Origin: Escherichia coli
GTDB lineage: Bacteria; Pseudomonadota; Gammaproteobacteria; Enterobacterales; Enterobacteriaceae
Assembly (NCBI RefSeq): GCF_030013595.1
Contig: NZ_CP122772.1
Length of the DNA stretch: 64,000 bases
Reading direction: 5' to 3' (one strand)
In this document: one piece after another, positions 1 to 64,000 of the stretch
Layout of the letters: the number at the start of each line of letters is the position of its first letter
Position numbering within the stretch: the stretch's first letter is position 1
Made by a program: the position numbers and the translations under genes
The notes under the pieces: model-generated
Told to the model about the DNA's origin: nothing
Seen by the model: the letters and a program-made list of their open reading frames with translations, nothing else
Databases searched by the model: none

Positions 1-1254
1 GTGTCAGGGGGGCTGCTGACGCCGTCCTACCGTAATCAGCTGGCGTTCCTTGATATCTACGGGGACGGGATGGGCAACACCAACTACAACATGGCGGTGA
101 CCGGCACTTCCGGAGCCGGTAAAACCGGTCTGGTTCAGCCTATTCTGCGCAGCGTGCTGGACTCCGGTGGTATCGCCTGGGTGTTTGACATGGGGGACGG
201 CTACAAGTCGTTCTGTGAGAACGTCGGCGGGACATACCTGGACGGCAAGTCACTCAAATTCAACCCGTTTGCCAATATTTCCAACATCAATGAATCCGGG
301 GAACGTATCCGCGATCAGCTGGCGGTACTGGCCAGCCCCAACGGGACGCTGGATGAAGTCCACCACAGCCTGCTGTTGCGCGGGGTTCAGGAGGCCTGGG
401 AAGAACATAAGGAAAAAGCCCGTATTGACCATGTTGTCCAGAAGCTGACGGCTATTCGCGAGCATGATAAATACCAGAAGTCGCCGGGTATCACCAACCG
501 GCTGGATGAGATTATCGAACTACTCGGGAAGTACTGCTCCTGGGGGATTTACGGCGAATATTTCAACAGCAACGAGCCGTCACTGACTGACGATGCCCGC
601 TTTATCGTCCTGGAGCTGGGCGGCCTGCAGGACAAGCCTGATCTGCTGGTTGCGGTGATGTTCTCCCTCATCATCTACATCGAGGACAAGATGTACCGCA
701 CGCCGCGCAGCCTGAAGAAGTGCTGCACCATCGACGAAGGCTGGAAGCTGCTCAACTTCAAAAATGAGAAGGTCGGTCAGTTCATTGAGACCGGCTACCG
801 CACTGTGCGACGTCACCGTGGCGCGTTCATCACCATAAGTCAGAACATCAAGGACTTTGATGCCGATGATGCCTCCGGCGCAGCAAAAGCAGCCTGGGGT
901 AACTCTGCCTTCAAGGTGGTTCTCAAGCAGGATGCGTCGGAATTCAAACAGTACAACCAGAACCGCCCCAACCAGTTCAGTGAGCTGGAGCGCAGCGTTA
1001 TCTCCAAATTCGGGGATGCCAAAGACCAGTGGTTCTCCTCCTTTATGCTGCGCATCAACGATACCTGCAGTTTCCATCGTCTCTTTGTCGATCCGCTCAG
1101 TCGCGCGATGTTCAGTTCAAAGGGCGATGACTTCGAATTTATCCGCCAGTGCCGGGAACAGAACATGGATATCCATGACGCCGTCTACCTGCTGGCACAA
1201 CGCAACTTCCCTGATGAGATGCGCGAACTGGAAGCGCTTGCGGAGGCAGCATGA
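1..1254 (+). CDS. traC: TraC conjugative ATPase (VirB4-like), C-terminal ~417 aa; 5' end lies outside the window
   Basis: Frame open from base 1; translation resembles the F TraC C-terminal region; followed by trbI-traW-traU in F order. Confidence 0.85.
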   Translation: MSGGLLTPSYRNQLAFLDIYGDGMGNTNYNMAVTGTSGAGKTGLVQPILRSVLDSGGIAWVFDMGDGYKSFCENVGGTYLDGKSLKFNPFANISNINESGERIRDQLAVLASPNGTLDEVHHSLLLRGVQEAWEEHKEKARIDHVVQKLTAIREHDKYQKSPGITNRLDEIIELLGKYCSWGIYGEYFNSNEPSLTDDARFIVLELGGLQDKPDLLVAVMFSLIIYIEDKMYRTPRSLKKCCTIDEGWKLLNFKNEKVGQFIETGYRTVRRHRGAFITISQNIKDFDADDASGAAKAAWGNSAFKVVLKQDASEFKQYNQNRPNQFSELERSVISKFGDAKDQWFSSFMLRINDTCSFHRLFVDPLSRAMFSSKGDDFEFIRQCREQNMDIHDAVYLLAQRNFPDEMRELEALAEAA

Positions 1255-1715
1255 CCACAGAGCAAAACCTTAACTCAGCACTGTCTGAATCCTCTGTTTC
1301 TGCTGAGTCAGTCAGAAAAGGGGGGAATATTAATGTTAAAGGGAGCCGGCGGGAGCAACGCCGTCGCCGTTGTCTGCGTAATCTGCTGCTGGTCGCTGCC
1401 ACTGTTCTGTGCGTTAACGCGGCGGTCACGTCTCTGCTGATTAGCTGGCGTACACCGACGGTTGTGTCTTTTGATATGAAGGGCACGGTCGATCAGTTCA
1501 CCGACCAGGCGGGGGCACAGTCCCTGAATGAGGCGCAGATGAGCGTCCTGACAGAACGCTTTATGCAGACACTTAGCACAGAACTTCAGGAATACCAGCG
1601 CGATCACAACGTCCTTATCCTGGTGACGCCGGCGGTGGTCAGCGGTGCGGCAGACATTACCGGTGAAATTCAGTCTGCAGTGGCACAAAAAATGGCCGCC
1701 GGAGGGGGGCAGTAA
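1251..1715 (+). CDS. trbI: TrbI-like inner-membrane transfer protein
   Basis: 154-aa ORF with a single hydrophobic segment and a C-terminal '...ILVTPAVVSGAADITGEIQ' region resembling F TrbI; 4-bp overlap with traC stop; F gene order. Confidence 0.75.
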   Translation: MTTEQNLNSALSESSVSAESVRKGGNINVKGSRREQRRRRCLRNLLLVAATVLCVNAAVTSLLISWRTPTVVSFDMKGTVDQFTDQAGAQSLNEAQMSVLTERFMQTLSTELQEYQRDHNVLILVTPAVVSGAADITGEIQSAVAQKMAAGGGQ

Positions 1716-2350
1716 TGTACCGACGTCTGCTCATACTGCTTGCCCTGTCCGGCATGGTACAGGCAAAAAACCTGGGTACATGGGGGGAGATGTACCCCAT
1801 TGCCGAGCAGGACATGCTGACCACCATTCAGACCCGGCTGAAAGCAATGGAGGCCAGTGGTGAGATGGGCCGGGAGCAGGAAGCATTCAAACAGCGTGTC
1901 ATAGAAAACACCCTGCGTCCTAAGCCGGTGGAAGGGCTGACGTTGGCGCAGGAAAACACCACGCACTATATCGATCCATCGCTGACGGTCAGTGAAGATC
2001 TGAAAGACCATCAGGGGCGGGTGTTTGCCCGTAAGGGACAGGTGATTAATCCGCTTGATACGGTGCCCTTTACCGACACGCTGTATTTTATTGATGCGGA
2101 TAATCCGCAGCAGCTGGCGTGGATGAAGAAGCAGAATCCCGGCACGCTGACGTACCGCGTCATACTGGTCAATGGGGATGTTCGAGAAGCGACCAATGCC
2201 CTGAATACACGCATTTACTTCGATCAGGATGGCTCGCTCAGCCGGAAGTTTGAACTCAAAACCATCCCGGCCCGTGTGACGCTGGCGGAAGATCGTCGCC
2301 GTCTGCGGGTGGATTCGTTTGCACTGGATGTGCCGGAGGTGAAGCCATGA
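1715..2350 (+). CDS. traW: TraW pilus assembly protein
   Basis: 211-aa ORF with signal peptide; position between trbI and traU; translational coupling (overlapping start/stop). Confidence 0.8.
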   Translation: MYRRLLILLALSGMVQAKNLGTWGEMYPIAEQDMLTTIQTRLKAMEASGEMGREQEAFKQRVIENTLRPKPVEGLTLAQENTTHYIDPSLTVSEDLKDHQGRVFARKGQVINPLDTVPFTDTLYFIDADNPQQLAWMKKQNPGTLTYRVILVNGDVREATNALNTRIYFDQDGSLSRKFELKTIPARVTLAEDRRRLRVDSFALDVPEVKP

Positions 2351-3333
2351 ACCGTTATGTAACAGGACTGGCGCTGATGTTGTTATGCCTGACCGGTACG
2401 GCCAGAGCCGCTTCGGCTGAATGTGAAGGTAATTTTGTTAATCCTATCACCGATATCTGCTGGGAGTGTATTTTTCCGGTAACCATTGGCAATGTTCCGG
2501 TCGCCAAAGGACGTCAGCCGGATACGCCGAATCCTTCCATGCCGATCCAGTTTTGCCCGATGGGCATTTTATACCGGGTGGGGCTGGCCATTGGTTACTG
2601 GGAGCCGATGGCGCTGACGGATGTGACACGCTCCCCTTACTGCATGGTGAATCTGGGGGGCTTTAATATCAATATTGGTAATGTGGGCAGCGGCAGTGGT
2701 GGTCAGGAAAGCCGCGCCAAACCGGGGGCCTTCTACCATGTTCACTGGTACAAATACCCGCTCACCTACTGGCTGAACATTATCACGTCGATGGGCTGCC
2801 TGCAGGGTGGCGACCTGGATATTGGTTATCTGTCGGAACTTGATCCCATGTGGGACAGCAGCTCTCTCAGCATGATTATCCAGCCGGAAGCGATTCTCTT
2901 TGGCAACATCATCGCCCAGGGAGCCTGTGCCGCTGATGCCGTGGCCAGTCTGGTGAGTAAACCCATCGACGCCCTTTTCTGGTGTGCCGGCAGTCAGGGC
3001 AGTATGTACCCGTTTAACGGCTATGTTTCTAACGAATTCAGTCCGTTACAGACGTCACTGTTACTCAGTGAGCGCATGGCGTTCAAGCTTCACCGCCAGG
3101 GCATGATCATGAACAGCATCGGTGAAAACAGGGCTGTCTGCTTTGAATATCCATCCCCGATCATCCCTAAAAGCCGCTGGCGATATCACATGGTCAACAA
3201 GTATCCCGATGCCGGACAGTGTCATCCGCTGGGGCGTAGCGTAACCCGCTGGGAAGCGGGCAAGAACATGCCCAATGACCGGCGTAACTTTGGGTATCTC
3301 TTCTGGCGTAAGCGCAACTGCGTCTTTCTGTAA
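2347..3333 (+). CDS. traU: TraU pilus assembly/DNA transfer protein
   Basis: 328-aa ORF with signal peptide and cysteine-rich periplasmic domain; F order. Confidence 0.85.
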   Translation: MNRYVTGLALMLLCLTGTARAASAECEGNFVNPITDICWECIFPVTIGNVPVAKGRQPDTPNPSMPIQFCPMGILYRVGLAIGYWEPMALTDVTRSPYCMVNLGGFNINIGNVGSGSGGQESRAKPGAFYHVHWYKYPLTYWLNIITSMGCLQGGDLDIGYLSELDPMWDSSSLSMIIQPEAILFGNIIAQGACAADAVASLVSKPIDALFWCAGSQGSMYPFNGYVSNEFSPLQTSLLLSERMAFKLHRQGMIMNSIGENRAVCFEYPSPIIPKSRWRYHMVNKYPDAGQCHPLGRSVTRWEAGKNMPNDRRNFGYLFWRKRNCVFL

Positions 3334-3343
3334 GGAGCACAGT

Positions 3344-3712
3344 ATGCTCGTGAGTAAAAAAAAGTATGACTTTCTGCTCGCCCGCTACGAACAGGCCGCC
3401 TCCCGTGCTGACCTGCTGGAGCGTCAGCAGGCAGAGCTGAACGGCGCGCTACAGAAAAATGGCGGGCCGTTCAAATGTATTCTGGAGTGCCGGGAAGCGG
3501 CGATAGCGCTGTCATCGTCAGGTAGTGAACAGGTATGGCTGACACTGGAGCGTCTGGCGTTTGTGGACAGATGGATAAGCGGTCTGCTTCCGGTACTGAG
3601 ACGGCAGATGTCAGTCCGGGAACGACGCATGTGGGAGGAGATGCTGGACATTCGTTCTGCGGATCGCGCCTACGGTATGGCACACCGCCCGTCACAGGAG
3701 GAAACGCGATGA
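3344..3712 (+). CDS. hypothetical protein between traU and trbC (~122 aa)
   Basis: ATG at 3344 preceded by AAGGAG (3332-3337); stop overlaps the trbC start (ATGA at 3709-3712); no equivalent in the canonical F map as far as I recall. Confidence 0.55.
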   Translation: MLVSKKKYDFLLARYEQAASRADLLERQQAELNGALQKNGGPFKCILECREAAIALSSSGSEQVWLTLERLAFVDRWISGLLPVLRRQMSVRERRMWEEMLDIRSADRAYGMAHRPSQEETR

Positions 3713-4389
3713 AACGAGTAATGGTATCGCTGGCCCTGCTTCTGGTCAGCGGGGGCGGCATGGCGAATAATCATACGGAGAACCGTCAGTTTATCCATGA
3801 GCAGCTGCAACTGGACCGTCAGCGATTTCAGTCTCTGCAAACCCCGGAATTCCTGAAACAGACCCGTCCGGTGGCACCGCAGGAGCAGTCGTTTCTCGAC
3901 GCGCAGGCACAGCAGTTCCGGCAATCCATGCAGCCCGGGGAACGCCCGGTGAATGCGGCCCTGGTGTTTGTGTCCTTCTCGATGCCGGCGGAGGAGTTGA
4001 AGCAGCGTGTAAAGGATGCGGCACAACTCAATATTCCGGTGGTTATCCGGGGAATGGTTAACGGCGATATGCGGGCGACGGCTAATGCCGTTGCCGGTCT
4101 TGTGAAAGAGAGCAATACCGGTGGGGTACAGATAGATCCGACGACGTTTCGTAAATACAACATTACCGCCGTGCCGGTGCTGGTTGTAGCCTGTGGTAAT
4201 CAGGGTGAGAAAGTCGATCGTCTGCAGGGGGATCTTACGCTGCATCAGGCCCTGAAGCGGGTGGCAGAAGAGGGCGACTGTGCTGACACCGCCAGGAGCC
4301 TGCTTGGCGAGGGGGGGAATGAAACGATACATTCCTTTACTGATGCTGGCGGTATCTTTCTGCCTGGTACAACCGCTTGTTGCAAATGA
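3709..4389 (+). CDS. trbC: TrbC-like periplasmic transfer protein
   Basis: ATG at 3709 giving an N-terminal signal peptide (MKRVMVSLALLLVSGGGMA); position between traU and traN. The 3' end overlaps the likely traN start by ~70 bp, so the exact stop is uncertain. Confidence 0.7.
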   Translation: MKRVMVSLALLLVSGGGMANNHTENRQFIHEQLQLDRQRFQSLQTPEFLKQTRPVAPQEQSFLDAQAQQFRQSMQPGERPVNAALVFVSFSMPAEELKQRVKDAAQLNIPVVIRGMVNGDMRATANAVAGLVKESNTGGVQIDPTTFRKYNITAVPVLVVACGNQGEKVDRLQGDLTLHQALKRVAEEGDCADTARSLLGEGGNETIHSFTDAGGIFLPGTTACCK

Positions 4390-6157
4390 GCAGTTTAACC
4401 AGGGAATGAATCTGAGTAGCCAGAATAAGGGACAGGGGGCCAGTGCCATTCAGGGGTTTAATCCTGCGGAGGTCATCCCGGGTTATACCAACTCCCCTCC
4501 TGAAAGCGGGTATTACGGTGGCGTGACCTCCTCTGGCGTCGATATGACCGCCCCGGGTTCAGCAGCGCTGAACACATCTGAAGCGGGTAAAATAATCACG
4601 GAGTCCATTCTCAATACGCCGCCGGATAACAAGCCGTCGCTGGATGCACCATTTATTTCTGAAGGGCTGGCCATGAAGGACAAGGCCGAGACCATTACTG
4701 GTGGAGGGTTTGCCGGCTGCGTGGACCAGCCTGCCAGTTTTACCGAAACCACCACGCATCAGTGCTTGCGTGATCCGAAGATAGAGCAATACTGCACGCG
4801 AACCGCGACAATCACAGGCCACTATGAGGATACGACAGAAATCAAACAGATAGTGATTGAATCTTCCTCGATTCGGTTCACTGAAAAGAACAATTCTTTT
4901 TCTGGTGAATTTAAGGTCAGCACTGGAGGGAAAGTGATCGCTGCCAGCGCGGTTTACTCCTGGAATAAGAAACTTGCTTACGGCAACGATCACTGGTTCA
5001 TGAGAGTGACCACGCCATTTGGTTTAATTTCAATGGATGATTCTGAGGGGAGCGTCACGCTGAGTTCCGGGCTGAATATAACAGATGGGCAGTCATTGCC
5101 GTTTTCCATAACGAATAGACGCAACAAACCTACAGTGTCTTCCATCTGGTATAGCTCAAATATGAAGTACCGTTTCACCATTACGCTGACGATTCAGGTT
5201 CCTTCCAGAAAATGGGTACCTGAGGTTGTCTGGACAGAAAGCTGCCCGTTCAGCAAGTCTGAAGGTGCAATGACCGGATCTCAGTGTGTAGAGCCAGGAG
5301 GCACCCGGACCGTCGTTGTTGACGGAAAAACCTACAGCATCCACCAGGACTGCTGGAAGTGGCAGGACACATATCTGACACAGACCGAAACTGAGGGAAC
5401 CTGCGGTGAGTATATGAAGAACCCTGCCTGTACGGTTGTACGAAGTCAGTGTGCCGATACGGTGGATGGTTTTTGTGTCAGCCAGCAGGTCACCTACTCC
5501 TGTGAGCGTAAAAAAGAGGGAAACGGCCAGATTTGCGGCGGGGAGTTCTTCTGCAAAGACGGCAGTTGTGCCCAGGCGCAGACAGGGACCAGCAATATGT
5601 TTGGTCAGGCAGTGTCAGCGCTGGCGGCAGTGGCTGCTGCCGGAGAGGATGTGGCGGAACTGAACGGCGAGAATGTCAGGGCATTCACTGGCGAAGCCAA
5701 ATCCTGCAAGAAGTTTGCTGCCGGGTTTAACAATTGCTGTAAGGATTCTGGCTGGGGCCAGGATATCGGGCTGTCCAGTTGCAGCAGTGATGAAAAGGCA
5801 CTGGGTAAGGCTAAAGAGAAAAAACTGACGGTCTATGTAGGGGAATACTGCAGCAAAAAAGTGCTGGGGGTATGTCTGGAGAAGAAACGCGGTTACTGCG
5901 TATTTGACTCCAAACTGGCACGCATTGTCCAGGAGCAGGGACGCCGTGGCCAGCTGGGCATTGGTTTCGGCAGTGGCAAATCTCCGGACTGTCGGGGCAT
6001 CACAGTGGATGAACTGCAGAAGCTGGACTTTGGCGTGATGAACTTCAGCGATTTCTATGATGATCTTAATGCCGGTAGCGATATCCCGGAAGACCAGGCC
6101 TTGCTGAAGAAAGCACAGGACATTATCGCTGAAAAGATGAAGGAGAATGCGCCATGA
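4319..6157 (+). CDS. traN: TraN outer-membrane mating-pair stabilisation protein
   Basis: Signal peptide starting at MKRYIPLLMLAVSF (ATG 4319), large cysteine-rich protein (~612 aa), F order. Confidence 0.85.
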   Translation: MKRYIPLLMLAVSFCLVQPLVANEQFNQGMNLSSQNKGQGASAIQGFNPAEVIPGYTNSPPESGYYGGVTSSGVDMTAPGSAALNTSEAGKIITESILNTPPDNKPSLDAPFISEGLAMKDKAETITGGGFAGCVDQPASFTETTTHQCLRDPKIEQYCTRTATITGHYEDTTEIKQIVIESSSIRFTEKNNSFSGEFKVSTGGKVIAASAVYSWNKKLAYGNDHWFMRVTTPFGLISMDDSEGSVTLSSGLNITDGQSLPFSITNRRNKPTVSSIWYSSNMKYRFTITLTIQVPSRKWVPEVVWTESCPFSKSEGAMTGSQCVEPGGTRTVVVDGKTYSIHQDCWKWQDTYLTQTETEGTCGEYMKNPACTVVRSQCADTVDGFCVSQQVTYSCERKKEGNGQICGGEFFCKDGSCAQAQTGTSNMFGQAVSALAAVAAAGEDVAELNGENVRAFTGEAKSCKKFAAGFNNCCKDSGWGQDIGLSSCSSDEKALGKAKEKKLTVYVGEYCSKKVLGVCLEKKRGYCVFDSKLARIVQEQGRRGQLGIGFGSGKSPDCRGITVDELQKLDFGVMNFSDFYDDLNAGSDIPEDQALLKKAQDIIAEKMKENAP

Positions 6158-6933
6158 GAGCTGTCGCCGGTGTGCTTGTTCTTCTTGCCACTGCATCACT
6201 GCATGCGGCTCCCGACGATGTACTGGTCCCCAACTATGCCCGGGAAGAAGGCTGGCAGTGGTACAACCCGAATGCGGAAGAGATTCAACCGGAGCCTGCG
6301 CCAGAGCCGACCCTTCAGGAACGTCTGGCCAGCATGACGCCATCTGAACAGAAAAAGATCCTGCAGCAGGCGACCCGTGAAGCGCTGGATACGGCCATTC
6401 TGTATCCGTCAGCGGAGAATTTCCGTCGTTTTATGATACTCCAGAACTTCTGGACTGACCGGGCGACTGATTTTACTCAGACATCAAAGCTGGCACGCCT
6501 GAAATATCCGGAGCTTGACTACAACGTGAAGCGCAGTCATTACAACGGCTCGGTGGAAGCGCGTCTTACCGAAGAGAGGAAGGTTCAGAATGCCGTCATC
6601 CGGCAGGTAGCTCAGCGCTACGGTCTGTTCTTCTTCTACCGGGGGAATAATGCCGTCGACAACCTGATGGCCGGTGTCATCCGCGCGTTCTGCGAAGACC
6701 GGGGCATTACACTTATGGCCGTGAGTGTGGACGGTAAAATCAGCGACCAGCTGCCGCAGAGCCGTCCGGACAGCGGGCAGGCTGAGCAGATGCGCGCCAC
6801 ACATTTCCCCGCGACCTTCCTGGTCGATCCGAAAACGCACCAGTGGCAGCCTCTTGCATGGGGATTTATGAGCCACGATGACCTGGACCGCCAGATGGTC
6901 AACGTTCTTACCCATTTTAAACCTGACTACTGA
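6154..6933 (+). CDS. traF: TraF thioredoxin-fold pilus assembly protein
   Basis: 259-aa ORF with signal peptide; overlaps traN stop; resembles F TraF. Confidence 0.85.
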   Translation: MRAVAGVLVLLATASLHAAPDDVLVPNYAREEGWQWYNPNAEEIQPEPAPEPTLQERLASMTPSEQKKILQQATREALDTAILYPSAENFRRFMILQNFWTDRATDFTQTSKLARLKYPELDYNVKRSHYNGSVEARLTEERKVQNAVIRQVAQRYGLFFFYRGNNAVDNLMAGVIRAFCEDRGITLMAVSVDGKISDQLPQSRPDSGQAEQMRATHFPATFLVDPKTHQWQPLAWGFMSHDDLDRQMVNVLTHFKPDY

Positions 6934-6956
6934 TAACGCCTGTTCTGAGGTAATTC

Positions 6957-7559
6957 ATGCTTATTCTCGTATTGCGAACCGCCATTCTGATGGCGGCGAT
7001 GCTGTCCGGTTGTCTGCAGGCCGGGACACTGGATGATATCCGTGCACTGGAAGCCGGAAAAAACGGACGTAGCGCACCTGCACTGGATGGGGTGCGTCTT
7101 CCTGAGAGCAACACACCACCGTCACCTGGACTCAGCGAAAAGACGTCGCCCGTCTGGTATCCGCTGAGTGACGGGCGGCGGGTGGATTTGCAGGACTGGA
7201 AACTGGTGCTGTTTATGCAGTCGACCTGTCAGTACTGTCGCCAGTTTGCGCCGGTGCTGAAATCACTGTCGCAGCAGAGCGGTCTCAGTGTCTTCCCTGT
7301 AAGCCTTGACGGAAAAGGTGATGCCGAATTTCCCGATGTGCTTCCGGCCACCCCGGATGTGATGGTGGAGTTTTTCCAGAGCGGCGTGCCGGTAGCCACC
7401 CCAACCACGTTTCTGACCAACGTTAATACGATGGAAACCTGGCCTCTGCTGCAGGGTGCCGCAGAGGCCGGAGAGGTCCGTAAACGTCTCGATGACGTGT
7501 TCCGTATGGCCCTGGATCGTCAGGCCGGGAAATCCCTTCAGGCTCATTCTCAGGAATAA
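6957..7559 (+). CDS. trbB: TrbB-like periplasmic thiol-disulfide isomerase
   Basis: Thioredoxin-like ORF with a CxxC motif (STCQYCRQFAP); position after traF. Confidence 0.7.
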   Translation: MLILVLRTAILMAAMLSGCLQAGTLDDIRALEAGKNGRSAPALDGVRLPESNTPPSPGLSEKTSPVWYPLSDGRRVDLQDWKLVLFMQSTCQYCRQFAPVLKSLSQQSGLSVFPVSLDGKGDAEFPDVLPATPDVMVEFFQSGVPVATPTTFLTNVNTMETWPLLQGAAEAGEVRKRLDDVFRMALDRQAGKSLQAHSQE

Positions 7560-7564
7560 CAATA

Positions 7565-8926
7565 ATGCGACTGAAACCGCTTTGCCTGGCGTTTGCGCTG
7601 GGCCTGTACAGTGCAGGAACGGCACAGGCCGGGCTGCAGGATGACATGAATTCGTTTTTCAACAATATGAGTTATGCCAGTAACTCCACCTCGGCGAAAG
7701 CCTGGCAGGGACAGGCGGCACGCTATGTAACCGGCGGTTCGTTCTATGCCCGCACAGGAAACAAAAATATCCAGCTGATATCCATCAGCCTGCCGTCCAT
7801 CAACGCCGGATGTGGCGGGATTGATGTCTATCTTGGGTCTTTCTCCTTTATTAACTCCGACCAGATTATGGCGTTTGTGAAACAGACGATGGCTAACGCG
7901 GCGGGGTACTTTTTCGACCTTGCACTGGAAACTACCGTGCCTGAGTTGAAAGCGGCAAAAGACTTCCTGCAGAAGATGGCTGCTGACCTTAACCGTTTCA
8001 ATATGTCCAGCTGTCAGGCGGCAAAAGCGATGGTCGACAGCGTGGCGTCGCTGTGGGGGGAAAGTCAGCAGAACGTCTGCCAGTCTGTCGCCGGTCAGAA
8101 TAACGTGTTCTCGGACTGGGTCTCCTCCCGTCAGGGCTGCACATCCGGCGGGAAATACGAAAGCGTCACGAACAAGGCTACCGGCGCAGAAAAAGATCAG
8201 GTTCTGAAGGATATCAACCTGATGTGGGATGCTCTCAGCAACAGTACGCTCAGCAGCAATGCAGAGTTACGCCAGTTTGCCATGAGCATCAGCGGTTCGG
8301 TGATTTTCGGCAGTAACGGGGAAATGCGAATCCTGTCTTCTCTGGCATCAGACCGCAGCCTGTTGAGTGCGATGATGAGTGGTGGCAGCGCCAAAGTGTA
8401 CGTCTGTGATAACCAGAACAAATGTCTGTCACCCTCCCTGAATAACGTGACCATTTCGGAGTCAAAATCTCTGATCCGCATGGTGCGGGACACGCTGACC
8501 AGCATAGAAAATAAAGCCATTACGGACACACCATTGACGGAGAGAGAGAAGCAGTTCATCAACAGCACCTCCATTCCCATCCTGTCCTGGATAGTGGATC
8601 AGTCATCCCTGAGTGTTTCGCAGTCCCTGTTTGCTCAGCTGACGGATTACATCGCCGTCGATATTTATCTGCAGTATCTGGAAGCTGTCATGAAGGTGGT
8701 CAATGGTTCACTGGCTACCAAAGACTATCCGGGGGCCAATATGAATGAACTGAAAAATGGCCTGGCAGATGCGCGCCAGGCGCTCAACTCACTGCGAATG
8801 GAGGTTCAGATTAAGGAAAATGCGCTTATTTCTGCACAACAGCAAATCCGTTTTATCCGCCAGCAGGTCTCCTCAAAAATGAGCGATCGCGTACTCGGTA
8901 ACTATCAGTTCAGCAGGGTGAATTAA
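7565..8926 (+). CDS. traH: TraH pilus assembly protein
   Basis: 453-aa ORF with signal peptide; F order. Confidence 0.85.
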   Translation: MRLKPLCLAFALGLYSAGTAQAGLQDDMNSFFNNMSYASNSTSAKAWQGQAARYVTGGSFYARTGNKNIQLISISLPSINAGCGGIDVYLGSFSFINSDQIMAFVKQTMANAAGYFFDLALETTVPELKAAKDFLQKMAADLNRFNMSSCQAAKAMVDSVASLWGESQQNVCQSVAGQNNVFSDWVSSRQGCTSGGKYESVTNKATGAEKDQVLKDINLMWDALSNSTLSSNAELRQFAMSISGSVIFGSNGEMRILSSLASDRSLLSAMMSGGSAKVYVCDNQNKCLSPSLNNVTISESKSLIRMVRDTLTSIENKAITDTPLTEREKQFINSTSIPILSWIVDQSSLSVSQSLFAQLTDYIAVDIYLQYLEAVMKVVNGSLATKDYPGANMNELKNGLADARQALNSLRMEVQIKENALISAQQQIRFIRQQVSSKMSDRVLGNYQFSRVN

Positions 8927-8927
8927 T

Positions 8928-11810
8928 ATGGCCATTGATACCATTTATACGATTGCCGGCGGAGCGTGGTTTCAGGATACGCTCAATGGCGTGGCATCGT
9001 TTCTCGACAGCCGTGCGGGCGATGCGCTGATTGCGATGGCCACCGCCGTGTCAGTTATAGTCGGCGCTGCAACCTATATCCGGACCCGTAATATTATGGA
9101 TCTGGTCAAGTGGGCCGGATTTTATGTTCTGGTCATTGCCGTTTTGATTGGTGATAAACGAAGCGTTCAGATTATTGACCTGTCTGAGCCTGCCCGGATT
9201 TATCAGGTGGATAATGTTCCTGCAGGCCTGGCTGCGCCCGCCAGTATGATTACCCGGATCGGTGCCGGTATGGCACAGACGTACGATACCATTTTTGCCC
9301 GCCCTGACGCGCTGACCTACAGTAAAACCGGGATGCTTTTCGGTGCGCAGCTGGCTGCAGGGAGCAGTGATTTCCGGTTCTCTGAGCCGGAGATTCAGCG
9401 TATGTTCTCTGATTACGTCCATAACTGCGTGGTGGGCGATATTATGCTGAACAACAAGTACACCATCGGGGAGCTGATGAATGCGGCCGACCCTTATGCA
9501 CTGATCTTCAGCCGTCCGAGCCCGCTGCGTGGGCTCTACGATAAAAATCGCAATTTTCTGACCTGCGAACAGGCTGCCACCAGAATAAACACGGATTCCG
9601 GTGATATTTCCGGGGCGAATACGTCCCCATTTCTGAAACAGATCCTGAATACGTTACATGGTTTCACTGATCAGGTGTTTGGTCAGACGAATGGTGCGCA
9701 ATCTGCGCTGTTCACTGAAATGCTGGGGGACAGCTATAACTATTTTCATCGTACTTCACTGACATCCACGGAGATCATCCGAAAGAATGTGATAATGAAC
9801 GGTCTGCGCAGCGGACTGGAGAGTTTTTCCGCACTGAGCGGGGATACGGCAGGGCTGGTGAATGTAGCCACGCAGACCTCAATGGCAAAAATGCGACTGT
9901 CACAGGCGACCAGTGCGTCGATTGCGGCTAACACACTACCGGTGATGTACAGCGTACTGTTGGGCATGACAATAGCGCTTTTCCCTGTACTGATTGTGCT
10001 TGCGGTGGTGAGTTCCCTGTCCTGGACCATTATTAAAGGCTATGTCTATACCATCGCCTATCTGCAGATGTGGCCCATCCTGTTCTCCATCCTGAACCAT
10101 GCCATGAACTTCTATCTGCAGGGTAAGCTCAGTGGCACAGCAGTAACGCTGGCTAATTTTGACCAGGTACAGAATACCTACTCGGATATTGGCACAACCG
10201 CCGGCTGGCTGGCGCTGTCCATCCCGTTTATCGCCTGGGGTATGGTGAAAGGTCTGGGACAGGTGGTATCGCAGGCAGGTAACTATCTGGGACAGACCCT
10301 GCAGTCTGCCTCCACGCAATCGTCGTCTCAGACCATTGACGGTAACTGGCACTACAACAATATGACAACCGGGAACGTACAGGGTAACAAGTGGGACACC
10401 AACTACAGCCATCGTGAAGGCCATATGACCAGTCAGCTGGAGAGCGGGGCGATGAAGACGCTGACGAGCTCCGGACAGTCGGTTTACAACACCACAGAAG
10501 CGATTTCAAAACTGCCGGTCGATATTGCGCTGGGTAAAACCGCAACGAGCAGCTGGCAGCAGCAACAGCGTGATGCCATGAGCGAAGCGCAAAGCCTCAC
10601 TAACAGCCTGTCGCAGACATCCAGCCTGGCCGCGTCGCAGATGAGCCAGTGGAGTCAGCAGCGGGGCAACAGCGACACCACCGTGGCGGGCAGTGACATC
10701 TCGAGCAGCAGCAATCTGACCAAAGCGCTGAATACCATTCAGTCGATTGGTAACCGCTATGCCCGCGATGAAAATGTCAGTCTGGCTGAAGCCGTGAGAG
10801 AAGCCGCGACAAAAAGTCAGGAGGCGAGTGCAGGTGGAGGCCTTCAGGTTTCATTTGATACAGATCGCCATATACTCGGTAAAATTGGTGGGCTGGCAAC
10901 AGGACTTAAAGGCTCTGCTGAAGGGCATGTCAAATACGCTGGCCGAAGTGGATCTTCGCACGGGACCAGTTCCGATCTGACCCGCCAGGGCGGGACCAGT
11001 AAAGGGTTCAGTGCTCAGGAGCTTAAAGATTTTCGCGATGCAATGGATGTGGTGGCCTCCAGCCGTGTCACTGACAGTGGTAGTCATACAGACAATGAGT
11101 CAGCTTCCCTGGCCAGCCAGTTGTCGTCCACCTTCTCCAGCCTGAAGAGTCAGGCGTCACAATATAATGATGCCGTTACCCGTAGCCATGAGTATGCCCA
11201 GCTGGCCAGCTATGCAGAGAACAACAGTGCGAACATTAACCAGAACTACTCGCAGGAGTTTGTCGGGTATGTCACCAGCCAGCGTCCGGGAGAGGCTGAC
11301 CAGCTGCTTTCTGACACTGCCAGCCCGGAAGTGCGGGCAGAACGCGAAAGACTGGTGCAGGCTTTTGTGGAAGAGCGCATAAAGCCGCAGTTGTTACAGC
11401 AATTTGAGCAGAATAAAGCTCGTACCGGAGAGGGGATGGGGAGTGTGTCTTCCTCCTCTGGTGGCGGTGATCTGGAAAGTGAATATCAGGTGCAGCAAAT
11501 GCAAATGGAAAACAGGGCCAACGAAAGCGGCGTGAGACAACAGGGCGATGTCAGTGGTGATGTGTCTGACAAACGTCGTCACGCTGAATCGCAGGTCCAT
11601 GATGAAAAAAATACTGTGATCTCATCCGGCAATACACCGAAGGAAGAATACAACCGCTTGCAGAGTGAGCATGAACAGGGTAATAAAGAATTCGATAAAG
11701 CTAAAAAAGAAGAGGAATACAGGCAGTCAGCAATACCTTTAGATGCTGGAGAGGCAAAAGAAAATATAGATAAGTTGAAAAACGAGATGATAAAACGCAG
11801 TGATTTTTAA
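8928..11810 (+). CDS. traG: TraG mating-pair stabilisation / entry-exclusion protein
   Basis: 960-aa ORF; N-terminal polytopic membrane region and long C-terminal domain; F order. Confidence 0.85.
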   Translation: MAIDTIYTIAGGAWFQDTLNGVASFLDSRAGDALIAMATAVSVIVGAATYIRTRNIMDLVKWAGFYVLVIAVLIGDKRSVQIIDLSEPARIYQVDNVPAGLAAPASMITRIGAGMAQTYDTIFARPDALTYSKTGMLFGAQLAAGSSDFRFSEPEIQRMFSDYVHNCVVGDIMLNNKYTIGELMNAADPYALIFSRPSPLRGLYDKNRNFLTCEQAATRINTDSGDISGANTSPFLKQILNTLHGFTDQVFGQTNGAQSALFTEMLGDSYNYFHRTSLTSTEIIRKNVIMNGLRSGLESFSALSGDTAGLVNVATQTSMAKMRLSQATSASIAANTLPVMYSVLLGMTIALFPVLIVLAVVSSLSWTIIKGYVYTIAYLQMWPILFSILNHAMNFYLQGKLSGTAVTLANFDQVQNTYSDIGTTAGWLALSIPFIAWGMVKGLGQVVSQAGNYLGQTLQSASTQSSSQTIDGNWHYNNMTTGNVQGNKWDTNYSHREGHMTSQLESGAMKTLTSSGQSVYNTTEAISKLPVDIALGKTATSSWQQQQRDAMSEAQSLTNSLSQTSSLAASQMSQWSQQRGNSDTTVAGSDISSSSNLTKALNTIQSIGNRYARDENVSLAEAVREAATKSQEASAGGGLQVSFDTDRHILGKIGGLATGLKGSAEGHVKYAGRSGSSHGTSSDLTRQGGTSKGFSAQELKDFRDAMDVVASSRVTDSGSHTDNESASLASQLSSTFSSLKSQASQYNDAVTRSHEYAQLASYAENNSANINQNYSQEFVGYVTSQRPGEADQLLSDTASPEVRAERERLVQAFVEERIKPQLLQQFEQNKARTGEGMGSVSSSSGGGDLESEYQVQQMQMENRANESGVRQQGDVSGDVSDKRRHAESQVHDEKNTVISSGNTPKEEYNRLQSEHEQGNKEFDKAKKEEEYRQSAIPLDAGEAKENIDKLKNEMIKRSDF

Positions 11811-11819
11811 GAGGGAGAG

Positions 11820-12392
11820 ATGAAAGTAACAACTGATGATTTAAAAAAAGATGTAGAAATGCTTTTTGATGATCTTAAAAGAAATTATGAGATCCCTTCC
11901 AGCTCGAGCTCTATTAAGTTTTTATTTAAGATTATAGCCGTCGCTCTGGTAGTACAGTTTTTTCTAAGTGCTCTAGACTTTTATATTTGGGGGGAGTATA
12001 GGGGAGGTTGTAGGGAAGCGATCATCGTTTATTTTATCGGTTTTTTAGGGGTTTTGCTTCTTCCATCTTTTATACTTATTATCGTTTACCATAATCCCAT
12101 AATGATGATTTCGTGCCTGAGTGATGAAGCAAGGCGAAAGTCAGTATTGCTAAACATTGCCAAGGCTAAACTTCAATATGTCTTATATTTTGCAATAGTA
12201 ACTAATTTGTTGGTTGGGATATGTTTTGCACTAAATGAATCTGGAATGATCGCTTTTATGGGGGGGAGTTGGTTTGTGACGGTCATAATTTCCACATCTA
12301 TTTATAATATGATGATGGCACCCTACGTTACTCCTGCAGTAACCAGTAGTCTTTTGAAAATGAAAGAACTGCTTTCTGAATCTCGGAATTAA
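11820..12392 (+). CDS. traS: TraS-like entry-exclusion inner-membrane protein
   Basis: 190-aa very hydrophobic, AT-rich ORF between traG and traT. Confidence 0.6.
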   Translation: MKVTTDDLKKDVEMLFDDLKRNYEIPSSSSSIKFLFKIIAVALVVQFFLSALDFYIWGEYRGGCREAIIVYFIGFLGVLLLPSFILIIVYHNPIMMISCLSDEARRKSVLLNIAKAKLQYVLYFAIVTNLLVGICFALNESGMIAFMGGSWFVTVIISTSIYNMMMAPYVTPAVTSSLLKMKELLSESRN

Positions 12393-12559
12393 GTCATTTA
12401 TTGGTCATTTCAATACGATTAACCCGCTCAGGCCGTGATATTGATGCGGGTATATTTCTGGTTATAAGATAGCTATTACCTCCCTCTGGGAAGGGAGGCA
12501 TGATAGCAGCACTTCTGAGCATGAAAGATATCATGCTACTTATACGGAAATGAGAAAAT

Positions 12560-13297
12560 ATGAAACAAAACATTAAGTTAATGGCAATGACTGCCATATT
12601 GTCTTCCACTCTGGTGTTATCTGGTTGTGGCGCGATGAGCACAGCAATCAAGAAACGTAATCTTGAAGTGAAAACCCAGATGAGTGAAACCATCTGGCTT
12701 GAACCGTCCTCGCAGAAAACCGTATATCTTCAGATAAAGAATACCTCCGACAAAGACATGTCCGGTCTGCAGGCGAAAGTGACGAAGGCGCTTCAGGATA
12801 AAGGGTATACTGTGACATCCGCGCCGGAAAGCGCATATTACTGGATACAGGCCAATGTCCTCAAAGCCGATAAAATGGATCTGCGTACGGCTCAGGGATT
12901 CCTGAGCCAGGGCTATCAGGGTGCTGCAATGGGGGCGGCGTTAGGGGCAGGTATTACGGCCTATAACTCCAACTCTGCAGGGGCGACATTAGGTGTGGGA
13001 CTTGCTGCCGGTCTCGTGGGAATGGCCGCTGATGCGATGGTTGAAGATATTAACTACACCATGGTCACGGACATTCAGATTTCTGAAAAAACGAATGCCA
13101 CTGTCCAGACCGATAATGTAGCTGCACTGAAACAAGGAACATCCGGATATAAGGTTCAGACCAGTACGCAGACAGGTAATCAGCATAAATACCAGACGCG
13201 TATTGTCTCTTCCGCTAATAAAGTTAATCTCAAGTTTGAAGAAGCTAAACCTGTTCTTGAAGATCAACTGGCGAAATCAGTTGCTAATATCCTGTAA
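12560..13297 (+). CDS. traT: TraT surface-exclusion / serum-resistance lipoprotein
   Basis: 245-aa ORF with lipoprotein signal ([21 protein letters not shown]) typical of TraT. Confidence 0.9.
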
Positions 13298-13438
13298 GAC
13301 TTTCCGGGTGGCCAGCGGTCACCCGTATTAAAACGCTTCTCTGTTATTTTATTCTCCGCAGTAATCAGAATAAACGCGTTCTGTTTGTAAGGTTTTTTCT
13401 GAAGCACCTTCACTGAGTATTATTCTCCGGAAAATATT

Positions 13439-15688
13439 ATGAGTCTGAATCCTCGCGACTTAACGCAGGGTGGTCAGGTTGCTTTTATGCGCCTGAAAAT
13501 GTTCCTGCAAATAAATAACCTGATTTCTTATTATGTCATCATGGGGACAGTGTTATTTGGTATTGCCGTCCTGCTGATGCGAATAAGCATACAGAATCTG
13601 ACCAACGGTATTATTTACTGGTTTGTCCGGGTGATGTCACCTTTTACGGAAAAAATGGTCAGTCAGCCTGTCTATACCATCCGTTATTATGAACATAAGC
13701 TGCAGTACAGCGCCCGCCAGATATTGAGTGACAATTACACCGTATATTGCGGGCAGTTGCTGAAGCAGGAACTGATCATTGCCGGTTGTGCCGCGCTGCT
13801 TGTCGCCTTTGTGGCCACATTTGCCGCGTACTGGTATCTCGGGCGTACCGGTCGCCAGCAGAGTGAGGATGAAATCATCGGGGGGCGCGCCCTCAGTGAG
13901 TCACCAAAAGAAGTCGCCAGGATGATGAAAAAACGCGGAGAAGCATCTGATATCCGTATCGATGACCTGCCGCTGAAGCTGAATTCTGAAATCCAGAACT
14001 TCGCCATGCACGGGACAGTCGGCTCCGGGAAGTCCCAGTTAATGCGTAAGATCCTGAAGCAGCTGCGTGACCGGGGAGACCTGGTGATTATTTATGATAA
14101 GGGCTGCACTTTTGTTGAAGACTTCTACGACGAATCGCGGGACCAGGTGCTTAACGCAAAGGATGCCCGTTGCCCTAACTGGGACATGTGGGAGGAGTGC
14201 CGGGACATCTCCGAACTGGAGAATGCGGCAACAACATTAATCCCCGCCAGTAGTGGTGAAGACCCGTTCTGGCAGGGCAGTGCGCGTACTATTTTTGCAG
14301 AAGGCGCAGAGCGCATGCGCCAGGACAAAGACCGCAGCTACAACAAATTTCTACGTACTCTTCTGGCCATAAAACTGGACCAGCTGCGGACCTTCCTTGC
14401 CGGTACCCCTGCCTCCACACTGGTTGACGGCAAGATTGAGAAAACAGCTATTTCCATCCGAAGTGTGCTGACCAACTATGTCAAGGCAATGCGATACCTG
14501 CAGGGTATCGATCGTCCGGGACGGGAGAAATTCACCATCCGGGAATGGATGAAGGGCCAGGCCGATAAATCGAAGAATGGCTGGTTGTTCATCACTTCTG
14601 ATGAGCAGAATCATGAGTCGCTCAAGCCGTTGATTTCCATGTGGCTCAGTATTGCCGCCACCAGTCTGCTGGCGATGGGGGAAAATCGTCAACGTCGCGT
14701 CTGGTTTTTCTATGACGAGCTGCCCTCACTGCACAAACTGCCCACGCTGCCACGCATTATTGCCGAAGCGCGTAAGTTTGGCGGCTGTTTTGTGCTGGGT
14801 TTTCAGAACTTTGCTCAGATGGAAGAAATCTACGGCCCGAAAGCGGCGGCGGGGCTGTTTGACCTGCTGAATACCAAGTTCTTCTTCCGCTCCCCGAGCG
14901 CCCCGATTGCGAAGTTTGTGGAGGAGGATATCGGGGAAACCCGCCGTCTGAAGTTCAGCGAACAGACCAGCTTTGGCCATGAACAGGTGCGTGACGGTAT
15001 CTCGTTTGGTAAGGAAGAAGAACGCGTCAGTATCATCAGCTACTCCGACGTACAGTCACTGAACGACCTGCAGTGTTTTGTCACTCTGCCGGGAAGTTAT
15101 CCGGTAGTGAAACTCTCGATGAAGTATGAGGCGATGCCTAAAGTGGCAGATTCTCTGCTGTTGCGGGACGTGCAGACGAGCCTCGATCAGACGATTGAGG
15201 ATGAAATTCACCGCCGCAGTGAAGAGGAACGGCACAGGTTTGCCGGCCTGTTCGAAGGAGAATCGTTAATTCAGGCTGTTCCGGGCGGTGCGTATATTCC
15301 GCAGGGTAATCTGTCGAATACGCCTCCTCCTTCTGCCGACCTGGTGGCGGCTGTTCTTGCGGAAGCGAACACGTCTCCTGAGACGCGCACATTACAGACA
15401 GAAGACGCTGCCGGTGATGCAGATACCGAAAACACGGGTTCCACTGCTGTTGCAGCGGAAGGTGGCTCCACCTCCACCGGAGGAACTGAGCGGGATATTG
15501 AGCAGGATTTACCGCAGGATATTCCCCCGGGCCTGAACAACGACGGTGAAGTTGTGGATTTCGAAGCGTATGAGGACAGGGCTCAGACTTCACATCAGAC
15601 CCGCGATATGACCCGCAGGGAAGAGGTCAACATCAACCATGCGACAGAAAAAACGCGTGATTTTGATGACGACAGGGAGGTGTTCTGA
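13439..15688 (+). CDS. traD: TraD type IV coupling protein
   Basis: 749-aa ORF; N-terminal TM segments, Walker A (GTVGSGKS), acidic C-terminal tail. Confidence 0.9.
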   Translation: MSLNPRDLTQGGQVAFMRLKMFLQINNLISYYVIMGTVLFGIAVLLMRISIQNLTNGIIYWFVRVMSPFTEKMVSQPVYTIRYYEHKLQYSARQILSDNYTVYCGQLLKQELIIAGCAALLVAFVATFAAYWYLGRTGRQQSEDEIIGGRALSESPKEVARMMKKRGEASDIRIDDLPLKLNSEIQNFAMHGTVGSGKSQLMRKILKQLRDRGDLVIIYDKGCTFVEDFYDESRDQVLNAKDARCPNWDMWEECRDISELENAATTLIPASSGEDPFWQGSARTIFAEGAERMRQDKDRSYNKFLRTLLAIKLDQLRTFLAGTPASTLVDGKIEKTAISIRSVLTNYVKAMRYLQGIDRPGREKFTIREWMKGQADKSKNGWLFITSDEQNHESLKPLISMWLSIAATSLLAMGENRQRRVWFFYDELPSLHKLPTLPRIIAEARKFGGCFVLGFQNFAQMEEIYGPKAAAGLFDLLNTKFFFRSPSAPIAKFVEEDIGETRRLKFSEQTSFGHEQVRDGISFGKEEERVSIISYSDVQSLNDLQCFVTLPGSYPVVKLSMKYEAMPKVADSLLLRDVQTSLDQTIEDEIHRRSEEERHRFAGLFEGESLIQAVPGGAYIPQGNLSNTPPPSADLVAAVLAEANTSPETRTLQTEDAAGDADTENTGSTAVAAEGGSTSTGGTERDIEQDLPQDIPPGLNNDGEVVDFEAYEDRAQTSHQTRDMTRREEVNINHATEKTRDFDDDREVF

Positions 15689-18600
15689 TGCTCTCCATTT
15701 CCTCCATCAAGGGTGATGCGGGCTACTACAGTCATGAAGACAACTACTACGCCAGCGGTTCACTGGAGTCCCGCTGGATGGGTGAGGGAGCTGAGAAACT
15801 GGGACTGAAGGGTGAAGTTGCCAGCGCCGATATGGATGCTGTGCGTCAGGGTAAACTTCCGGACGGTTCAGATCTCTCCCGTATGGTAAATGGTGTGAAT
15901 AAGCACCGCAGCGGCTACGACCTGACGTTTTCTGCCCCCAAAAGTGTCTCCGTCATGGCGCTGGTCGGGGAAGACCGACGCTTTATTGAGGCGCATAACC
16001 GGGCTGTAGCGGTGGTGATGCAGGAGGTTGAGAAGCTGGTCAGTGCGCGCATTACAGAAGAGGGTAAGACGGAAACAGTACTTACCGGCAACATGGTGGC
16101 CGCACTCTATAACCATGATACGTCCCGTGACCTCGACCCGCAGTTGCATACCCACGCTCTGGTCTTTAACGCCACGTTTGCTAATGAAAAATGGCGGTCG
16201 CTGGCCAGTGATACCCGCATGAAAACGGGGTTCTCCGAGAATCTGTATGCCACCAAGATAGCGCTGGGAAACCTGTATCGTTCTGCTTTACGTGAAGACG
16301 TTGAGTCGATGGGATTTGAAACTGTCGCGGCCGGAAAGAATGGTCTGTGGGAGCTGAAGGATGTCCCTGTCGATGTTTTTTCCTCACGCAGTCAGACTAT
16401 CCGGGAGGCCGCCGGCCCGGACGCGTCCGCCAAATCCCGCGACGTTGCCGCGCTCGATACCCGTCAGGCCAAAGCCTGGGCCGACCCGGAGCTGCTGAAA
16501 GCTGACTGGCGCCGGCGGCTGGCCGATGAAAAATTTGATATCGATGGCTACATCAGACAGGCGCAGGCGCGCGTGGAGGTTCCTGGTGCTGTTGCAGGTA
16601 GACATAGCGGTATACATGCACCGGACCTGTCGGGAGGCGCGTCTTTCGGCGAGATTGCTGACGAGCAGGTGCGGAAAGCTGTCAGCGACACGATTTCGGC
16701 GTTGTCGGAGAAAAAGGTCCAGTTCACCTGGTCGGAGATGCTGGCCGGTACGGTCAACCGTCTGCCTTCCGCACCCGGTCTGTTTGAGCAGGCCCGGGCC
16801 GGCATCGATGCCGCGATTGAAGGGCAGCGTCTTATCCCTCTGGACCGTGAGAAGGGGATATTCACCTCTGATATCCACCTGCTGAATGAACTCAGCGTCC
16901 ATCAGCTGGCGCGCACGGCCATTCAGGAACAGACCGTGCTGCTCTTTCCTGAACGGGCACAGGAACGCGATATACCGGCAGGTGATGCTGTCTCTGTTCT
17001 GACGCAGGACAAAAGCCCGGTGGCCATTCTCAGTGGTCGCGGAGGCGCGCAGGCCCTGCGTGAGCGCACGGAAGACGTGGCCATGATGGCCCGTTCACAG
17101 GGCCGTGAGGTGATGGTGATTGCAGCCGACGGTCGCAGTGGCCAGTTTATGTCAGAAAGTCCGCATCTGGCAGGCCATGTGATGCTGCGCTCGCAGATGA
17201 ACGCTGACACCGTATTGCCGGTGCAGGGAACGGTCATCGTTGACCGCGCGGAGCGGCTGTCGCTGAAAGAGACGGTGCTGCTGCAGGAAAAGGCGCTCAG
17301 TGCCGGGGCACAACTGATATTCATGGATACAGAGAACCGGCAGGGAACGGGGAATGCCCTGTCTGTGCTGAAAGAAGCCGGTATCCCGCAGTACCGGTTT
17401 TATGGCACACAACTGCCGGCGGTGCGACTGGTCAGCGAGGCAGACAAGCGAAGTCGTTATGGCCAGCTGGCACAGGACTATGTGCGCCTGTCGGCGGAAG
17501 GGCGGGATGTCGTGGCCCAGGTGACCGGTGCCCGGGAGCAGCAGCAACTGACGGATGTCATCCGCGACGCACGTCGTGAAGCCGGGGAGCTGGGCAGGGA
17601 GCAGATGACAATCCGGGTGCTGGAGCCTGTGTGGCTGGACAGCAAAACCCGTCATCAGCGCGATAATTACCGCGCCGGGATGGTGATGGAACAGTGGGAC
17701 GCTGAGAAGAAAATGATGACACGTCACACCATTGACCGTGTGGCTGAGGCCACCAACAGCCTGGTTCTGCTGGGAGAAGACGGCAGTCGCCTGACGCTGA
17801 AGGTCTCGCAGCTTGACGGCAGCTGGAGCCTGTACCGCAGCCGGACGCTGGCAGTTTCAGAGGGGGACCGCGTCAGGGCGCTGGGTCGTGAGCTGAAGGG
17901 GGCCATCAAAGCGAAGGAGCAGTTCACGGTGACTGCTCTGGAGAACGGTGCGATACGGTTGCGCAGTGGTGACCGGGAACTGCGCCTGCCCACTGAGCGG
18001 GCCGTGAAGCTGGCCCACGATTATGTGGAGGGGACCGGTGCCGGAACGAGTGTTTCCCGGACAGTGCTGGCCGCAGTCGGGCCACGAGCACTGAATAAAC
18101 AGGTCCTGAACGCGCTGGCGCAGAGCGGCGGTGACATCCGGATTTATACGCCACTGGAAACCGGACAGGCTGCACGTAAAGTGGAGAGCGTGTCTGCCGT
18201 CCGGCTTGCCAGTGACCAGGTCCGCCAGTCGACCGGCGAGGCAAATCTGGATACCGCCATACAGGCCAGCCGGGAGCGTCTGATGTCAGATGCAGAGCAG
18301 GCGGTGAATCTGGCCATCCCGCGCGCGCAGCAGGGACAGGTCCATCTCAGTGAACTTACCCTGCTGGCCGAAGCAGTGAAGTCGGGTCAGCGGCTGGCGG
18401 ATGTCCGGGCTGAAATCGCCCGGCAGGTGAGCAGCGGGGAACTGATTCAGCTGGATTCGGTTGCCGGAGCGGGAAACAGGATTCTTGTTCCGCGTGTGGC
18501 GTATGAGATGGAAAAGAGCATCATCCGCCATATTGCTGAGGGTAAGGATGCCGTACAGCCCCTGATGTCGCTGACGCCTGCTTCGGTACTGTCAGGTCTG

Positions 18601-27647: not shown

Positions 27648-28880
27648 TCAGCCGCACACCTGCTGTCGTGCCAGTCGCTCATGCATCAGGACCAGCTCTG
27701 CCAGTCGGTAACCCCGCTTCAGCCCCGTAAAACGCATCTGACTTCCGCACAGAATGCACTTCAGCGGGTCAACCTTCAGTAACCTCTGATACATCCCTCT
27801 CCACCTGATTTGCATCGCCGTTTTTCTCACCGTCTCCGTTATGACGTACACAACTTCTTCCAGTAAGCGGCGCTTCACCGGACTCAGGAAACCGTAGTAC
27901 CTCACCATACGGAACCCCTTATCTGCTACATGCCAGGAGAACCTTTCCATGAACTCATCTCCACTCATCAACAGGTATTCTTCCCGTTTTGTACGGTGAC
28001 TGTTGTAACGCAGACCGATTTCATCCTGACCGGCATAATGCTCCAGCCGACTCATCGGCACCGGTGGCTTTTTCAGGTAAGAGCCGAAGTACACCGCCAC
28101 ATGTGTGGCGTTATCCATCACCCTGGATATGTTGACATTCCAGCCGCGGCGGTAATGCGTGTCCAGGAAGCGATTCCAGTCCCGTTTGCTGTTTCCTTCC
28201 ACTGCCAGTTCATCCGGTATTACCAGCTCCGGGTATTTCCGGGACAGTAGCCGCGTTATCCGGTAACGCCACATGCTCATCACCTTACGCGCGTAAAAAT
28301 GAAGATTTTTCCAGGTGTGGCCCGACGTCACACCACCGGCAGTTGTCGATAAATGGATATGCGGATGCCACTGCTGGTCACGCCCCCATGTGTGGATCAC
28401 CGTGAATATCCCCGGCTCCACATCTGTCTGATGGCAGATTTCCAGTATCACATCCGCTGCAATGCGGCTCATCTCTGCCAGTAACCACCGGTTGTGGAAC
28501 ACCAGGGACCAGTACTGGCAGGGAAGTGTGAACACAATATGCTGCCACGGGCAGTCGGGGACCAGGCTCAGCAGATACTGTATCCACTGTGCGCCAGCCT
28601 TCACCCCGCAGTGCGGACAGGAGCGGCTTTTACACCGGAAGCAGACCTTTTTGGTGTGGCAACAGTCCGGTGACGAACAGCACCATTGCGTGTAGCCCAT
28701 CAGCGTGGTCCCGCATGCCATGATTTTTGTCACTGACTCAGTCACCACCGGACGCACTGAACCTTCCGGCTGTTTCTCCAGCCAGTTAAGCCAGCGGTTA
28801 CCCTGCTGAAAAATATCGGCAAAACGGGGAAGCATCAGACGGGTGGGGTAACGCCATCCGGCCAGTGAACTGTGCCGCAT
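27648..28880 (-). CDS. tnpA: IS91-family rolling-circle transposase (TnpA)
   Basis: 410-aa ORF with N-terminal Cys-rich zinc-binding region; identical copy at 34244..35476. Confidence 0.85.
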   Translation of the reverse strand: MRHSSLAGWRYPTRLMLPRFADIFQQGNRWLNWLEKQPEGSVRPVVTESVTKIMACGTTLMGYTQWCCSSPDCCHTKKVCFRCKSRSCPHCGVKAGAQWIQYLLSLVPDCPWQHIVFTLPCQYWSLVFHNRWLLAEMSRIAADVILEICHQTDVEPGIFTVIHTWGRDQQWHPHIHLSTTAGGVTSGHTWKNLHFYARKVMSMWRYRITRLLSRKYPELVIPDELAVEGNSKRDWNRFLDTHYRRGWNVNISRVMDNATHVAVYFGSYLKKPPVPMSRLEHYAGQDEIGLRYNSHRTKREEYLLMSGDEFMERFSWHVADKGFRMVRYYGFLSPVKRRLLEEVVYVITETVRKTAMQIRWRGMYQRLLKVDPLKCILCGSQMRFTGLKRGYRLAELVLMHERLARQQVCG

Positions 28881-29200
28881 TCCGGGCAGTACATACCACC
28901 GGCACTGATACCGGCAAGAATGGTTGCAAACTCCCGCTCCGTACAGCGGGCTATTTCCGGATACCCTTCGTCATCGACACGAACAAACCAGAAGACCAGC
29001 TTTTTGTTTCCTGCATCCAGAAAGAACGGAATACCCAGGTCAGCGCAGCACTCAACGGCATCGTCAAAATTATCAAAGCGCAGAACTTCAGCGTCTTCTT
29101 CGTCAAAAAAATCATCCGGATGAAGTTTCACAACATAGCGGGGAAGTTTGCTTCTTTGTGGTGCGGGTTTGCGTTTACGGGGTTTAGCTGAACGGGCCAT
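28835..29200 (-). CDS. IS91 ORF121 accessory protein
   Basis: 121-aa ORF MARSAKPRKRKPAPQRSK... overlapping the tnpA start; present in every complete copy. Confidence 0.7.
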   Translation of the reverse strand: MARSAKPRKRKPAPQRSKLPRYVVKLHPDDFFDEEDAEVLRFDNFDDAVECCADLGIPFFLDAGNKKLVFWFVRVDDEGYPEIARCTEREFATILAGISAGGMYCPECGTVHWPDGVTPPV

Positions 29201-29622
29201 ATAACTACCTGAAAGACAATGACATTATCTTTTTTTATAACGGTAATTCCAGACCATGACAAGCCGCAGCCGCCAGGCTGCCTACTCGATTCTCTCGTAG
29301 AATGTGTCGTCTGGCTGAACGAAAAAACCGCCTTGGTGGGCGGTTTTTCAAAGGTTTATGGAGTTGGCGCTCGTTGAACCGAGGTAACTGGCTTGGAGGA
29401 GCGCAGCCTCCAAAATAACCTGAATGTCCAAATGGGACAGAGATTATGTAACTGAGGGATTTACTAGCGTTGTTAGAAAGGTGGCTTATCAGGAGATCTA
29501 TAAAAATGCAAAAGCCCAGTTTTTCAACTGGGCTTCGCGGTCCCTCAAGGGGAGAAAATCTGAATGGCCTCTATGGGCTACACAGCTAGTTTAACAAATC
29601 AGTAGGTTGTGTCAACAGTAAA

Positions 29623-30096
29623 CTATTTTTCGGATTCCTGCTGTGCTGGTACAAGCGCAGTTGCATTGATAGCTTTGATTACAGCTTTTTGTAGGTTTGT
29701 GACAATTTCACGTGAAAGTGTCTGCGTTATCCATCCCCTATCTACTGCCATAGGTCTGTTAAGTCGCTGATTACTTACTGTTTGAACCATGTCGCATTTA
29801 ACCCAACTAGTTGTTTGTGGGAAATATTTTGCTGGTTTAATTATCCCCTCAGGTAACTCAACGTGAAGGCCATTATTAAGTTTAGCTGGATCTTTTGTGG
29901 TTGAAATCGGAACCACAATACAGGCATTGCCATTCAGACGCCCATTCAATACAACGACGAGTCTACATTTAATCATTTCTGGGGGAATATGAGCATCGAC
30001 AGCAGTCGAAACTACATCTCCTTTTTCATCTTTCAAGTAGTTTCCGTAATTACACGTGAGAATTTGCCCCACTTTAGGGGAAAAATTTATCGGCAT
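29623..30096 (-). CDS. MazF/PemK/Kid-like toxin-fold protein (157 aa) with no obvious antitoxin
   Basis: Motif order matches Kid/PemK as I recall it: G-Q-I-L near the N-terminus, a hydrophobic VVV/VVP core (CRLVVVL, CIVVPISTT) and VKCDMVQTVS (compare VRCDQPRTID); RBS present. Confidence 0.45.
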   Translation of the reverse strand: MPINFSPKVGQILTCNYGNYLKDEKGDVVSTAVDAHIPPEMIKCRLVVVLNGRLNGNACIVVPISTTKDPAKLNNGLHVELPEGIIKPAKYFPQTTSWVKCDMVQTVSNQRLNRPMAVDRGWITQTLSREIVTNLQKAVIKAINATALVPAQQESEK

Positions 30097-30885
30097 ATCA
30101 GAGCCTTCAGATAGTCAAAGAATAGAACATAGATTACTACACAGGAAAGGCTATGCGCTACATGGCGTATATAATTCTATGATCATGAGGAAGCAGCTCC
30201 TCACCAGGACAGAAAATGCTGTATGTCCAGTCAACCGAAGAATTATAATGGCAACCATGATCATCACAGGAAGAACGAGTAACAGATGGTAACTGCGTGG
30301 GTGGATGTGGCTGATAATGCCGTAAAAATAGGTTTGGGGTCGTTGTTGACTATTTTAGGGGGGGCTGACTCTTAAGCTAACACAAAAGCACGAATTAAAA
30401 AAAGAAGCGGCAGTACAGGGATTAAAAGATAAAGAAATAAGTCAGGTTTAGCCATAAGGAAAGCAGCATTTAAACTCCAGTTTGATGTTTCTACTTTCAT
30501 TTTCTACAACAAAATACACGACACAGAACTCATTAATGCACTGAGGGATAAGGCTAGAAATTCTGTTTCCATGTTTCAGGCCATTGTGAATGAGGAAATC
30601 TGCAACGGAAAGTTTGGCACAGCAAGCCAGTAGCGCAGGACAGAATAACCTGTATGTCAGGTGATGCAGGAAATCTTATTCAAATTATCTGGTGCGGTCG
30701 CAGCTGATAAAGGCGTTGGCCAACGCGCTCGATACAAAGCCGGCGTTTAGATGATTGGTTATTTTACAGTGAGTTATGTCATTTCTGCCGAGGAGAATAT
30801 TGGTGAGTTTTTTTGAAAAATATCACAGTACGTTAAAGGGCAGGAAGCGGTTCACTTCCTGCCCTTAGTTACGTTTCCGCTGTCA

Positions 30886-30981
30886 TCAGTCGATGAACTG
30901 GCGAATCAGTTCCAGAATTGCAATCAGCGCGTTCGCAACGGCGACTACAGCCCTGAGAACGATGATTAACAGATTAATCAT
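30886..30981 (-). CDS. DinQ-like small hydrophobic type I toxin candidate (31 aa: MINLLIIVLRAVVAVANALIAILELIRQFID)
   Basis: Short ORF with GGAG RBS 6 nt upstream, single predicted TM helix, hairpin plus T-run immediately downstream on the minus strand; paralog at 43621..43704. Confidence 0.4.
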   Translation of the reverse strand: MINLLIIVLRAVVAVANALIAILELIRQFID

Positions 30982-31291
30982 CCGTTTCTCCAGTAAAACT
31001 GGAGGAAATCACCGTTGCTTACTCATACACTGCCTGTCACAACGGCTCTCTCGCATTGTTAGGTGTAGAGTGACCTCCTCCTGCCAGAGCACCGAATACA
31101 GCACCACCTGTTTATCCAGCCAGGACTTTAAAATCGTTCATACCCGCAGATACGGGAAGAGCAGGATTACAAGCCAACTACATGACTAACTGACTGATTA
31201 TACGCTACACAAAACACCCGTTACACAACTAAATGTGGTTCCTTAACCACATTTAGTTGCTTTACAGCACCATAGTGAATAAAATGTAAAC

Positions 31292-31380
31292 GTTAGGTGT
31301 AGAGTAACCTTCTCCGGTCAGAGCCACCAACTCAAGGCCGGAAAGCACAAAAAAGCCCGATTACCAGTCGGGCTTTTTTG
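31292..31380 (+). ncRNA. Conserved two-hairpin RNA module A (stem-loop plus bidirectional terminator); sRNA or 3' terminator cassette
   Basis: tccgg/ccgga stem with conserved loop (cagagccaccaactcaag) followed by terminator aaaaaagcccgattaccagtcgggctttttt; related copies at 31950..32018 and 43801..43870 with compensatory stem changes. Confidence 0.4.
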
Positions 31381-31433
31381 TACCTGTCATTCAACTGAAC
31401 TAATCTCAATAAAGATGCATCCAAGAGAGATTT

Positions 31434-31865
31434 TTATTTGGATTCGACGTTAATATCTACACAGAGGAATTTGTATTCAGGATTGTTTATTTCAAAATGT
31501 ACTTTATGCTCACCATCAGGAAATAGATTTGGATTACGTTTACCAATTGAACGAATTATTTCGTTAACTTTTTCCTTAATAAGATCGCGTGATAAATCCT
31601 CATTAAAATCTTCTTTTTTTATTCCCGGAATTATTTCCTTATAAAAATCTTTGATTATTTCCCCTCCTATATTTACTTCATAATCAAAAGATATCTGTAG
31701 AGGTCCAGACATGGTTAGTGTTTTCTTCATTGTTGTCTCTCCCGTGTTGAAATCTAATCCTTGCACTGTACAGTGCAATACATCTAAAGCCCGTACATTA
31801 TTAGGCTTTAGATGTATCAAAGTTATTTTACTAGATAATTGATTTTTATCAACCATGCCCAACAA
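31434..31865 (-). CDS. hypothetical protein (start uncertain; possibly the internal MKKTLTMSGPLQ... start)
   Basis: AT-rich ORF ending just upstream of RNA module A, which would serve as its terminator. Confidence 0.4.
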   Translation of the reverse strand: MLGMVDKNQLSSKITLIHLKPNNVRALDVLHCTVQGLDFNTGETTMKKTLTMSGPLQISFDYEVNIGGEIIKDFYKEIIPGIKKEDFNEDLSRDLIKEKVNEIIRSIGKRNPNLFPDGEHKVHFEINNPEYKFLCVDINVESK

Positions 31866-31949
31866 ACATTCAAAGTATAACCAGATAAGCTGGCTTTTGA
31901 CATAGCCAACTATCTGACTTACTATATAAACGCTGGATATTGAGATTCA

Positions 31950-32018
31950 TTCTCCGGTCAGACAATCAACTCAGAACCGGAAAGCAAAAAGCCCGATTAT
32001 CAGTCGGGCTTTTTTTTG
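31950..32018 (+). ncRNA. Conserved two-hairpin RNA module B
   Basis: tccggt...accgga stem with conserved loop core (caatcaactcag) plus terminator aaaaagcccgattatcagtcgggcttttttt. Confidence 0.4.
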
Positions 32019-32027
32019 CTTTTATCG

Positions 32028-32303
32028 TTAAGCTGCACTACTAACGCGAATATTTCCTGCATTCGATGCGGAATGTACTTCAATATCATTAAGAACACCA
32101 ATTGGATATTCTGTTTGATTAAGCATTATTTCAACATCATGTCCACATTCGCATTCATCTTCAAATTTCATCCAGATCTCCCGTTTTAAACCCGAAGAAC
32201 AATTTTCTGTCTCTTCCCAAACATCAAAATCACTTAAATTAATTTTATGTTCTTTTTTACAACTACTGCACATATACAAAACCATGCTCATTTTACTCAC
32301 CAT
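32028..32303 (-). CDS. hypothetical small Cys-rich protein (CxxC ... CxC; possible zinc ribbon)
   Basis: 91-aa ORF with MCSSCKKEHK and ECECGH motifs; terminator module B directly downstream. Confidence 0.4.
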   Translation of the reverse strand: MVSKMSMVLYMCSSCKKEHKINLSDFDVWEETENCSSGLKREIWMKFEDECECGHDVEIMLNQTEYPIGVLNDIEVHSASNAGNIRVSSAA

Positions 32304-32429
32304 ATATTTTTATCAAAAAAATTAATAATTATGGCACTATCTGAAGACTGACAAACCACCCCTGGTTAATCGGATGCTTCAGACATGCCATTGGATATTA
32401 TATGGAGAACAAGGGATAATCAACTATCG

Positions 32430-33835
32430 CTACTTTTTGGAGGTAAATTCAAACCCTAATTTTCCTGTTGCTTTATCAAGCAATTTAACTTTAGCCGAAA
32501 ATTCTTTATTCGTCCTGGAACTAACAAACCCTTTTAACTCTCCTGTAATACCTTTTGTTAGCAAGGTTTCTACTTGCTTGTCAGAAAGCTCCTTGCCAGA
32601 GAAGTTCTTCCAGATTTTAAATTCACATCCTGTACAGAAATAACCTTTTGGCCTGATAGCAATCTGCTTACCACAGGAAGGGCAGGGAGCATTCAGGCGT
32701 TGAGATTGGCCTGCTGGCGCTGCTGCTTCAATCTTCATCTCGCCCAGGTCAACATCTATAATCATGCCGCTCAGTTCACTGTAAAGCTCATTAATAAACT
32801 CTTCAACCGTCAGATCACCATTTTCAATAGCAGCCTGTTTTTCAGCCCATAATGCTGTCATATCTGGATTAACAGCTATATCCGGCAGAGCATCAATAAG
32901 CGCATATCCGGTATCTGTCGGAATGAGTTTTCCTTTTTCCAGCGTGATATAATTTCTCTTCTTCAACGTTTCCAGAATCGCTGCACGGGTAGCTGGTGTA
33001 CCAATGCCGCCATGTTCATCTTTTTTGTCTTTATCTTTATCCTTCAACAATTTTTTAATCGTTGGGTCAGTGACAAAATCCGCGACACGAACAAGCGCAG
33101 CAAGCAAGGAGGCTTCAGTAAATAATGGCGGCGGTGTCGTTTTTTTCTCATTAACTACAACTTCTTTTGTCGTCAGTGTTTCTCCTGTGCGAACTTTACA
33201 GAGTAGTTCAAAAGCGGAATCATCGTTATCTTCTGATTCACCTTCGTCTGTGGTTTCCGCACCAAGAAATGCCTCAAATCCGCTGTCAGTTGTTTTTCTG
33301 GCACGAGCATAGAACGACTCATCACCACACTGAATGGCAACCGATACTTCCTGGTATGCTTTTTCAGGCATGAACTGAACAAGATAGTGTTGTGCGATCG
33401 CAAGGTAAACATTGCGCTCGTCGGTGCTGAGTGCGTTAACATCAGGCACACTGGCAGTCGGGATTATCGCAGTATGCGCAGTCACCTTTGCACTGTTAAA
33501 CGCCTTGCTTTTACGTGCGGAATCAATATCCAGCGACTGAGGAAATACTGATTTCAGGGCATCGATAACCTGCGGCGCTTCGCTGAATTGTTCATCAGAA
33601 AGATATGAGCAATCAGAGCGGTTATAAGTAATCGCTTTATATTTTTCACGTAATTGTTGCGTAATATCCAGCGTTTTTTGTGCCGTCATTTTGAACTTTT
33701 TGTTCATGTATTGCTGGAGTCTGACCAGGTTAAACGGCAACGGCGCAGCCGTTTTTTTATCATCAGTTGCTGCCGCTTCAACGGTAGCCGGTTTTCCTGC
33801 AAGGGATGCAGCCGTTCCGTCTGCCCACGCTTTAT
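32430..33835 (-). pseudogene. topB: DNA topoisomerase III (TopB-like) gene truncated at its 5' end by IS91 copy 2
   Basis: Translation has type IA topoisomerase features (GGIGTPATRAAILETLKKRNYI; C-terminal zinc ribbon CPSCGK...CTGC) but the first ~20 codons of the ORF derive from the IS91 end sequence; the N-terminal part of the enzyme is missing. Confidence 0.7.
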
Positions 33836-33923
33836 CGAGTAGGCAGCCTGGCGGCTGCGGCTTGTCATGGTCTGGAATTACCGTTATAAAAAAAGATAAT
33901 GTCATTGTCTTTCAGGTAGTTAT

Positions 33924-34289
33924 ATGGCCCGTTCAGCTAAACCCCGTAAACGCAAACCCGCACCACAAAGAAGCAAACTTCCCCGCTATGTTGTGAAACT
34001 TCATCCGGATGATTTTTTTGACGAAGAAGACGCTGAAGTTCTGCGCTTTGATAATTTTGACGATGCCGTTGAGTGCTGCGCTGACCTGGGTATTCCGTTC
34101 TTTCTGGATGCAGGAAACAAAAAGCTGGTCTTCTGGTTTGTTCGTGTCGATGACGAAGGGTATCCGGAAATAGCCCGCTGTACGGAGCGGGAGTTTGCAA
34201 CCATTCTTGCCGGTATCAGTGCCGGTGGTATGTACTGCCCGGAATGCGGCACAGTTCACTGGCCGGATGGCGTTACCCCACCCGTCTGA
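33924..34289 (+). CDS. IS91 ORF121 accessory protein
   Basis: Identical to the ORF at 28835..29200. Confidence 0.7.
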   Translation: MARSAKPRKRKPAPQRSKLPRYVVKLHPDDFFDEEDAEVLRFDNFDDAVECCADLGIPFFLDAGNKKLVFWFVRVDDEGYPEIARCTEREFATILAGISAGGMYCPECGTVHWPDGVTPPV

Positions 34290-35476
34290 TGCTTCCCCGT
34301 TTTGCCGATATTTTTCAGCAGGGTAACCGCTGGCTTAACTGGCTGGAGAAACAGCCGGAAGGTTCAGTGCGTCCGGTGGTGACTGAGTCAGTGACAAAAA
34401 TCATGGCATGCGGGACCACGCTGATGGGCTACACGCAATGGTGCTGTTCGTCACCGGACTGTTGCCACACCAAAAAGGTCTGCTTCCGGTGTAAAAGCCG
34501 CTCCTGTCCGCACTGCGGGGTGAAGGCTGGCGCACAGTGGATACAGTATCTGCTGAGCCTGGTCCCCGACTGCCCGTGGCAGCATATTGTGTTCACACTT
34601 CCCTGCCAGTACTGGTCCCTGGTGTTCCACAACCGGTGGTTACTGGCAGAGATGAGCCGCATTGCAGCGGATGTGATACTGGAAATCTGCCATCAGACAG
34701 ATGTGGAGCCGGGGATATTCACGGTGATCCACACATGGGGGCGTGACCAGCAGTGGCATCCGCATATCCATTTATCGACAACTGCCGGTGGTGTGACGTC
34801 GGGCCACACCTGGAAAAATCTTCATTTTTACGCGCGTAAGGTGATGAGCATGTGGCGTTACCGGATAACGCGGCTACTGTCCCGGAAATACCCGGAGCTG
34901 GTAATACCGGATGAACTGGCAGTGGAAGGAAACAGCAAACGGGACTGGAATCGCTTCCTGGACACGCATTACCGCCGCGGCTGGAATGTCAACATATCCA
35001 GGGTGATGGATAACGCCACACATGTGGCGGTGTACTTCGGCTCTTACCTGAAAAAGCCACCGGTGCCGATGAGTCGGCTGGAGCATTATGCCGGTCAGGA
35101 TGAAATCGGTCTGCGTTACAACAGTCACCGTACAAAACGGGAAGAATACCTGTTGATGAGTGGAGATGAGTTCATGGAAAGGTTCTCCTGGCATGTAGCA
35201 GATAAGGGGTTCCGTATGGTGAGGTACTACGGTTTCCTGAGTCCGGTGAAGCGCCGCTTACTGGAAGAAGTTGTGTACGTCATAACGGAGACGGTGAGAA
35301 AAACGGCGATGCAAATCAGGTGGAGAGGGATGTATCAGAGGTTACTGAAGGTTGACCCGCTGAAGTGCATTCTGTGCGGAAGTCAGATGCGTTTTACGGG
35401 GCTGAAGCGGGGTTACCGACTGGCAGAGCTGGTCCTGATGCATGAGCGACTGGCACGACAGCAGGTGTGCGGCTGA
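34244..35476 (+). CDS. tnpA: IS91-family rolling-circle transposase (TnpA)
   Basis: Identical 410-aa translation to copy 1. Confidence 0.85.
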   Translation: MRHSSLAGWRYPTRLMLPRFADIFQQGNRWLNWLEKQPEGSVRPVVTESVTKIMACGTTLMGYTQWCCSSPDCCHTKKVCFRCKSRSCPHCGVKAGAQWIQYLLSLVPDCPWQHIVFTLPCQYWSLVFHNRWLLAEMSRIAADVILEICHQTDVEPGIFTVIHTWGRDQQWHPHIHLSTTAGGVTSGHTWKNLHFYARKVMSMWRYRITRLLSRKYPELVIPDELAVEGNSKRDWNRFLDTHYRRGWNVNISRVMDNATHVAVYFGSYLKKPPVPMSRLEHYAGQDEIGLRYNSHRTKREEYLLMSGDEFMERFSWHVADKGFRMVRYYGFLSPVKRRLLEEVVYVITETVRKTAMQIRWRGMYQRLLKVDPLKCILCGSQMRFTGLKRGYRLAELVLMHERLARQQVCG

Positions 35477-35656
35477 GAGCCGCAGAGGGGAAGTTGCGTC
35501 CATTTTACCGGAAACGGAGCAAAAAACCGCCATTCATACCCTGTATCAATCAGTGTCATCCTGTTTAATAGTCGTTTCCGCTCATATGGTGCACAAGGGG
35601 TGTTGAAGAAACATCCGTTTTGTGGTGCTTTTTTAGTCTTTTGGGGATTTAAATTC

Positions 35657-35773
35657 CTATCGATGAACAGAAAGAACCTGGTAGAAGGTTACATTGGTTT
35701 GCTCATAGCCCCATGATGATACAAAGATATCACCAACAGAGACAGTATCATTTTTAAAAGTTAATACTTTCAT
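35657..35773 (-). pseudogene. 5' fragment of a gene (MKVLTFKNDTVSVGDIF...) truncated by IS91 copy 2
   Basis: ATG at 35773 with GGGAGC RBS behind the duplicated promoter/operator cassette; the frame runs into the IS91 end and stops after 38 codons. Confidence 0.45.
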
Positions 35774-35774
35774 T

Positions 35775-35868
35775 TTTAGCTCCCGCCCAGCTTGGGCTCT
35801 GGATGAAAGAGAATCTGTTTCCCTTTCCTGTGTTTTATTATACCTGCATTTGCAGGTATGGCAAGTTA
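35775..35868 (-). promoter_or_regulatory. Duplicated promoter/operator cassette, copy 1, with inverted repeat atacctgca-tt-tgcaggtat (35841-35858)
   Basis: ~95-bp near-identical repeat of 36686..36782, located ~70 bp upstream of a minus-strand start codon. Confidence 0.5.
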
Positions 35869-36087
35869 TTTTTTTACCAGCCTGTAAGACGGATGCATAT
35901 TTGCTAATAACAATAAATACTGATATTCACCAATAGATAAAGAACGACTGGCCTTACCTGCACTTTCTTTCATCTGCCAGGAATTCAGTTGATAACCAAA
36001 AATATCAGCAGCTTCTTTAAGAGTAAGACCTGCCGCAACCCGCGCATTCTTTACTTCTTCAGGTGTAGGTTTATTCTGCATTTTCAT
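35866..36087 (-). CDS. HTH (XRE-like) DNA-binding protein, 73 aa; possible antitoxin/regulator
   Basis: Contains ...ARVAAGLTLKEAADIFGYQLNSWQMKE..., an HTH-like segment; overlaps the upstream 85-aa ORF by 17 bp. Confidence 0.55.
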   Translation of the reverse strand: MKMQNKPTPEEVKNARVAAGLTLKEAADIFGYQLNSWQMKESAGKASRSLSIGEYQYLLLLANMHPSYRLVKK

Positions 36088-36328
36088 CCCCTTTTGTCAG
36101 ACAATCACACAAAACCCCATTATCCAGAAGCATCAATGATGCCAGGTTGAGTTTTTCGTCCATTATCAATTTTCTTACTGTTTTCCTGCTTTTAGTTTTA
36201 TCAATCGTCTTAACATATTTTAAGGCGTGAAAAACCGTATCCCCATCTTCATCCATCGTTCTGATTACATAGGAGTAATTACCTCTGTTTTTCTTAATTA
36301 TCTTATCTTTATCCATATTATTCCTCAT
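36071..36328 (-). CDS. hypothetical 85-aa protein, co-transcribed upstream partner of the HTH protein (possible toxin)
   Basis: Overlapping gene pair with toxin-first, HTH-second arrangement as in HigB/HigA-type modules; no sequence-level assignment. Confidence 0.4.
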   Translation of the reverse strand: MRNNMDKDKIIKKNRGNYSYVIRTMDEDGDTVFHALKYVKTIDKTKSRKTVRKLIMDEKLNLASLMLLDNGVLCDCLTKGDENAE

Positions 36329-36360
36329 AACTAAAAAAGGGGCTTAATGCCCCTTTTTAT

Positions 36361-36684
36361 CTATAACACGGTATGTAACCCTGTTTCCTGTGTAAATAAA
36401 CGCGCTAACTGATCACAATAGATATTATCGAATCTTGAAATATCTTTAACTTCAACACCACGTACACGAGAAAATTTCACCTGGTACGTATCAGTAAAAT
36501 CCAGTTTAATTTTTACTAAGTTGATGCCTTTCATTGCAAAATTTGACGGCAAACGGAAAGTTAACCCACACTCACCGTTTTCATCAAAGTAAGAAAAACT
36601 TTTAGCACCAGTCATAACAATAAAACGATTACCACCAAGTTGACGTAAAATCTCTGTGGCTACAGATTTAGCATAGTTTTGCAT
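36361..36684 (-). CDS. hypothetical protein (~107 aa from ATG 36684)
   Basis: ATG preceded by GGGAGG; first gene behind promoter/operator cassette copy 2. Confidence 0.5.
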   Translation of the reverse strand: MQNYAKSVATEILRQLGGNRFIVMTGAKSFSYFDENGECGLTFRLPSNFAMKGINLVKIKLDFTDTYQVKFSRVRGVEVKDISRFDNIYCDQLARLFTQETGLHTVL

Positions 36685-36685
36685 T

Positions 36686-36782
36686 TTTAACCTCCCGCCC
36701 ACTTTGGGCTCTGGATGAAAGAGAACCTGTTTCCCTTTCTTGTGTTTTATTATACCTGCATTTGCAGGTATTGCAAATTTTT
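36686..36782 (-). promoter_or_regulatory. Duplicated promoter/operator cassette, copy 2, with inverted repeat atacctgca-tt-tgcaggtat (36753-36770)
   Basis: Near-identical to 35775..35868; inverted repeat ~70 bp upstream of the ATG at 36684. Confidence 0.5.
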
Positions 36783-36829
36783 AATGCTCTCGCTCTGACT
36801 GTAAACAGTCAATCATTTGATGATTAATC

Positions 36830-37111
36830 TTAGCGCAAATCTGCGATCTGATAGACTTCGCTGCTTTCCCTTCTTCCAACGGCAATAACGAGTAAAACGA
36901 CTTTCTCATCAATGACTTGGTATACAAGTCTGTAGCCAGATGCACGAAGTTTGATCTTATAGCGATCAGCATGACCATGTAACCGGGCTGCGGGTACGCG
37001 TGGATTTTCCAGCCGTTCTGCCAGTTTCTTTTTGAATTGTTCACGGATGGTGTGGCCGAGTTTCTGCCATTCCTTCAGTGCTCTACGGTCAAAAGCCAGT
37101 TCATAGGTCAT
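36830..37111 (-). CDS. stbE: RelE/StbE-family toxin
   Basis: 93-aa ORF (MTYELAFDRRALKEWQKL...YRLVYQVIDEKVVLLVIAVGRRE...) typical of the RelE/ParE superfamily; overlaps the upstream antitoxin. Confidence 0.8.
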   Translation of the reverse strand: MTYELAFDRRALKEWQKLGHTIREQFKKKLAERLENPRVPAARLHGHADRYKIKLRASGYRLVYQVIDEKVVLLVIAVGRRESSEVYQIADLR

Positions 37112-37352
37112 CCAGGTTAACCTTCACAATTTCCGGGTTTTTCATGCGCTCATCAGCAACAGCGTTTAACTCAGCATCTTCAGCGAGTTCCCGATAGTAG
37201 GCGTAAAGTTTTGGTGGAACGCAATAGAACGCCGGTTCGTTTCGGTTCAGGATCGCAACAGCGTCCCCTTCACCTTCAGCTACGGTTCCCATAGGATTTT
37301 TTTTCAGGTCAGTAATACTGGCCGCTGTGGTTGTCAGAATTTGATAGCTCAT
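37101..37352 (-). CDS. stbD: Phd/YefM-StbD-family antitoxin
   Basis: 83-aa ORF MSYQILTTTAASITDLKKNPMGTV... preceding and overlapping the toxin gene. Confidence 0.8.
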   Translation of the reverse strand: MSYQILTTTAASITDLKKNPMGTVAEGEGDAVAILNRNEPAFYCVPPKLYAYYRELAEDAELNAVADERMKNPEIVKVNLDDL

Positions 37353-37994
37353 AAGCCCTCCGCTTGTCTCATTGGCATAATAGCATCTTTAAAAGCACTC
37401 TTAAAAGTGCTTATGTTGAGAAAAACATCAGAACAGGTGAGATATGGCTCTTTCCGACATCGCCTTAAAACGCTCTGTAACGCGTTCTGAGCGTTTTTTC
37501 CCGTTTCGTTGTGGTCAGCTACGGTTTAACGGTTTTTAACGCCGCTCAACGCTTTTTAGCGGCCTTGTTGCTGTGATCTGTTGCCATGATCCGGATAGGA
37601 GTTCAATCTTGATCAAAATTTCCTCAAGGCAACGACTGTTTTGTAAATACCCTCTAAAACGCGCTGTATCGCATTCTGAGCGATTTTTTCGATTTCGCAT
37701 GGTTTCACCATGGTTGTATCGAACGAAGCGGCAGAAAGCGATTCAGGGCTTCTCAGTGAAAGATCCAAAAAGGATCAATCAACGGATCGTATGAGCTGAA
37801 CTCTTCTGGTTTTGAGAAAGGAGACACCGCTCGCCGCAGCCGAACGACCGAGTGTAGCGAGTTAGTGAGCGAGGAAGCGGAATAGCACAGGGATTACATT
37901 AGGCACTTACGCACAGTGGTCAAAATATGAGCATATTGTTTTTATGTGTGGTTGTCTTGGTTCAGAGTGATCTGTCCTCCGGGTTTACGCAAAG

Positions 37995-38042
37995 TTATCC
38001 ACAGGCGCTGTGAATTTTTTGTTTTGAGCAGAGTTATCCACA
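37995..38042 (+). promoter_or_regulatory. Two DnaA boxes (TTATCCACA at 37995-38003 and 38034-38042) of the iteron origin
   Basis: Exact consensus 9-mers 40 bp apart, upstream of an AT-rich GATC cluster and the iterons. Confidence 0.6.
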
Positions 38043-38084
38043 GATTTTTTGTGTTTTTTTGCTTATTAAACTTCTTGTTTTTAA

Positions 38085-38121
38085 GATCTTAAATGTAGAT
38101 CGGTAGATCTACTTTAAGATC
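38085..38121 (+). promoter_or_regulatory. AT-rich segment with four GATC (Dam) sites
   Basis: GATC at 38085, 38098, 38107 and 38118 within 40 bp; typical origin unwinding/regulatory region. Confidence 0.5.
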
Positions 38122-38213
38122 TTTAACTTACTTTAACTTATTCTGCAAACATTGTGCCAGCTTTTTTATCAATAATTTCATTAAGATAGGTGTTGTTTTT
38201 TGTCGCCTCAAAA

Positions 38214-38334
38214 TGAAAGGTGGATGGGTACGCACTGAAAGGTGGATAGGTACGCACTGTAATTTTCATGAAAGGTGGATGGCTGCGCACTGAAAGGTGG
38301 ATGGGTACGCACTGAAAGGTGGATGGGTACGCAT
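38214..38334 (+). repeat. Iteron array: five 22-bp direct repeats (tgaaaggtggatgggtacgcac) plus degenerate copies at ~38418-38441 and ~38491-38510
   Basis: Repeats at 38214, 38236, 38269, 38291 and 38313 (one 11-bp spacer); degenerate copies sit in the rep promoter region. Confidence 0.8.
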
Positions 38335-38585
38335 TTTTCTGTTTTTATTCAGATATTCGTATCTTTGTATCTTCATTTCTTTAGTTCTTTATAGTGCTCT
38401 AATTTAACGTATGACGTTAAAAGGTGGATACCTGCGCATTTCTATCATATTGAATATAAATGATAAAAATTCTTTCATGTGATCAGTGTTTTGGTGGAAA
38501 TACATAAGGTGGATAAACCACTTTACATATTTCCGCCTTTGTGGTTATGATTTCACCATCAGAACTTAAAAACCACAGGTAATGT

Positions 38586-39422
38586 ATGAACTTACTGAGC
38601 GTTACAAAGAAAACAAAAATTCGCCACAGAAATGAAATTAACAGCACATTCTCATCGTTGCCTTTGTCTGCCAGAAGAATTTTGTTTATGGCTATGGCGC
38701 AGATTGATTCACGTGAAGAGTTATCTGAGGGGGCAACCTTTCGTATTACGGCTCGGGAATATGCATTTATCGCTGATATTGATGTAACAGGTGCTTACCG
38801 GCAGTTGAAAGAGGGGGCAGAAGAACTTCAGGCCAGTGTTATTCGCATTCCTCGAAATCAACTTCTCACACCTCAGGGCAATCAAAGCTCTGGACATACG
38901 AAGAAGAGAGGTAAATTACCTTCTGATGCAGTCAGGCTTATGAACCTGACTGCGTTTTGTGATTATGTTGAAAGTGAAGGATATATTGATATTGCTTTTT
39001 CACATGTCATTGAGCCATATATCACGATGTTAAAGGATTCTTACACTACTCAGGTTTTGATATCGTCTGTAAGACTCGCTGATCAAAATTCAAATATGCT
39101 TTATCAGTTTATCAGGAAACAATACAGCAGTGGTAAAAAGACATTTTTCGACATTGAAGTAGATGTATTAAAGGATGAACTTGAATTATTCAGAATAGAT
39201 AATGGCGAAAAAGTTTACCTTTATCAGAATTTTAAGGATTTTAATAAGGTTTTTCTGCAAAAAAATATTGAAAAAATAAATCAATATACAGAGATTAATC
39301 ATCTCGAAGTTAAAATCGTTGAGAGAGTCGCAAGAAGAGCATCAAAGCTAAGGTTTTCTTATAAAATAGATAAAGAAAGTGAGGGCTTAGATATCAGAAT
39401 ACCATACGGTTTCAGAGGATAA
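38586..39422 (+). CDS. rep: Rep_3-family iteron-binding replication initiator (RepE/pi-like)
   Basis: 278-aa ORF immediately downstream of the iterons; N-terminal region resembles RepE-type initiators (LSARRILFMAMAQIDS vs RepE LSRDQKRMLYLFVDQI). Confidence 0.75.
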   Translation: MNLLSVTKKTKIRHRNEINSTFSSLPLSARRILFMAMAQIDSREELSEGATFRITAREYAFIADIDVTGAYRQLKEGAEELQASVIRIPRNQLLTPQGNQSSGHTKKRGKLPSDAVRLMNLTAFCDYVESEGYIDIAFSHVIEPYITMLKDSYTTQVLISSVRLADQNSNMLYQFIRKQYSSGKKTFFDIEVDVLKDELELFRIDNGEKVYLYQNFKDFNKVFLQKNIEKINQYTEINHLEVKIVERVARRASKLRFSYKIDKESEGLDIRIPYGFRG

Positions 39423-39461
39423 TTGCATAAACTTCGTTTTGAGATCGAAATGAGGTAGCTC

Positions 39462-39908
39462 ATGGCTCAAATCTATCAATTCCCTCAGGGGGAAGAACGT
39501 GCTAAATTCAGGAAAGAAATTGCCAGGGAGCGTAAGAAACGTTTTGCAGTGAAAACAGGGAGCACTTTTGTTAAGTGGCTTGGCTGGGGATGGTTTTATC
39601 TTCGTCTTCTTGTCGCGAGTGTTTTACATTTTATCTTTGTTTTTGTGTTAGCCATTCTTGGTGCGTTTAAATGGGCTGTATTCTGGCTGGGTGGTATTTT
39701 GTGTGTCATCACTTGGTATCATCTCGATCACCAGTTATGGACGCCACAAAATCTGACTATACCGGTGATTACGGCAACCTGGATTTTGGGACTGCTGGCT
39801 GAGCCTCTGATGGAGCTGCTCAACAAAACTATGCCTTGGCACAAGTTACTTGTTCCCGAACCTGCGGACGAAAGCACCGAGAACAGTAGCGAGATAAGCC
39901 AGCAATGA
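39462..39908 (+). CDS. hypothetical membrane protein (148 aa)
   Basis: ORF with 3-4 predicted TM helices directly downstream of rep. Confidence 0.45.
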   Translation: MAQIYQFPQGEERAKFRKEIARERKKRFAVKTGSTFVKWLGWGWFYLRLLVASVLHFIFVFVLAILGAFKWAVFWLGGILCVITWYHLDHQLWTPQNLTIPVITATWILGLLAEPLMELLNKTMPWHKLLVPEPADESTENSSEISQQ

Positions 39909-39975
39909 TGCTACTCAGCAGTTATGCCAGACCCTGCCTTTTCACTGCGATGCAGGATAGGGCAAACGCCGCAAA

Positions 39976-40401
39976 ATGACGTCTCTGACGCCATTCTGCA
40001 ACGTTTGCCCGGTGACCTACAGTCGGTTCTTGTCGGAGAATTTTATGGAATATCAGGTGAGAGAGTTTATTAACGAAAAATATACTAAGGCTGTTAATAT
40101 TTTAAAGGATAACCTTAAAGAAAACTACCATGTTTTTTATGGTGTGAGATTAATTGAGATTCTTTTTCCAGCCAGTGAGTATGGCACTGATGCTTTCTTT
40201 AAAGAGTTTGAATTAATTAACAGTGTAATACTTCCATTGGTAATCTTTGATTTAACACAACGCAAGCCAATGATGATTATCAGCTTCGATAAGATACTTG
40301 ATGCCAGTTTGTTGGAAGGAACAAATATTGTGGTTCTTGAATGTATTACCCTCGCTGATCTTCTGACAAATGATAACATTGATTTTTTATATAAAAGCTA
40401 A
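39976..40401 (+). CDS. hypothetical protein (start uncertain; possibly MEYQVREF... at ~40045), AT-rich
   Basis: ORF converging on and overlapping by 4 bp the 3' end of the 325-aa minus-strand gene. Confidence 0.4.
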   Translation: MTSLTPFCNVCPVTYSRFLSENFMEYQVREFINEKYTKAVNILKDNLKENYHVFYGVRLIEILFPASEYGTDAFFKEFELINSVILPLVIFDLTQRKPMMIISFDKILDASLLEGTNIVVLECITLADLLTNDNIDFLYKS

Positions 40402-41375
40402 GAATCTCCTTTCAGTTTAAATTTTCTGCTTGGGTCGCCAAGTGTTATTGAGTCTACTTCATGTGAGTAATGAAGTGTATGATAATGTGCTGGATTTTTC
40501 AGATAATCAGGGAGTGATATTATTTTTCCGCAGCTAATTGCAGAATGAAACCAGTTGCGGAATGTCTCGCTATTTGTTTTTAATGCATCTTTTGGAATAA
40601 ATACTAATTTTATGTTGGAAACGTAATTAACAGGTTTAAGTATGGTATGTCTGTTTTGTCCAAAGTCTTTTAAAGCATCTGTAAACTCGTATTCAGATGT
40701 ATAAATTCTAGTTTCTTTATTAAGGGTTTTGATCTGGAATATGAATGAATAGTAATTCTTATCAAGTATTTCAACAGTGCCTGGGTCTATACTCAGTTGT
40801 TTAATAACAGCTTCTCTTTTATACTCTAACCCGTCTCTGACTGATTGATATACAACCATTGCTGCATGATGTGAACCACCACTGTTTGAAGCTACATATC
40901 GGTCAAACCAAGAATAATATTTAACATTAATAGGGTTGCGTGGGGGGAAACCTTCATGCTCAATGTGCCATATATTATCTTTCCAGTCTAAAATATTTTC
41001 AGCTTTCAGATTTTCGGCAGGATACATCCCCTCTCCCCAAGAATAAAGATCTTTGAACCAACTACCATTTATTACCTTGCTCCATCCACAACCGAAACTT
41101 TTCGAGTCAGTCAGAGATTGTATTTTGTTAAAATCGAAGTCCAGAGAGTGTTTCTTATCTGTAGTTATTAAGTTGCTCAGAATTTCAGCCAGATCCTTGT
41201 CAATATATCTCAGTGAGTATTCGCTAAATATATTTTCAAGCTGCAATATGGTGTCTGCATCTGCTGTAGGTTTAAATAACTTAATATCAGCAAGATTTTT
41301 AAACGTTGCTGTGGTCAGTTTATGGTGATCTGTCAACCTGTAGAGGTCACAGATCAATTCGGTTAAATATCTCAT
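40398..41375 (-). CDS. hypothetical protein (325 aa), AT-rich, no recognisable domain
   Basis: Long uninterrupted ORF in an AT-rich block; no motif I can assign. Confidence 0.5.
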   Translation of the reverse strand: MRYLTELICDLYRLTDHHKLTTATFKNLADIKLFKPTADADTILQLENIFSEYSLRYIDKDLAEILSNLITTDKKHSLDFDFNKIQSLTDSKSFGCGWSKVINGSWFKDLYSWGEGMYPAENLKAENILDWKDNIWHIEHEGFPPRNPINVKYYSWFDRYVASNSGGSHHAAMVVYQSVRDGLEYKREAVIKQLSIDPGTVEILDKNYYSFIFQIKTLNKETRIYTSEYEFTDALKDFGQNRHTILKPVNYVSNIKLVFIPKDALKTNSETFRNWFHSAISCGKIISLPDYLKNPAHYHTLHYSHEVDSITLGDPSRKFKLKGDS

Positions 41376-41399
41376 AGATTTTCATCCATGCTTCTATGG

Positions 41400-41681
41400 T
41401 TAGAATTTTGCAGACTCAAGCAACCAGTGATTCTTTATGTTTTCATCCTGGCTGTTGTACATCGCCAGCGCCGCTTTGAGAACGGTTGTTTTGCTCTGCC
41501 CTGTTCTGATAGCTTCAGCTTCCAGTATGTCCTCAAAATGGGCTGAAAGTCTGAAGTTCATCAACTTTGGTTTACCCACTACAGGCGCTCTGGTAGCGCC
41601 GGAGATAAAACGCGCGGTTTCTGCGTTTGTTGCTGGTTGCTGAGATTCATCGATGTTCGGACGGTTTAGTTTTAAAGCCAT
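41400..41681 (-). CDS. parG: ParG-like ribbon-helix-helix centromere-binding protein
   Basis: ~93 aa from MALKLNRP...; C-terminal RHH-like segment (KLMNFRLSAHFEDILEAEAIRTGQSKTTVLKAALAMY); immediately downstream of the ParA-like ATPase. Confidence 0.6.
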   Translation of the reverse strand: MALKLNRPNIDESQQPATNAETARFISGATRAPVVGKPKLMNFRLSAHFEDILEAEAIRTGQSKTTVLKAALAMYNSQDENIKNHWLLESAKF

Positions 41682-41778
41682 GACAATTTCCCCTTGTACG
41701 GTATGCATTAATAGTAAATATCATACTATCTTTATATTATCTTTACAATGTAAATATTTATAGATGGTATTGATATTA

Positions 41779-42441
41779 CTATAAAATTCCAATTTCCTGC
41801 GCCACTAGTTCAATCTGTGCTTTCGCTGTTGAAAGGCTTGATGCCCGGCTAACGTCATGTACCCCTGCCCCTTCATTACAGGCGCTTTCATACACATCCA
41901 GCTCGGATATCCGGGTTTTAAGAGGTTGAATCCAGATGTTGTCCGAACGCAGTAATTTATCCAGATCAATGGCCGCTTTTCTGTGGCGGGGTTTCGCTGA
42001 GTTGATTCTGGTGAACAGCACCCACGGTACCAGGGCTGCGTTAGCTTTCTGAGCGATGCGGATTTTCTCTGTAACACTGGTCAGAGTTTCGCTTTCGAAA
42101 TCAGAGGACGGCTTAACCAGTGTTACCACGATATCTGATACTGTCAGGGCGCTACGGAACTCCTGGCTGTCGTGGCCGGGGCAATCGACAATGAGGACTT
42201 CACACAGCTTACTAAGTCGCTTAATTTCATTGCTGACGTTTCCGTAAGCTGCATGAACCGGGATAGTGAGTAAGCCGTTATCTGTCCGCTTTTCGTTCCA
42301 GCTCAACAGATCGTGGTTTTTATCTGTCTTGAGGATAATTACCGACTTACCTTTATTGACCAGCATTGAGCCTGTGTTAGCCACGTAGGTGCTTTTGCCT
42401 ACACCACCCTTATCTGATACGACAAGCAAGATTTTACCCAT
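41779..42441 (-). CDS. parF: ParA/ParF-family partition ATPase
   Basis: 220 aa with deviant Walker A (SDKGGVGKST) near the N-terminus. Confidence 0.85.
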   Translation of the reverse strand: MGKILLVVSDKGGVGKSTYVANTGSMLVNKGKSVIILKTDKNHDLLSWNEKRTDNGLLTIPVHAAYGNVSNEIKRLSKLCEVLIVDCPGHDSQEFRSALTVSDIVVTLVKPSSDFESETLTSVTEKIRIAQKANAALVPWVLFTRINSAKPRHRKAAIDLDKLLRSDNIWIQPLKTRISELDVYESACNEGAGVHDVSRASSLSTAKAQIELVAQEIGIL

Positions 42442-42449
42442 TTCAGAAT

Positions 42450-42700
42450 TCCTCTCTTTATGACGTAAAGATTATGTAAAGACTGTCTTATCTTTACAGT
42501 GTGTGTTGTTCGTAAAGATTATTTTGTCTTTACAGTGTCTTTATATTACACATGATTTACCATGTAAAGCACAAATAAAGATAAGCTTGTATTTATGTTA
42601 TCTTTATTATGTAAAGATTTGTGTGTATTTATAGTGGCTTTACGTGGTAAAGCTGAGACCGTCTTTACATCATCTTTATGTTGTAAATTTCTGTGTGACA
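42450..42700. repeat. Centromere-like array of TCTTTAC(A)/(T)GTAAAGA repeats upstream of parF
   Basis: More than ten copies of the heptamer in both orientations within ~250 bp between parF and the resolvase gene. Confidence 0.55.
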
Positions 42701-42803
42701 TTGTCACTTTATGGCCGGAGGTCTGTTTTCTGGTTCTTTTTGAGTGTGCCTTTCCTGTCGATCTACTTTCTGGTGCATTTTGGGTATAGTGGTGTAACCT
42801 TAT

Positions 42804-43466
42804 GTGAACCGGTTCTGTAATATGACTTCAAATGTACCAACAAGCTTTGTCCGCGCTTATCTGAGAGCTTCAACAGCAGAACAGGATGCTTCGCGTGCCC
42901 TGGAAACTATCGAGGCTTTTGCCAGGGAAAGAGGCCTGATCATTTGCAGCTACTATATTGAGAATGAATCCGGCACCCGTCTTGAGCGCCCGGAACTTTT
43001 TCGTCTTCTGAGAGATTGCCAACAAAATGACATTTTGCTTATCGAGGATGTGGACAGACTTTCCCGCCTGTCAGGGGAAGACTGGAATACGTTGAAGAAA
43101 ATGATCCGGCAGAAAGACATCCGGGTTATGGCGGTGAATGTGCCGACGACATGGATTAATTCTGGTATGAGTGAGTTTGACAGCCGGTTGTTTGCAGCCA
43201 TTAACGATATGCTGCTGGATATGCTGGCCGCAGTTGCCAGAAGGGACTATGAACAACGTCGGGAACGCCAGAAACAAGGGATAGAGAAAGCAAAGAAAGA
43301 CGGCAAATATAAAGGGCGTAAACCTAATCAAGCCAGACATGATGCAATTATCAGGTTGATAGAAAGCGGTAGCTCCTGGACACAGGTACAGAAAGTGCTA
43401 GGGTGCAGCCGTGGCACAATCAGTAATGCGCTAAAACGTAAAACCGGGCAGAAATCCAGTAAGTAG
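42804..43466 (+). CDS. Serine recombinase / resolvase (probable multimer-resolution enzyme)
   Basis: N-terminal catalytic motif (AYLRASTAEQD) and C-terminal HTH (GSSWTQVQKVLGCSRGTISNALKR); start may be the internal MTSNV... codon. Confidence 0.8.
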   Translation: MNRFCNMTSNVPTSFVRAYLRASTAEQDASRALETIEAFARERGLIICSYYIENESGTRLERPELFRLLRDCQQNDILLIEDVDRLSRLSGEDWNTLKKMIRQKDIRVMAVNVPTTWINSGMSEFDSRLFAAINDMLLDMLAAVARRDYEQRRERQKQGIEKAKKDGKYKGRKPNQARHDAIIRLIESGSSWTQVQKVLGCSRGTISNALKRKTGQKSSK

Positions 43467-43620
43467 AGGAGTAGGGGGCTAATATACCTGCAAGGCAGGA
43501 TATTAACTCAGGAGATTGGGTGTGTGGTGTTTAGTCAATGCATTTGAATATTGTAACTAAAATATGTTTTTATTAAAGGCCGGAGGTGGTTAGCCCCCGG
43601 CCTTAGTTACGTTTCCGCCA

Positions 43621-43704
43621 TCAGCCCATCAACTGGAGAAGGTAGCGAATCAGTTCAAGAAGTGAGATTAGTGCCCCCAGAACGATGATTGCTTTATCAA
43701 TCAT
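43621..43704 (-). CDS. DinQ-like small type I toxin candidate (27 aa: MIDKAIIVLGALISLLELIRYLLQLMG)
   Basis: Closely resembles my recollection of E. coli DinQ; hairpin plus T-run downstream on the minus strand; 5' leader region shared with the paralog at 30886..30981. Confidence 0.5.
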   Translation of the reverse strand: MIDKAIIVLGALISLLELIRYLLQLMG

Positions 43705-43800
43705 CCGTTTACTCCATTATATGGAGCAGACTCCCGATACTTACTCTTACACTGCCTGTCATATCGGTTGTTCTTCGGTGTTGGTTGAAGACAGTTCCAC

Positions 43801-43870
43801 TCCAGCCAGAGCCACCAACTCAGGGCTGGAAAACACAAAAAAGCCCGATTACCCGTCGGTTTTTTTTTGT
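43801..43870 (+). ncRNA. Conserved two-hairpin RNA module C
   Basis: ccagcc...ggctgg stem with the same loop core as module A (cagagccaccaactcag) and a degenerate terminator. Confidence 0.35.
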
Positions 43871-44489
43871 GCCTGTCGTTTGGCTGTACTTCCGTTTTTT
43901 CCCCTTCATTTGAGGGATTTTTCTTTCATTTTTTGTTGCAGTCAATACCGCTGATCGCGTTGGCCAACAGAACGATGCCGTTACCGGCATTATCATGAAT
44001 CCCATTTTTTCAGTAAGTTGCAGCATACAAAGTAATTAAAAAAACGTCATTTTTTGTTGATGGATGCAGTAGCGGTGGTGTGCTACGTGAAATCTGGGAA
44101 ATGCTGGCGGGTAAGTGACTCAATTTTTAATCTCCGCACCTGTTTTTTTGGACGTGCCAGCAATTATGACCTGAAGCAGAGGTGCGTCCGACAACAAAAA
44201 TTCCGATCACCAGAAAAAATTTTGGACATTTTTTCCGATAATGCATTTTTGTCCAGGGGGATATGAACTACAGGGCAGGGCGAAAAGGAAGCGGTTATCT
44301 TGATCGATAGGAATTTAAATCCCAAAAAGATTAAAAAAACACCCAAAAACGGATGTTTATTCGACACTGCCTGCGTGCCATGAGTGCACCGCCATCAATT
44401 AAATGGATCTTATCGAGTGATACTGTATATCACTGATGGTTTTTTACTCCATTCCCCTGAAAATGGACGCAACTTCCCCGATGCGGCTC

Positions 44490-45722
44490 TCAGCCGCACA
44501 CCCGCTGTTGCGCCAGTGGCTCATGCATCAGGACCAGCTCTGTCAGACGGTAGCCCCGCTTCAGCCCCGTAAAACGCATCTGACATCCGCACAGGATGCA
44601 CTTTAGCGGGTCAACCTTCAGTAACCGCTGATACATCCCTCTCCACCTGATTTGCATCGCCGTCTTTCTCACCGTCTCCGTTATGACGTACACAACATCT
44701 TCCAGTAACCGGCGCTTTACCGGACTCAGGAAACCGTAGTACCTCACCATACGGAACCCCTTATCCGCCACATGCCAGGAGAACCTTTCCATAAACTCAT
44801 CACCACTCATCACCAGGTATTCTTCCCGTTTTGTCCGGTGACTGTTGTAACGCAGACCAATTTCATCCTGACCAGCATAGTGCTCCAGACGGCTCATCGG
44901 CACCGGCGGTTTTTTCAGGTAAGAGCCGAAGTACACCGCCACATGTGTGGCGTTATCCATCACCCGGGATACGTTGACATTCCAGCCCCGCCGGTAATGA
45001 CTGTCCAGGAAGCGATTCCAGTCCCGTCTGCTGCTTCCTTCAACTGCCAGCGCATCCGGTATCACCAGCTCCGGGTATTTTCGTGACAGTAACCACGTTA
45101 TCCTGTAACGCCACATGCTCATCACCTTACGGGCGTAAAAATGAAGGTTTTTCCAGGTGTGGTCTGGTGTCACGCCGCCGGCCGTTGTCGACAGGTGAAT
45201 GTGCGGATGCCACTGCTGGTCACGTCCCCATGTGTGGATGACCGTGAATATCCCCGGCACCACATCTGCCTGGCGGCAGATTTCCTGTATCACATCCGCA
45301 GCAATGCGGCTCATCTCTGCCAGTAACCACCGGTTGTGGAACACCAGGGACCAGTACTGGCAGGGAAGTGTGAACACAATATGCTGCCACGGACAGTCGG
45401 GAACCAGACTCAGCAGATACTGTATCCACTGTGCGCCAGCCTTCACTCCGCAGTGCGGGCAGGAGCGACTTTTACACCGGAAGCAGACCTTTTTTGTGTG
45501 GCAACAGTCCGGAGATGAACAGCACCACTGTGTGTACCCCATCAGCGTGGTTCCGCACGCCATGATTTTTGTCACCGACTCAATGACTACCGGACGCACT
45601 GAACCTTCCGGTTGTTTCTCCAGCCAGTTAAGCCAGCGGTTTCCCTGCTGAAAAATGTCGGCAAAACGGGGAAGCATCAGAAGGGCGGGGGGACTCCGTC
45701 CGGCCAGTGAACCGTGCCACAC
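44490..45722 (-). CDS. tnpA: IS91-family rolling-circle transposase (TnpA), variant
   Basis: 410-aa ORF, similar but not identical to the copy 1/2 TnpA. Confidence 0.8.
   Translation of the reverse strand: MWHGSLAGRSPPALLMLPRFADIFQQGNRWLNWLEKQPEGSVRPVVIESVTKIMACGTTLMGYTQWCCSSPDCCHTKKVCFRCKSRSCPHCGVKAGAQWIQYLLSLVPDCPWQHIVFTLPCQYWSLVFHNRWLLAEMSRIAADVIQEICRQADVVPGIFTVIHTWGRDQQWHPHIHLSTTAGGVTPDHTWKNLHFYARKVMSMWRYRITWLLSRKYPELVIPDALAVEGSSRRDWNRFLDSHYRRGWNVNVSRVMDNATHVAVYFGSYLKKPPVPMSRLEHYAGQDEIGLRYNSHRTKREEYLVMSGDEFMERFSWHVADKGFRMVRYYGFLSPVKRRLLEDVVYVITETVRKTAMQIRWRGMYQRLLKVDPLKCILCGCQMRFTGLKRGYRLTELVLMHEPLAQQRVCG

Positions 45723-64000: not shown

Follow-up and report, generated by a model that had tools for sequence, protein, structure and literature searches.

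MazF toxins are the textbook case of control by a protein antitoxin. We take their catalytic residues to be an Arg that opens strand 2 and a Thr or Ser that comes after strand 3, that is, R29 and T52 in Escherichia coli and R25 and T48 in Bacillus subtilis. To our knowledge, RNA is not known to inhibit any protein of the MazF family. The pemK RNA motif of Firmicutes, reportedly described by Weinberg and collaborators in 2017, is said to lie upstream of pemK-family genes and is thought to be cis-regulatory. Control of a protein by RNA is known from CsrB and CsrC, whose repeated hairpin loops mimic the targets of the dimeric CsrA and thereby titrate it.

The locus described here lies in a stretch of 64,000 nucleotides of E. 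coli DNA (contig NZ_CP122772.1), called the window throughout. It carries a yifN-like gene that is already annotated and belongs to a known superfamily; the interesting result is a conserved small RNA partner, which makes the pair a candidate for an RNA-controlled variant of these toxins.

The yifN-like gene, its product and its surroundings

The gene and the region in front of it were located as follows, in coordinates of the window.

29623..30096, minus strand: yifN-like gene, coding for a 157-aa protein with a predicted MazF/PemK fold (ORF, Pfam PF02452, PHROG 15698, family alignment and model)
30097..30190, minus strand: 5' region of the yifN-like gene, common to the nearest relative (93% DNA identity with Intestinirhabdus alba, L015)

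The product is identical to RefSeq WP_001122138.1, which is known from porcine ETEC plasmids and bears the name "type II toxin-antitoxin system PemK/MazF family toxin". At the DNA level the gene is found with 99.5-100% identity on many porcine and bovine E. coli plasmids. A sequence-only reading of this DNA had proposed that the 157-aa product is MazF/PemK-like, with structure prediction as the check. The Pfam PemK_toxin profile (PF02452) matched residues 24-140 on model positions 1-106 of 109 with an E value of 3.6e-13, and the unnamed family PHROG 15698 matched with E 6e-52. The AlphaFold2 model, which was built on 47 homologues and reached a pLDDT of 79, was searched with Foldseek and the 50 best matches were all MazF structures. 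It was possible to see the SH3-like beta-barrel and the C-terminal helix of the CcdB/MazF fold. Considering the Pfam E value, the PHROG family and the Foldseek matches, the proposal holds: the protein is predicted to have the MazF/PemK fold, and the barrel is supported by the model. Searches of NCBIfam and of the PDB sequences gave chance matches only (an arginine decarboxylase; DarA at E 0.8), and PADLOC gave no defence-system match for the locus. A marginal similarity (E 0.8) was observed between positions 84-121 of the YifN profile and residues 47-84 of PDB 9ukm_I; it sets the conserved FFD..RWAKADL.Q.VS..RL segment against the phage 'defense against restriction protein A' and is probably due to chance.

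The same reading had placed a single insertion of about 40 residues after the first strand, which was not borne out, the extra length being split over three places. The loop between strands 1 and 2 spans residues 17-43 and is about 15-20 residues longer than in MazF, as judged from the secondary structure against MazF sequences, and further extra residues are located in the loop 82-96 and in the C-terminal tail. The residues that are invariant in 47 sequences include E40, K43, and R45 of the long loop, together with N51, P63, S65, S108, R111, and L112; P38 and P39, also of this loop, are present in at least 90% of the sequences. The long loop thus characterises the YifN family as a whole and is no peculiarity of the plasmid copy. 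S65 was aligned to the catalytic Thr48 of B. subtilis MazF, and R45 opens strand 2 as the catalytic Arg of MazF does; the two Arg are equated only through the order of the secondary-structure elements, and one low-probability alignment puts R45 elsewhere relative to the MazF residue. Because S65 aligns with Thr48 and R45 opens strand 2, an active nuclease is plausible. Alignments of the profile to the single sequences of MazF and Kid were too weak for placing the catalytic Arg and were discarded.

We found 97 homologues, many of them named YifN by JGI ('uncharacterized protein YifN, PemK superfamily'). The similarity of our protein to YifN covers the full length and includes the motifs IPPEM(V/I)KxRLVVVLNG and VSxxRL, with 55% identity to P0021, the intact chromosomal form of E. 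coli. Among 1.84 billion representative proteins, the family profile collected 561 clusters at E<=1e-3 and 31 at E<=1e-30; among the PDB sequences it reached no MazF. The gene belongs to a recognised but unstudied branch, YifN, of the PemK superfamily. A phage origin of YifN was considered and rejected, since only 6 viral contigs and 11 Vibrio elements (27% identity) matched.

That no antitoxin is recognisable beside the gene, as the earlier reading had stated, was confirmed and extended. No antitoxin-like ORF of at least 60 aa adjoins the gene in the window, and no adjacent protein antitoxin gene was detected in the relatives from Scandinavium, Serratia, Haemophilus, Roseateles, and Photorhabdus, in whose chromosomes the YifN gene stands alone amid unrelated housekeeping genes. 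The hydrophobic ORF of 38 codons that had been offered as a candidate partner is present (30151..30267, minus strand), but it is not conserved. With the nearest relative, I. alba (L015, 97% protein identity), the window shares only the segment 30190..29411, the homology starting at 30190, and most of this ORF is therefore excluded. A truncated PrlF-like ORF of 58 aa, located downstream of the gene in plasmid L011, was also rejected as a general antitoxin; it is confined to L011-L013 and absent from the window. In 30097..30190 the consensus scan gave no strong sigma-70 match; this region presumably holds a weak promoter and the ribosome-binding site of the yifN-like gene.

The position of the gene between two inverted IS91 copies, also claimed before, proved correct: the copies (27457-29290 and 33834-35667) are 1834 nt long, inverted and 100% identical, and they enclose a segment of 4543 nt. 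They merely frame this segment; the conserved unit is the module of about 780 bp formed by the gene and the RNA.

Some further observations concern the enclosed segment, which could invert or move as a unit. The RefSeq record of an identical plasmid places in it an RNAI remnant, the RNA/yifN-like module, dqlB, two hypothetical genes and a truncated topoisomerase. The ColE1-type RNAI (Rfam RF00106; 29319-29418, minus strand) is a full-length match of 72.9 bits against a gathering score of 47, has the IS91 end at 29290 on one side and the small RNA on the other, and looks like the remnant of a small ColE1-like replicon; an intact RNAII and origin cannot follow it because the yifN-like gene begins about 200 nt away. 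The 491-aa topoisomerase ORF (32430-33905, minus strand) and a short ORF at the other IS91 end (29219-29377, plus strand) have the same first 24 residues, MTLSFFITVIPDHDKPQPPGCLLD, so the topoisomerase ORF opens with IS91 end sequence that is joined to the gene, which RefSeq marks as lacking its N-terminus. About 800 nt upstream of the yifN-like gene RefSeq annotates dqlB, a DinQ-like type I toxin gene (30886-30981, minus strand), with a terminator-like hairpin nearby (30836-30866, plus strand) and a dinQ gene further on. This part of the plasmid, around dqlB and the yifN-like gene, collects small toxin systems.

The small RNA gene behind yifN and its distribution

The DNA similarity to distant relatives runs about 120 nt beyond the stop codon, with about 93% identity there against 70-73% in the gene. 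The features found in this stretch were the following.

29588..29615, minus strand: promoter of the small RNA, TTGACA-16 nt-TAAACT with TG before the -10 (promoter scan, 10/12 matches)
29501..29581, minus strand: small RNA gene of about 80 nt, GUAGCCCAUAGAGGCCAUUCAGAUUUUCUCCCCUUGAGGGACCGCGAAGCCCAGUUGAAAAACUGGGCUUUUGCAUUUUU (covariance model R1, conservation and fold energy)
29567..29578, minus strand: hairpin 1, with a 3-bp G/C stem GCC/GGC and the loop CAUAGA (predicted fold)
29541..29553, minus strand: hairpin 2, with a CCCC/GGGA stem and the loop UUGAG in the predicted fold
29508..29538, minus strand: terminator hairpin and U-run (terminator scan at 29536..29511; compensatory changes in 9 of 10 pairs)

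Counted from the stop codon of the yifN-like gene, the promoter begins after 8 nt; the transcript would start near 29581, and between this gene and the small RNA there is no terminator. Read in the register of hairpin 1, hairpin 2 has the stem CCC/GGG and the loop CUUGA, which makes it a near-repeat of hairpin 1 across a U-rich linker. Both of these upstream hairpins are nearly invariant in sequence and the linker between them varies by lineage; in Pseudomonas-like copies the stem of hairpin 1 shows the compensatory change of GCC/GGC to GGC/GCC. The minimum free energy of the RNA was -27.8 kcal/mol (z -3.3). The covariance model R1, built from 24 copies, gave a single strong match in the 64-kb window, at 29501..29581 (88.4 bits, E 9e-19). 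In an alignment of 41 copies 99.3% of the cells were paired, and compensatory changes were found in 12 of the 15 pairs, hairpin 1 included; the observed covariation values were reached by none of 500 shuffles. A sigma-70-type promoter was present at the same distance in all 41 copies, its -10 ending 4-8 nt, mostly 6-7, before the first base. The mean promoter score was 9.4 of 12, and 29 of the 41 copies reached at least 9, compared with 1.1% of random positions. The small RNA is a real, independently transcribed structured RNA. Over 29200-31300 Rfam 15 had no family matching the small RNA up to an E of 1, and at gathering thresholds it gave nothing at the position of the small RNA in 20 related loci.

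Two sequence resemblances were noted apart from this. The idea that the coding sequence holds another copy of this motif was rejected; the regex matches are due to amino-acid conservation, with freely variable codons. About 55 nt upstream of the start codon of the yifN-like gene (30149-30161, minus strand), the sequence GTAGCGCATAGCC resembles the 5' end of the small RNA, GTAGCCCATAGAGGCC; the covariance model ignores it.

The association of RNA and gene was followed in 40 genome loci (L015-L054) coding for YifN homologues of 31-97% identity, from Enterobacterales, Pseudomonas, Legionellaceae, Cellvibrio, Xanthomonas, Aliivibrio, Shewanella, Pasteurellaceae, Cupriavidus, Herbaspirillum, Massilia, and Roseateles. 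An R1 match was present in all 40, and in 37 of them directly downstream of the gene on its own strand. Of the other three, L037 has the RNA downstream on the other strand, and L047 and L048 have it 0.8-1 kb upstream. Among the loci examined there was no intact gene of the YifN clade without the small RNA. A metagenome scan that started from the RNA gave 28 copies confirmed by the covariance model, with an intact YifN gene upstream in 12, a frameshifted or truncated one in 8 and none in 8, two of these last having flanking sequence too short for judging. The conjugative plasmid pLT of Yersinia ruckeri (L074 2501-2582; NZ_CP025802.1 56163-56244) carries the small RNA (94.6 bits) adjoining its replication initiator gene, with no YifN homologue within 2.5 kb. 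Plasmid-like metagenome contigs with ParA and a Mob-like protein (L106 5168-5976, also L139 and L093) have it after a DUF4160/DUF2442 pair, not after yifN, and show no recognisable promoter of its own at the RNA. A toxin that is never without its partner, with a partner that is sometimes alone, is the pattern known from toxin-antitoxin pairs.

These results modify two terms of the sequence-only reading. "Orphan" stands insofar as no protein antitoxin adjoins the gene, but the gene is a member of the YifN branch, already annotated by RefSeq as a toxin, with a conserved small RNA directly downstream. "Unusually partnered" is where the evidence points, except that the partner would be this downstream RNA and not the upstream hydrophobic ORF.

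On the E. coli chromosome the order is rep, yifN, small RNA, ppiC, present in 4015 of 5426 complete genomes, and the core of the chromosomal RNA is 89.5% identical to the plasmid copy. In K-12 MG1655 yifN (b3777) is a frameshifted pseudogene, whereas the plasmid copy is intact, and the small RNA maps to 3959904-3959980 with no RefSeq annotation. By RNA-seq and northern blot in K-12, Romero et al. 2014 (PMC4681348) detected a small RNA that had not been seen before, "downstream of yifN on the same strand"; theirs was a detection only, and neither a function nor a link to a gene family was proposed. The supplementary tables of that paper contain no coordinates of this RNA. In the legend of its Fig. 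7 yifN is labelled b3775, which in the current K-12 record NC_000913.3 is ppiC, yifN being b3777; the small RNA lies between ppiC and yifN, so the description still fits. K-12 yifN and its unnamed small RNA are the chromosomal counterpart of the plasmid module. We also observed that the module adjoins genes of prolyl isomerases in two places. In E. coli (L014; K-12 3959532-3960460) this is the parvulin-type ppiC, with the small RNA just upstream of it, and in Haemophilus (L006 2488-3432) the YifN gene begins 4 nt after ppiB, of the cyclophilin type. The two families are unrelated and their presence may be a coincidence.

R1 does not extend to Haemophilus, Alphaproteobacteria, a Planctomycete and others. 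Behind the gene these relatives still have an RNA-like element, which shows repeated hairpins or a shared CU(N)AAGAC-type motif, and a terminator; a -10-like box is often found directly past the stop codon. For L055, L057-L060, L063-L067, L069, and L072 (Alphaproteobacteria, a gamma MAG and the Planctomycete) the approximately 150 nt after the gene contain a different conserved element, composed of a CATATT/TATAAT -10-like box at the stop codon, the CU(N)AAGAC motif, CAAGC and a terminator, which probably represents another RNA family that plays the same part. Considering that distant homologues carry another RNA of repeated hairpins in the same place, the partnership of gene and RNA looks older than the particular RNA sequence; a different RNA beside distant homologues is what is expected if protein and RNA co-evolve. 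Vibrio sonorensis (L062, 2802-3531) has a 181-aa homologue with 32% identity, whose start is overlapped by a 67-aa ORF, as a classical antitoxin would do, and downstream there are two AGCCGCAAGGCAAGTTT repeats and a terminator. This could be an intermediate arrangement. The homologue of Komagataeibacter (L055) is preceded by an HTH gene.

Possible roles of the gene-RNA pair

We propose, tentatively and at a little below an even chance, that the gene and the small RNA are a protein-RNA toxin-antitoxin pair, type III-like in its working and differently built. The likeliest role of the RNA would be that of the missing antidote of a MazF-like toxin. We infer the toxicity of YifN, its nuclease activity, its binding of RNA and its inhibition by RNA. 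The YifN protein would be a MazF-type endoribonuclease and the small RNA its dedicated inhibitor, in which two look-alike loops (C-A/U-U-N-G-A and CUUGA) would be offered to the two RNA-binding grooves of a YifN dimer as a substrate decoy. The RNA would be made from its own strong promoter and also as the 3' end of every toxin mRNA, since no terminator separates gene and RNA, and by these two routes it would at all times outnumber the protein. Carried by a plasmid, the pair would work as an addiction or defence module. In the open-access literature, subscription journals being outside the search, we found no description of the pairing. A broader claim, possible but somewhat short of an even chance, is that YifN and the two-hairpin RNA represent an unrecognised toxin-antitoxin or defence class spread over the Proteobacteria, in which a nuclease of MazF fold would be neutralised by an RNA instead of MazE and the RNA-only plasmid copies would be portable antidotes against the chromosomal toxin. 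The small RNA may have a function of its own, because it is expressed in K-12 beside a dead gene and is found alone on mobile elements.

That the RNA survives and is expressed beside a pseudogene, and also occurs alone, would fit as well with a non-toxic ribonucleoprotein, in which a domesticated YifN matures, stabilises or assists the small RNA while the regulating is done by the RNA itself. The linkage of gene and RNA and the co-variation are equally expected there, the U-rich linker and terminator are those of many trans-acting small RNAs, and the Haemophilus gene lies 4 nt behind a housekeeping gene, ppiB. We consider this alternative a serious rival, though a less likely one: a pure binding protein would need neither the Arg nor the Ser that are invariant at or near the MazF catalytic positions, frequent decay of the gene without decay of the RNA suits a toxin better, and the sole candidate for a seed region, the linker that joins the two hairpins, is variable between lineages.

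The location of the conserved element directly past the stop codon, on the same strand and without an intervening terminator, together with the fact that the terminator is its best-supported helix, could be explained by a cis-acting 3' end of the yifN mRNA, serving termination or stability with no separate partner. This is improbable in view of the promoter found at a fixed distance in 41 of 41 copies and of the discrete small RNA seen in K-12 despite the frameshifted gene. The two upstream hairpins, nearly invariant, would be needless for a terminator. In L037, L047, and L048, moreover, the RNA is on the other strand or 0.8-1 kb from the gene, and other copies have no gene at all.

An antitoxin of the antisense kind, pairing with the ribosome-binding region of yifN and blocking translation in trans in a type I-like manner, was suggested by the CU-rich stretch UUCUCCCC, which could pair with the Shine-Dalgarno sequence. 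This stretch, however, sits in the stem of hairpin 2, and the duplex energies of each RNA with positions -45 to +30 of its own gene were no better than those of shuffled RNA (41 loci, mean z -0.41). Taking into account also that the invariant sequence of hairpin 1 would be left without explanation, we regard antisense control as very improbable. A plain orphan type II toxin, with its protein antitoxin lost or encoded elsewhere and the small RNA an unrelated neighbour, has in its favour the overlapping 67-aa ORF of Vibrio L062, the HTH gene before the Komagataeibacter L055 homologue and the truncated PrlF-like ORF downstream in one plasmid lineage, and is the least probable of all, considering that six lineages have no adjacent antitoxin, that the PrlF-like ORF is limited to L011-L013 and that the RNA is present in 40 of 40 loci while, wherever the surroundings were examined, the neighbour genes change with the lineage.

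Comparison with known toxin-antitoxin systems and RNA regulators

If the proposed protein-RNA toxin-antitoxin pair is real, it would give a function to an expressed and unexplained small RNA of E. coli, present in about three quarters of the complete genomes. It would also account for a class of RefSeq annotations, the "orphan toxin" entries, and offer a compact module of 780 bp for studies of plasmid stability or phage defence.

By comparison with the type II systems MazF and PemK (Kid), which share the PF02452 family, the YifN locus has no gene for a protein antitoxin of MazE/PemI type, and the yifN-like protein has 157 aa and a long conserved loop between strands 1 and 2 (DGHIPPEMVK), whereas MazF has about 110 aa. 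The pemK RNA motif is like the YifN small RNA in being conserved, in having two similar hairpins and in its association with the pemK family; it differs in being located upstream and in another phylum, and the scan of the YifN locus with Rfam 15 gave no match to it at E up to 1. With CsrB/CsrC and CsrA the likeness to the proposed YifN-RNA pair is one of mechanism only, the protein fold and the motif being unrelated; RNAs of the CsrB type have many sites and no genetic linkage to csrA.

In the type III systems (ToxIN, CptIN, and TenpIN) the antitoxin RNA is upstream of the toxin, under a shared promoter and with an intervening terminator, while the YifN small RNA is downstream and has its own promoter. 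The type III RNA is a tandem array of repeats of 34-45 nt; the YifN RNA is a single transcript of about 80 nt with two short hairpins, and no tandem repeats were found in 29200-31000. YifN is not of the ToxN/AbiQ, CptN, or TenpN families and is closer to the type II toxin MazF than to ToxN. A branch of MazF controlled by a small RNA, if true, would make the boundary between types II and III less sharp.

Follow-up and report, generated by a model that had tools for sequence, protein, structure and literature searches.

The segment at positions 30886-31380, from a mosaic E. coli plasmid related to IncX1, is very probably a complete dqlB/agrB module, a member of the DinQ-like family of type I toxin-antitoxin systems. 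We refer to the whole stretch of DNA analysed, 64,000 nt in length, as the window. The family membership of both genes, the sequence parts of the module, the complementarity between sRNA and leader and its co-variation across loci are direct observations. The module is of a kind already known, being DqlB/AgrB by every sequence criterion tested: dql genes on natural plasmids were described, and the family named, in 2016 (Kristiansen et al., PMC5066626), and the function of DqlB/agrB in plasmid addiction was validated in 2025 (PMC12365149, PMC12317039). The novelty seen in the original prediction, which took DinQ-type toxins to be known from the chromosome and not as a duplicated plasmid module, is thus superseded by the plasmid dql genes known since 2016, and PGAP already labels the locus dqlB. 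The only findings that are mildly new are a recurrent, repeat-mediated disarming deletion and an orphan AgrB gene, both described below. The module, which we call copy 1, and its immediate surroundings contain the following features.

30836-30866, minus strand: presumed terminator, a stem-loop that ends the dqlB mRNA (12-bp inverted repeat and fold)
30886-30981, minus strand: dqlB coding sequence, 31-aa hydrophobic toxin MINLLIIVLRAVVAVANALIAILELIRQFID (ORF list and NCBIfam NF041473)
30988-31004, minus strand: Shine-Dalgarno (SD) hairpin, elements 3:4, CUCCAGU-UUU-ACUGGAG, hiding the GGAG at 30988-30991
31019-31045, minus strand: conserved 5'UTR block, …GUGACAGGCAGUGUAUGAGUAA…, common to copy 2 and chromosomal dinQ
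31058-31092, minus strand: AgrB target site in the dqlB 5'UTR, with element 2 GGCAGGAGGAGG; a direct repeat of the AgrB 5' end
31148-31182, minus strand: region of element 1 (predicted), close to where the primary transcript begins and, by prediction, able to pair with element 2
31190-31202, minus strand: predicted dqlB promoter, -10 TATAAT at 31197-31202 and start near 31190; invariant across loci and aligned with the dinQ +1
31226-31259, no strand: perfect 15+4+15 palindrome CAACTAAATGTGGTT/AACCACATTTAGTTG between the divergent dqlB and AgrB-1 promoters
31257-31285, plus strand: predicted AgrB-1 promoter, TTGCTT, 17 nt, TAAAAT, read by eye
31293-31380, plus strand: AgrB-1 antitoxin sRNA (Rfam RF02891), with a 5' recognition arm that is single-stranded, a stem-loop inside and a terminator at 31347-31381

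The toxin gene is the 31-codon minus-strand ORF at 30886-30981, present at exactly the coordinates predicted for it. Its peptide matches the NCBIfam model of the DinQ-like type I toxin DqlB (NF041473) over profile positions 1-31 of 31, at 72.4 bits against a cut-off of 35 (E = 1.9e-20), so calling it a type I toxin resembling DinQ was right in kind. On the model of DinQ itself (NF041472) it reaches 25.1 bits and, because this is below the cut-off of 30 and no LexA box accompanies the gene, the toxin is not DinQ proper. Hydrophobicity (GRAVY 1.88 for the 31-aa peptide and 2.68 for its top 19-aa window) is consistent with one transmembrane helix, in agreement with the prediction, and the expected GGAG ribosome-binding site lies at 30988-30991 on the minus strand, 6 nt ahead of the ATG. 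A hairpin followed by a T-run had also been proposed. The hairpin is there, at 30836-30866 (12-14 bp, -27.7 kcal/mol, z = -6.1); the T-run is weak because three U's alone come after it, the toxin strand continuing UUUAAC. This hairpin aligns with the 3' hairpin of dinQ, and the chromosomal gene ends likewise. Many plasmids of E. coli and Klebsiella contain DNA identical to 30700-31500, and on them PGAP labels the 31-codon ORF dqlB (WP_000609147.1).

Across 12 homologs, variable columns of the dqlB ORF are distributed 10/2/20 over the three codon positions, and pairwise codon differences in the ORF comprise 572 synonymous versus 306 non-synonymous changes. Variation mostly at third codon positions shows a pattern indicative of purifying selection across relatives. 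The same comparison bears on a rival reading in which the real gene is a 98-aa ORF at 30893-31189 on the plus strand and the 31-codon ORF is incidental. An uninterrupted plus-strand frame of 98 codons does exist there, but this antisense frame is broken in most homologs, its longest open stretch being 44-70 codons in 7 of 12 loci, whereas the 31-codon frame is always intact, varies at third positions and matches a curated family model. We consider this reading almost certainly wrong and rejected the 98-aa ORF as a real gene, its frame not being conserved among homologs.

The dqlB 5'UTR is strongly conserved among loci and homologous to the dinQ leader. Its SD is enclosed in a 7-bp hairpin (z = -3.2 for the local fold of 30988-31004) and stays paired, at P(unpaired) = 0.00, in every fold of the full-length and truncated leader; this hairpin matches hairpin 3:4 of the dinQ model (PMC5066626). 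The block at 31019-31045 has 3 mismatches in 27 nt to 43741-43767, against a chance expectation of 0, and the leader said to be common to the 27-aa paralog is therefore real (24/27 nt match), with coordinates 1-2 nt away from those first given. Within the leader, a GACAGGC block is invariant in a 16-locus alignment. Alternative leader pairings are predicted at -23.6 (1:2), -22.6 (2:3) and -11.6 (3:4) kcal/mol, and cognate combinations of leader elements are modestly more stable than non-cognate ones across the 16 loci; the 1:2 duplexes, for example, average -25.6 versus -20.8 kcal/mol. Minimum-free-energy folds of 5'-truncated leaders kept the SD closed and so did not reproduce the opening expected of a dinQ +1/+44-type switch. 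As truncated-leader folds never opened the SD, the processing switch of dqlB rests on homology. The TATAAT at 31197-31202 sits 7 nt before the predicted start near 31190, which would give a 209-nt leader; a consensus promoter scan reported no dqlB promoter, the -35 being poor.

The antitoxin gene accounts for two repeats that had been noted upstream of the ORF. The box GTTAGGTGTAGAGTRACCT has exactly two matches, at 31058 and 31292 (chance expectation 0), as predicted, and extends into a 33-nt direct repeat of 88% identity. These repeats are not generic upstream boxes; they are the 5' end of AgrB and its target in the dqlB 5'UTR, the box at 31292 being assigned to the AgrB 5' end because the RF02891 match spans 31293-31380. 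An Rfam scan of the window returned three AgrB-family antisense RNAs (RF02891), all on the plus strand. AgrB-1 is a full-length match (model positions 1-84) at 64.0 bits against a gathering score of 40, its end coincides with the right border of the 30886-31380 interval, and it folds at -38.4 kcal/mol (z = -6.6).

The predicted duplex between AgrB-1 and the leader comprises 33 bp at -57.3 kcal/mol, with three internal mismatches to its own target. In a duplex scan, the site at 31058-31092, about 77-111 nt upstream of the dqlB ATG, was the sole strong AgrB-1 target in the 64-kb window besides the AgrB genes. Corresponding energies are -62.3 kcal/mol for chromosomal agrB, -46.8 for its weaker chromosomal paralog and -65.8 for the pOXA-48 type, and the AgrB of one relative (L003) is predicted to bind the window target slightly better than the cognate AgrB-1 does (-63.9 versus -57.3 kcal/mol). 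The putative AgrB-1 promoter fell below threshold in the consensus scan, its -35 being weak; a like layout (TTGCAA/TTGCAT, 17 nt, TAnnAT) is found upstream of the chromosomal and L016 AgrB genes. The palindrome at 31226-31259 could be an operator or insulator. It touches the AgrB -35 and is kept in L003, and is not shared by all members, other dqlB loci having different inverted repeats at this place.

We compared the module with 14 diverse plasmid loci (IncX1, X3, X5, HI2, I/K/Z, N and L/M) and one chromosomal dinQ locus. Its architecture is that of the intact loci L003-L016 and of the validated pOXA-48 type, and in all loci compared the AgrB target is found some 75-113 nt upstream of the start codon. 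The agrB site in dinQ (G88-A119) occupies the same position (PMC5066626). The recognition sequence of AgrB differs by locus, and sRNA and target change together across 13 loci, in which cognate duplexes average -57.1 kcal/mol versus -39.4 for non-cognate ones. In the joint alignment of target and sRNA arm from these 13 loci, 93% of cells are paired and 17 of 32 pairs have changed on both sides; none of 500 shuffles reached the observed covariation score, and sliding the partner by one column lowered pairing to about 42-46%. Gene conversion, through which the two direct repeats would evolve in concert, could add to this signal. With or without it, the AgrB/target complementarity is maintained. 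For the IncL/M and IncN loci, an Rfam AgrB search gave no match at E <= 0.1, and there we located the sRNA via the direct repeat. One IncX1 plasmid (L005, NZ_CP058842.1, 720-1872) carries two tandem AgrB/dqlB modules, one of them with a 27-aa shortened DqlB variant, MMNLLIIVLRAVLAIANALIAIQKLIE, and a weaker cognate duplex of -47 kcal/mol; module duplication on a plasmid is therefore not unique to the window.

The closest known systems are the plasmid DqlB/agrB modules. The 31-aa DqlB of pOXA-48 (IncL) is identical to the window peptide at 25 of 31 positions, and that of the IncX3 plasmid pHNYX647-1, which is not the tested pOXA-484, at 29 of 31. These modules likewise have a divergent AgrB sRNA, with complementarity of about 33 nt here versus 35 nt in pOXA-48 (PMC12365149), as well as a conserved leader, an SD held in a hairpin, a plasmid location and no LexA box visible at the promoter. 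Recognition sequences are allele-specific, and predicted cross-duplexes with other dqlB/agrB alleles are much weaker. In IncX plasmids, the family is present at a frequency of about 53% (PMC12365149).

The chromosomal dinQ-agrAB locus, in the arsR-gor intergenic region of E. coli, has the same gene order and a divergent sRNA of the same Rfam family, and the target-to-start-codon distance, the leader with elements 1-4, the SD hairpin and the 3' hairpin are alike by homology. It differs in that DinQ has 27 aa and belongs to another NCBIfam model, global alignment of DqlB and DinQ peptides requiring gaps; in its GTG start codon, where dqlB has ATG; in a LexA box over the promoter, which dqlB lacks; and in having two tandem agr genes, whereas the window module has one. 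On the E. coli chromosomal locus examined here (L002), two AgrB-family genes lie at 368-451 and 599-682. The one farther from dinQ has the better complementarity to the dinQ leader (31/34, -62.3 kcal/mol, versus 25/34, -46.8 kcal/mol, for the other), and we therefore take it to be the functional agrB.

Other type I systems resemble dqlB/agrB in logic. In tisB/istR-1, zorO/orzO and shoB/ohsC, the primary transcript of a small hydrophobic toxin gene is translationally inert, and the sRNA pairs at a site well upstream of the SD. Some of these family properties are listed in PMC5397157. A divergent, non-overlapping sRNA and a long 5'UTR target are common to these systems and dqlB/agrB, but their toxins and sRNAs have no homology to it and belong to different Rfam and NCBIfam families. 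The only sequence link seen to these systems consists of sub-threshold OrzO-P Rfam matches that overlap some AgrB homologs. The hok/sok system of R1 enforces addiction by post-segregational killing, with a processing-activated toxin mRNA and an antisense RNA that is unstable. In cis, Sok overlaps hok/mok, and it works via the mok reading frame; activation occurs by 3' processing. Its addiction logic is like that of dqlB/agrB, but the two are not homologous. It served as the comparison module in the pOXA-484 study (PMC12317039).

These likenesses suggest how the window module may work. Transcription of dqlB on the minus strand would begin near 31190 from the TATAAT promoter and produce a 209-nt leader followed by the reading frame of the 31-aa membrane toxin. 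With the SD held in its local hairpin, the primary transcript would be poorly translated; by homology to dinQ, 5' processing would free element 2 to pair with element 3, opening the SD. AgrB-1, transcribed divergently, would pair through about 33 nt of its unstructured 5' arm at 31058-31092, covering element 2, which would keep the SD hairpin closed and probably trigger cleavage by RNase III. After plasmid loss, AgrB RNA would presumably decay faster than the toxin mRNA, and toxin would then be made, leading to post-segregational killing. In the published dinQ model, the primary transcript is inert, 5' processing allows 2:3 pairing and opens the SD, and AgrB bound over element 2 recloses it and directs RNase III cleavage (PMC5066626).

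From the homologs we infer that, in the window module, DqlB is toxic and neutralised by AgrB, that the transcript is processed and cut by RNase III, and that the plasmid is stabilised. DqlB of pOXA-48 is toxic and rescued by agrB, and destruction of that plasmid kills cells unless agrB is supplied (PMC12365149). Toxicity and its neutralisation by agrB were likewise shown for the IncX3 pOXA-484 locus, which made a test plasmid more stable when cloned in pCONn (PMC12317039); silencing of agrB by CRISPRi is strongly deleterious (PMC12361523). Constitutive expression with control at the RNA level fits an addiction role.

A different role would follow if the toxin were SOS-inducible like dinQ, repressed by LexA and acting in the response to DNA damage and not in plasmid addiction, a reading that we judge very improbable. 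The dqlB family is homologous to the LexA-regulated dinQ, and a CTG-N10-CAG site, ACCTGTTTATCCAGCCAGGA, the only one in the vicinity, lies in the dqlB leader at 31106-31125; its homolog on pTF2 has been predicted to be a LexA site with a heterology index of 11.64 (PMC12211044). Against this, the site scores only 12/20 and falls on a conserved RNA stem, some 66-85 nt downstream of the predicted start. The original prediction had named LexA boxes as something to look for upstream; a CTG-N10-CAG and consensus scan found none near 31190-31240, at or near the dqlB promoter, whereas the same script finds the chromosomal dinQ box, used as positive control, at 15/20. DqlB was undetected in an SOS proteome study (PMC12211044), and homologs act as addiction modules without DNA damage (PMC12365149, PMC12317039). 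In that pTF2 study, no change in DqlB protein is visible (PMC12211044).

The module at 30886-31380 has a relative elsewhere in the window, which we call copy 2.

43621-43868: copy 2, a DinQ-type toxin ORF (43621-43704) joined to the 3' portion of an AgrB gene, with the junction at about 43806-43813

Its 27-codon peptide scores 55.5 bits on NF041472 (cut-off 30) and so belongs to the DinQ family proper, and the copy lies in the IncX1 backbone, adjoining a resolvase gene. Relative to the intact IncX1 loci L016, L023 and L024, it lacks about 235 nt, precisely the stretch that the AgrB and target repeats enclose. Lost with this deletion, which arose by recombination between the two repeats, are both promoters and the initial ~100 nt of the leader; the 3' part of AgrB is left joined to the target. 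A promoter scan found none for AgrB-2, and the sole candidate for a toxin promoter is a weak minus-strand site at 43917-43945, with the AgrB terminator hairpin in between. Having lost its promoters, copy 2 is therefore most likely a disarmed relic, though RefSeq still labels it dinQ. The view of a duplicated module has to be abandoned for this pair, since copy 2 is not an equivalent duplicate: it is DinQ proper (NF041472), with both promoters deleted.

The fused form is common in plasmids, and IncX1 plasmids include both it and the intact form. The repeat retained is of the target type in the window copy and L020 and of the AgrB type in L021 and L022. Retention of different repeats implies different crossover points, and the deletion is therefore recurrent, having occurred at least twice in IncX1 plasmids. 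L022 has in addition lost 1 nt from the SD hairpin, and its codon 2 is changed.

Given such relics, copy 1 might itself be an inactive, unexpressed remnant like copy 2, left over from a repeated or mobile segment. The window does hold decayed relatives, namely the promoterless, fused copy 2 and a toxin-less AgrB gene; the segment is flanked by IS elements, and the promoter scan was silent at copy 1. However, copy 1 has the TATAAT, the full leader, target, SD hairpin, intact ORF and terminator, and AgrB-1 has a promoter-like site and a terminator of its own. The purifying-selection pattern of the ORF, the co-variation of AgrB and target, and a layout the same as that of intact loci and the validated pOXA-48 type likewise argue for an intact module, leaving the remnant reading a very slim chance.

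The toxin-less gene is the third AgrB-family member of the window.

31933-32017 (31897-32017 with its promoter), plus strand: AgrB-3, orphan AgrB-family sRNA gene (Rfam RF02891, 56 bits), with the 5' arm CUGGAUAUUGAGAUUCAUUCUCC

AgrB-3 has a near-consensus promoter (TTGACA-17-TACTAT), a terminator and a fold with z = -3.7, and it has no toxin ORF. The ~25 nt directly downstream of it look like the beginning of a dql leader; an unrelated ORF follows, and pEC4115 has the same arrangement. A duplex scan of the whole window and 17 dql/dinQ leaders found no AgrB-3 target above background: the best non-paralog hit, at 4386-4424, has -36 kcal/mol (tile mean -24.7, sd 5.0), and the downstream ORF region has -23.7 kcal/mol. 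The ORF that follows AgrB-3, at 31434-31760 on the minus strand (MKKTLTMSGPLQISF…), is annotated as a 140-aa hypothetical protein and has 98 aa in pEC4115; an 18-nt perfect palindrome, TTGCACTGTACAGTGCAA, precedes it at 31761-31778. This ORF may be driven by a former dql toxin promoter.

Three states of one module family occur in the window: copy 1 is intact, copy 2 is disarmed and AgrB-3 lacks a toxin. One speculative and, taken as a whole, rather unlikely reading combines two proposals. First, the direct repeats around both promoters, formed by the AgrB 5' arm and its target, would provide a built-in route for safe disarming in one step, a proposal supported by the at least two independent crossover classes in IncX1 plasmids. 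Second, AgrB-3, which has kept a near-consensus promoter and is also conserved in pEC4115, would persist because it acts in trans, serving either as an anti-addiction antitoxin to dql toxins from competing plasmids or in the regulation of another target.

The DqlB/AgrB addiction module is widespread on resistance and virulence plasmids and often unannotated, and recognising it explains part of plasmid stability. For plasmid curing, the example of pOXA-48 means that the antitoxin RNA must be supplied to avoid killing. The findings in the window leave the current understanding of the family unchanged; their practical value is one of annotation, separating the intact module from a disarmed relic of DinQ type, which databases still label as a toxin gene, and from an orphan antitoxin gene.

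Three other regulatory antisense RNAs were found in the window.

22593-22759, minus strand: AS-pc02 (58 bits)
24693-24783, minus strand: CopA-like RNA, IncFII-type replicon (89 bits)
29319-29418, minus strand: ColE1-type RNAI (73 bits)

Together with several IS91 copies and the IncX1 maintenance region, these RNAs point to a mosaic, multi-replicon plasmid.

Follow-up and report, generated by a model that had tools for sequence, protein, structure and literature searches.

Three AgrB-family sRNA modules beside dqlB and dinQ on an Escherichia coli plasmid: a predicted antitoxin gene, a drifted paralogue and an apparent deletion scar

The window, the whole 64,000-nucleotide stretch of E. coli plasmid DNA that was analysed, contains two DinQ-like open reading frames only, dqlB and dinQ, both on the minus strand, and three copies of a two-hairpin RNA module on the plus strand. 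The dqlB gene (30886..30981) encodes a 31-aa DinQ-like type I toxin, MINLLIIVLRAVVAVANALIAILELIRQFID, which matches NCBIfam NF041473 at 72.4 bits (cut-off 35), while dinQ (43621..43704) encodes a 27-aa type I toxin, MIDKAIIVLGALISLLELIRYLLQLMG, matching NF041472 at 55.5 bits (cut-off 30). Modules 1 (31293..31380) and 2 (31933..32017) lie with dqlB at locus A, and module 3 (43781..43868) adjoins dinQ at locus B. Two hypothetical minus-strand ORFs complete locus A, one of 140 aa (31434..31856; WP_001398192.1) convergent with module 1 and one of 87 aa (32028..32291; WP_000063165.1) convergent with module 2; neither has a match in NCBIfam, PHROG or PADLOC. The window is 100% identical to E. coli plasmids from pig and cattle such as pU90-5, in which locus A is positioned between two IS91 copies. 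The RefSeq annotation of these identical plasmids lists dqlB and dinQ and no sRNA.

All three plus-strand modules matched RF02891 (AgrB) in an Rfam scan, over the full model (positions 1-84) and above the gathering score of 40 bits, with 70.1 bits for module 3, 64.0 for module 1 and 56.2 for module 2. AgrB is the antisense antitoxin of the E. coli DinQ type I toxin (PMC3567139). For the terminator pattern AAAAGCCCGATTANCNGTCGG, shuffles give an expectation of 0, and the window contains exactly three copies. A covariance model trained on 14 members of the family found no site in the 64 kb other than the three modules; building such a model had been proposed in the preliminary description. The Rfam alignments start at 31293, 31933 and 43781, compared with 31292, 31950 and 43801 as first described; thus the three sites stand, while the 5' starts of modules 2 and 3 move 17-20 nt further left. 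Similarly, the loop core caNNcaactcag, initially given as conserved among the copies, is exact in module 2 only and is replaced by CCACCAACTCA in modules 1 and 3; taken alone, the short loop motif shows no enrichment across the window (23 matches versus 18.6 expected). Outside the window, covariance model R1 retrieved genuine Enterobacterales copies, which were kept out of the covariation alignment described below, and a species-wide 16-mer scan for further copies was set aside as it returned mostly chance matches. Members of the AgrB family often occur as duplicated or tandem sRNA genes: the chromosome carries both agrA and agrB, and Citrobacter genomes contain arrays of 2-3 copies.

In the minimum free energy folds of all three modules, an unpaired 5' tail precedes a bulged first hairpin, which is followed by a terminator hairpin. 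Single-sequence fold z-scores are -6.2 for module 1, whose fold energy is -36.9 kcal/mol, -4.2 for module 2 and -2.2 for module 3; the terminator stem is weakened in module 3 and intact in module 2. Pairing in stem 1 is retained through sequence change, the fourth pair being G-C, G-C and A-U and the sixth pair U-G, U-A and C-G in the three window copies. These compensatory changes, claimed at the outset from the window copies, proved real in an alignment of 14 copies drawn from the window, the E. coli chromosome and IncX1, IncX3, IncX4 and IncF plasmids. In this alignment 94.6% of cells are paired, versus 29-60% with the 3' partners slid, and both-sided changes occur at 4 pairs. The covariation score is 0.172 versus 0.087 +/- 0.017 for shuffled alignments, a value reached by none of 500 shuffles.

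At locus A, module 1 is oriented away from dqlB, with its start 312 nt upstream of the toxin ATG. The first 32 nt of the sRNA repeat positions 31059-31090 in direct orientation (28/32), a stretch that lies 78 nt from the dqlB ATG; a self-blast delimits the dqlB 5' UTR target as 31058..31090 on the minus strand, with 29/33 identity to 31292-31324. The duplex predicted between the 5' 40 nt of module 1 and the dqlB mRNA has a ΔG of -57.4 kcal/mol versus -27.5 +/- 3.0 for shuffled sequences (z = -10; 0 of 300 shuffles reach the value). This is comparable to the pairing of chromosomal agrB with dinQ, the chromosomal controls giving z = -13.8 for agrB and z = -7.2 for agrA. The duplex predictions were limited to the sRNA 5' 40 nt, as unrestricted RNAduplex runs with the whole sRNA gave inflated global duplexes. 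A possible second contact would involve the CCACC loop of the first sRNA hairpin and a complementary GGUGG patch of the dqlB mRNA (31102..31110, minus strand). The predicted duplex takes in this patch for both the plasmid and the chromosomal pairs, and GCACCACC is kept at the patch position in all compared loci. The tail matches its own UTR repeat in every compared locus although the repeat sequence varies among lineages; tail and target therefore co-vary locus by locus, with the target always 76-80 nt from the ATG. Among the lines of sequence evidence, this co-variation is the strongest that points to cognate pairing.

The promoters and RNA ends proposed for this plasmid are putative. The module 1 promoter was read from the sequence as TTGCTT-17-TAAAAT (31257..31285, plus strand), 7 nt before the sRNA start, a register shared with the promoters of module 2, chromosomal agrA and agrB, and the unfused dinQ-type locus L131 described below. 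Its -35 hexamer, TTGCTT, is weak and falls below the -35 threshold of the consensus promoter scan, which therefore left it unreported. The putative dqlB -10 hexamer, TATAAT (31197..31202, minus strand), was likewise read from the sequence and is kept in L131, within the segment that is missing from locus B; the consensus scan did not report the dqlB promoter, whose -35 is weak. The LexA scan found only a poor box at locus A (12/20, inside the UTR), versus 15/20 for the chromosomal control CTGGATAATCATACAG, and none at locus B. LexA control of the plasmid toxins was thus rejected, no convincing box being present at either locus. The dqlB promoter, which has no LexA box, is presumably not SOS-controlled, and this fits a constitutive addiction module.

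Module 1 looks like a canonical and functional antitoxin gene of dqlB, and a mechanism can be proposed on that basis. The sRNA would be transcribed from its own constitutive promoter, divergently from dqlB, and its single-stranded tail of ~32 nt would pair with the same-sequence repeat in the dqlB 5' UTR, 78 nt upstream of the start codon. This pairing would block processing or translation of a stable toxin mRNA. Upon plasmid loss, faster decay of the sRNA than of the toxin mRNA would let DqlB kill the cell.

The layout of locus A is that of chromosomal dinQ/agrAB and of five IncX loci (two IncX4, one IncX3 and two IncX1), with the sRNA 308-325 nt upstream of the toxin ATG and divergent from it; the RF02891 gene of pEC4115 lies within the same range. 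At the chromosomal locus (L003), dinQ is on the minus strand with a 34-nt UTR repeat 76 nt from the ATG, and two RF02891 genes lie upstream of dinQ on the opposite strand. Of these two genes, the distal one agrees with the repeat at 34/38 positions, compared with 27/38 for the proximal one. Judged by the complementarities that have been published, 30/31 for agrB and 25/31 for agrA (PMC3567139), the distal copy is agrB and the proximal copy agrA. Toxicity is counteracted by agrB only, agrA being considered a duplicate that has partly degenerated (PMC3567139). The chromosomal and plasmid systems share a two-hairpin sRNA divergent from the toxin gene, a 5' tail of ~31 nt complementary to a toxin UTR repeat 76-78 nt from the ATG, and a toxin that is a single-helix membrane peptide of 27-31 aa. 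In both, the sRNA gene is duplicated, with one good and one drifted copy. They differ in the plasmid terminator, GCCCGATTA.C.GTCGGGC, in the Rfam scores (56-70 bits for the plasmid copies versus 106-108 for the chromosomal ones), in the dqlB promoter lacking a LexA box and in the 140-aa ORF that separates the two plasmid sRNA genes. In addition, module 2 matches the target less well than agrA does (22/38 versus 27/38).

At locus B the sRNA body of module 3 is fused to the dinQ 5' UTR. The module starts 77 nt from the dinQ ATG, at the position that the UTR target repeat occupies in every other locus, and the junction (43779..43812) consists of one surviving 34-nt repeat that joins the UTR target to the sRNA 5' end. 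The 5' part of module 3 is the target repeat itself, so that the question of tail-to-UTR complementarity does not arise. An unfused version exists on plasmids p13P484A-4 (L131) and pFORC51 (L132). In L131 the order is dinQ, the target repeat (980-1013), a 153-bp promoter region and the sRNA (1169-1256). Window positions 43560-43812 correspond to L131 761-1013 (99.6%) and positions 43779-43960 to L131 1167-1347 (94.5%). Both of these alignments include the 34-nt repeat, and locus B thus corresponds to L131 shortened by 187 bp. The parental sRNA promoter, TTGCAT-17-TATTAT, lies within the 187 bp absent from locus B. Comparison of the two arrangements indicates that the segment was lost by recombination between the 34-nt direct repeats, taking the toxin and the sRNA promoters together. 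Diagnostic bases within the repeat locate the crossovers. All four are target-type in the window, which places the crossover within the last 6 nt of the repeat, while in Salmonella pSTY1 (L005) all four are sRNA-type, which places it within the first 12 nt. The different crossovers point to at least two independent deletions. In a rank-spread sample of 29 plasmid dinQ loci, roughly 20 were fused and 9 unfused, a rough figure. The possibility that the fused layout is ancestral was rejected, as identity to the unfused parent is 99.6% on one side of the junction and 94.5% on the other, and it is disfavoured also by the two fusions with different crossovers.

Module 3 is thus best read as a deletion scar and not as an independent gene, and locus B would be a disarmed, silent relic. 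The promoter scan found no plus-strand promoter upstream of the module. On the minus strand a weak promoter-like site, TTGACT-17-AAAAAT (43945..43917), has 9/12 matches and, together with the intact dinQ ORF, could allow residual read-through expression of dinQ. The duplex of module 1 with the locus B mRNA, over an interval containing the target repeat, gave z = -8.3, which is explained by the minus strand of module 3 being antisense to a homologous sRNA. This intact ORF, the promoter-like site and the frequency of the fused form (~20 of the 29 sampled loci) would suit an active module 3, working as a cis-antisense sRNA or as part of a rearranged dinQ locus with overlapping toxin and antitoxin. 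Such activity is nevertheless very unlikely, given the promoterless upstream region, the position of both parental promoters in the deleted segment and the degraded terminator stem of the window copy; moreover, differing crossovers are what repeated accidents between repeats would produce, rather than one selected design.

A different balance of evidence applies to module 2. Its putative promoter, TTGACA-17-TACTAT (31897..31925, plus strand), has 10/12 matches in the promoter scan and is the best of the three modules. Both hexamers are unchanged in the 89%-identical copy of pEC4115, although the spacer carries two changes and the flanks differ. The conserved promoter and terminator suggest that module 2 is probably transcribed. 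The 5' tail, in contrast, has drifted, matching the dqlB target at 22/38 positions, and 952 nt, including module 1 and an ORF, separate the module from dqlB. Module 2 is most economically read as a duplicated, agrA-like paralogue and not as an antitoxin of dqlB. It could instead be a second functional antitoxin, acting on dqlB through the shared hairpin or serving as an anti-addiction RNA against the dql toxins of other replicons. The shared TTGACA and TACTAT between diverged flanks, the intact terminator, the tandem multi-copy sRNA arrays common in the family and an orphan sRNA without a toxin at locus L010 all lean towards this proposal. It is nonetheless improbable, as the predicted duplex with the dqlB mRNA does not differ from shuffles (z = +0.4) and that with the dinQ mRNA is not significant (z = -1.0, for an mRNA interval that ended at 43780 with the target repeat outside). 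In addition, the loop has lost CCACC, the inner stem is reduced, and agrA, the analogous E. coli copy, fails to counteract toxicity (PMC3567139). The module 2 tail is repeated nowhere else in the window and lacks a second site on PLSDB plasmids, where it is close to single-copy (88 places in 86 records); an alternative target, searched for in the window and in PLSDB, was therefore discarded. The conserved promoter is unexpected for a purely decaying copy, and the agrA-like paralogue may have another function.

Locus A also bears on whether the modules act as terminators. The two convergent ORFs stop 57 and 14 nt short of the terminator hairpins of modules 1 and 2. These hairpins are flanked by both A-runs and U-runs and fold equally well on the minus strand, where the module 1 and module 2 regions have fold energies of -27.5 and -19.9 kcal/mol. 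They are probably bidirectional and would also end the transcripts of the two small convergent ORFs. The option raised earlier, of terminator cassettes shared by small minus-strand genes, is therefore plausible as a secondary role of modules 1 and 2, while leaving their conserved promoters and 5' tails unexplained. As the sole function, with no sRNA made, it is highly improbable. It is supported by the minus-strand U-runs of these hairpins and by their position directly past the ends of the two ORFs (31434 and 32028). It gives no account of the first hairpin, of promoters that are conserved and keep a constant spacing of 7 nt to the Rfam start or of a 5' tail that matches the toxin UTR and co-varies with it across loci. 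Module 3 and the IncX3 and IncX4 copies have no convergent ORF at that distance, and the homologous RNAs were detected experimentally in E. coli (PMC3567139). The multi-copy, hairpin-rich character of the modules and their proximity to IS91 copies might also suggest pieces of a generic REP- or MITE-like repetitive or mobile element unrelated to toxins. This can practically be dismissed: the modules match the curated sRNA family RF02891, have no terminal inverted repeats or target-site duplications, and occur only beside DinQ/DqlB toxin genes or what is left of such genes, with a geometry that stays constant across chromosomes and IncX, IncF and IncN plasmids.

The modules are thus very probably genes, or in one case a gene remnant, for AgrB-family antisense sRNAs, the antitoxins of DinQ/DqlB type I toxin-antitoxin modules. 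The proposal that they are antitoxin RNAs for the DinQ-like ORFs holds for the family, with Rfam AgrB matches adjoining NCBIfam-confirmed DqlB and DinQ; copy by copy, module 1 shows every sequence-level feature of such a gene, and modules 2 and 3 do not. Complementarity to the DinQ-like mRNAs was likewise borne out for module 1 with dqlB (28/32, z = -10) and not for module 2. The alternative of independent sRNAs suits modules 1 and 2, each with its own putative promoter, and fails for module 3, a deletion junction without one.

The finding is a correct rediscovery of a known system. The dql genes were named and found on plasmids by Kristiansen et al. 2016 (PMC5066626), and in 2025 dqlB-agrB of pOXA-48 (IncL) and pOXA-484 (IncX3) was validated as an addiction module, the toxin being toxic, agrB rescuing and the plasmids being stabilised (PMC12365149, PMC12317039). 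Homologues were reported on 3310 of 15775 plasmids and on 4.2% of IncF plasmids, where dqlB was described as uncommon and horizontally acquired; the authors also remark that dqlB-agrB is often unannotated (PMC12365149, PMC12317039). The loci of these two plasmids resemble locus A in a plasmid-borne toxin of the DqlB family (NF041473), in an agrB-like sRNA with ~35 nt complementary to the 5' UTR and in the annotation of the toxin alone, if anything, and the IncX3 and IncX4 loci have the geometry of locus A. They differ in having one sRNA per locus, the IncX3 study having found no agrA, whereas locus A, in common with pEC4115, carries a further sRNA gene at a distance of 640 nt. The present replicon is IncF-like, in contrast to the IncL and IncX3 replicons of pOXA-48 and pOXA-484.

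Among other type I systems, hok/sok of plasmid R1 combines a small membrane toxin with an unstable antisense RNA and acts by post-segregational killing. It is, like dqlB-agrB, a plasmid-borne type I addiction system; in contrast, Sok overlaps the hok/mok leader in cis, and the RNA and protein families are unrelated. In the divergently encoded systems tisB/istR-1, zorO/orzO and shoB/ohsC, which pair through limited complementarity, the antitoxin is likewise no genuine overlapping antisense RNA; its gene is divergent and has a short repeat in common with the toxin 5' UTR. We know of no sequence or Rfam relationship between them and the AgrB modules. A comparison of dinQ/agrAB with such divergent systems was drawn in PMC3567139.

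The minor additions made here are the second, drifted sRNA gene in the locus and the recurrent repeat-mediated deletion that disarms plasmid dinQ. Most of the plasmid dinQ lineage appears to have lost the segment. The direct repeat which provides antisense specificity could also make divergent type I modules prone to self-destruct, with both promoters lost in one step. A wider view, in which such deletion is a general and possibly selected route for plasmids or hosts to disarm addiction modules and module 2 is an expressed orphan sRNA with a role beyond dqlB, is unlikely; in that case module 2 might act as an anti-addiction RNA against the toxins of competing plasmids or as a regulator of an unrelated target. 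For annotation, the plasmid would carry one apparently intact DqlB-AgrB module and one disarmed DinQ module, whereas RefSeq lists the toxin peptides only, so that the record reads as two unopposed toxins. In the 2025 pOXA-48 work, agrB supplied in trans rescued cells from killing after plasmid destruction (PMC12365149). Knowing which toxin-antitoxin loci are live bears on the prediction of plasmid stability and on plasmid curing, and the recurrent repeat-mediated deletion adds a small point on how divergent type I toxin-antitoxin loci decay.

All AgrB-family copies pass the Rfam gathering score, including the three in the window at 31293-31380 (module 1), 31933-32017 (module 2) and 43781-43868 (module 3), and an AgrB-family RNA annotation is absent from every RefSeq or PLSDB record inspected, in which the toxin coding sequences alone are named. 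Upstream of module 1, the interval from the putative dqlB promoter to that of module 1 holds a 34-nt inverted repeat with 88% complementarity (31226-31259), which covers part of the module 1 -35 hexamer; a counterpart is absent in p120899_146 (L010) and in p13P484A-4 (L131). The motif GGUGGUGC is kept in all toxin UTRs compared, about 12-15 nt upstream, in the sense of the mRNA, of the main target, at 31102-31110 of the window (minus-strand mRNA), at 1022-1032 of the E. coli chromosomal dinQ/agrAB locus (L003) and at about 1493-1500 of L007. This motif is complementary to the CCACC loop in the first hairpin of the AgrB-family sRNA, and in IncX3/X1 loci the sRNA loop is UUACCAG and an adjacent ACCAGC is gained in the UTR. 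These very few independent changes suggest that the hairpin loop may form a second contact between sRNA and mRNA.

Rfam matches above the gathering score to a CopA-like RNA of IncFII-type replication control (24693-24783; 89.2 bits), a ColE1-type RNAI (29319-29418; 72.9 bits) and AS-pc02 (22593-22759; 58.2 bits), all on the minus strand, suggest a mosaic plasmid with multiple replicons. The segment carrying dqlB and modules 1 and 2, at about 27700-35400 as read from the identical plasmid pU90-5, is flanked by two IS91-family transposase genes and also holds a PemK/MazF toxin gene and an N-terminally truncated type IA topoisomerase gene (32430-33905). The order dqlB, sRNA, small ORFs and topoisomerase is common to the window and IncX plasmids (L006 and L009), and the segment looks like a piece of IncX backbone captured by an IncF-like plasmid.

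In E. coli p120899_146 (IncFIA/FIC), an orphan AgrB-family gene (L010 1510-1595) combines a promoter and tail of the module 1 type with a 3' flank of the module 2 type, and no DqlB ORF is found anywhere in the 3.1-kb locus. The orphan looks like a recombinant of modules 1 and 2 from which both the toxin and the ORF between the modules have disappeared. Citrobacter genomes carry AgrB-family genes in tandem, two or three per array and about 116 nt apart (L012 4744-5797, L013 675-992 and L056 7078-7836; C. werkmanii and C. amalonaticus). The match in Haemophilus sputorum CCUG 13788 (L017 419-506; 88.7 bits with covariance model R1) is strong, lies on a very short contig (1319 bp) of a Pasteurellaceae assembly, and could reflect plasmid carry-over, contamination or a broader host range.

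At plasmid dinQ loci, a 34-nt direct repeat occurs twice in the unfused parent p13P484A-4 (L131 980-1013 and 1167-1200) and is found at 43779-43812 in the window and at 1440-1475 in the fused locus of Salmonella pSTY1 (L005). The 187-bp deletion that removes the promoters has at least two separate origins, with crossover points differing between the window and pSTY1. Fused loci seem to outnumber intact ones, at about 20 versus 9, a rough figure from a rank-spread plasmid sample. The deletion hotspot is the same 34-nt direct repeat that confers antisense specificity.

Follow-up and report, generated by a model that had tools for sequence, protein, structure and literature searches.

The locus examined here raises the question of why one promoter-like element, with a perfect palindrome at its core, stands in front of two different gene modules, and what acts upon it. 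The first-pass annotation had described near-identical segments at 35775-35868 and 36686-36782. A repeat search of the window, i.e., the whole 64-kb stretch of Escherichia coli DNA under analysis, bears out the existence of this direct repeat, but places its bounds at 35773-35870 (copy 1) and 36685-36782 (copy 2); moreover, all the genes and features concerned lie on the minus strand. The two copies are 98 nt long, 91% identical and 912 bp apart. Their similarity extends precisely as far as the start codons, and the flanking sequences are unrelated.

Read along the minus strand, each copy consists of a -35 element, a 16-nt spacer, the -10 element TATAAT, a leader of about 60 nt, the sequence GGGAGG or GGGAGC, and an ATG. 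In a promoter scan, copy 1 (TTGCCA-16-TATAAT) agrees with the sigma-70 consensus at 11 of 12 positions, and copy 2 (TTGCAA-16-TATAAT) at 10 of 12. The palindrome, ATACCTGCATTTGCAGGTAT, is 20 nt long and exact in both copies, where it occupies the entire spacer and overlaps the first three bases (TAT) of the -10 element. On the minus strand, 68 nt separate its end from the ATG downstream (at 36684 and 35773), in agreement with the distance of about 70 bp first noted, and the GGGAG-type ribosome-binding site is found 6-7 nt upstream of the ATG. With up to three mismatches allowed, the 64 kb contain no other such site, and none of 100 shuffles reached that count; half-sites that occur elsewhere in the window are isolated and unpaired, and were therefore not counted. 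The original description of the copies as promoter/operator units is consistent with this anatomy. Each appears to be a portable, near-consensus sigma-70 promoter cassette, with promoter activity predicted from its sequence. Coordinates are given in Table 1.

Table 1. Features of the two-cassette locus, in their order along the minus strand
Feature	Position	Strand	Basis or remark
relB/relE	37352-36830	-	
Cassette copy 2 (promoter, operator, leader and ribosome-binding site), upstream of the 107-aa gene	36685..36782	-	Direct repeat, sequence
Copy 2 -35, TTGCAA	36771..36776	-	Promoter scan, 10/12, 16-nt spacer
Copy 2 operator (putative), ATACCTGCA-aa-TGCAGGTAT	36752..36771	-	Repeat/palindrome search, operator classes across plasmids, Aca10 site format
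Copy 2 -10, TATAAT	36749..36754	-	Promoter scan
Copy 2 hairpin HP1, GAAAGGGAA-acagg-TTCTCTTTC, a few nt past the predicted transcription start	36717..36739	-	RNA fold; compensatory changes in relatives
Copy 2 hairpin HP2, GCCCA-aag-TGGGC, one nt upstream of the Shine-Dalgarno sequence	36697..36709	-	RNA fold
Copy 2 Shine-Dalgarno sequence GGGAGG, followed by ATG at 36684	36691..36696	-	Sequence
107-aa cargo gene, PHROG 9437	36361..36684	-	No Pfam or PDB match
Intrinsic-terminator-like hairpin and U-run between the 107-aa and partner genes	36331..36358	-	RNA fold, -16.7 kcal/mol, z -3.6
81-aa partner gene (85 aa from ATG at 36328), 3' end overlapping the HTH gene	36071..36316	-	
71-aa Aca10/MqsA-like HTH gene (73 aa from 36087), putative repressor of both cassettes	35866..36081	-	
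Cassette copy 1, whole	35773..35870	-	Repeat, palindrome, promoter scan, fold, sequence
Copy 1 -35, TTGCCA	35859-35864	-	
Copy 1 operator (putative)	35840-35859	-	
Copy 1 -10, TATAAT	35837-35842	-	
Copy 1 HP1	35805-35827	-	
Copy 1 HP2	35785-35797	-	
Copy 1 Shine-Dalgarno sequence	35780-35784	-	
Copy 1 ATG	35771-35773	-	
109-aa cargo gene, first 37 codons, truncated by the IS91-family element	35664..35773	-	Breakpoint 35663/35664 relative to pDKX1-TEM-52, GAAC target
IS91-family element, transposase ORF 34244-35476	34244..35663	+	

The genes follow one another on the minus strand in the order relB/relE, copy 2, the 107-aa gene, a terminator-like hairpin, the 81-aa gene and its 71-aa helix-turn-helix (HTH) neighbor (36316-35866), copy 1, 37 codons of another gene, and IS91. 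The 107-aa ORF (36684-36361) does lie downstream of one of the copies, and the overlapping ORFs of 85 and 73 aa, of which the latter encodes the HTH protein, are confirmed as well; in RefSeq both start at internal ATG codons and measure 81 and 71 aa, respectively. The hairpin in front of this pair was read from the sequence and is not listed by a consensus terminator scan. The promoter scan found no promoter belonging to the pair itself in IncX1. Searches of Pfam, NCBIfam, PHROGs and the PDB with the 107-aa, 109-aa and 81-aa proteins returned only PHROGs without known function, and none of the cargo genes matches any known anti-defence protein. By its position, the 81-aa partner is a candidate anti-defence protein; in this respect it would be more like the small variable genes found ahead of aca genes than like a toxin.

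The gene said to be cut after 38 codons corresponds to a 38-codon ORF (35773-35657), whose first 37 codons are those of an intact 109-aa gene in the IncX1 plasmid pDKX1-TEM-52. Homology to this plasmid stops at 35664, where the IS91-family element abuts a GAAC target. IS91 has removed the remainder of the second operon, including a homologue of VirBR, and copy 1 is therefore left to drive only a 37-codon stump.

The region is part of an IncX1 backbone that recurs, at 99% identity or more, in hundreds of plasmids. In pDKX1-TEM-52, whose IncX1 backbone is intact, the second operon runs through genes of 109, 59, 65 and 90 aa to the oriT region, and its end adjoins the relaxase accessory and relaxase genes. 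This layout places the module on the side of oriT opposite to the relaxase, with its genes directed toward oriT. The module likewise abuts oriT and relaxase genes, and its genes point to oriT, in intact IncX1, IncX3 and IncX5 plasmids, in an F-like Citrobacter plasmid and in an IncX-like Enterobacter plasmid. Leading-region genes in general point toward oriT (PMC11541004), and ardA and psiB of IncI1 have the same orientation as the module genes. General knowledge of relaxase operons suggests that the module side would be the first to enter the recipient. The idea of a plasmid leading region is thus upheld by the oriT-adjacent position in IncX1, F-like and IncX3 plasmids.

Beyond IncX1, a BLAST search with the cassette alone retrieved full-length relatives in other backbones, 76-86% identical, together with about 500 IncI1/IncK-type records that match in the leader part only. 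With the HTH protein as probe, the lineages recovered were IncX3, IncX4, IncX5, IncX-like, two IncI2 types, F-like Citrobacter, pRSE39, a 27-kb MOBC plasmid and an IncF mosaic. The partner and HTH genes are accompanied by 2-4 cassettes in each of the 11 plasmid lineages examined. The cargo genes that these cassettes precede differ; among them are genes that encode a J-domain protein and a 180-aa protein, as well as others whose products are homologous to the 107-aa and 109-aa proteins. In most of the lineages, as in IncX3, IncX4, IncX5 and IncI2, the HTH gene is the last gene of a cassette-headed operon.

The relationships of the HTH protein were assessed with a profile of nine family members. 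Against the PDB, this profile matches the DNA-binding domain of MqsA, its best-scoring solved homologue (E 7e-6), Aca10 (7XI5; E 9.4e-6 over 54 residues) and Aca3 (E 6e-4); for the single sequence, the best match is Aca10, and it is weak (E 0.023). Aca10 is a 65-aa dimeric repressor with a minimal site, mapped by EMSA, of ATACGCTCA-t-TGAGCGTAT (PMC9410881). This site (IR2) lies in the promoter of its own operon, acrIC7-acrIC6-aca10, in Pseudomonas citronellolis (PDB 7XI5; PMC9410881). Like Aca10, the plasmid protein is a small four-helix HTH of the XRE type, and in IncX1 it has equivalents of Q37 and R44, which contact DNA, and of G49, at the dimer interface. The operators share the format ATAC-N5-(1-2 nt)-N5-GTAT inside a promoter, a comparison of format from which binding is predicted, and in both systems the repressor gene is at the 3' end of the controlled operon, behind small, fast-evolving genes. 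The two systems differ in that the operators described here are 20 bp long (9+2+9), whereas that of Aca10 is 19 bp (9+1+9), and in that each element has 2-4 operator-bearing promoters rather than one. They also differ in setting, which here is the leading region of enterobacterial conjugative plasmids, with no known anti-CRISPR gene; in Pfam, NCBIfam and the PDB, the 107-aa, 109-aa and 81-aa proteins match no known protein. Because of this lack of association with known anti-CRISPR genes, we call the HTH protein Aca10-like, and not a demonstrated Aca.

Comparison of the palindromes across plasmids reveals six operator classes, in a table drawn from 11 plasmid lineages that were selected from BLAST lists and are not a systematic census. 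The class ATACCTGCA-nn-TGCAGGTAT is found in IncX1 and three other backbones; TACCATCA/TGATGGTA, which can also be written (A/T)TACCATCA-nn-TGATGGTAT, in IncX3 and IncX5; ATACGACTT-aa-AGGTCGTAT in IncX4; ATACCGCAC-nn-GTGCGGTAT in an IncX-like Enterobacter plasmid; ATACATCTA-aa-TAGATGTAT in IncI2; and ATAGGTCAG-nn-CTGACCTAT in IncI2 and the IncF mosaic. All are 20 bp long, are located in the promoter spacer and have the ends ATA…TAT, while their inner six bases vary symmetrically on both arms from class to class. Within a class the operator is nearly invariant, both between copies and across unrelated backbones. An alignment of the HTH proteins mirrors these classes: their recognition region, i.e., the region of helix 3 with the loop after it, is practically constant within an operator class, even in unrelated backbones, and differs between classes.

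Together, the co-travel of gene and palindrome in 11 lineages, the co-variation of operator and HTH, and the Aca10 homology support the early suggestion that the HTH protein binds the palindrome, which it very probably does; on the same comparative evidence, autoregulation is probable. It is this link between operator and HTH class, along with the homology and site format of Aca10 and the co-occurrence, that leads us to regard the HTH protein as the likely repressor of both cassettes. IncX regulation papers (on VirBR, PrfaH/H-NS and Sfx) do not mention this protein.

Given the anatomy, the conservation, the operator/HTH co-variation and the Aca10 homology that the analysis establishes, we consider it probable that the locus is an Aca-type autorepressor circuit acting on repeated promoter cassettes, built in the manner of the CUP elements of IncN plasmids. 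Most likely, the cassettes allow the genes of a newly transferred plasmid to be expressed in a short burst, which the Aca10-like repressor then shuts off. In this scheme, a dimer of the 71-aa protein would bind the palindrome and block RNA polymerase at both promoters. Its gene and that of the 81-aa partner are located downstream of the cargo gene of the first cassette, behind the terminator, and would be reached by read-through. Since the repressor would be made by the operon that it represses, the result would be negative feedback. That is, when the plasmid enters a repressor-free cell, both promoters would fire strongly and then be switched off as the repressor accumulates, by the same burst logic as in anti-CRISPR/Aca operons and in the IncN CUP/ArdK regulon. 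Several observations count against this proposal. In IncX1 the first cargo gene and the partner/HTH pair have a strong terminator between them, and the promoter scan found no promoter for the pair itself; symmetric changes on the two arms are also expected for a conserved nucleic-acid hairpin; the pairwise similarity to Aca10 is weak, and the NCBIfam MqsA matches all fall below the curated cut-off; and no cargo gene matches a known anti-defence protein.

In its components, the closest known system is Aca10 with its operator; in design, it is the IncN CUP regulon. The CUP elements of pKM101/R46 are repeated promoter/ArdK-site units that head leading-region operons (Delver & Belogurov 1997, as described in PMC5371602 and PMC6289460). 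As in the module, repeated units of promoter, operator and leader precede several leading-region operons of the same direction, with a repressor site in each, in a design suited to a burst of expression on entry. In addition, about 60% identity to the R46 CUP (E 3e-7 to 6e-3) is seen along the GC-rich extension of about 300 nt upstream of the IncI2 and IncX4 cassettes. The repressor, however, is unrelated: tblastn with the R46 proteins detected no ArdK or ArdR in the window or in any module locus, and R46 is without the HTH. Nor did blastn match the R46 CUP to the IncX1 cassette of about 98 bp, and a covariance model of the leader reached only E 0.49 on the R46 CUP. Our literature searches, which were not exhaustive, found no paper on the repressor, operators or leader in IncX/IncI2 plasmids, and those with the operator sequences and protein accessions gave no match. 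The locus would be a new member of the Aca-type autorepressor circuits in a CUP-style arrangement, of which the conserved leader could be the more novel part.

Both leaders of the window fold into two hairpins one nt apart, HP1 of 9 bp and HP2 of 5 bp, and HP2 is extended by a short outer helix in contact with the Shine-Dalgarno sequence. The same two-hairpin architecture is adopted by each of 26 distinct leaders, from 17 loci, when folded alone. The stems change while pairing is kept; those of HP2, for example, are GCCCA/TGGGC, GCCCC/GGGGC, GCCC/GGGC, GTCC/GGAC, GCGCC/GGCGC, GCCGC/GCGGC and GCCCG/CGGGC. A covariance model built from these leaders hits the two cassettes and nothing else in the window, and in the loci another 34 significant sites, three of them outside the seed alignment. 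In the alignment to this model, HP1 has two-sided changes in seven of its nine pairs, and the covariation score of 0.240 is higher than that of any of the 500 shuffles or slid controls. For HP2 the realignment is out of register, with 68% of cells paired, and the support for this hairpin is thus weaker; it comes from the per-sequence folds and from a hairpin table in which the best hairpin is chosen, a procedure biased in favor of a positive outcome. From a MAFFT alignment, RNAalifold retrieved no more than part of HP1, owing to the differing lengths of loops and linker. No Rfam family matched either cassette (cmscan, E up to 10, 35500-37500).

The leader also occurs with other promoters, and without the operator, in the leading regions of IncI1, IncK and IncL/M (pOXA-48-type) plasmids, and is therefore a module independent of the repressor. 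In IncI1 and IncK the palindrome and the HTH are both absent. In passing, the longer HTH protein of pOXA-48-type plasmids was considered as a fusion of partner and HTH, and rejected (hhalign probability 0.1%). A precedent for an Aca protein acting on RNA is Aca2, which binds both promoter DNA and the stem-loops of the acr mRNA leader (Birkholz et al. 2024, as cited in PMC12248084). The likeness lies in an operon with an Aca-type HTH and in mRNA stem-loops conserved beside the ribosome-binding site; the leader hairpins here, however, are unlike the operator in sequence, and there is no sign that the HTH controls the leader, given that the same leader is found in plasmids without this protein. 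The simplest guess is that a 5'-terminal hairpin stabilizes the mRNA and provides a standardized ribosome-binding context; read-through control would be speculation. A more far-reaching and tentative reading, to which we give a distinctly minor share of our confidence, holds that the leader (HP1-CC linker-HP2-GGAG) represents a previously undescribed type of cis-acting RNA in leading regions, or perhaps a DNA structure of the transferred strand, common to IncX, IncI1, IncK, IncI2 and IncL/M whatever the promoter or repressor, and with a specific role such as 5'-end protection, translation tuning, or polymerase read-through of the terminators before repressor genes. In parallel, according to this reading, the Aca10-like repressor would mark hitherto unrecognized anti-defence genes (those of the 81-aa partner, the 107-aa and 109-aa proteins and the J-domain protein) on the main mcr-1/blaNDM-5 carriers.

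The small overlapping genes had also been thought to resemble a toxin-antitoxin pair. They might constitute a reverse-order type II system of the MqsRA/HigBA kind, with the palindrome as the autoregulatory operator of the antitoxin; a RelE/RelB pair adjoins, one IncI2 homologue of the HTH is annotated 'antitoxin Xre-like HTH', and the HTH itself resembles the DNA-binding domain of the antitoxin MqsA. MqsA binds as a dimer to a palindrome based on ACCT…AGGT, and bends the DNA. All NCBIfam MqsA matches of the plasmid protein, however, are under the curated cut-off, and its 71 residues align only to positions ~63-124 of the MqsA profile, i.e., to the DNA-binding domain; the N-terminal zinc domain that binds the toxin is absent, as is an MqsR-like partner, and the half-site spacing differs. 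The 81-aa partner matches no toxin by sequence in Pfam or NCBIfam, or by confident predicted fold. Furthermore, the palindrome is not directly before the pair but precedes other cargo, in 2-4 copies before unrelated genes, and the pair always resides within leading-region operons. We thus regard a toxin-antitoxin pair as quite unlikely.

We consider it still less likely, and indeed very improbable, that the palindrome is not a protein site at all but a hairpin, serving as terminator or insulator for read-through or antisense transcripts, and that the two copies are a promoter duplication made by recombination. The palindrome can indeed form a stable hairpin (-10.9 kcal/mol), a plus-strand scan flags that of copy 1 as terminator-like (a hairpin and then a T-run), and the symmetric arm changes would suit selection on structure. 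On the gene strand, however, no U-run follows the hairpin. Structure alone would also not require near-invariance within a class across backbones and copies, and the fixed length of 20 bp, the fixed ATA…TAT ends and the fixed spacer position in all six classes, the correspondence of these classes to the HTH recognition region, and the like format of the mapped Aca10 site all argue for a protein-binding site.

The single-stranded DNA folds computed for 261 nt around each copy are better than those of shuffled sequences (z -2.5 and -1.9), but they contain three short local hairpins only, namely the palindrome, HP1 and HP2. The cassettes share with the Frpo/ssi elements of F and IncI1 leading regions their neighborhood, the orientation of the genes toward oriT and a presumed early expression after transfer, and new classes of ssDNA promoter are still emerging in IncI1 leading regions (PMC12672017). 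That the repeats are single-strand promoters or priming signals of this type, used on the transferred strand before its complement is made, is nevertheless the least credible explanation, as the cassette is a conventional duplex promoter already near consensus, of about 100 nt compared with the long Frpo-type hairpins, in which the -35 and -10 elements are not rebuilt as a duplex and the palindrome hairpin would swallow the spacer and part of the -10 element.

IncX3, IncX4 and IncI2 plasmids, the main vehicles of blaNDM-5 and mcr-1, all carry the module beside oriT. If the autorepressor circuit is correct, the earliest genes to be expressed after transfer would be controlled by an Aca-type repressor that comes in at least six operator specificities. 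Several small proteins would then become candidates for anti-defence or establishment functions through guilt by association, as was the case for many anti-CRISPRs. The distinct operator classes would in turn point to an avoidance of cross-repression between plasmids that share a cell, comparable to the immunity groups of phages.

Lastly, in intact IncX plasmids the second cassette heads an operon that ends in virBR, the gene of an activator of transfer genes (PMC11214620), and hence the control of establishment and that of conjugation may be linked. The 90-aa protein of pDKX1-TEM-52, which is absent from the window, is 74% identical to an IncX3 protein (L009:5911-6168) that agrees with what is reported for VirBR in its length and in the residues R20/R42/R67.

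Half-sites resembling those of the operator, the 20-bp spacer palindrome of the two promoter cassettes, are scattered across the window. Allowing at most one mismatch, the 9-mer ATACCTGCA occurs 31 times in the whole window, against an expectation of 13.7; most of these matches are ATACCGGCA or ATACCCGCA, and the excess is probably an effect of base composition. Over the same 64,000 nt, no palindromic pairing of such 9-mers was found outside the cassettes. One single half-site with one mismatch, ATACCTGCG, lies within the outlying iteron (38420-38441) of the IncX1 replicon. This replicon, further direct repeats and a toxin-antitoxin pair with a promoter-like site of its own are listed in the table, along with features of the comparison loci.

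Features near the cassettes and in comparison loci
Feature	Position	Context
RelE/RelB-type toxin-antitoxin pair	window 36830-37352	directly upstream of cassette copy 2
Promoter-like site of the RelE/RelB pair	window 37377-37404	
Direct repeat, 43 nt, 84% identity	window 37466-37508 / 37655-37697	between relB and iterons
Direct repeat, 37 nt, 73% identity	window 37984-38059	between relB and iterons
Six 22-bp iterons, AAAGGTGGATGGGTACGCACTG	window 38191-38441	IncX1 replicon; upstream of replication initiator gene
Replication initiator gene, 278 aa	window 38586-39422	IncX1 replicon
491-aa ORF	window 32430-33905, minus strand	just past IS91 element
VirBR or homologue gene	L009:5911-6168 (IncX3); L001:2078-2350 (IncX1)	final gene of operon headed by second cassette
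R46 CUP piece, 26-31 nt, 93-96% identity	L001:2111-2141; L009:6125-6150; L012:5135-5160	inverted orientation
GC-rich repeat, ~300 nt	L015:4370-4745; also L013, L010 (IncI2, IncX4)	5' of every cassette there; absent from window
159-165-aa protein with C-terminal HTH domain	L011:5743-6222; L014:3728-4225	IncL/M pOXA-48-type and relatives

The HTH domain recurs in the IncL/M-type loci as part of a longer protein. The N-terminal portion of that protein shows no relationship to the 81-aa partner of the HTH protein encoded between the cassettes. These loci carry several copies of the leader without the spacer palindrome.

The GC-rich repeat of the IncI2 and IncX4 plasmids is about 60% identical to the distal part of CUP, the ArdK-controlled upstream element of the IncN plasmid R46. 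As single-stranded DNA it is predicted to fold far better than shuffled sequences (-80 kcal/mol, z -4.4), with the -35 and -10 elements outside the long helix. It is possible that this repeat serves as a priming or single-strand signal.

A shorter piece of the R46 CUP, including the hairpin ATGCCC-tgac-GGGCAT, sits within the coding region of the VirBR homologues of IncX1, IncX3 and IncX5 plasmids. VirBR is a published activator of the IncX3 transfer genes (PMC11214620). No VirBR homologue is present in the window, because the IS91 insertion that cuts the second operon removed it.

On visual inspection of its translation, the 491-aa ORF beyond the IS91 element (window 34244-35663) resembles a topoisomerase III-type protein. 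Related pig ETEC virulence plasmids (L019, NZ_MG904998.1, 12839-19877) carry the IncX1 module truncated in the same way, with four tandem IS91 copies adjoining, and keep the IncX1 fragment as a mosaic component. These plasmids encode F18 fimbriae and the STa/STb toxins.

What the first reader, a model, noticed from the sequence alone, without database searches (positions are those of the whole stretch)
37455..37700. Pair of ~45-bp direct repeats between stbDE and the iteron origin
ccttaaaacgctctgtaacgcgttctgagcgttttttcccgtttcg (37463-37508) and cctctaaaacgcgctgtatcgcattctgagcgattttttcgatttcg (37651-37697) are related direct repeats in a non-coding stretch. They could be operator sites for StbD/StbE autoregulation, incompatibility repeats, or remnants of a duplicated origin component.
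Basis: seen in the sequence. Interest (0 to 1): 0.3.

Follow-up and report, generated by a model that had tools for sequence, protein, structure and literature searches.

The report
Two conserved hairpins beside IncX origin
The two repeats are real: they are two copies of a small palindromic, terminator-like hairpin next to the replication origin of an IncX1 plasmid segment, and the same ~30-base core recurs in hundreds of unrelated phages and plasmids, so it is probably functional, but its function is untested.

Summary
Positions 37466-37508 and 37655-37697 are 36/43 identical, 189 bp apart, and unique in the window.

They are not StbDE operators. Copy 2 belongs to a conserved origin-flanking module that IncX1, IncX4 and X-like plasmids keep whatever gene lies to the left. 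stbDE also has its own palindrome on its promoter. The repeats are not iterons, not the oriT inverted repeat (39941-40050), not an IS end and not coding.

Each copy is a hairpin followed by a T-run. A compensatory A:T to T:A swap separates the two copies. In a relative (L009), copy 1 sits 8 nt after the stop codon of a same-strand gene.

The core, TAAAACGC-N-CTGTAW-NNNN-TTCTRAG, is the conserved half of a ~40-bp imperfect palindrome. This palindrome also occurs, always between genes, in Arsenophonus, Citrobacter and Providencia plasmids, in lambdoid and other prophages, in jumbo phages, and in the terminal repeats of hundreds of T5-like phages. The variable 3' flank stays complementary to the conserved 5' arm (p = 2e-8).

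Best reading: a bidirectional, intrinsic-terminator-like insulator cassette at a module junction (confidence about 0.45). The strict conservation of one arm and the loop is not explained by termination and points to a specific binding factor. There is no Rfam family, no annotation, and no assigned function in the papers searched.

The parts
37463..37508 (+). Copy 1 of the hairpin element. The 5' arm AAAACGCTC (37467-37475) pairs with GAGCGTTTT (37489-37497), followed by two more T (a run of six). An alternative inner hairpin AACGC/GCGTT has the loop GTTCTGA.
   Evidence: RNA fold -13.4 kcal/mol with a 9-bp stem. The 5' arm is complementary to the 3' flank, dG -11.1 against a shuffled mean of -3.5. 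In L009 the orthologous copy starts 8 nt after the stop codon of a 99-aa plus-strand gene whose last ~20 nt survive here.
37651..37697 (+). Copy 2 of the hairpin element. Inner hairpin ATCGC-ATTCTGA-GCGAT (37668-37684) followed by T6. This is the conserved, probably ancestral, copy.
   Evidence: Flagged as terminator-like by the scan. Kept in IncX1, IncX4 and X-like plasmids. Best hit of the sequence model R1, 48.1 bits.
37509..37650 (.). Spacer between the copies. It holds AACGG/AACGC/AACGC at 37528, 37538 and 37548 (10-nt phasing) and a GCCGCT...AGCGGC hairpin. It is present only in plasmids that carry both copies.
   Evidence: AACGC 5 observed against 0.29 expected over 37455-37700.
37625..37757 (+). 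Conserved origin-flanking module that contains copy 2 and ends at agggcttctcagtg, a landmark shared with the R6K gamma origin. As single-stranded DNA, positions 37661-37749 can fold into one long imperfect hairpin whose right arm holds GAAGCGG (37725).
   Evidence: Alignment of 9 plasmids. DNA folds. R6K comparison. GAAGCGG position.
37810..37886 (+). Homologue of the ColE1/pMB1 primosome assembly site (ssiA, n'-pas). Same strand as the repeats, about 125 nt to the right of copy 2.
   Evidence: 89-96% identical to thousands of small ColE1-like plasmids. In p5217 the matching stretch lies about 110 nt downstream of the RNA II end, in the same orientation. Role of ssiA as described in PMC3167613.
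37377..37412 (-). stbDE promoter-like site (TTAAGA-16-TATTAT) overlapped by the inverted repeat AAGCACT (37393-37399) / AGTGCTT (37406-37412). This is the likelier StbD/StbE operator.
   Evidence: Promoter scan. Sequence. StbE matches ParE_toxin and StbD weakly matches PhdYeFM.
37995..38441 (+). Iteron origin proper: DnaA boxes TTATCCACA at 37995 and 38034, a GATC cluster at 38085-38121, and six 22-bp iterons at 38216-38441. repX (pir-like) follows at 38586-39422.

Best explanation
The two repeats are two diverged copies of one small cis-element: an imperfect palindrome of about 40 bp with the general form TCTAAAACGC-N-CTGTAW-NNN-TTCTRAG-N-GCGTTTT(AGA). When transcribed, or when single-stranded, it folds into a stem-loop with an A-tract on the 5' side and a T-tract on the 3' side. 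That is the shape of a bidirectional intrinsic (Rho-independent) terminator.

In this IncX1 segment both copies point, T-run last, towards the iteron origin. I infer that they act as a tandem transcriptional insulator. They would stop transcripts arising on the accessory/toxin-antitoxin side from running into the primosome assembly site, the DnaA boxes and the iterons. More weakly, they would also stop leftward transcripts.

Copy 2 is the ancestral origin-flank copy. Copy 1 is the terminator left behind by a plus-strand gene that was deleted when stbDE came to lie here.

Because the same short sequence sits at many module junctions, it also serves as a patch of homology where modules are exchanged.

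Shown: the repeat itself, the hairpin, the covariation, the T-runs, the conservation, the intergenic position, and independence from stbDE. Inferred: termination and insulation activity, and the recombination role.
For: 1. Hairpin plus T-run on the plus strand in both copies.

2. The copies differ by a compensatory change: A15:T29 in copy 1 and T15:A29 in copy 2. The A:T form reappears in L004/L008 and the T:A form in IncX4, so the inner stem is maintained.

3. Across 36 independent flank families, the variable 3' flank is complementary to the conserved 5' arm. Mean dG is -6.6 against -3.4 kcal/mol for shuffles, 32 of 36 are better than their own shuffle mean, and Wilcoxon p = 2e-8. The register shifts by 0-2 nt and bulges occur, which fits selection on pairing rather than on the sequence of that arm.

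4. In L009, copy 1 starts 8 nt after the stop codon of a same-strand 99-aa gene. L016 and the window keep only the last 20-45 nt of that gene plus the hairpin.

5. In other replicons the element directly follows a same-strand gene. The distance is 14 nt in prophage family P. In L070, L015, L087 and L052 it overlaps the stop codon. In L101 (Klebsiella siphovirus) it begins at the minor tail gene's stop codon. In a Vibrio T5-like phage it begins about 10 nt after the gene end. In lambdoid prophages it lies between the replication genes and the next gene block.

6. It is never inside a credible gene.

7. IncX copies carry an extended T-run of 6-8, compared with the T4 the palindrome alone requires.

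8. Recombination junction: L012 has a copy-1 left half joined to a copy-2/IncX4 right half. To the left of copy 2 the plasmids carry unrelated modules.
Against: In the window itself no plus-strand gene or consensus promoter lies upstream of either copy, so there is no identified transcript to terminate.

The stems are short: 5 bp with 3 G-C pairs for the inner hairpin, and 9 bp for the outer stem of copy 1, which encloses a 13-nt loop. The fold energies of the 61-nt pieces are not better than shuffles on the plus strand (z = -0.9 and +0.8).

A plain terminator does not explain why one arm and the loop (about 26-29 nt) are nearly invariant in replicons that share nothing else. It also does not explain why there are only one or two copies per replicon.

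In T5-like phages the element follows a separate strong terminator and borders a long non-coding region.

The orientation relative to local transcription is mixed.
Confidence: 0.45

Rival explanations
1. The element is a recognition site for a specific factor. That factor would be a host protein, or a protein of a family common in mobile elements, that binds the hairpin or palindrome through the conserved arm and loop. The terminator-like shape would then be secondary. In IncX it would mark the edge of the origin region. In T5-like phages it would mark the edge of the injection-stop region.
For: Outside the positions fixed by my search pattern, extra positions are almost invariant: GC at columns 10-11 and T at columns 14 and 16 of alignment A1, and C after TTCTRAG. 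The core is identical in Xanthomonas phage XaC1 and Escherichia T5-like phage EscoHU1 although their flanks are unrelated. There are one or two copies per replicon. Klebsiella phage KpGranit carries a nearly perfect 18-bp inner palindrome, CTCTAGAATCGATTCTAAG. The element is confined to mobile elements: there were no housekeeping chromosomal hits in 100,044 genomes. It lies close to DnaA-box clusters in IncX and in T5-like phages.
Against: A symmetric dimer on double-stranded DNA should constrain both arms equally, yet the right outer arm varies in sequence and register. No shared protein is evident among IncX plasmids, T5-like phages, lambdoid prophages and jumbo phages. By-eye comparison with the consensus sites of Tus/Ter, IHF, Fis, CRP, LexA, Cra, ArgR, RcsAB and sigma-54 gave no fit (from memory, not computed).
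Confidence: 0.25
2. The hairpins are single-strand DNA signals. Together with the adjacent ColE1-type primosome assembly site, they would help prime lagging-strand or complementary-strand synthesis when the plus strand is exposed, either by a fork moving towards the iterons or after conjugative entry.
For: Copy 2 can pair with downstream sequence into a ~90-nt hairpin (-23.5 kcal/mol with DNA parameters) whose right arm contains GAAGCGG, the hexamer-plus-one shared by n' sites (from memory). A true ssiA homologue lies about 125 nt to the right on the same strand. The segment lies between the two oriT-bearing inverted repeats of IncX plasmids. This inter-repeat stretch would be leading-region DNA if transfer starts at the relaxase-proximal oriT (inference). 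The genome hits lie next to DnaB, DnaC-like, Rep3 and RPA genes.
Against: The long hairpin is not maintained in L004, L010 or L012. The far arm does not covary with the A:T/T:A swap, whereas the near arm does. The element also occurs inside tail and baseplate gene clusters of double-stranded DNA phages, where single-strand priming signals are not expected. CTG in the loop is not conserved.
Confidence: 0.12
3. They are operator sites through which StbD/StbE autoregulate stbDE.
For: Copy 1 lies about 60-130 bp upstream of the stbDE promoter on the divergent side.
Against: Copy 2, with identical flanks, is present where stbDE is absent (IncX4 L002, L004/L008, L003, L009, L010, L011, L013). The core also occurs in phages that have no stbDE nearby. 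The promoter has its own palindrome. The spacing of 189 bp and the distance from the promoter are atypical for toxin-antitoxin operators (general knowledge).
Confidence: 0.03
4. They are functionless relics: decayed duplicates of an old terminator or gene end, carried along with the origin.
For: Copy 1 is degenerate in L003 and L016 and absent from IncX4. R6K retains only a deleted remnant yet replicates well.
Against: The core is conserved across many unrelated replicons while the flanks are not. Pairing is maintained by covariation.
Confidence: 0.1

Closest known systems
Bidirectional Rho-independent (intrinsic) terminators
   Same: An A-tract, a G+C-containing stem and a T-tract. Intergenic position, often directly after a stop codon. 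Pairing kept by compensatory change.
   Different: A large loop or inner arm of 13-18 nt and one stem arm are conserved in sequence across unrelated replicons. The stems are short. There are only one or two copies per replicon. Termination has not been measured.
PeSL (promoter-early stem-loop) mobile regulatory cassettes of T4-type phages (Arbiol et al. 2010, recalled from memory, not read here)
   Same: A short conserved intergenic stem-loop shared by otherwise unrelated gene modules. It lies at module junctions where recombination appears to have taken place.
   Different: No associated promoter consensus was found (and by eye). The host range spans plasmids and many phage families rather than a single phage group.
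ColE1/pMB1 ssiA (n'-pas) primosome assembly site
   Same: It lies 125 nt away on the same strand. Copy 2 can form a long single-strand DNA hairpin containing GAAGCGG.
   Different: The repeats have no detectable sequence homology to ssiA. BLAST similarity to ColE1-like plasmids is confined to 37810-37886. The similarity of the repeats to the ColE1 RNA/DNA switch region is no better than chance.
Palindromes at the start of 'Repeat Region 3' (injection-stop region) of T5-like phages (Davison, bioRxiv 10.1101/866236)
   Same: The same core sequence sits at the boundary between the last pre-early gene and the non-coding, DnaA-box-rich region of the terminal repeat.
   Different: The paper names palindromes (palC, palD) without giving a function, and I could not map the core to a named one. 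The plasmid context is an iteron origin, not an injection-stop region.
Type II toxin-antitoxin operators (Phd/YefM-type antitoxin sites)
   Same: Repeated sequence near a toxin-antitoxin promoter.
   Different: The repeats do not overlap the promoter, are not associated with stbDE across plasmids, and are not short palindromes at -35/-10.

Membership tests
Intrinsic (Rho-independent) terminator | Stable G+C-containing stem-loop | tested here: inconclusive
   Inner stem of 5 bp (3 G-C) with a 7-nt loop in both copies. Outer 9-bp stem in copy 1 (-13.4 kcal/mol). Fold energies are not better than shuffles on the plus strand. Pairing is supported by covariation.
Intrinsic (Rho-independent) terminator | U/T-tract immediately 3' of the stem | tested here: met
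   T6 after both copies on the plus strand, T7-T8 in IncX4, L004 and L029, and T4 (GCGTTTTA) on the minus strand. Copy 2 is flagged by the terminator scan.
Intrinsic (Rho-independent) terminator | Lies downstream of a co-oriented transcription unit | tested here: inconclusive
   Met for the orthologue of copy 1 in L009 (8 nt after a stop codon) and in many phages. Not met in the window itself, where there is no plus-strand gene or consensus promoter upstream.
Intrinsic (Rho-independent) terminator | Releases transcripts in vivo or in vitro | not testable with these tools
   Needs Term-seq, 3'-RACE or reporter assays.
StbD/StbE (toxin-antitoxin) operator | Co-occurs with, and overlaps the promoter of, the toxin-antitoxin operon | tested here: not met
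   Copy 2 is kept without stbDE. The promoter at 37377-37404 has its own palindrome.
Iterons / incompatibility repeats | Multiple copies of the Rep-binding 22-bp unit, helically phased | tested here: not met
   No similarity to AAAGGTGGATGGGTACGCACTG. Spacing is 189 bp. IncX4 has a single copy and R6K has none.
IncX oriT long inverted repeat | ~110-bp inverted repeat pair near taxA/taxC and near bis/ddp3 | tested here: not met
   The inverted repeat is at L005 19834-19943 and 25388-25497, which corresponds to window 39941-40050. It is a different sequence.
PriA-dependent primosome assembly site (ssiA type) | Sequence homology to ColE1 ssiA, or demonstrated single-strand initiation activity | tested here: not met
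   Homology is confined to 37810-37886. The repeats show none. Activity cannot be tested here.
ColE1-type origin (RNA II/DNA switch) | Sequence similarity to the switch region above chance | tested here: not met
   Local alignment scores of 16-26 fall within the shuffle distribution, with 151-479 of 500 shuffles scoring at least as high.
Described RNA family (Rfam 15) | Covariance-model match | tested here: not met
   No relevant match at E <= 10 for the window element or the prophage family P element.
IS / transposon end | Terminal inverted repeat adjoining a transposase, with target duplication | tested here: not met
   The nearest IS91 copy ends near 35667. IncX1 backbone homology runs uninterrupted from 35664 to 44279.

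The most novel reading that the evidence does not exclude
The repeat core defines a cis-element that does not appear to have been described. It is a ~40-bp asymmetrically conserved palindrome or hairpin shared by IncX and other enterobacterial plasmids, T5-like phages (in the terminal repeat at the edge of the injection-stop region), lambdoid and other prophages, and jumbo phages. On this reading, one arm and the loop are read by a specific host or mobile-element factor. The element would mark a boundary (replication, DNA entry or transcription domain) rather than merely terminate RNA.
Probability: 0.25. Interest if true: 0.7.

Novelty: new variant of a known kind. Interest (0 to 1): 0.4.

Why it matters
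For the plasmid, the repeats delimit the true left edge of the IncX1/IncX4 origin module. That module comprises the hairpin, a conserved 100-nt block, a ColE1-type primosome site, the DnaA boxes and the iterons. IncX plasmids carry mcr-1, blaNDM and other resistance genes, and this stretch is unannotated in every record examined.

More broadly, the same 26-29-nt core lies at module junctions in very different mobile elements. These include the non-coding injection-stop region of T5-like phages, whose cis-signals have resisted analysis for decades. If the core is a terminator-type insulator, it is an example of a regulatory cassette that moves between plasmids and phages and supplies homology for modular exchange. 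If it binds a factor, it gives a defined, testable sequence for a boundary function common to many enterobacterial mobile elements.

Tried and rejected
1. ColE1-origin relic. The repeats resemble AAAAACGCCAGCAACGCGGCCTTTTTACGG by eye and lie at a ColE1-like distance from the primosome assembly site, but alignment scores are within the shuffle range.

2. Coding. All relevant frames on both strands were examined. Stop-to-stop lengths are 1-76 codons and no common start is present. tblastn of neighbouring small proteins against the IncX intergenic DNA found nothing.

3. oriT. The oriT inverted repeats lie elsewhere.

4. R6K literature link. R6K has only the remnant cttcTAAAACGCcTTCTAAGg, so the experimental work on R6K does not bear on the repeats.

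5. Promoter on either strand. No consensus hit was found. The candidate -10 hexamer TAGAAT on the minus strand loses its final T in about a third of instances.

6. By-eye comparisons that did not fit (from memory, not computed): Tus/Ter, IHF, Fis, CRP, LexA, TyrR, PurR, Cra, ArgR, the RcsAB box, sigma-54, XerCD/dif, gix/hix, lox-type sites, boxA/nut (copy 1 matches CGCTCTTTAAC at 10 of 11 positions, but the position that makes this match varies), CRISPR repeats of types I-E, I-F, II-A and V-A, the tRNA-Tyr anticodon arm, and the hammerhead core.

7. Rfam: no family.

8. Literature string search for the core found only an unrelated primer.

9. BLAST of prophage families S and P against named phages gave no annotated counterpart.

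10. RefSeq annotation of the 1.2-kb intergenic region in E. coli plasmids: none.

11. The 10-nt phasing of AACGC and the three-segment antiterminator/terminator reading were noted but could not be tested further.

Full report
**1. Observation**

The repeat finder aligns 37466-37508 with 37655-37697: 43 nt, 36/43 identical, start-to-start spacing 189. A 28-nt degenerate consensus of the two copies occurs only at these two places in the 64-kb window. It occurred in none of 100 dinucleotide-preserving shuffles.

**2. Setting**

The window is a mosaic plasmid carrying F-type tra genes, the hly operon and IS91 copies. Positions 35664-44279 are collinear with the backbone of complete IncX1 plasmids.

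Around the repeats the order is:
- stbE (36830-37111, minus strand) and stbD (37101-37352, minus strand), which match ParE and, weakly, Phd/YefM.
- A promoter-like site for stbDE at 37377-37404, overlapped by its own inverted repeat AAGCACT/AGTGCTT at 37393-37412.
- Copy 1, a 142-nt spacer, then copy 2.
- A conserved block ending in agggcttctcagtg, followed by three GATC sites.
- A 77-nt stretch (37810-37886) that is 89-96% identical to the primosome assembly site downstream of the origin in thousands of small ColE1-like plasmids. The role of ssiA is described in PMC3167613.
- Two DnaA boxes (37995, 38034), a GATC cluster, six 22-bp iterons (38216-38441), the initiator gene repX (38586-39422), then bis and ddp3.

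The oriT-bearing long inverted repeat described for IncX plasmids (PMC3402527, PMC3332091) is a different sequence. In a complete IncX1 plasmid the pair lies at 19834-19943 and 25388-25497. The second arm is at 39941-40050 in the window.

**3. The repeats belong to the origin side, not to stbDE**

Copy 2, together with its right-hand flank, is present in IncX1, IncX4 and other X-like plasmids. In these plasmids the left-hand neighbour varies: stbDE, a different RelE-family toxin-antitoxin pair, a J-domain gene, or IncI nikAB.

Copy 1 is found only in IncX1 and in L009-type plasmids. It is degenerate in L003 and L016.

L012 carries a hybrid: the left half of copy 1 fused to an IncX4-type right half. 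This indicates recombination within the element.

R6K keeps only a deleted remnant, cttcTAAAACGCcTTCTAAGg. That remnant does not score with a sequence model of the element.

**4. Anatomy**

Each copy holds a 5-bp hairpin followed by a T-run. In copy 1 it is AACGC-GTTCTGA-GCGTT. In copy 2 it is ATCGC-ATTCTGA-GCGAT.

Two of the seven differences between the copies form a compensatory pair: A:T in copy 1 and T:A in copy 2. The A:T form recurs in L004/L008 and the T:A form in IncX4.

Copy 1 can also form a 9-bp outer stem, AAAACGCTC/GAGCGTTTT.

As single-stranded DNA, copy 2 can alternatively pair with downstream sequence into a ~90-nt hairpin that contains GAAGCGG. That pairing is not maintained in several relatives.

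**5. Copy 1 is a gene-end hairpin**

In L009 a 99-aa plus-strand gene ends 8 nt before copy 1. L016 retains only the last ~45 nt of that gene, and the window only ~20 nt, each followed by the hairpin. This is what a terminator left behind after deletion of its gene would look like.

**6. The core is not specific to IncX**

An exact-pattern scan for TAAAACGYNCWGWAWYNNNTTYTRAG in 100,044 genomes gave 26 loci. By my estimate, four or more chance hits are expected. About a dozen hits have unrelated flanks and come from Arsenophonus, Morganella, Providencia, Citrobacter and Phytobacter plasmids or prophages. Several of these lie next to DnaB, DnaC-like, Rep3 or RPA replication genes.

The same scan of viral contigs gave 52 loci. 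They fall into several flank families:
- After the replication genes of lambdoid prophages.
- After a baseplate gene.
- After a tail gene.

BLAST of eight concatenated variants against named phages found 681 records. Most are T5-like phages of Salmonella, Escherichia, Klebsiella, Vibrio and Pantoea. In these the element lies in the terminal repeat, just beyond the last pre-early gene. That position is the start of the non-coding region that Davison calls Repeat Region 3, the candidate injection-stop region. The element also occurs in jumbo phages RaK2 and XaC1 and in Klebsiella siphoviruses.

It is always intergenic, and no reading frame explains it.

A sequence model built from 44 instances finds two copies per IncX1 replicon, one per IncX4 replicon, and no others in the window.

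No Rfam family matches. RefSeq annotates nothing in this stretch. A literature string search found nothing relevant.

**7. Overall form**

Put together, the instances show a ~40-bp imperfect palindrome: TCTAAAACGC-N-CTGTAW-NNN-TTCTRAG-N-GCGTTTTAGA. It is nearly perfect in Klebsiella phage KpGranit.

The left arm and the inner part are conserved in sequence. The outer right arm varies in sequence and register but stays complementary to the left arm. This holds in 32 of 36 flank families, with mean duplex energy -6.6 against -3.4 kcal/mol for shuffles and Wilcoxon p = 2e-8.

That asymmetry argues for a folded single strand (RNA or DNA) rather than a symmetric protein site on duplex DNA. The sequence conservation of one arm and the loop goes beyond what a terminator needs.

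**8. Mechanism**

The best-supported reading is a bidirectional, intrinsic-terminator-like cassette. In IncX it would insulate the origin from transcription coming from the variable left-hand module. Its wide distribution at module junctions, together with the L012 hybrid, suggests it also acts as a recombination joint.

The steps that are shown are the repeat, the hairpin, the covariation, the T-runs, the gene-end position in relatives, independence from stbDE, and the distribution. Termination, insulation and the recombination role are inferred.

Weaknesses of this reading:
- The window has no upstream plus-strand gene or promoter.
- The stems are weak.
- The conserved loop is unexplained.
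- In T5-like phages a separate strong terminator already precedes the element.

Rivals are a factor-binding hairpin or palindrome (0.25), a single-strand priming signal working with the adjacent primosome site (0.12), functionless relics (0.10) and StbDE operators (0.03).

**9. Comparison with known systems, and novelty**

The element has the form of a Rho-independent terminator, but membership is only partly tested: the T-tract feature is met, the stem and the context are inconclusive, and activity is untestable here.

It is not an iteron, not the oriT repeat, not an IS end, not a ColE1 switch-region relic and not a primosome-site homologue.

In behaviour it resembles the mobile promoter/stem-loop cassettes of T4-type phages (recalled from memory).

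I rate it a new variant of a known kind. As a pair of repeats beside one plasmid origin it is of modest interest. The interest rises because the core is a conserved element shared by many plasmids and phages, and neither Rfam, the annotation nor the papers I could search assign it a function.

Noticed in passing
window 37810-37886 (+): Close homologue of the ColE1/pMB1 primosome assembly site (ssiA, n'-pas), embedded in the IncX1/IncX4 iteron-origin flank. It is 89-96% identical to thousands of small ColE1-like plasmids. R6K lacks it: after agggcttctcagtg the R6K sequence runs straight to its DnaA box.
   Followed up: partly
window 35773-35870 and 36685-36782: A 98-nt direct repeat (91% identical) upstream of two small minus-strand genes. 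Each copy holds a good promoter (TTTGCA-17-TATAAT). A perfect 20-bp palindrome ATACCTGCAAATGCAGGTAT lies between and over the hexamers, followed by a shared leader. This looks like a repressor-controlled promoter used twice. IncX4 and R6K have analogous versions.
   Followed up: no
window 37393-37412: Inverted repeat AAGCACT-N6-AGTGCTT overlapping the -35 region of the stbDE promoter-like site. This is the likely StbD/StbE operator.
   Followed up: no
window 39941-40050: One arm of the IncX long inverted repeat said to carry oriT-beta, lying between bis and ddp3. The partner arm near taxA/taxC is absent because the IncX1 segment (35664-44279) is truncated and flanked by IS91 copies. The segment therefore has an oriT but no relaxase.
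   Followed up: partly
window 37995-38012, 37762-37788 and 38085-38121: The first DnaA box overlaps a small hairpin, CACAGGCGCTGTG followed by a T-run, flagged as terminator-like. It recalls the DnaA-box hairpin 'A site' described for R6K (from memory). There are two clusters of GATC sites, with 3 and 4 sites within about 40 bp each.
   Followed up: no
window 37528-37552: AACGG/AACGC/AACGC spaced exactly 10 nt apart in the spacer, conserved in L003, L009 and L016. AACGC is 17-fold enriched over 37455-37700. This could be phased bending or a binding array.
   Followed up: partly
L002 2690-3000 (IncX4 plasmid pGMI17-004_2): A ~330-nt G+C-rich non-coding stretch lies directly left of the single hairpin copy. 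It has no Rfam match and no convincing ORF. It could be a structured RNA that ends at the hairpin.
   Followed up: partly
L096 1680-2500 (Escherichia phage EscoHU1, left terminal repeat): Next to the shared core lie several other features. There is a perfect SOS-box-like palindrome, TACTGTATATTTATACAGTA. There are repeated TTATCAACA DnaA-like boxes. There are four Fur-box-like repeats (GCGAATGAtAAtGAgAaTGAtTcGCATTT). TGTCGGATTCGCACA-like units are repeated five times.
   Followed up: no
L012 1490-1560 (IncX4 plasmid pYUYZVE29-cfr): A hybrid hairpin with the copy-1 left flank and left half joined to an IncX4-type right half, which breaks the inner stem. This is direct evidence of recombination inside the element between an IncX1 stbDE module and an IncX4 origin.
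   Followed up: partly
L066 13178-13279; L041 2603-3558: Two copies of the core in inverted orientation: 76 nt apart in one viral contig, and about 900 nt apart in a Candidatus Arsenophonus triatominarum contig, the latter with identical flanks.
   Followed up: no

Follow-up and report, generated by a model that had tools for sequence, protein, structure and literature searches.

A 27-codon open reading frame beside a resolvase gene on an Escherichia coli plasmid raises the question of whether a toxin gene of the DinQ type is here part of a working, antisense RNA-controlled pair or is what remains of one. The window (the whole 64,000-nucleotide stretch that was analysed) carries two diverged loci of this kind, referred to below as copy 1 and copy 2. 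Copy 2 is the locus in question, and the original prediction held that it has a maintained function, for example in post-segregational killing. The features identified are collected in Table 1.

Table 1. Features of copy 2, copy 1 and their surroundings, in window positions.
Feature	Position	Strand	Description
Stem-loop at dinQ terminator position	43578..43602	-	ggccgggggctaaccacctccggcc, then UUU AAUAAAAA; positional homologue of the K-12 dinQ terminator (alignment with K-12 and copy 1)
dinQ ORF (copy 2)	43621..43704	-	27 aa, ATG start, MIDKAIIVLGALISLLELIRYLLQLMG; single predicted transmembrane helix
SD hairpin	43712..43726	-	ctccatataatggag; SD GGAG at 43712..43715
Leader elements 3 and 4	43712..43733	-	Homology to K-12 U167-U178 and A182-G187 (PMC5066626); element-3 equivalent gagtctgctccat
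Conserved DinQ/Dql leader motif	43741..43763	-	atgacaggcagtgtaagagtaag; invariant in the K-12/copy 1/copy 2 alignment and in all IncX alleles
AgrB target repeat (element 2 region)	43780..43812	-	gctctggctggagtggaactgtcttcaaccaac; doubles as 5' end of the hybrid agrB
Hybrid AgrB-homologous antisense RNA gene	43781..43868	+	Rfam RF02891, 70.1 bits against a gathering score of 40, E=7e-10
Sigma-70-like site TTGACT-17-AAAAAT	43917..43945	-	10.9 bits (PWM); only promoter-grade candidate upstream
IS91-family transposase gene	44490..45722	-	Same strand as dinQ, ~620 bp upstream of the locus
dqlB ORF (copy 1)	30886..30981	-	31 aa; NF041473, 72.4 bits, cut-off 35
Copy 1 AgrB-type genes	31293..31380 and 31933..32017	+	Rfam RF02891; good promoters
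AS-pc02	22593..22759	-	Rfam match
CopA (IncFII copy-number control)	24693..24783	-	Rfam match
RNAI (ColE1-type)	29319..29418	-	Rfam match

Identity of the toxin gene and its antisense RNA

The copy 2 peptide is, by family membership, a type I membrane toxin of the DinQ family. It scored 55.5 bits (E=4.9e-15) with the curated NCBIfam equivalog model NF041472 toxin_DinQ, which has a cut-off of 30, and reached 14.3 bits with the DqlB model, below the cut-off of 35 for that model. An alignment with K-12 DinQ taken from the chromosome (L001 1021..1104; MIDKAIIVLGALIALLELIRFLLQLLN) gave identity at 23 of the 27 residues, and the resemblance to E. coli DinQ that the original prediction had proposed was therefore essentially right. 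A short single transmembrane helix and a polar patch of Glu17, Arg20 and Gln24 have been described as traits of DinQ toxins (PMC3567139). Toxicity and depolarisation of the inner membrane upon expression are further hallmarks of such a toxin. The residues E17, R20 and Q24 are conserved in copy 2, which thus has each of the family traits that were tested: the HMM score, the single helix and the polar patch. A search of the ORFs in the 64-kb window gave no other of this type.

The RNA module that had been pointed out ahead of the toxin gene proved to be an AgrB homologue, so that an AgrB-family antisense RNA gene lies beside the toxin gene at copy 2. This RNA gene is a hybrid: its 3' two-thirds (43813..43868), comprising stem-loop 1 and the terminator, come from agrB, and its 5' third consists of dinQ leader sequence in reverse complement. 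Chance similarity is ruled out as the source of the DinQ and AgrB matches. An 89-aa ORF on the plus strand (43685..43954) overlaps the dinQ leader and AgrB, and its equivalent is labelled 'hypothetical protein' in several RefSeq IncX1 plasmids (e.g. L005 1596..1907). This ORF probably reflects mis-annotation across the antisense RNA gene.

The dinQ gene of copy 2 is already known and annotated and is not new. The 901 bp around the ORF matched 826 PLSDB plasmids at 90-100% identity, with the ORF annotated as 'dinQ: damage-inducible type I toxin DinQ', and the identical protein WP_000565612.1 was annotated dinQ in every IncX1 RefSeq record examined. The dinQ-like (dql) family, with chromosomal and plasmid members, was defined in 2016 (PMC5066626), and DqlB-agrB was shown experimentally in 2025 to be a plasmid addiction module on pOXA-48 (PMC12365149) and on the IncX3 plasmid pOXA-484 (PMC12317039). 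A literature search on IncX1 dinQ and on dinQ in B2 strains returned nothing relevant; a survey of a B2 strain termed its dinQ locus 'conserved' and left the deletion described below unmentioned (PMC7232551), and no report of a fused agrB::dinQ state was found in the literature. The sole new element, and a modest one, is the recurrent deletion that joins the antitoxin gene to its target.

Layout of intact loci and the deletion in copy 2

Read on the dinQ-sense strand, the K-12 locus consists of agrB, agrA, the dinQ promoter with its LexA operators, the 5' leader, the ~32-nt AgrB target, the gtgacaggcagtg motif, the SD hairpin, the ORF and the terminator. The conserved 5' UTR contains four interacting elements that pair as 1:2, 2:3 and 3:4, and element 1 is the lock that keeps the primary dinQ transcript untranslatable. 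On the K-12 mRNA element 1 occupies U16-C28, the AgrB site G88-A119, element 2 G94-G106 and element 3 U167-U178, and element 4 contains the SD at A182-G187 (PMC5066626). The +1 placement used here reproduced these published coordinates exactly. The K-12 layout of agrB, divergent promoters, 5' leader, target and ORF was also found in the reference plasmids pEC213_3 (IncX1; L003, NZ_CP061104) and pJARS35 (IncX7; L004, NC_015054), and p12519B (NZ_CP041175) is another full-length example. In the full-length plasmid loci PagrB reads TTGCAT-17-TATTAT, the -10 of PdinQ is TATAAT followed by a conserved GTTRG start, and the leader carries ACTCCAGCC as the equivalent of element 1.

Aligned with pEC213_3, copy 2 was the same locus without ~187 bp between two ~32-nt direct repeats, one being the 5' end of agrB and the other the target. 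The divergent orientation of agrB means that what is RNA complementarity to the target is present in the DNA as direct repeats, which flank both promoters. Missing with the segment are both the agrB promoter and the toxin promoter, together with ~85-90 nt at the start of the leader that include element 1. The junction is at the upstream edge of the target repeat (~43806..43815), and copy 2 retains the leader-side repeat variants, which places the crossover at the left edge. The AgrB segment of copy 2 sits directly on the leader target and departs from the non-overlapping layout that is a defining trait of the family (PMC8594479), and at the position of the agr promoters there is nothing but dinQ leader in reverse complement. 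Of the leader elements, 2, 3 and 4 are kept, whereas element 1 has been lost along with the promoter and the +1 site, leaving neither an own promoter nor the complete set of four elements.

A leader in common with copy 1 had been proposed, and this was upheld for the 3' ~100 nt, which include the target repeat, the gtgacaggcagtg motif and the SD hairpin, and failed for the 5' segment, which is absent. The absent segment (AAGTCCTGG..GGTGGTGC) is common to K-12, copy 1 and the full-length IncX loci, and in the alignment with K-12 and copy 1 it was also delimited as AAAGTCCTGG..GGTGGTGC. As for the proposed hairpin and T-run behind the ORF, the hairpin is present at the position of the K-12 terminator and was kept in all IncX1/IncX7 alleles aligned, though it was not called by a generic terminator scan, and in place of a T-run there is merely UUU and then AAUAAAAA, as in K-12. 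In the lineage of the window a C-to-A change has made the stem of the agrB terminator less stable (-7.9 instead of -14.6 kcal/mol), a minor indication that constraint on the antitoxin remnant has eased.

Promoters and LexA operators

A negative result for copy 2 from a generic promoter scan was discarded as the same scan misses the mapped K-12 agrA and agrB promoters (8/12 consensus matches), and a calibrated PWM was used in its place for this reason. The sigma-70 PWM scores the -35, the spacer and the -10 by consensus frequencies; the scores serve for ranking only, and non-canonical promoters would be missed. Six genuine or homologous agr promoters, whose -10 ends 8 nt ahead of the AgrB 5' end, scored 8.0-13.6 bits; for random 62-nt stretches of the window the best scores had a median of 2.9 bits. 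The homologous position scored 2.7 bits both in copy 2 and in another fused allele, and no counterpart of the constitutive sigma-70 promoter that antitoxins of this family have was found above background with the PWM at or around this position of copy 2. In every full locus the toxin -10 TATAAT precedes the repeat by 92-101 nt, and copy 2 has nothing equivalent. The one TATAAT that copy 2 has on the downstream side of the agrB terminator forms the loop of the SD hairpin, and its 6.8 bits do not rise above background.

No LexA operator (CTG-N10-CAG) was found near copy 2 or in the full-length plasmid promoters by a search that recovered the K-12 control operator. The plasmid dinQ/dqlB promoter regions without a LexA-box-like site were L003 1700..1900, L004 1700..1940 and window positions 31090..31300. 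LexA control of the plasmid dinQ/dqlB genes was rejected as no operator is present in the sequence, and for want of an operator 'damage-inducible' on the plasmid genes is taken as a name inherited from the HMM.

Fused alleles among plasmids and metagenomes

A sample of PLSDB, drawn as evenly spaced megablast matches, contained 31 fused alleles (matched in a single piece), 5 full alleles (two pieces over 497 bp) and 6 for which the match ended at the repeat, one representative of the last (L008) being a full allele. The fused share in IncX1 was about 74% by this sample, and in line with it ~90 plasmids hold the inter-repeat segment. A metagenome scan returned 8 fused alleles, 5 full, 1 probably full and 1 otherwise truncated, or 8 fused among 14 classifiable.

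The fused IncX1 alleles fell into two junction groups. Group A (the window, L006, L007, L011, L016, L018 and L019) carries the leader-side repeat variants with the crossover at the left edge, and group B (L005, L009, L017, L020 and L023-25) the agrB-side variants with the crossover at the right edge. The two groups lie on different flanking haplotypes, each nearest to another full allele, and the deletion therefore occurred at least twice in IncX1.

The ORF was annotated as intact in all 31 sampled fused PLSDB alleles, and the three substitutions private to fused IncX1 lineages were all synonymous. Among the eight fused metagenome alleles one had a transposon-split ORF and one an I2L change, and one probable full allele had G10R. 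The split ORF, a sign of relaxed constraint, was that of L025 (SKEO01005775.1), in which the fused dinQ ORF is interrupted after codon 4 by a 38-bp terminal inverted repeat (GGGGGAACCGCAGAATTCGGAAAAAATCGTACGCTAAG). This repeat resembles what we take to be an end of the Tn1721/Tn21 family. A comparison of ORF decay between fused and full alleles has low power with an 84-nt ORF at <=5% divergence, and the data are too few to separate neutrality from selection.

The same collapse on chromosomes and an IncI plasmid

The fused sequence was also matched in a single piece by some E. coli chromosomes. In the E. coli strains FDAARGOS_1251 and AVS0542 the gor-proximal dinQ had one AgrB match (91.6 bits) directly on the leader, and no LexA operators, 5' leader or second agr gene were present at these loci; the DinQ protein of FDAARGOS_1251 is that of K-12. 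The K-12 inter-repeat segment was found in 4,610 of 5,426 complete E. coli genomes, leaving 816 without it, and the fused chromosomal junction was matched at >=99% in 840 records including Nissle 1917, from which about 15% of sequenced E. coli are fused. The chromosomal fused loci have lost the LexA-controlled promoter and one agr gene and have an intact DinQ ORF. Such loci were located at L027 (NZ_CP069445.1 3138099-3140160) 921..1164, in L028 and in Nissle 1917 at NZ_CP022686.1 ~2390378-2390518.

On the IncI plasmid L029 (NZ_CP135666.1, 856..1112) AgrB is fused directly onto the leader of dqlB, a rare state found in at most 42 of ~1,200 related IncI-type plasmids. The PWM gave no promoter-grade site at the agr position of the chromosomal and IncI fused alleles. 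At least four independent origins of the fusion can be counted: two in IncX1, one on the E. coli chromosome and one in IncI dqlB.

Copy 1 and plasmid context

The second, diverged family member that had been placed 12.6 kb away was recovered as a dqlB gene ~12.7 kb from copy 2. Copy 1 is a DqlB locus with the full layout and its own -10 TATAAT. Its distal agr gene pairs with the dqlB target at -23 kcal/mol, against -57, and is agrA-like on account of this poor pairing. A 143-aa ORF (31434..31865, minus strand) is situated between the two agr genes. The AgrB RNAs of copy 1 were considered as cognate antitoxins of copy 2 and rejected since their variable 5' target segments differ; the apparent strong duplex of a copy 1 agr RNA with copy 2 arises only because the fusion has placed the conserved AgrB core beside the target.

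The adjacency of a resolvase gene to copy 2 was confirmed as part of a parA(MipZ)-resolvase-dinQ block that belongs to the IncX1/IncX7 backbone. The AS-pc02, CopA and RNAI matches together with this IncX1 block show that the window comes from a multi-replicon cointegrate plasmid. The presence of two copies had been taken to suggest a maintained function, and this is not supported, as they are not duplicates kept by selection in one plasmid: one is a DinQ and the other a DqlB, brought from different backbones that were joined in the multi-replicon plasmid. Close relatives of the window plasmid carry F18 fimbriae and hemolysin genes (pU90-5). The IncX1 backbone is interrupted upstream of copy 2 by the IS91-family transposase gene, a possible source of read-through.

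Proposed history of copy 2 and alternative readings

We consider it somewhat probable (about 0.6), judging from sequence, that copy 2 is a disarmed DinQ/AgrB module made transcriptionally silent by the loss of both promoters and carried along with the IncX1 backbone block. In an intact locus AgrB is transcribed divergently from upstream and its 5' ~32 nt pair with the target in the dinQ 5' UTR. Recombination or slippage between the direct repeats removed ~187 bp in a single event, taking together PagrB, PdinQ and the leader from +1 to ~+87, with the element-1 lock and the processing region. The deletion left the toxin ORF intact along with its SD hairpin, and also spared the AgrB target, the dinQ terminator, and the body and terminator of agrB, which now lie directly antisense on the leader. 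As neither promoter is present we infer that copy 2 is most likely transcriptionally silent, in which case the module would hitchhike with the parA-resolvase block and make no contribution to post-segregational killing. Removal of both promoters in one step is a non-lethal way of losing such a module.

The intact ORFs, the restriction of changes to synonymous ones and the fused majority fit recent deletions with hitchhiking, or some retained function. A rather unlikely version of the latter is that the fused locus is expressed weakly from upstream, with a 5' extension antisense to the whole AgrB core, and is checked in a new way. Transcription would start at the 43945..43917 site or come as read-through from the IS91 transposase gene past the weak reverse-complemented agrB terminator, and translation of the mRNA would be blocked by the SD hairpin together with other AgrB-family RNAs (from copy 1 or the chromosomal agrA/agrB), or the mRNA would titrate these RNAs. 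The TTGACT-17-AAAAAT site, at 10.9 bits, is located upstream of the reverse-complemented agrB terminator, which in the lineage of the window is weakened from -9.0 to -7.3 kcal/mol, and both facts speak for such transcription. However, the good -35 of this site is specific to the lineage of the window, since the other fused alleles share the weak TTGG.. of the full alleles and the segment is wholly replaced in L019, while the chromosomal and IncI fused alleles have unrelated upstream sequence without a good site. A compensatory upstream promoter across fused alleles was therefore rejected.

Checking by RNAs encoded elsewhere would agree with the pairing of K-12 agrB, agrA and the proximal agr of copy 1 with the fused target at -50 to -54 kcal/mol, compared with -57 to -60 for cognate pairs, although these duplex energies overstate the accessible pairing because the AgrB core is locked in a stem-loop. 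Folding was of little help here: predicted SD accessibility was 0.08 for the K-12 transcript from +1 and 0.22 from +44, every plasmid construct was predicted closed including the full-length controls, and the active and inactive controls were not separated. The intact ORFs and synonymous-only changes of the sampled alleles, the high frequency of fused alleles and the occurrence of a major E. coli lineage fused with an intact ORF also speak for weak expression.

It is improbable that copy 2 is an intact type I pair, kept by selection, whose post-segregational killing stabilises the plasmid in the manner of hok/sok or DqlB-agrB. Its peptide and antisense RNA are true family members, the sister DqlB-agrB is a proven addiction module (PMC12365149, PMC12317039), and the locus lies within a maintenance block, between parA and the resolvase gene. 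But relative to the full-length IncX1 alleles both promoters are deleted together with the first ~85-90 nt of the leader, the segment on which the known regulation depends, and the defining non-overlapping layout of the family is violated (PMC8594479). Killing needs a stable toxin mRNA and a continuously transcribed, unstable antitoxin, and copy 2 has no promoter for the latter, which disfavours this reading and, with it, the maintained function of the original prediction. An assembly artefact behind the fused layout, or a chance ORF, for which only the small ORF size and the short repeats could be cited, is hardly credible. HMM and covariance-model scores are far above their thresholds, sequencing reads are longer than the ~32-nt repeats, hundreds of plasmids that were finished independently and 8 metagenome contigs carry the fused sequence in identical form, and ~840 complete E. 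coli chromosomes show a separate fusion event.

A more general proposal about the fusion, which we hold tentatively, is that it goes beyond decay and is a recurrent state of DinQ-family loci, selected or mutationally driven, acting as a built-in non-lethal off-switch or as a functional cis-antisense form. The at least four independent firings, the fused majority in IncX1, near-fixation in the Nissle 1917 lineage and the preserved ORF would be consistent with it.

Comparison with known systems

Copy 2 shares with K-12 dinQ-agrAB (PMC3567139, PMC5066626) the 27-aa toxin, the AgrB RNA, elements 2-4, the SD hairpin, the gtgacaggcagtg motif and the terminator hairpin. In contrast to K-12 it is plasmid-borne, starts with ATG rather than GTG and is without the LexA operators, the toxin promoter, the leader from +1 to ~+87 (with the element-1 lock and the +44 processing site) and agrA, and its agrB is promoterless and overlaps the leader instead of lying upstream. 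The closest relatives are the full-length IncX1/IncX7 dinQ-agrB loci, which have the same parA-resolvase neighbourhood, 3' part of the leader, agrB body and terminators, with an identical protein in the IncX1 alleles, but keep the ~187-bp segment of divergent promoters and element-1 leader that copy 2 has lost.

DqlB-agrB, found on pOXA-48 and pOXA-484 and as copy 1, belongs to the same toxin/leader/AgrB superfamily on plasmids and is a functional model of the probable role of the intact IncX1 locus. It represents the other subfamily (31 aa, NF041473), with trans-acting agrB genes that have their own promoters and with killing on plasmid loss, whereas copy 2 has neither promoter. The hok/sok system resembles copy 2 superficially in that an antisense RNA gene overlaps the leader of the toxin mRNA, and the two have no sequence relationship. 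In hok/sok each gene is driven by a promoter of its own, that of Sok being strong and located within the hok leader, while the overlap in copy 2 is a by-product of deletion and no promoter was detected there by the PWM.

Implications

About 70% of IncX1 'dinQ' alleles, copy 2 included, are without both promoters, which the label 'damage-inducible type I toxin DinQ' conceals, and surveys that take toxin-antitoxin genes for stability functions will overcount. The recurrent collapse points to a general way in which type I modules that are divergent and trans-encoded may be lost without killing the host; tisB/istR, zor/orz and shoB/ohsC have the same geometry as dinQ/agrB.
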